This document shows, in pieces, positions 1-18,639 of a stretch of 18,639 bases of DNA. A program made the translations under genes and the position numbers. The DNA lies in contig RDOE01000064.1 of the NCBI GenBank assembly GCA_011364975.1, positions 1 to 18,639 of the forward strand, given 5' to 3'. The notes below the pieces were generated by a model. That model was not told the origin of the DNA, did not search any database, and saw only the letters and a list, made by a program, of their open reading frames with translations. The first letter of the stretch is position 1. Each line of letters starts with the position of its first letter. This DNA is from Promethearchaeota archaeon (lineage in GTDB: Archaea; Asgardarchaeota; Lokiarchaeia; Sigyniarchaeales; SOKP01).

Positions 1-83
1 ATATTCATCATATTATTTAATTGAGATTTTTAATTATAGATTAATTAAACAGAAATTTCAGAGTTATTCTGAGGTAATCATTC

Positions 84-312
84 TTAATGAAATATCAACT
101 CACGATAGCTTAAAAATTGGTTTGATAAGATACGATGTTTACAATCCTCTTACTTTTTCCGAATAAATAAAAATATTCTGAGATTTCAAGAGTGTTTCCA
201 AATATAACTCGATAAATATTGATAACAGAAATTTTTATATCTATTGGAAATAATTCAAAAACTCTAATATCATATTTTAAGGGAAACTTATCTAAGAATT
301 CTTTTTGTAATT
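84..312 (-). pseudogene. 3' remnant of an MNT (minimal nucleotidyltransferase) antitoxin gene; diverged second copy of 2695..2924
   Basis: Aligns by eye to 2695..2924, with exact tracts 99-146 = 2710-2757 (48 bp) and 227-264 = 2839-2876 (38 bp). It lacks the N-terminal GSX10DXD catalytic region. It has a 1-nt deletion in the A-run near 154-158, and the Trp codon (TGG) reads TAA. The homologous end YRELIFH* (vs YRERISY*) stops at 84-86. The ORF-track entry 110..325 is this remnant. Confidence 0.9.
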
Positions 313-347
313 CCTCGGGGATCAAAACCCCGAGGAAATTCAGGAAG
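301..347. repeat. GC-rich inverted repeat/hairpin: perfect 10-bp stem TTCCTCGGGG (311-320) / CCCCGAGGAA (328-337), 7-nt loop, extending imperfectly to 301/347
   Basis: Read directly from the sequence. The 20-bp arms match at 16/20 positions. It sits exactly where homology to the intact mnt gene stops (312). Confidence 0.85.
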
Positions 348-463
348 TGAAAGAAGAATTAAGCAAATTTGAGAAAAGATTTAAGGAAAGACTTTTGATA
401 TGGATTCAAATTATAGCAGGTATAGCATTTATTATTACGTTTGGCACCTCTTTGGTGCTATAA
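347..463 (+). CDS. Small ORF or 3' gene remnant: charged helix plus C-terminal transmembrane segment (VKEELSKFEKRFKERLLIWIQIIAGIAFIITFGTSLVL*)
   Basis: Frame is open from 311 to the TAA at 461-463. There is a GTG at 347 with GAGG at 332-335. The composition is protein-like, with a hydrophobic tail of about 22 residues. Not in the ORF track. Confidence 0.45.
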   Translation: MKEELSKFEKRFKERLLIWIQIIAGIAFIITFGTSLVL

Positions 464-605
464 TTCAAACGTATTCTAATTAAAACATTTTATGTCTATA
501 AAAAGATAAATCGAAGAAGTAATAATTGGCTAATTAGATATCTTTATTAGTAAGTTCTCTAATTAATATAATTACTATTCATTATGATTTAAAGGAGAAA
601 TTATT

Positions 606-1595
606 ATGGAAAGCTCGGTTTTTTTATCATTCGATGAATCTAAATTAGTATCTCATATTAAAATATATGAGAATCACTTAAAGCAAAAAATACACTTAAT
701 TCCTGTGTGTCACATCGGAACAAAAGAATACTTCCAAAATATTGTGGCGTATGTAGGGGAAGAAATCCCTTGTATTTATGAAAATTTAAAATTTGGTTCA
801 ATAGATGATAAATCTTACAAATCAAGTAAGACTTTAGACGATCTTATTGAATCCTATTATGAAAGTTATTATCAAAGTTATGATAAACACGGGCAGGAAT
901 ACAAGTCCCTTTTAAAAAATTTTTATAAAAAATATACTAGTAAAGAAGTTAAAAAGTTGCATAAATTAGTACGAAAAGAGGTTTTCAAATCTAGTAATAA
1001 GATTATACAAATATTTGATTTATGTGAAAAAACTAACTTCAATTTATTTAATACTTACGTATTACAGGTTTATTGGTGCGAAATGTTAGGTTTGGAACAT
1101 CAAATGATGACAATAGATTATGAAAATGATATTTTAAATCGCAACAATTGGTGCCATGGGGATTTAGATTTTAGCAAAATAAAAGATAAAACTAACCTAG
1201 AGGAAAAAATCAAGCAAATACTAATTAACCCAACCCAACAATTAATTAATGAATCGGAAAAAGAAAGAACTATGGTTATGGGTACACTTTTAGTAACGAT
1301 TAATTTTTATCGAATGGATAATTGCTCACAAAGAAGAAGAGAATTAGCAACATTATTAATCGAAAATATGACGACAATATTTCAAGATTTTGAAAACTCA
1401 TCTCCAGAAATTGTATTAAAGACGAGAAATACAATAGTAGAAAAGGGTATATCAATCCTGTTAGAAGAGTTTAATGAAATTATGGTTTTTTATGGAGCAA
1501 TGCATATGATTAGTATTGAAAGGTTTCTTCTAAATGAGGGTTTTAAATTGATTAGTGAAGAATCTTTTGAAGTGTTTAATGTGGATAATTCTTAA
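606..1595 (+). CDS. Hypothetical protein, probably TraB/GumN/Tiki-like metallohydrolase superfamily (329 aa)
   Basis: SD-like AAGGAG at 592-597. Motif order LIPVCHIG ... IYE ... TRN ... FYGAMHM resembles the H, E, RN and GxxH motifs of TraB/Tiki/EreA-fold proteins. The ORF itself is solid; the family call is from motif recall only. Confidence 0.6.
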   Translation: MESSVFLSFDESKLVSHIKIYENHLKQKIHLIPVCHIGTKEYFQNIVAYVGEEIPCIYENLKFGSIDDKSYKSSKTLDDLIESYYESYYQSYDKHGQEYKSLLKNFYKKYTSKEVKKLHKLVRKEVFKSSNKIIQIFDLCEKTNFNLFNTYVLQVYWCEMLGLEHQMMTIDYENDILNRNNWCHGDLDFSKIKDKTNLEEKIKQILINPTQQLINESEKERTMVMGTLLVTINFYRMDNCSQRRRELATLLIENMTTIFQDFENSSPEIVLKTRNTIVEKGISILLEEFNEIMVFYGAMHMISIERFLLNEGFKLISEESFEVFNVDNS

Positions 1596-1643
1596 TTAAT
1601 ACCACTTATTAGGTTTAAATCAATTTTTCATTTAACTTGTCTA

Positions 1644-2609
1644 TTATGGCACCTGTTCGAATCTGGCTTGAAAAAATCGGAGATATTTTGGTTCATACAC
1701 CATTTTTAAACCAGGAATTGTATCTCGCTTTTGATATAAACGAACAATAGATTCTGCTGTGTATTCCATATGTGAATTTGTATAAACTCTTCGAGGAATC
1801 GTAAGTCGAACTAATTCTAATGCTGGAAAGATATTCTCTCCAGTTTGCGAATCTCGCCCCTTGGAAACCGCACCACGTTCCATAGCCCTTACTGCGGAAT
1901 CTTCATAGATCGCCGCGGATAATGTTTGTGCTGGCCATTGTTCTCGGGGTATATGAGGTAAGAATTTTAAGGCATTAAGAAAAACTGCGTGTCCTCCGAT
2001 TGGTTTTACAATAGGAACTCCTGATTTCGCTAATAATTCTCCTAAATAACGTACTTGATTAATCCTATACCTTAAATATTCATACTGAGCACCTTCCCGT
2101 AAGCCACGTGCTACAGCTTCCATATCTCTTCCAGCCATTCCTCCATAGGTATGTAGACCTTCATAGATTACCACCGAACTACGGGTTGCCTCAAAGATTT
2201 CCAAATTATTCGTAGCTAAAAATCCACCAATATTAACTAAACAATCTTTTTTAGAGCTATATATGCACCCATCAGAATAACTCATCATTTCTCTCAATAT
2301 TTCAATTATGGGGGTGCTTTCATAACCTTTTTCTCTTTCTCTTATGAAGTAAGCATTCTCACTGGATCTTGTAGCGTCATAAATAATTTTTAATTTATAA
2401 TCATCACAAAACTCCCGTAATTTACGTAAATTTTCCATCGAGACTGGTTGTCCACCTGCCATATTTACATCCATTTCTAGATTGACAAATGAGATTTTAT
2501 CAACGCCATATTCATCAATATAGCTTTGAAGTTTATTAAAATCTACATTTCCCTTAAATGGGTGTGTATTTTCGGTATTACAATAACTAAGCATTAATTG
2601 ATTTTTCAT
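1644..2609 (-). pseudogene. tpl: 5'-truncated tyrosine phenol-lyase copy (residues 149-457 of the full gene) with 12 unrelated in-frame N-terminal codons
   Basis: 1647-2575 is colinear without indels with 11499-12427 (offset 9852). I counted 20 amino-acid differences in 309 residues. It keeps K257, R381, R404 and F448 but lacks Y71 and T124. The frame is uninterrupted. Confidence 0.9.
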
Positions 2610-2644
2610 CCATTGATTTTACTTTATTTTATTTCTTATCCTAT

Positions 2645-2662
2645 TTCTTATATAATAAAGAA
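2645..2662 (-). promoter_or_regulatory. Candidate archaeal TATA box (TTTATTATATAAG) upstream of the truncated tpl
   Basis: The minus strand reads TTTCTTTATTATATAAGAAAT about 35-45 nt before the ATGs at 2613 and 2609. The background is AT-rich, so support is weak. Confidence 0.3.
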
Positions 2663-2694
2663 ATGACCTTGTACCGCATTTTCTAATATTGCTC

Positions 2695-3087
2695 TTAATA
2701 TGATATGCGCTCACGATAGCTTAAAAATTGGTTTGATAAGATACGATGTTTACAATCATCCCACTTTTTTCTAAATAAGTAAAAGTATTCGGAGATGTCA
2801 AGAGGATCTCCAAATACTACTCGATAATTTTTAACAATAGAAATTTTTATATCTATTGGAAATAATTCAAAAACTCGAATATCATATTTTAAAGGGAACT
2901 TACCTAAGAGTTCTTTTTGTAATTTAATATTATATTCTTTATTAGTTTCATATGAAAGTATAGCGATATCAATATCTGATTTCGGACGTACTCCTCCCTC
3001 TACATTAGATCCATAGAGTATAACGTTATATTTATCCTTTAAATAATGCAAATCTTCTTCTAGTTTATTTAGGTCTGTTGATTTCAT
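2695..3087 (-). CDS. mntA: MNT / MntA-type adenylyltransferase antitoxin (type VII TA)
   Basis: Exact GSX10DXD motif (GS-NVEGGVRPKS-DID). About 130 aa from the ATG at 3087 (the ORF track extends to a TTG at 3111). Overlaps the end of the HEPN gene. Confidence 0.85.
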   Translation of the reverse strand: MKSTDLNKLEEDLHYLKDKYNVILYGSNVEGGVRPKSDIDIAILSYETNKEYNIKLQKELLGKFPLKYDIRVFELFPIDIKISIVKNYRVVFGDPLDISEYFYLFRKKWDDCKHRILSNQFLSYRERISY

Positions 3088-3478
3088 TAAAACACTTTTC
3101 GATAATTTCAATCCATTTTAATAGGAGATCTTTAACTTCATTAACGGATGTTAATATTAAATCTTCATCAATATCGTTATATCGATGAACTATTATATTT
3201 CTTAACCCATTTGCTTTTTTTAGTTTCTCTCCTAATTCAGGGCTTAACTTATGTACTTTAACAATCTCAGAAATATTAAAATTATCTTCTTTCACTTGGA
3301 TTCCTACATCTTTTACAAGCATTGCAATCAAATCAACCACAGCTTCAATAGATGTTTGAAGAGAGTAAAAAATTCCACGCTTTTCAAGTTCATTTTTAGG
3401 TTTTAATGGTAGGTCATGAATATATTCAAATACATGGTTGATCTTATCTCGATAACGTTTAATTCTTAGTTCATCCAT
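3065..3478 (-). CDS. hepT: HEPN (DUF86 / HepT-type) RNase toxin
   Basis: RX4HXY motif (RNIIVHRY) in a 137-aa helical protein, adjacent to and overlapping the MNT gene. Confidence 0.88.
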   Translation of the reverse strand: MDELRIKRYRDKINHVFEYIHDLPLKPKNELEKRGIFYSLQTSIEAVVDLIAMLVKDVGIQVKEDNFNISEIVKVHKLSPELGEKLKKANGLRNIIVHRYNDIDEDLILTSVNEVKDLLLKWIEIIEKCFNEINRPK

Positions 3479-3508
3479 TAACTTTCCTATCTTAATTTTA
3501 TATTCCTT

Positions 3509-3561
3509 TATTAGGTATATACTTAATAATACAATTTATATTCTACTATTTATATCCTAAT
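3509..3561 (-). promoter_or_regulatory. Candidate promoter and imperfect inverted repeat upstream of the HEPN-MNT operon
   Basis: The minus strand reads TTAGGATATAAATAG (TATA-like) at about 3546-3560. ATTAGGTATATA (3510-3521) is an imperfect inverted partner of TTATATCCTAAT (3550-3561). Confidence 0.3.
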
Positions 3562-3588
3562 CAATAGAGATTACAAAAAAATCTAATT

Positions 3589-4581
3589 TTAACTCGAAAA
3601 TTCTCTTTTCTGTAAACTAAATATGCCATAAAGCAATAATAACACCGCAATAATAAGCCATATTAGCAACGAGAAACTCGGTAAATAATAATTGGTCTTT
3701 TCTAATCCTCCTAATACGATATTTTGATCGGCATCCACTATTCCAAGATACGAATATACACTATAAACATCCGCAAAAGTTGATTGCCATCCGATTGAGG
3801 GGGGAAGCGCGTTAAACAGTTCTATAAACATCACATAAACATTTGCTAAGTGATATCCTAAATCGAAATGATAGAGTTGGAGATTTACGTAATCAAAATG
3901 TATTAATTCTCGAAGGAAAAAGAATCCAATATAAGGGATTATTACGAACAAAAATACAACTATTGTTGGGCTTCTGGGATTTTTAAAAATCGAGGAAAAC
4001 GCTAATGTTATACTCACAAAAATCAAGGAAATAACAACCGCATAGAGCAACACTGAAAATAAAAAGGGTGAAATCCCAAAAAAGTGAAAGATATTACCTG
4101 AATAGCGTAAGACGGAAATCCATCCCAACAAAAAGATTGTACAAAAACTTAATAATAACGCGAATATCAATAATGCTATGTACTTTCCAAGGAAAATCTT
4201 ATAGCGCTTTATAGGTTTACTTATAAGGATTACTATGGTTCCATTATTAATTTCTTCTGAAATAAGAGGGGCGCCGAAAAATCCAATGATGCTGGTTAAA
4301 ATAATACCAAATGTCCAAAAGAATAAAGGAAATGTCATTACTATAGCAATAAAAGAAGCAGCATGATGGATTGAGATCGCGCTAAAATCAAGGTCTACCG
4401 GGGCGAATATTTCTATTAAGGGGTATATTAACATTAAACACATACAAATGAAAAATTTGAGCGGTGAAAAAAGATCATAAAAAGTTTCTTCAATTAGCAC
4501 TAACGTGGGATATGATTTATTTTGATTAATTTGCTTCAATCTTTGCCGAGTCTTCTGTAATTTTTCTTTAAAGGTATACAC
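3589..4581 (-). CDS. ABC-2 type transporter permease (about 6 TM segments)
   Basis: Contains ISEEINNGTIVILISKPIKRYKIFLGKY, the typical ABC-2 permease loop, and multiple hydrophobic segments. Lies downstream of the ABC ATPase. Start is ambiguous (GTG at 4581; see findings). Confidence 0.9.
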   Translation of the reverse strand: MYTFKEKLQKTRQRLKQINQNKSYPTLVLIEETFYDLFSPLKFFICMCLMLIYPLIEIFAPVDLDFSAISIHHAASFIAIVMTFPLFFWTFGIILTSIIGFFGAPLISEEINNGTIVILISKPIKRYKIFLGKYIALLIFALLLSFCTIFLLGWISVLRYSGNIFHFFGISPFLFSVLLYAVVISLIFVSITLAFSSIFKNPRSPTIVVFLFVIIPYIGFFFLRELIHFDYVNLQLYHFDLGYHLANVYVMFIELFNALPPSIGWQSTFADVYSVYSYLGIVDADQNIVLGGLEKTNYYLPSFSLLIWLIIAVLLLLYGIFSLQKREFSS

Positions 4582-4609
4582 GATTCATAGTTCACCTCAT
4601 TTAACTAGC

Positions 4610-5554
4610 TTAACTAATAAGGCGCATAAATATTTGCTGTAACGATAGTTCTGGTTGATCAAAAGTAAATATCTTGACTTTAGGATCTAAGAGTATTTCT
4701 TTTATCAGTTCTTGTAATCTTTCTGAGTCTTTTGCTATAATATGAATTTTTCCGGATACATCGTCCATCCATGCGTTTAATATGAAATCTTTTACTTTCA
4801 ATTTCTCAATAATCGTTGAATTCATATTCGTATGCAATACGAATACATTCCCAATATACATTTTCTTAATATTGGCAAGAGAATCGGTTAATATAATTTT
4901 ACCTTGGTCTAAAATAGTTATGGAATCACAAATTTCTTCGATTTCGGATAAGATATGACTTGAAATAAAGACACTCATTGTTTTGGACAACTTTTTTATT
5001 TTTTCGATAATTGCTGAACGCCCAACTGGATCCAAATTTGTGGTAGGCTCATCTAAAATAAGTAATTTTGGATTGTGGATTATCGCTCCGGCAAGTGCGA
5101 CTTTTTGTTTCATTCCTCCTGAAAATTTCTTCAATTTCTTATTCCGTTCATTTAAAAGATTGAAATAATGTAATAATTCCTGAGCTTTCTCTCTAGCGTC
5201 ATGCTTATTTAGGCCACCAAGACGTCCCATGTAAACTAAATATTGCTCTGCGGTTTTCCGTTTATATAAGATGGGGTCTTGGGGTAAATAACCGATTAAT
5301 CGCCGTGCTTCTATTGAACCGGCGTCTTTTCCCCTTATCTTTGCCTCCCCTTTTGTTATAGAAAGGGCTCCAACAAGCATGTTTAAAGTAGTGGTTTTAC
5401 CTGCTCCGTTAGGACCAAGGAATCCATGAATCCCTGGTTTTATATTAAGATTAATTTTGGAGACGGCTTCAAATGCTTTATTTCGCTTTTCATATATTTT
5501 AGTTAAATCATGACTCCATATCTCATAATCTTGGAACGATCGTTCTTGAATCAT
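4610..5554 (-). CDS. ABC transporter ATP-binding protein (ABC-2/DrrA-like exporter)
   Basis: Walker A GPNGAGKT, signature FSGGMKQ, Walker B LLILDEP, H-loop SSH. ATGA overlap with the upstream giant gene. Confidence 0.95.
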   Translation of the reverse strand: MIQERSFQDYEIWSHDLTKIYEKRNKAFEAVSKINLNIKPGIHGFLGPNGAGKTTTLNMLVGALSITKGEAKIRGKDAGSIEARRLIGYLPQDPILYKRKTAEQYLVYMGRLGGLNKHDAREKAQELLHYFNLLNERNKKLKKFSGGMKQKVALAGAIIHNPKLLILDEPTTNLDPVGRSAIIEKIKKLSKTMSVFISSHILSEIEEICDSITILDQGKIILTDSLANIKKMYIGNVFVLHTNMNSTIIEKLKVKDFILNAWMDDVSGKIHIIAKDSERLQELIKEILLDPKVKIFTFDQPELSLQQIFMRLIS

Positions 5555-8500
5555 CCTAAATTCTTCTCCTCATTTAGTAATTCTATAGTAATTACAAGTC
5601 TTTCCCGCTTTCTTTTAGAAAGTCGATGATAGGCAACAAAAATACCAGCAAGGGTAGTAGAGATAGTTAAAGTCAGAATAAGAACAAAGTAATTCTCCAG
5701 AACTATTATATTTACAGTATCTATCGCAATCACACTTCCATCGAGGCTATACATGAACACATCAATTTTCTTTGCCCCACCCCCTAATGAAACACTTAAA
5801 TCGGTAGTTTTAATCGGTTTATAGCTATTTCCATTAATATAAACTCTAAAATAATTATATCTACTGCCTGTATCCCATTGTATATCAAATTCATTAGAGC
5901 GCATTATCTGCCCTTCTTCAAGATTAGTAAAGCGAACCTGAAATTTCGAGTTAAAGCAGGTGTATGTTCCACCATGAGAGATAAGCCATTCCCTCCTACC
6001 ATCTCCATTTAAATCTTTAAGAGGCATGAAGGAATCGAAATCTAGATTAAACCGATACAAGATCTTCTGATTAATAGGATCTAAAATTTCGACTACTTTC
6101 TCATCAGAATACGAATAATAATCCATATAAATAGAATATAACATTTTAGTGTATATATAACGTTTAATTAACACATCATCTTTTCCATCTCCACTGAAAT
6201 CTCCAATATTTCTGATAAAATCAAAAAAATCAATCCGGGCTGACGGAATACCCCACCCTTCCATGATAAAATGAAACGGTTCTAAGATCCATTTTTGGGC
6301 AGTCAACTCATCCATCTGGGATTCTGAACTGGAAAAAAGGTCGTAAAAACTAATATTCGCACCTTTAAAAGGAATATAAGAATTATAGATATTATGTATA
6401 CTAGTTTGCACACCAATAATCCCCTCGGAAATTCCATCATTGGTAATATCTCCAATTGATGCAAAGGGTAAATCTATTCCTGTTTCGATTTCCATTTTAT
6501 AGGGAGATTCTTTCCAAGATTCAGATACAGGAGGACTATATTTGCTTAGGATGTCATAATTATCCTCACCTGAAGCTCCGCTATAGATCCGAATTTCAGA
6601 AGTCTGATATTCCCCAAATTGGTTAGAGTAGGTTTTTAGATAACATCCTACATGATCTAAATAATTATCTCCATTAAAATCATCATAAGAAAGCAATAGT
6701 TTATATCCTGTATTCACTCCCCTCACCTCTTTCACATCACCATTTGAAAGCAAGTGATCCGCACTGATTTTGCTGGTGGTGGTTCTTGTACCCACATCAA
6801 CAATCTTTATATGCTTGTCGTTACCGCTATAATCTCCCAGGACAAGTCCAAGCTTACTACCATCTTTTGTTATATTGGTTTTTCCAAGAATAACATATTC
6901 CCCCAAATCAATTGACCACTGATAATTAATATGTGTTTTAGATTCATTATAATTGTCGAAATAAGATAATTGATCTTCCCATCGCGGATTTTGCATCAAC
7001 TTTATAGCAGTATAGTAATTTGTCCCCGTATCAAACATACCTCTTACCATCCAATAATTAAAAGAAGAATTTAATGATAACAAGGATATATCGTGATACG
7101 GAATATCGAAATGAGTACGACTCCATTTTATATAGCTTTTCTGATGTTTTATATCAAAAAGCATAAATCGGGTATTGCAGGTATTGTTGGAATTGTCTCT
7201 GCCGATTAACATTAGTACATCGGGATATTCATCTCCTGTCCCCTCTATCACTTCAAACTGTCGAATTTCTAAATCTAAGAGATTTGTATCGGTGAAATAT
7301 TGTTCTGCTGATAAATTATAATTATAAATATAATATCTATCATACTGATTCCCGAATAAACCCCAATAAAAAGTTCCTACCCCAAAAGATTGAATTGATG
7401 TTTCGAAAGCATGTTTACTATTTGTAATGTTTACACGAATGTTGAGATTTCTATTTGAATCAATGAAATGAGATAAGGTGGTTTCATTTTCAAAGTCAAA
7501 ATATAATCCATTTTCATAGTTATAGGTTCCTCTAGTAATAACATACATATCATCTCTTCGAAACGCCGTAGTAAGATTAAAACTATCAGAATTACTTCTA
7601 TAACCTCCGTTTGTCCCATTCCTAAAATTCCCATATAAATCAGGGTATTGCAAATTCCAGTATCTAGTCCCATTCCATGAACATTTAATCCACCTTCCGG
7701 TCGACTCCTCATAAATTTCATATGTAAAATTATACCAACTCGAATCCGATGAGTCATTGACCAATATACTCATCTGCATCTTCAACGCAGCAAACCGTTC
7801 TAGCTGAGAAAGCGGATAATCAAGTAAACCTAATTGTTCCTCAACACTAAAATCTATGGGAAGAGAAAAATTTAATGAAGTACACCAGTAATTGGTACCA
7901 GCGATATTTAACGCTTTTACAGAATAATTACCTGCATAATCCCTTATATCTAAAACACCACCCGCAATGTGTTCACCATATTCAATTTCAATAGCATTTG
8001 CATGAGATAACGTAGAAGGAAACCATTCATTTTCCCAAAGAATTTCATCCGATTGATTTATCCAAGAGGTAGGGAGGGGCTCATTTCTTCTTAAATAATA
8101 AGCATCCCCCTGTGATGTTAAATTAACGGGACTAAAGTATGTTCCCATATTTTCATAATCTCTATAAAAGTTGTACACAAAATCGGGTAATGCCCTATTC
8201 CAAAATACCTCTCCATTTGAACCATCGATAGCGATAAATCGGGTATAATTACTTAAAAGTGCTCTATATAATAATTCTTCTTGTTCACCATTATTTATGT
8301 TAAGATAATCCATCCCTGAAAGATTTTTTATGATATTTTTTGTTTCATTTGGAAGGTCTAAAGGGATCATCCATGCTACGTAATCTTTGATACCGTCATT
8401 AGTAGGATCTCCCACCTCCTTAATATCTCTTACTCCTTCATAGAAGTCTGGTTGGGGGATTGAAAATTTCCATATTGTATCTCCAGTTTGGGCATCGATA

Positions 8501-10251
8501 GTTAAAAACTCGGTTATTAATCCATTTGTAACTGTATTTGCGCTCCATTGAGGGTTAAAATCTTTTAATTTTTTGTAGAAAAAATCTCTTTCTCCGTCCC
8601 CATTAATGTCTTGAATCTGGGTCATTTCTGATTCTCCAAGAGTAATAGATCGTACCCAAACTACACTATTAGTTTTGCAATCAATTAATAGAGATTTACC
8701 ATATTTACTGATTGCAAATATATCGTCCACACCATCATTATTCACATCTCCGATATTGGTAAGGTAAAAAAAAGTTGTACCCTTTCCAAATGTTGGATCA
8801 ATATCTCTATCTCGATACGTAAATACAGGGGTACTAAAATTTGTGTTATCAAGAACAAAATCTTGCATCCTAATATTTAACCCATAAACCCCTGCAGATT
8901 CTTCAGGAGTATGATTTCTTAGCTGGAATACATACATATAAAACTTTAATACGGAATCGACCTTTAAAATTAAAGGATAAGAACTTGATAAAAAATAAAA
9001 CCATTCGTAAGTAAATTGTTGAATAAATTCAAGATTTCCATTGTTAATACTAAATACTGTACCGTTAATAGGACGATCTTTTAAATTATCCCAATTATAA
9101 TCAAGTTCTGTGCCAACAATTAAGAAATCTTCTCTTCCATCCTCATTGAGATCAGGAATGGGGATAAAGGCTGCTCCAGATGTCCGAAACAACCGCCTTA
9201 AGCTAGTATAAGGTGATGATATGTCTTGCGAATGATATTCAGTTATATCTGGATTAGATGTATCTAAAATTAGATTAGTAAACGAAAAAAATCTTAAGCT
9301 ATCAAGTAGTTTACCAGAATTCCCAGAAATAAGCAATACTTTCCCATTGTCAGATGCAACAAGGAGATCTGCAACATTATCATTATCAATATCATTAATC
9401 ACAATAATGTCATCAACAGAATTCGGGACATCAATTTGAGCGAAATCATTCAATACCGTCATCTTGAGGGGAGGGATTGTATAACTCCACACTTTTAGCC
9501 CATTTTTTTCATTAAGGGCAATTAATTCTCCATTTTCAGACCCTCCAATAACTATATTGTCTAAATACTTTATTTTCCAGATATCATTGGTAAAATCGTT
9601 AGTATTCATCCATAACACATCACCAGTTCTACCATTTAATACATATATCTTATACCAAGCAGATATTGCCACTTCAGAGATATTATCATTGTTAATATCA
9701 TTGATTGTCTGAACATCCCACGTATATGGAGTGTAATAGTCCATATTGAATGTATCTTGGTTAATTCTTTCTACTTGTGGTTGAAATGTCCATAGCTCTT
9801 TTCCATCTTTTGAAGAGATCGCAATCACATTAGGATGATGTTGGTCATAGACATTGATTATAATATCTTTAGCCAAATCGCCTGAAATGTCATTGATTAA
9901 ATCAAAATCTATCACCTCTCCAAAAGTAATATAACTCATTTCAAGATCACCATTCATGGAAAGAAGTGCTAGACTACCATCCATACCAACAACAATATAA
10001 GGTTCCCCGTTTTGTTCAAGGTAAACTAGCTTTGGTGGCATCGTTGGTCCGGTTCCGACCAGTCCTTGGCCATACGTCCAAAGAATCGCATTTTCTTTAA
10101 GGTTGCCATCTTGATTTTGAAGGTTATATGACGGTATAACAGTATTGGATTTATAAGAAGATAATTCAACAATTGGGATAAAAAAGCAATAAATTATGAT
10201 TAAGATTGTAAATTTATGACGTACTACATTATAAATCCTTTTTTTTCCCAT
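5551..10251 (-). CDS. 1566-aa type I membrane surface protein with FG-GAP/VCBS and PQQ-like beta-propeller repeats
   Basis: N-terminal basic plus hydrophobic signal segment. About 12 DxN/SxDGxxD-type motifs (e.g. DLNEDGRED, DVNNDGVDD, DINGDGERD, DFNGDNYLD, DLNGDGRRE) and PQQ-like 'GxxLW' blades. C-terminal TM (YFVLILTLTISTTLAGIFVAY) is followed by a basic tail. GAGG upstream of the ATG. Confidence 0.88.
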   Translation of the reverse strand: MGKKRIYNVVRHKFTILIIIYCFFIPIVELSSYKSNTVIPSYNLQNQDGNLKENAILWTYGQGLVGTGPTMPPKLVYLEQNGEPYIVVGMDGSLALLSMNGDLEMSYITFGEVIDFDLINDISGDLAKDIIINVYDQHHPNVIAISSKDGKELWTFQPQVERINQDTFNMDYYTPYTWDVQTINDINNDNISEVAISAWYKIYVLNGRTGDVLWMNTNDFTNDIWKIKYLDNIVIGGSENGELIALNEKNGLKVWSYTIPPLKMTVLNDFAQIDVPNSVDDIIVINDIDNDNVADLLVASDNGKVLLISGNSGKLLDSLRFFSFTNLILDTSNPDITEYHSQDISSPYTSLRRLFRTSGAAFIPIPDLNEDGREDFLIVGTELDYNWDNLKDRPINGTVFSINNGNLEFIQQFTYEWFYFLSSSYPLILKVDSVLKFYMYVFQLRNHTPEESAGVYGLNIRMQDFVLDNTNFSTPVFTYRDRDIDPTFGKGTTFFYLTNIGDVNNDGVDDIFAISKYGKSLLIDCKTNSVVWVRSITLGESEMTQIQDINGDGERDFFYKKLKDFNPQWSANTVTNGLITEFLTIDAQTGDTIWKFSIPQPDFYEGVRDIKEVGDPTNDGIKDYVAWMIPLDLPNETKNIIKNLSGMDYLNINNGEQEELLYRALLSNYTRFIAIDGSNGEVFWNRALPDFVYNFYRDYENMGTYFSPVNLTSQGDAYYLRRNEPLPTSWINQSDEILWENEWFPSTLSHANAIEIEYGEHIAGGVLDIRDYAGNYSVKALNIAGTNYWCTSLNFSLPIDFSVEEQLGLLDYPLSQLERFAALKMQMSILVNDSSDSSWYNFTYEIYEESTGRWIKCSWNGTRYWNLQYPDLYGNFRNGTNGGYRSNSDSFNLTTAFRRDDMYVITRGTYNYENGLYFDFENETTLSHFIDSNRNLNIRVNITNSKHAFETSIQSFGVGTFYWGLFGNQYDRYYIYNYNLSAEQYFTDTNLLDLEIRQFEVIEGTGDEYPDVLMLIGRDNSNNTCNTRFMLFDIKHQKSYIKWSRTHFDIPYHDISLLSLNSSFNYWMVRGMFDTGTNYYTAIKLMQNPRWEDQLSYFDNYNESKTHINYQWSIDLGEYVILGKTNITKDGSKLGLVLGDYSGNDKHIKIVDVGTRTTTSKISADHLLSNGDVKEVRGVNTGYKLLLSYDDFNGDNYLDHVGCYLKTYSNQFGEYQTSEIRIYSGASGEDNYDILSKYSPPVSESWKESPYKMEIETGIDLPFASIGDITNDGISEGIIGVQTSIHNIYNSYIPFKGANISFYDLFSSSESQMDELTAQKWILEPFHFIMEGWGIPSARIDFFDFIRNIGDFSGDGKDDVLIKRYIYTKMLYSIYMDYYSYSDEKVVEILDPINQKILYRFNLDFDSFMPLKDLNGDGRREWLISHGGTYTCFNSKFQVRFTNLEEGQIMRSNEFDIQWDTGSRYNYFRVYINGNSYKPIKTTDLSVSLGGGAKKIDVFMYSLDGSVIAIDTVNIIVLENYFVLILTLTISTTLAGIFVAYHRLSKRKRERLVITIELLNEEKNLG

Positions 10252-10617
10252 TGGTCCTCAGTTAAACAGCTCCAAAATTAATTTCATTTTTATTAACATA
10301 CGCCTTTAAATAAATAAATAGAGTATGTAATTATTTAAACATTTTTTATTTTTTACCTTTATGTCGTTAATTTATATCCTTATTGATAACGCAATCTTTA
10401 ATTTCCAATAAGAATCCAGAACAAAGAGCCGATAAGTTAACCCGCTATCCAGTAATTATTTATTAAAGAGCGTTCTGAATTATTAAGCTAAAATTGATTG
10501 AAATGTAAGCAATAGTAACGTTTAAGTACTTAGTTTGCTTTTTGTTATTCAATCCAAATTATACAAAAATATCAAAATTTCAAATTAATAATTATATTTA
10601 ATTTAAGAGGATTAACT

Positions 10618-11136
10618 ATGAAAAATATAAGAAAATTTCTAATTCTCTCATTTGCGCTCTGCATCATAATATTAACTACCTTCCCTTTATTTATTAGCGC
10701 AGGTTATCCCCCTGAATGGGTATTTGCATCGAGTGACGATGTAACTGTTGGAGAGACGGTTAGTGGAAATTATACTGACACATATTATAAAGATTCTTCT
10801 TATCATGAGATACAATGTTATCGTCATGGAACGTATGGGTATTGGGAGGCTATAGTTTTTTATGGTTTTGCTGGGAAATGCAGTAAAGTAAAGATATGGG
10901 TAACGGTAGATCCTTTGATTTATGGGAATTGTTTTAATGCTCGTGCGTATTACACAGATGAAAGTTCTGAAAGTTTGGGAAATTTTAATCCTCAATCGTA
11001 TTATGAATTTGATGTAGATAGCGGTAAATATTTAGATTCAATTCGAATTCAATATTATCTTGAATCAAATATAAATCCAGTTGAACGTTATATCTTTATA
11101 GATTATATAAGTTGTTATTGGACAGGGAATCCCTAG
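10618..11136 (+). CDS. Secreted hypothetical protein (172 aa), Tyr-rich, predicted beta-sandwich
   Basis: GAGG 7 nt before the ATG, signal peptide MKNIRKFLILSFALCIIIL..., four Cys in the mature region, followed by T-tracts. Confidence 0.8.
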   Translation: MKNIRKFLILSFALCIIILTTFPLFISAGYPPEWVFASSDDVTVGETVSGNYTDTYYKDSSYHEIQCYRHGTYGYWEAIVFYGFAGKCSKVKIWVTVDPLIYGNCFNARAYYTDESSESLGNFNPQSYYEFDVDSGKYLDSIRIQYYLESNINPVERYIFIDYISCYWTGNP

Positions 11137-11167
11137 TAGTGAATTTAATATATTGAGTAAATTTTGA

Positions 11168-11183
11168 TTTTTTTATTTTTTTT
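11168..11183 (+). terminator. Oligo-T tract, candidate archaeal intrinsic terminator
   Basis: T7-A-T8 about 30 nt after the stop of 10618..11136. Confidence 0.4.
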
Positions 11184-11492
11184 CTAATTACTTATTAACT
11201 TAATCAAATTATAAGGGTTATGCATAAAGGTTTGTAGTTCGTCGGATTAATTTCTCCTCAGAATTAAAGTAATGAGATTGTTCAAGACTTCTAAATCAAT
11301 TATGTCTCATATTTAAAGAGAGTGAAGCTATATTAACACCTGGATTGGTTGTTTGAATAAGAATTTAAAATTGTGACTGCAATTTTTTTAAAATTAGTTT
11401 AGAAAGGATATTTAAAAATCCTATTGAAAAATAAAAATAATCAGATTAGTCTCAGAGTTATTAATAAAGATAATTTTTTCCAAATCTGAGAT

Positions 11493-12869
11493 TTATAATG
11501 GTATTTGCTCAAATCTCGCTTGGAAAAATCGCAAGTATTTAGGTTCATATACCATCTTTAATCCAGATATTGAATCTCTCTTTTTATAAAGATTAATAAT
11601 AGAATTAGCAGTGTATTCCATATGAGTATTAGTATATACTCTCCGTGGGATCGTTAATCGTACTAATTCTAACGCCGGAAAAATATTCTCCCCAGTTTGT
11701 GAATCTCTACCTTTGGAAACAGCACCACGTTCCATAGTTCTTACCGCTGAATCTTCATAAATAGCCGCAGATAATGTTTGTGCGGGCCATTGTTCTCTCG
11801 ATAAATGAGGTAAAAATTTCAAGGCATTAAGAAATACCGCGTGTCCACCTATAGGTTTAACAATGGGGACTCCCGCTTTCATTAGTAGTTCCCCTAAATA
11901 TCGGACTTGATTAATCCTATATTTCAAATACTTGTATTGAGCTCCTTCTTGGAGACCTCGAGCAACGGCTTCCATATCTCTTCCAGCCATTCCTCCATAG
12001 GTATGTAGACCTTCATAGATTACCACCGAGCTACGAGTTGCCTCAAAGATTTCCTCATTATTCGTAGCTAAAAATCCACCTATATTAACTAAACAATCTT
12101 TTTTTGAACTATAAATACACCCATCAGAATAACTCATCATTTCTCTTAAAATTTCAATAATTGGGGTGTTTTCATATCCTTTTTCTCGTTCTCTAATAAA
12201 GTAAGCATTCTCACTTGAACGAGTTGCATCATAAATTATTTTAAGTTTATAATCATCACAGAACTCTCTCAACTTGCGTAAGTTTTCCATCGAGACTGGT
12301 TGTCCACCTGCCATATTCACATCCATCTCAACATTGACAAATGAGATTTTATCAACGCCATATTCATCAATATAGCCTTGAAGTTTATTAAAATCTACAT
12401 TTCCCTTAAATGGGTGTGTATTTTCGGGATCATGAGCCTCATCGATAATCATATCAACCATTTTCCCACCAGGTAATTCTACATGCACTTTGCTAGTAGT
12501 AAAATACATATTTCGTGGAACTATTTGCCCTGGTTTCACTAAATGGCTATACATTAAATGTTCTGCGCCTCTTCCTTGGTGAGTAGGTACTGTATATTTA
12601 AATCCGAGTATATCTTTAACTGCGTTCTCTAAGTTATAAAAATTTTTACTTCCAGCATATGCTTCATCTCCAAGCATCATACCAGCCCATTGGTTATCAG
12701 ACATGGCTGATGTGCCAGAATCAGTAAGAAGATCTATATATACATCTTCAGATAACAGCAAAAATGTATTAAAACCTGCTTCTCTTATGGCTTCTTTTCT
12801 TCTTTTTTCAGAAGGAAGATTTACAGGTTCAACAACTTTAATCTTAAAAGGTTCAGCTGGACCGTTCAA
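11493..12869 (-). CDS. tpl: Tyrosine phenol-lyase (beta-eliminating lyase family), full length, TTG start
   Basis: Colinear with Citrobacter freundii TPL numbering as I recall it: Y71, T124, N185, D214, R217, PLP-lysine K257, R381, R404, F448/F449. T124, R381 and F448 distinguish TPL from tryptophanase. Confidence 0.9.
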   Translation of the reverse strand: MNGPAEPFKIKVVEPVNLPSEKRRKEAIREAGFNTFLLLSEDVYIDLLTDSGTSAMSDNQWAGMMLGDEAYAGSKNFYNLENAVKDILGFKYTVPTHQGRGAEHLMYSHLVKPGQIVPRNMYFTTSKVHVELPGGKMVDMIIDEAHDPENTHPFKGNVDFNKLQGYIDEYGVDKISFVNVEMDVNMAGGQPVSMENLRKLREFCDDYKLKIIYDATRSSENAYFIREREKGYENTPIIEILREMMSYSDGCIYSSKKDCLVNIGGFLATNNEEIFEATRSSVVIYEGLHTYGGMAGRDMEAVARGLQEGAQYKYLKYRINQVRYLGELLMKAGVPIVKPIGGHAVFLNALKFLPHLSREQWPAQTLSAAIYEDSAVRTMERGAVSKGRDSQTGENIFPALELVRLTIPRRVYTNTHMEYTANSIINLYKKRDSISGLKMVYEPKYLRFFQARFEQIPL

Positions 12870-12894
12870 TTATTTCACTTCATTAAATTTTTAA

Positions 12895-12906
12895 TACTAA
12901 TTAGTA
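12895..12906. promoter_or_regulatory. Perfect 12-bp palindrome TACTAATTAGTA, candidate operator of tpl
   Basis: Lies 26-37 nt upstream of the tpl start. AT-rich, so chance occurrence is possible. Confidence 0.35.
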
Positions 12907-13021
12907 GTAAGTGAGAAGTATTGAAAAATATTACTTTATTTTCTGCCCATAGTTTTCCCATTGTATTAAAAAGGCGGATCTAATTACAGATTTCATTAGG
13001 ATCTTGAATAATGATAAAGAT

Positions 13022-13453
13022 TTACATATTGAGAATTTTTAATGCTTCTTTTGAAGTACCAGATCCAACTAAAACTGAATTTTTTGCACTGAATTTACTG
13101 AAATTAAAATTACTATTTTGACCCACAATACAGTTTTCTAATTTGATATTTTCACCAATTCTAACATTATCTAATAATATAGAATTAGAGATTTCAACAT
13201 AATCTCCAATAACTGAATTTGCTCCAATATAAACATTCGGTCCTAAAAGAACATCATCCCCTATTCTTACATTCTCCCCTAAAAATACAGGTTCAATAAA
13301 AGTAGGATAGTCACCAATATATTTATCTATTTTTGTAGTGATTTTTTTTATTAGAGATTTGAATATAGCCGAAATTTCGGAGTTTTTTGCCTTTTCTATA
13401 TCATTACAAATTTCTTCGATTATTTTTATCTTTTCTATCATCACTATAACCAT
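13022..13453 (-). CDS. Stand-alone hexapeptide-repeat (left-handed beta-helix) protein resembling the C-terminal domain of NDP-sugar pyrophosphorylases
   Basis: Repeats PVFLGENVRIGDDVLLGPNVYIGANSVIGDYVEISNSILLDNVRIGEN; no nucleotidyltransferase domain. Confidence 0.8.
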   Translation of the reverse strand: MVIVMIEKIKIIEEICNDIEKAKNSEISAIFKSLIKKITTKIDKYIGDYPTFIEPVFLGENVRIGDDVLLGPNVYIGANSVIGDYVEISNSILLDNVRIGENIKLENCIVGQNSNFNFSKFSAKNSVLVGSGTSKEALKILNM

Positions 13454-13478
13454 ATACTATTTATTTAATCTGAGGAAC

Positions 13479-14210
13479 TTATAGAATTTTAATATTCATT
13501 AAAGCCATTAATTTATCAATGTTTTCTCCAGTTTTAGCGCTAGTGGTTATTACTTCAATATTAGGATTAATATTCTTGGCATCTGAAACCATTTTTTCAA
13601 GATTTGTTCCTAATCGCTTTAAAAGATCAATTTTGTTGATAACTGCAATATTAGACATTTTGAAGAGCATTGGGTGTTTCTCAACCACCCATTCTCCTTC
13701 AGTTATAGAAACTACGATTATGCGTTTATCAGTACCTAAAATGAAATCAGAAGGACATATTAAATTTCCTACATTTTCTATAAAAATCAGGTCGTATTCA
13801 TCAAGATCTTTATTTTTAATAATCTGATGTATATGATATGCATTTAACGCACATTCTCGCCCCGTATTTATTTGAATTGTTTCCGCATTATGACGTTCAA
13901 TCCGATTAGCATCAACGCGAGTAGTGATATCACCGCATATAACCAAGATTTTATATTTGGGTGATAATTTTTCAACAATCGCCTCTAATAATGCTGTTTT
14001 TCCAGCTCCAATTGCTCCCACAATATCAAAAGATTTAACATTATGCTTAATTAATGTTTGATGTACTTTCTCAGCTAATATTTCATTGTCTCGTTCAACT
14101 TCTTTCTTAGTTTCTATTACTAAGTCCCTGATCTCATCTGTAGCTAAATTAGTACTTTCCAATTCTTTAATTCTAGCGACTTCTTTTTGATTATTCTCTT
14201 TCATTGTCAC
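13479..14210 (-). CDS. hypB: Hydrogenase nickel incorporation GTPase HypB
   Basis: P-loop GAIGAGKT, ENVGNLICP, ITEGE..VEKHP, NKID, SAKTGE. Start may be the ATG at 14204. Confidence 0.93.
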   Translation of the reverse strand: MTMKENNQKEVARIKELESTNLATDEIRDLVIETKKEVERDNEILAEKVHQTLIKHNVKSFDIVGAIGAGKTALLEAIVEKLSPKYKILVICGDITTRVDANRIERHNAETIQINTGRECALNAYHIHQIIKNKDLDEYDLIFIENVGNLICPSDFILGTDKRIIVVSITEGEWVVEKHPMLFKMSNIAVINKIDLLKRLGTNLEKMVSDAKNINPNIEVITTSAKTGENIDKLMALMNIKIL

Positions 14211-14244
14211 ATTTAAGATGTTTTATAATTAAAATTGCTTAAAA

Positions 14245-14288
14245 AATATCAAGTTAACGTATTTGAAATATAATTTATGCTTGATATT
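14245..14288. promoter_or_regulatory. 9-bp perfect inverted repeat AATATCAAG-N26-CTTGATATT upstream of hypB
   Basis: Arms at 14245-14253 and 14280-14288, in the intergenic region between the aminotransferase and hypB. Confidence 0.35.
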
Positions 14289-14382
14289 CCCTCTTTATTC
14301 CAGATTCGTTCTGTATTGCAAAGACCAGAAAGATCTAACCCTATTAATAACCTTAATTTAGTTTTTTTTAAACCTAAGTTTG

Positions 14383-15729
14383 TTAAGTTTGATTAAAACT
14401 AGATTGAGCAATTAGATCAGCAATCTCTAATACCTTTTGAGCGATATATTCTACATTTTCAGAAGTATGAGCCATCGAAAGTGCTCCCAATCCGTGAAGA
14501 CCTAAAATATTACGATTAAAAAGATACAAATGTAGACATGCTTCTAAATTCTTATCCGTGTTTAGAATAATATCATTAATATTTGGTTGTTGAATATATT
14601 TTGATAAAGTATGAAGCAAAACTAAAGATTTGTGACCTCGAGCCACCATCGGTATTTTATTTTCATTGAAATAATTATTAAATTGATTTCGCAATTTTTC
14701 TCCTTCTTGATTAATTCGAATATATTGTTCTTTTGATTTTTCCAATATTTCTATCGTTTTCAAACCGGCTATCATACTAAGAGGAAATCCAGAATAAGTA
14801 CCTCCTCCAATTAATACTTGATTTTTAGATTGCGGGCTTGAGGATTCAAGAAGATCTCTTCGTCCACCAATTGCACCTATTGGCATTCCCCCACCAATAA
14901 TTTTGCCCATTGTTGTTAAATCTGGAATAACTTTTAACTCATTTTGATATAAACCACAATTAAAGCGATATCCTGTAATTACTTCGTCAAAAATAAGCAT
15001 AATTCCATATTTTTCCGTTTCTTCTCTTAATCTTTTTAAAAATTCCAATTTAGATGGAAATCCACCTCCACCACCAAGAACAGGTTCTAAAATGACTGCA
15101 GCTAAATCATTATGATGACTTTTTATCAACTCAAAAATTTCTTCAGAGTTAATTTCATATAATATGACATTAGCTTCATCAGCTTTAGTGAGTCCGGGTG
15201 GAATGAATTTTTCATCTAAATTTCCAACACAGTAATATAAAGTATCGTTCGCACCATGCCATCCCAATTTCGCTTTTGCAACTAGCTTTCTCTTTGTGAA
15301 AGCGCGAGCTAAACGAGTGGCATACATTGTTGCTTCTGTACCACTACTACAGAATCTCATCATCTCGATTCCAGGATTACCATCAATTATTTTTTCAGCT
15401 AATTCTACTTGATATTCTGTATTGGTTCCGAAATGCCAGCCATTAGCTAAATGATTCCTAATTACTTTTTGTACTTCAGGATGATTATTACCTATAATAT
15501 TTGCAAAATGTCCATTCCAACAATCAAGATATTTATTTCCATCAATATCAACAATATAAGGTCCAGTAGCAGATTTAATAAATATTGGAAAACTACCAAT
15601 TCGATATAGCCCAAAAGTTCTTATAGTATGAGAGATCCCTCCTGGTAAGACTCTAAGAGCTCTTTTCCATAATTCCTCAGATTTAGGTCTGAACTTCTTA
15701 TATTGTCTTAATTCATCATCAAGTGTCAT
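14383..15729 (-). CDS. Class III PLP aminotransferase, glutamate-1-semialdehyde aminomutase (HemL)-like
   Basis: Motifs LPGG, SSGTEAT, GWHG, ILEPV, LIFDEVITGYR, PDLTTMGKIIGGGMPIGAIGG (PLP Lys) and GGTYSG. The true substrate cannot be determined from sequence. Confidence 0.85.
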   Translation of the reverse strand: MTLDDELRQYKKFRPKSEELWKRALRVLPGGISHTIRTFGLYRIGSFPIFIKSATGPYIVDIDGNKYLDCWNGHFANIIGNNHPEVQKVIRNHLANGWHFGTNTEYQVELAEKIIDGNPGIEMMRFCSSGTEATMYATRLARAFTKRKLVAKAKLGWHGANDTLYYCVGNLDEKFIPPGLTKADEANVILYEINSEEIFELIKSHHNDLAAVILEPVLGGGGGFPSKLEFLKRLREETEKYGIMLIFDEVITGYRFNCGLYQNELKVIPDLTTMGKIIGGGMPIGAIGGRRDLLESSSPQSKNQVLIGGGTYSGFPLSMIAGLKTIEILEKSKEQYIRINQEGEKLRNQFNNYFNENKIPMVARGHKSLVLLHTLSKYIQQPNINDIILNTDKNLEACLHLYLFNRNILGLHGLGALSMAHTSENVEYIAQKVLEIADLIAQSSFNQT

Positions 15730-15967
15730 ATAATTCTTTGATTAAATTATTAAAATAAGATGATTAAATCAGCATTAAATTAATATTATTTGAATGGATA
15801 GTTAAAAATTTGTGTCAGTAATTGATGATTTTTCTTTGTCTATACTAAGTATAAAGAAGATATCTAATAGGATAATTATAAAACTCAAAATTCACGAGGA
15901 AAAGTTTTAAGGCATCATGTTTAAAAATTATTATAATTAATCAAAATTCGAGAAAATATATTTTATC

Positions 15968-17164
15968 GTGATTATATTGACATTAATATCATCGAATTAT
16001 AGAGATTTAAAAAATTTAGTTAAGGATAAAAAAATTCCTTTAGCAATTTGCGATTTGGAGATGTTTAAACAGAACATCGAGAAAGTTGGGCAATTATTGA
16101 AGGGAAAAAATAAATTTATGCGAGTTTGCACTAAATCTATACGTGTTCCGGAGTTAATTAAACTAGTAGAACAAAAGGAGTTTGTTAATGGCATTTTTTG
16201 TTATAATTCAGCGGAGGTGCTATTTTATGCTGAATATTACAAGATCGAAGATATCTTACTTGGATATCCGATGTATTCGGAAATTGACGCCGAAGAGTTA
16301 TGTAAAGCCGCAAGTGTGGAGAATGTAAATGTTAGTGTAATGGTAGATGATATTAGGCAAATTAAACTCCTTGAAAAACACGCTATATCAAATAATGTTA
16401 ATTTTGATATATTAATTGAGATAGATGTTTCATATAAATTTCTTGGCCAAACTGTCGGAGTGTTAAGAAGTCCTTTAAACCGAAGCGAAGAAGTAATTAA
16501 ATTAGCTGAAGAAGTAGAACATGCGAATAATCTAAATTTTAGGGGTATTATGGGTTATGAAGCTCAAAATGCAAGCTTGGGAGATAATAAGTTACTTTAC
16601 AGGTGGATGAAAAAAAAATCTCGTGAATATGTTAATAACATGCATTACACTATAGTACAGGATCTAATTGAAGCAGGCTATGATGTGAAAGTTGTAAATG
16701 GTGGTGGGTCCGGTTGTTTTCAAGAAAATTTAGAAGAATCTATCATCACTGAAATAGGAATTGGTTCCTTGCTCTTTAAATCACATATATTTGATCCAAT
16801 TAATTCTTTAAATGAGTTCCAACCATCCCTCTTTTTTGTTTTACAAATTATTAGGATACCAAGGAAAAATACGGTTACTTCATTTTCAGGAGGTTATGTC
16901 AGTTCTGGTAGTGTAAGAGCTATTCCGAAACCAGTAATACCACCAGGTCTTAAAACGATAAAATTTGAAGAATTTGGGGAAGTCCAAACTCCGTTTAAAT
17001 TTAATCCTAAAAACTTAGTTCTAGATCTTGGTGATCCAGTTTTTTGTAGGTTTGGAAAAGCAGGAGAACCTTTAGAGCACTTCAATGAAGTATATATCTA
17101 TAGTAATGGAGAAATAGTAAATAAGTATAAGACTTATAGGGGTTTGGGAAAATTATTTTCCTAA
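15968..17164 (+). CDS. Fold-type III PLP enzyme (alanine racemase N-terminal domain; D-serine dehydratase / D-threonine aldolase-like)
   Basis: Motifs RVCTKSIR (PLP Lys), GIMGYEAQ, VNGGGSG, EIGIGS, GEVQTP, KAGE. Confidence 0.8.
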   Translation: MIILTLISSNYRDLKNLVKDKKIPLAICDLEMFKQNIEKVGQLLKGKNKFMRVCTKSIRVPELIKLVEQKEFVNGIFCYNSAEVLFYAEYYKIEDILLGYPMYSEIDAEELCKAASVENVNVSVMVDDIRQIKLLEKHAISNNVNFDILIEIDVSYKFLGQTVGVLRSPLNRSEEVIKLAEEVEHANNLNFRGIMGYEAQNASLGDNKLLYRWMKKKSREYVNNMHYTIVQDLIEAGYDVKVVNGGGSGCFQENLEESIITEIGIGSLLFKSHIFDPINSLNEFQPSLFFVLQIIRIPRKNTVTSFSGGYVSSGSVRAIPKPVIPPGLKTIKFEEFGEVQTPFKFNPKNLVLDLGDPVFCRFGKAGEPLEHFNEVYIYSNGEIVNKYKTYRGLGKLFS

Positions 17165-17228
17165 TTTTTTATCTAAAGTACAATTTATACAATTTAAATA
17201 TTAAAAGTAAATAATGGGTTATCCCAAT

Positions 17229-18639
17229 ATGAAAAAGGATACAAGATTTATTGATGAAAATGGAAAAGTCCTTATGTTAGGAAATGAAGCAATTGTAAGA
17301 GGATGTCTCGAAGCAGGTGTTTCTTATGTTTCACAATATCCCGGAACACCCACAAGCGATATTGGTGAATACTTCCATCAAATCTTAAATGAATTTCCAG
17401 AGTTTAAAGAATACCTAGTTCATCAATGGGCAGTAAATGAAGCTGTAGCGGCCTCTTCGTGTGCAGGAGTTGCGTGGACCGGCTGTAGATCGTTTAATCC
17501 AATGAAGCACGTTGGTCTCAATGTTGCCTCGGATGCCCTAAGTGTTATTGCGCTTAACGGCCCAAATCCAGGTAGCATGGTTATCTGCGTAGGTTCTGAT
17601 CCTGGATCTTTAGGATCGCACCAAGAACAGAACGAGCGATTTTACGCATGGATGTTGCACCTTCCGACTATAGAACCACATACACCTCAAGAATGTAAAG
17701 ATTGGGTAAAACTTGCATTCGATCTTTCAGAAAAGTATGACTTAATTATAAATCTCCGAACTTCTACAAGAACTGCTCATTCAAGAGGTTTTGTGGAACT
17801 TAAATCTCTAAAAAAAGGAAAGGCTCAAGGAAAATTTATTCGAGATATCCCTAAATATAATTCACTACCACCACATGCTATTAATAATCATATTCGTCTA
17901 TATGAACGAATAGAGAAACTAAGAGCGGAAATTCCAAGAATGGGGTTAAATAAAATTTTATCCGGTGATAATCGAATAGGGATTATTACTAGCGGAATGC
18001 CTTATGGTTATACTATTGAAGCCTTAAAACAATTAAAATTATTTGATGTGCCTGTGTTAAAATTAGGAATGATTTATCCATTAAACTATGATGAAATCAC
18101 TAATTTTATTCAGAATCTTGAAAAGGTTATAGTAATTGAGGAGTTAGAACCATTTTTAGAAATGAAAGTTGCTGAGATTGCTCATACTCAAAAGTTAAAT
18201 GTTGAAATAATAGGTGAACAGTTTTTTCCAAAATATAATGAATTCTCTACGGGATTGGTAGCATCTTGCTTAGCAAAGATTTATAAACGAGCTCCGAGTG
18301 AAAGAATAACTAAAGCAATAGAGTACTTTAACACATATAAAGATATAATCCCAAGTAGATTTCCTACATTTTGCGCGGGATGTCCTGAGCGAGCCACTCT
18401 TTATACAATTTTAAAAGCGACGAATTCTCTTGAAAATACAGTGATTTGCGGAGATATAGGCTGTTACGTAATGTCATTTTTCCCACCACAAAACTGTAGT
18501 GATTTAATTATCTGCATGTCAGGAGGTTTAAGTGCAGCTATAGGGATGTCTTCTAAGACAGATCAGAAAATAATTGCTATGATAGGAGACTCTACTTTCT
18601 TTCACACTGGAATGCCACCACTTGCTGAAGCTGTTGGAT
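17229..18639 (+). CDS. iorA: Indolepyruvate:ferredoxin oxidoreductase alpha subunit (runs off the window end)
   Basis: Manual translation from the ATG at 17229 gives MLGNEAIVRG..YPGTP, NEAVA, MKHVGLNVASD, FCAGCP, GDIGCY and IGDSTFFHTG. Missing from the ORF track because there is no stop in the window. Confidence 0.93.
   Translation, partial: MKKDTRFIDENGKVLMLGNEAIVRGCLEAGVSYVSQYPGTPTSDIGEYFHQILNEFPEFKEYLVHQWAVNEAVAASSCAGVAWTGCRSFNPMKHVGLNVASDALSVIALNGPNPGSMVICVGSDPGSLGSHQEQNERFYAWMLHLPTIEPHTPQECKDWVKLAFDLSEKYDLIINLRTSTRTAHSRGFVELKSLKKGKAQGKFIRDIPKYNSLPPHAINNHIRLYERIEKLRAEIPRMGLNKILSGDNRIGIITSGMPYGYTIEALKQLKLFDVPVLKLGMIYPLNYDEITNFIQNLEKVIVIEELEPFLEMKVAEIAHTQKLNVEIIGEQFFPKYNEFSTGLVASCLAKIYKRAPSERITKAIEYFNTYKDIIPSRFPTFCAGCPERATLYTILKATNSLENTVICGDIGCYVMSFFPPQNCSDLIICMSGGLSAAIGMSSKTDQKIIAMIGDSTFFHTGMPPLAEAVG

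Follow-up and report, generated by a model that had tools for sequence, protein, structure and literature searches.

Two island alleles probably stacked by homology-anchored illegitimate recombination behind a tyrosine phenol-lyase gene of an Asgard archaeon

Flexible genomic islands and defence islands occupy fixed chromosomal positions flanked by core genes. C-terminal displacement in Rhs loci was reportedly described by Jackson et al. in 2009, and homology-facilitated illegitimate recombination (HFIR) is said to have been reported in bacteria by Prudhomme et al. in 2002 and by Meier and Wackernagel in 2003. HFIR has been measured in bacteria, where, according to the account in PMC3240628, one end recombines by homology and the other joins with little or none. 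In Vibrio cholerae, it gave rise to the orphan arrays of T6SS effector-immunity genes (Kirchberger et al. 2017, PMC5361080). In Asgard archaea, the integrated elements described include aloposons, which are integrase-borne and located at tRNA genes (PMC8813620), ICE-like elements, which are integrase-borne with an 11-bp att, and so-called “defense islands” (both PMC11529989).

The stretch of DNA analysed here, the window, is one entire contig (RDOE01000064.1, 18,639 nts) of a Promethearchaeota (Asgard) MAG, hence no sequence can be read left of position 1. Behind the tyrosine phenol-lyase gene, tpl, this Promethearchaeota lineage carries a flexible genomic island. The favoured reading, with a probability of roughly 0.6, is that two alleles of this island were stacked by homology-anchored illegitimate recombination and not by a dedicated cassette system.

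Anatomy of the locus and its internal junction

A preliminary description had proposed that, on the minus strand, tpl and mnt each recur as a 5′-truncated, diverged copy in the same orientation and order. The repeats and the gene order were all found in place (Table 1), and the self-comparison it suggested, run by self-BLAST over the whole 3.74-Mb genome, makes the same genes stand out: among 58 local repeat pairs, only those of tpl and mnt are at least 79% identical and separated by over 1 kb. The tpl copies align without gaps at an offset of 9852 (801 of 937 nts identical, 85.5%). The mnt copies (2693-2924 and 82-312) align over 232 nts with ~85-87% identity, at an offset which shifts from 2612 to 2611, implying a 1-nt indel and a frameshifted 'mnt. 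Intact tpl scores 725.8 bits against TIGR02618 (cut-off 720.7), the HepT gene 59.9 bits against NCBIfam HepT_toxin (cut-off 60) and mnt 43.9 bits against NCBIfam MntA, under the cut-off of 60.

Table 1. Features of the window, from tpl leftwards
Feature	Position	Strand	Basis
tpl, intact, tyrosine phenol-lyase, 458 aa	11493..12869	-	TIGR02618, Pfam Beta_elim_lyase
First ~240 nt of tpl	12630..12869	-	Three-way and sliding identity profiles
tpl repeat copy 1, 3′ 937 nt of tpl	11494-12430	-	Repeat comparison
172-aa protein, N-terminal hydrophobic segment, convergent with tpl	10618..11136	+	ORF
1566-aa beta-propeller protein (PQQ_2, FG-GAP), C-terminal hydrophobic segment	5551..10251	-	Pfam
ABC transporter ATPase	4610..5554	-	Pfam ABC_tran, E 2.5e-29
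ABC-2 family permease	3589..4581	-	Pfam
HepT-like HEPN RNase, toxin of type VII TA pair	3065..3478	-	Pfam HepT-like, E 4e-18
mnt, intact, MntA-like nucleotidyltransferase	2695..3111	-	Pfam NTP_transf_2
Spacer J1, native 3′ of mnt in allele P, 114 nt	2579..2694	-	Also in L110
'tpl, 3′ 937 nt of a second tpl allele, codon 147 to stop	1642..2578	-	Repeat, mosaic identity
orfB, 329 aa, no family, convergent with 'tpl, 48 nt away	606..1595	+	Adjacency in relatives
c20', last 47 codons of gene, 5′-truncated	320..460	+	tblastn 59.6% identity, E 3e-12
Inverted repeat at the c20'/'mnt junction	311..337		Perfect 10-bp arms, 7-nt loop
'mnt, 3′ fragment of a second mnt, codon ~63 to stop	82..312	-	Repeat comparison
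81 nt from contig end to 'mnt	1..81		

The genes between tpl and HepT form cargo A. Its 172-aa protein has no match in Pfam, NCBIfam or PHROG, and a homologue with 58.5% identity adjoins the same operon in the relative G142; homologues of the beta-propeller protein occur in 25 of 135 family genomes. In G017 and G142, the cargo A operon has 71% nucleotide identity and unrelated flanks, and the homology ends at 3588 (blastn). Similarly, contigs of four runs with at least 95% identity leave cargo A at 3586 or 3571 for other sequence. Cargo A moves as a module.

A conspecific metagenome contig (L110), with a backbone 97-99% identical to that of the window, carries tpl, cargo A, HepT, MntA and J1, i.e., the arrangement called allele P, on its own. 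From 18639 to 2578 the order of both sequences is the same, and homology stops exactly at 2578/2579. Past this point, L110 continues into a 51-aa zinc-ribbon ORF and PHO4, which belong to the conserved phosphate-transporter backbone, and lacks 'tpl, orfB and 'mnt past the end of J1; it serves as the comparator for the empty site. The end of J1 reads TTATTGTAA and is followed by TACCGAAAAT in the window vs AAAAAATTT in L110, with at most ~1 nt of common sequence at the joint, which is an illegitimate junction. Sequence comparison found no homology of the terminal 81 nts to J1 or L110, and neither PHO4 nor PhoU is assembled in this MAG.

Allelic divergence of the tpl copies

The frame of 'tpl is still open: an ORF at 1644-2609 borrows its ATG from J1 and matches Beta_elim_lyase from profile position 97 onward. 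Across the 937 nts there are neither indels nor stops, and the copies differ with a dS of 0.88, a dN of 0.044 and an omega of 0.05. They diverged like functional alleles, as working genes. Two segments (tpl nts 900-1052 and 1206-1374) are only 77% identical, comparably far apart as tpl genes of different species of the genus, whose mean identity is 73%.

An origin by in-situ duplication of the tpl 3′ end and mnt, with later divergence, would agree with the tree of tpl with 32 relatives, in which the two copies are sisters (86% support, divergent columns). Nevertheless, this origin is extremely unlikely. The low omega and high dS mean that both copies evolved under selection for a long time, the divergent segments are as distant as different species, and the divergence cannot have arisen in place because L110, whose backbone is ~98% identical, has no second copy. 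In addition, of the 20 positions at which the window copies differ, an intact 461-aa tpl on another contig (P0003) agrees with 'tpl at 15, so a full-length allele of the 'tpl type exists. The sister position in the tree indicates instead that the second allele came from a close, unsampled lineage. Hence the proposal of the preliminary description that two allelic versions were joined additively is supported, allele P being found alone in L110 and 'tpl-orfB being arranged as in relatives.

The identity profiles also locate the border of the exchange. The first ~240 nts of tpl are the last stretch 95-100% identical to L110, beyond which identity drops to ~83%, with 86-96% through cargo A. The fall at tpl nt ~240 places the left border of the exchanged island inside tpl, and the ~83% identity past it means that a simple donor of allele P of the L110 type would require further exchange within tpl. 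Patches of gene conversion are visible as runs in which tpl and 'tpl agree against L110 (nts 444-528 and 725-879).

The variable region behind tpl and the recurrence of displaced copies

Comparison of tpl neighbourhoods in relatives, as the preliminary description had suggested, revealed differing cargo and a gene order which is not invariant. Between tpl and the PHO4/PhoU/purA backbone, 21 oriented loci (15 genus loci reach the c2 backbone) and 80 metagenome loci contain 0-3 different genes, in agreement with the variable slot postulated downstream of tpl. Across species, the island contains methyltransferases, TIR proteins, a hydrolase, a Lamassu-like ATPase and a TA pair. Homologues of orfB lie directly after intact tpl and convergent with it at five of the first 20 loci from relatives, as well as at additional metagenome loci, and proteins at least 90% identical to orfB are encoded on five other short contigs. 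The label “TraB-like” given earlier to orfB traces to a sub-threshold Pfam match of a homologue (E 0.0054); orfB of the window itself has no match in Pfam, NCBIfam or PHROG. Likewise, the presumed small transmembrane ORF at 320-460 is what is left of the 3′ end of c20, a gene which adjoins tpl in relatives.

Four further loci with the order tpl-cargo-'tpl were found, as expected if 'tpl remnants with other cargo existed elsewhere: L148 (break at tpl nt 899, 5.1 kb of cargo including an LmuB-like, i.e., Lamassu-like, ATPase), L190, on the same contig as L237 (nt 1045, cargo including an aminotransferase), L238 (nt 1191, cargo including a TIR protein) and L254 (nt 1132). In the window, the break is at nt 440. 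At all five loci, 'tpl has the orientation of tpl and its homology extends to the stop codon, with repeat lengths of 172-937 nts. The breakpoints differ in five out of five cases, which argues against any defined site, and the five junctions have no sequence, structure or core in common, nor do the cargos have common genes.

These loci bear on the concern that an assembler concatenated two co-occurring strains. The MAG has 6% contamination, structural polymorphism of the population shows in many loose ends and two alternative joints (2666 to 3392 and 1593 to 3472, in contigs of four runs), and the summed word depth of cargo A is unlike that of its flanks. Furthermore, the J1/'tpl junction is documented by this contig alone, one short Logan contig having a match which ends at 2617 and is not demonstrably across the junction by 31 nts on each side, and exact matches to the 321-aa 'tpl ORF are known solely from this contig's own records. 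However, the partners at the junction have no k-mer-sized sequence in common, leaving a de Bruijn assembler nothing to jump on, and the longest identical runs of the tpl copies (~50 nts) would give a hybrid tpl and not the observed order. The same architecture occurs in four other assemblies, twice on long contigs (125 kb and 191 kb), and the conversion patches fit residence of both copies in one genome. A chimera is therefore quite improbable.

A site-specific integrative element targeting the 3′ part of tpl and bringing a replacement 3′ end, its integrase lost or acting in trans, would give the same layout of intact gene, element and displaced 3′ end in direct orientation. Lambdoid prophages at icd bring such a replacement gene end. 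Yet searches of the five cargos detected no integrase, transposase or phage family, nor was an integrase present in the flanks examined, and no recombinase domain was found in the window (domain searches) or in the 5.6 kb past its right end in L110. Neither a tRNA, nor an Rfam family, nor a virus or plasmid hallmark was found, in line with the lack of a recombinase, a transposase and a tRNA att site reported earlier. Together with the five different breakpoints, the unrelated cargos and a homology which always runs to the stop codon, as for allelic genes and unlike an att core, this makes such an element very unlikely.

The preliminary description saw in the locus a selected, reusable cassette system, in which the 3′ ends of tpl and mnt serve as standing arms for swapping and stacking cargo. 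The five tpl-cargo-'tpl loci, the often defence-like cargo (HepT/MntA, LmuB-like ATPase, TIR), the open frame of 'tpl, the conversion patches, which show that the arms recombine, and the two population joints around the unit are all compatible with this idea. On the other hand, HEPN/MNT, the supposed recurrent right boundary, is absent at all other tpl loci examined except L110, so that mnt is a boundary in this species only, and 'mnt, itself frameshifted, borders a truncated gene. At this c20'/'mnt junction, the inverted repeat occurs once in the genome, and comparison with a c20 homologue and intact mnt reveals ~6 nts of filler (313-318), which are the reverse complement of c20' bases 330-335. 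Such templated inverted filler is typical of end joining, and the junction is a scar of deletion or end joining and not a reusable arm. Moreover, breakpoints differ each time, and a second long tpl match on one contig was found in 1 of 42 genus genomes searched, namely this one, hence stacking is rare relative to plain replacement. The earlier interpretation is supported in part, for the variable slot, the stacking and the remnants but not for the mnt boundary or the circle. A selected system is thus improbable, and the term is too strong for what resembles recurrent, homology-anchored illegitimate recombination at the island border.

A route to stacking and its place among known systems

The anatomy, the exact joint, allele P as a locus of its own, the allelic rather than in-situ divergence and the recurrence are observed; which way the DNA moved, in what sequence the events took place and by which enzymes we infer as follows. 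Allele P comprises tpl, the secreted protein, the giant propeller protein, the ABC exporter, HepT/MntA and J1, and allele Q, which as a locus is seen within the window alone, would comprise tpl, orfB, c20 and (HepT)/MntA. The likeliest route would be a one-ended homologous recombination, in which a DNA segment paired with the conserved tpl or upstream backbone and illegitimate end joining closed its far end within the resident tpl, linking the terminus of J1 non-homologously to nt 440 of the tpl of allele Q. This would leave one intact tpl, with the previous 3′ end ('tpl) and the genes once beside it shifted downstream as scars. Another illegitimate event may then have deleted the stretch from the 5′ part of c20 through HepT to the 5′ part of mnt, creating c20'/'mnt, and after stacking the tpl copies would have swapped patches by gene conversion. 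Such stacking needs neither a dedicated recombinase nor cassette machinery. To our knowledge, DNA uptake, cell fusion or HFIR has never been demonstrated in Asgard archaea.

Alternatively, the 3′ part of tpl, cargo A, HepT/MntA and J1 could have circularised, with a joint between J1 and tpl nt 440, and entered the resident tpl by a single, Campbell-type crossover. The end product, including the exact architecture and the 9852-bp offset, would be the same, and arms of 172-937 nts would suffice at all five loci. Circular forms of integrated elements are known in other Asgard archaea, albeit with integrases and short att sites (PMC11529989). However, no joint for a 9852-bp circle, as envisaged earlier, or for a precise excision skipping 9852 nts was present among the contigs of four runs, which drop rare forms. 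This route also requires two steps, illegitimate circularisation and then crossover, vs one for one-ended recombination, and 'tpl nts 441-540 should be donor DNA, yet they are only 78% identical to the tpl of the one known P-type strain. It is thus unlikely, though worth keeping in view.

One-ended recombination has close parallels. In T6SS and Rhs arrays (PMC5361080), a conserved upstream part likewise acts as the homologous anchor beside which new DNA is added, the older 3′ part and its neighbours are displaced downstream, 5′-truncated and in the same orientation, and no integrase is involved, plain homologous replacement being far commoner than additive stacking. Unlike in these arrays, the anchor is a metabolic enzyme gene and not a polymorphic toxin, neither toxicity nor immunity is a function of the displaced piece, the organism is an Asgard archaeon, whole operons make up the cargo (surface protein with ABC exporter, TA pair, defence genes) and a single stacking layer is seen at each locus. 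As in HFIR, the joints have ~1 nt of overlap (J1/'tpl) or templated filler (c20'/'mnt). In contrast to bacterial HFIR, the process is deduced purely from sequence, and the illegitimate joint fell within the anchor gene, leading to duplication rather than deletion.

As in the integrated elements of Asgard archaea (PMC8813620, PMC11529989), multi-kb cargo blocks are present in some strains only, and one includes a giant protein gene. The present locus differs in having no integrase, transposase, ParA/ParB, tRNA target or short att repeat, its repeats being 172-937 nts of diverged coding sequence. Like flexible and defence islands, it occupies the same chromosomal position across species with differing gene content, and divergence is raised from the island border inward. 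Unlike in such islands, the border lies within a core gene, tpl, and stacking left datable scars which reveal the joining mechanism; scars like those of the window recur behind tpl in related archaea.

A flexible island behind tpl

The window is one whole contig (C166, 18,639 bp) of a MAG that comprises 200 contigs and 3.74 Mb, with a completeness of 99% and a contamination of 6%. Its genes at this locus are read on the minus strand, through the intact tyrosine phenol-lyase gene (tpl) and on to the 3′ fragment of a second mnt gene ('mnt).

Order and coordinates of features in the window, in minus-strand order
Feature	Coordinates	Position and orientation
GSA aminomutase-like gene, hypB, hexapeptide protein gene		upstream of tpl, first genes in this order
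tpl	12869-11493	minus strand
172-aa protein gene		after tpl, convergent with tpl
1566-aa propeller protein gene		next after the 172-aa protein gene
ABC ATPase gene, then ABC-2 permease gene		between the propeller gene and HepT
HepT, then MntA	3065-3478, 2695-3111	after the ABC-2 permease gene
J1 spacer (114 nt)		between MntA and 'tpl
'tpl (5′-truncated second tpl allele)	2578-1642	minus strand
orfB		after 'tpl, convergent
c20 remnant		between orfB and 'mnt
'mnt	312-82	minus strand; then 81 nt to the contig end

The tpl product matches the full-length profile TIGR02618 with 725.8 bits over profile positions 1-450, narrowly above the cut-off of 720.7, and is likewise matched by the tryptophanase subfamily model. 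The adjacent HepT and MntA genes overlap by 47 nt and match the Pfam families HepT-like (E 4e-18) and NTP_transf_2 (E 5e-11), with scores under the curated equivalog cut-offs (HepT_toxin, 59.9 bits versus 60; MntA_antitoxin, 43.9 versus 60). By these scores, the pair is best classed as a family-level relative of type VII toxin-antitoxin systems and not as an equivalog. Putative Rx4H and GS..DxD motifs can be read in its translations. The displaced neighbours orfB and c20 had no family match.

In relatives, tpl DNA was matched in 40 of the 42 genomes of the genus, G000 included. In the genus and at many metagenome loci, hypB, the hexapeptide protein gene, in some cases c8, and tpl are followed by zero to three variable genes and then by PHO4, a PhoU-like gene and the adenylosuccinate synthetase gene purA. 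The variable genes include orfB homologues, c20, SAM methyltransferases, an alpha/beta hydrolase, TIR-domain proteins and a DUF3303 protein. Because the orfB homologues of relatives are convergent with tpl and directly abut it, the 'tpl-orfB order is an arrangement of relatives. With its fixed position between core genes and its differing content, the stretch behind tpl is a small flexible genomic island, in agreement with the preliminary description, which had taken this slot to be variable. In the window's genome, purA, c6 and c9 lie on another contig, which ends inside purA, and PHO4 and PhoU were not found in the assembly. The c8 gene (270-280 aa), which most relatives have between the hexapeptide gene and tpl, is absent from the window (12870-13021), the conspecific metagenome contig L110 and a few others, hence the upstream side of tpl varies too.

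The tpl gene itself is not uniformly intact in the family. In G022 (L041:2329-2928), an internal deletion fuses aa 1-100 to aa 394-456, the complete single-contig genome G085 (L191:10059-10769) holds aa 220-456 alone, with no intact copy found, and G121 (L193) carries a frameshift near aa 358. Among the matches listed, several genera had no tpl, and parts of the family seem able to do without the gene. At L184:668-2087, tpl matches as two overlapping pieces (aa 1-92 and aa 76-458), which suggests a small internal duplication or a frameshift. A second beta-eliminating-lyase paralogue of about 540-550 aa, 35-37% identical to tpl, occurs order-wide (G000:C83:22-222; e.g., G024:C13:52380-53540) and matches tpl in two blocks about 150 nt apart within one open frame.

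Contig ends also cut tpl in G002, G004, G021, G023, G024, G139 and G143, and many of these ends have overlaps of 53-113 nt. Given the contig sizes, this is more than one would expect, and it fits strain-level heterogeneity at tpl. Some of these breaks lie near window codon 147 (G021, aa 140; G023, aa 151; G004, from aa 118), and site specificity was considered for this reason. Across all genomes of the genus the breaks are spread over nt 305-1148, so there is no common site.

The added block and its borders

Two genes recur in the window in diverged form. The tpl repeat extends over 937 nt without gaps at 85.5% identity and an offset of 9852, and the mnt repeat over about 232 nt at 85-87% identity with one single-base indel, by which 'mnt is frameshifted. 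Of the 58 local repeat pairs in a self-BLAST of the whole genome, only the tpl and mnt pairs are both at least 79% identical and more than 1 kb apart. The repeats and gene order thus stand as the preliminary description had placed them. The window contains no tRNA, no Rfam family and no recombinase or phage family; the absence of a recombinase had also been stated there, and extends to the flanks of L110.

L110 was among the 80 loci returned by a scan of metagenome contigs with tpl. Its nucleotide identity to the window is 97-99% over the stretch that begins at the indolepyruvate oxidoreductase gene and takes in hypB and the hexapeptide gene; judged on this identity, the two belong to the same species by any usual measure. 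L110 holds tpl, the entire cargo A operon (the 172-aa protein, giant propeller protein and ABC exporter genes), HepT, MntA and J1. The two sequences are colinear from 18639 down to 2578 (93.7% over 16,074 columns) and part exactly there, the window continuing with tpl from nt 440 onward and L110 with an A-rich spacer, a 51-aa zinc-ribbon ORF and the C-terminal part of PHO4. Since L110 carries J1 after MntA and diverges exactly at 2578, J1 is what natively follows mnt. Measured against L110, which is unstacked, the joint between J1 and 'tpl (2578/2579) is an illegitimate junction, with about 1 nt of possible overlap. L110 and the window form a base-exact before-and-after pair for the integrase-free addition of 9.9 kb.

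The other border lies within tpl. At tpl nt ~240, identity between the window and L110, 95-100% before this point, drops to about 83%, which places the left border of the exchanged island inside the gene. It then runs at 86-96% through cargo A and rises to 98% in HepT.

The added block is also found on its own elsewhere, as the allele tpl-cargo A-HepT-MntA-J1 alone in L110 and as the cargo A operon in other contexts in the relatives G017 and G142. Nucleotide homology of cargo A to these two genomes is 71%, covers exactly 3588-10116, with an additional small convergent gene in G142, and stops at the permease stop codon. The flanks of the operon differ among the window's genome, G017 and G142, and those of G017 and G142 contain neither tpl nor the toxin-antitoxin pair. 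Of the 135 family genomes, 25 have a homologue of the giant protein. By this distribution, cargo A travels as a module. The giant-protein/ABC operon lies on whole 12-13-kb contigs in L059 (G017:C16) and L060 (G142:C87), which are 92.7% identical over 6.9 kb with unrelated flanks, and G017 has a SUFU-domain/TPR protein near the operon.

The two tpl copies differ over 311 codons with a dS of 0.88, a dN of 0.044 and an omega of 0.05, and with no indel or stop, and are best understood as alleles rather than in-place duplicates. Their identity is uneven. It is highest at nt 441-593 (95%) and nt 747-899 (94%), intermediate at nt 594-746 (84%) and nt 1053-1205 (86%), and lowest, at 77%, in both nt 900-1052 and nt 1206-1374, with a between-species mean within the genus of 73-80% in each segment. 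In a three-way comparison, both window copies agree against L110 at nt 444-528 and nt 725-879, and all three are distinct in some other stretches. The agreeing runs can be read as gene conversion once both copies sat in one genome. In the tree, tpl and 'tpl are sisters (86% support on divergent columns), so the source of the second allele was a closely related lineage outside the sample.

Of the 20 positions that differ between the window copies, 15 have the 'tpl residue in P0003, an intact tpl of 461 aa from a different contig, hence a full-length allele of the 'tpl type exists. Relaxed constraint in 'tpl was considered after a first count, polarised against 29 species-level relatives, gave 16 derived replacements versus 6 in the intact copy (silent changes, 45 versus 46). 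Because 15 of the 20 differing residues are common to P0003, the evidence for decay is weak, and the roughly 5-6 changes private to 'tpl are at most a faint sign of it. Naming the donor by phylogeny was abandoned, since trees of the 5′ part, the divergent columns and the conserved columns conflict (e.g., in the placement of L065); this conflict indicates only that tpl is mosaic.

Beyond orfB, 'mnt starts at about codon 63 and abuts the last 47 codons of c20, which face the opposite way. One deletion or one illegitimate joint removing the 5′ part of c20, HepT and the 5′ part of mnt would explain both truncations. Exactly at this joint, in DNA of about 27% G+C, lies a perfect, GC-rich inverted repeat (311-337) with 10-bp arms and a loop of 7 nt, which occurs nowhere else in the genome. 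Some six of its bases are foreign to both genes and match, in reverse complement, a stretch of c20 only a few positions off. Filler templated in this manner would be expected where snap-back priming or hairpin processing takes part in end joining, and may have arisen in this way. HepT/MntA was found behind tpl only in the window and L110 and is absent from every other tpl locus examined; homologous pairs of this type occur elsewhere in 62 of the 135 family genomes. An apparent second truncated mnt in G003 (aa 61-137) is merely cut by a contig end.

Population data also show variation at the locus. In 20 public runs from 7 studies, 60% or more of the 31-mers sampled from window positions 1-3600 are present. 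Logan contigs of four runs from four studies (X1, X5, X7 and X11) were aligned to the window at 95% identity or more. Contigs link the tpl 3′ end to cargo A (X11, 10077-12078; X7, 11007-11774) and orfB to 'tpl (X1, 856-2145; X11, 891-2177; X7, 581-1982); the contigs are too short to prove long-range linkage, and an X1 contig whose match ends at 2617 cannot be said to bridge 2578/2579. An alternative joint from 2666 to 3392 with AATT between (X1 and X7) loses mnt and most of HepT, and another from 1593 to 3472 with TTG between (X7, in one listing table only) places the cargo A spacer directly against the orfB end. It follows that the population is fixed neither for the toxin-antitoxin pair nor for 'tpl. 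Contigs also leave the window sequence at 3586 (X1 and X5, same consensus), 3571 (X7), 11407 (X11) and 2617 (X1), and together with the alternative joints they show that the locus is structurally polymorphic in nature. Summed word depth, in which contig depths do not equal copy numbers, gave about twice the backbone value for cargo A in X1, X5 and X7 and lower values for the 'tpl-orfB pieces. X5 has no cover at 623-1866, a hole that alone proves nothing. These differences in depth and cover are a hint of polymorphism.

Recurrence at other tpl loci

The preliminary description had predicted tpl remnants with other cargo in relatives, and these were found. Across 135 family genomes (matches listed), 80 metagenome loci and 80 genome loci, which are overlapping sets, at least four loci besides the window have an intact tpl and, downstream of it in the same orientation, a diverged 3′ fragment of the gene that extends to the stop codon. 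At L148, the fragment starts at tpl nt 899 (474 nt, 89% identity) behind 5.1 kb of cargo; at L190 (the same contig as L237, judged on length and coordinates), at nt 1045 (85%) behind a class I/II aminotransferase gene; at L238, at nt 1191 (85%) behind a TIR protein gene; and at L254, at nt 1132 (79%) behind a small ORF. The L148 cargo (5036-9921) encodes a 616-aa SMC-type ATPase with an end-to-end match to the Lamassu LmuB model (PADLOC E 1.4e-29), beside four ORFs without a family match, and may be an archaeal Lamassu-like defence system. The L190 fragment is followed by GNAT and 349-aa genes, and the same two genes follow the lone 5′-truncated tpl of the complete genome G085.

As the tpl breakpoints all differ, no site-specific process is indicated. 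There is no short identical core repeat at a fixed position: the repeats span 172-937 nt at 79-89% identity and start at tpl nt 440, 899, 1045, 1132 and 1191. Neither the window nor the L110 flanks nor the cargos of the four loci contain a tyrosine or serine recombinase, by Pfam, PHROG and NCBIfam. An assembly chimera could in principle have joined two strain variants in the window, and is unlikely, as the two sides of the joint have no k-mer in common and the architecture recurs in four other assemblies.

In a self-BLAST control of 160 tpl-centred loci (1.95 Mb), four of 19 repeat rows are the tpl cases, an enrichment of tpl that has to be read with the choice of these loci through tpl. The remaining rows are tandem internal repeats or other pairs (L115, L124, L161, L223, L229, L233, L256, L257 and L264). 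Two of these, L161:7176-8297 / 11380-12497 and L264:5491-6150 / 7019-7677, are diverged direct repeats (79% and 91% identity) that begin 6-90 nt from the tpl stop codon, and are apparently other kinds of rearrangement at the same border.

Route of addition and comparison with known systems

The simplest account of the window would be that two island alleles met in one cell and recombined through homology on the tpl and upstream side, with the opposite side sealed by end joining within the resident tpl, i.e., by homology-facilitated illegitimate recombination (HFIR). Where tpl is useful, only products that keep a whole tpl would be likely to persist, which would explain why the retained fragment is always a downstream 3′ piece. 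Entry of a circularised fragment by a single crossover would give the same end product. It is rated lower than HFIR-type joining, because it needs one extra step and nothing points to a circle; no circle or precise-excision joint skipping 9852 nt was found among the contigs of the four runs.

The integrated elements known to date from Asgard archaea have an integrase or transposase and enter at tRNA genes or short att sites (PMC8813620, PMC11529989), and the main text of these two papers does not contain the phrase "homologous recombination". The tpl locus is neither an integron nor an integrase-borne element nor an aloposon. Against an integron, it has no integrase, its junction sequences are unrelated to one another, and its lone palindrome (311-337) has no second copy.

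A broader reading is that the 3′ part of tpl is, in Promethearchaeota, a recurrent recombinase-free landing pad, where defence and surface-protein modules bring their own tpl 3′ end and push the resident end downstream. We consider this doubtful, with a probability of roughly one in five. If true, it would be an archaeal, non-toxin counterpart of the Rhs/CDI orphan arrays and could be a general route by which Asgard accessory islands are built and reshuffled, the kept arms permitting later switching by gene conversion. Little is known of chromosomal gene exchange in Asgard archaea. The L110-window pair and the four independent parallels suggest, from sequence comparison, a role for homology-anchored illegitimate recombination in shaping the accessory and defence islands of the clade, and displacement scars offer a countable signature of recombinase-free island growth in MAGs. 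The locus is useful as a case study of mechanism, mainly for its base-exact example, and is not a new class of mobile element.

A displacement model with HFIR was proposed on similar evidence for the orphan immunity arrays of Vibrio T6SS and for Rhs C-terminal tips (PMC5361080). As in those arrays, an intact gene is followed by same-orientation, 5′-truncated copies of its 3′ part with their older neighbours (in the window and four loci), the distal joint of the added DNA lacks significant homology (window versus L110), and the added block exists independently in other strains. Unlike in those arrays, no polymorphic toxin tips or immunity genes are displaced, and the repeated gene encodes a metabolic enzyme, tyrosine phenol-lyase. 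The tpl locus thus misses one defining feature of T6SS/Rhs orphan-array displacement, which is the closest phenomenon described.
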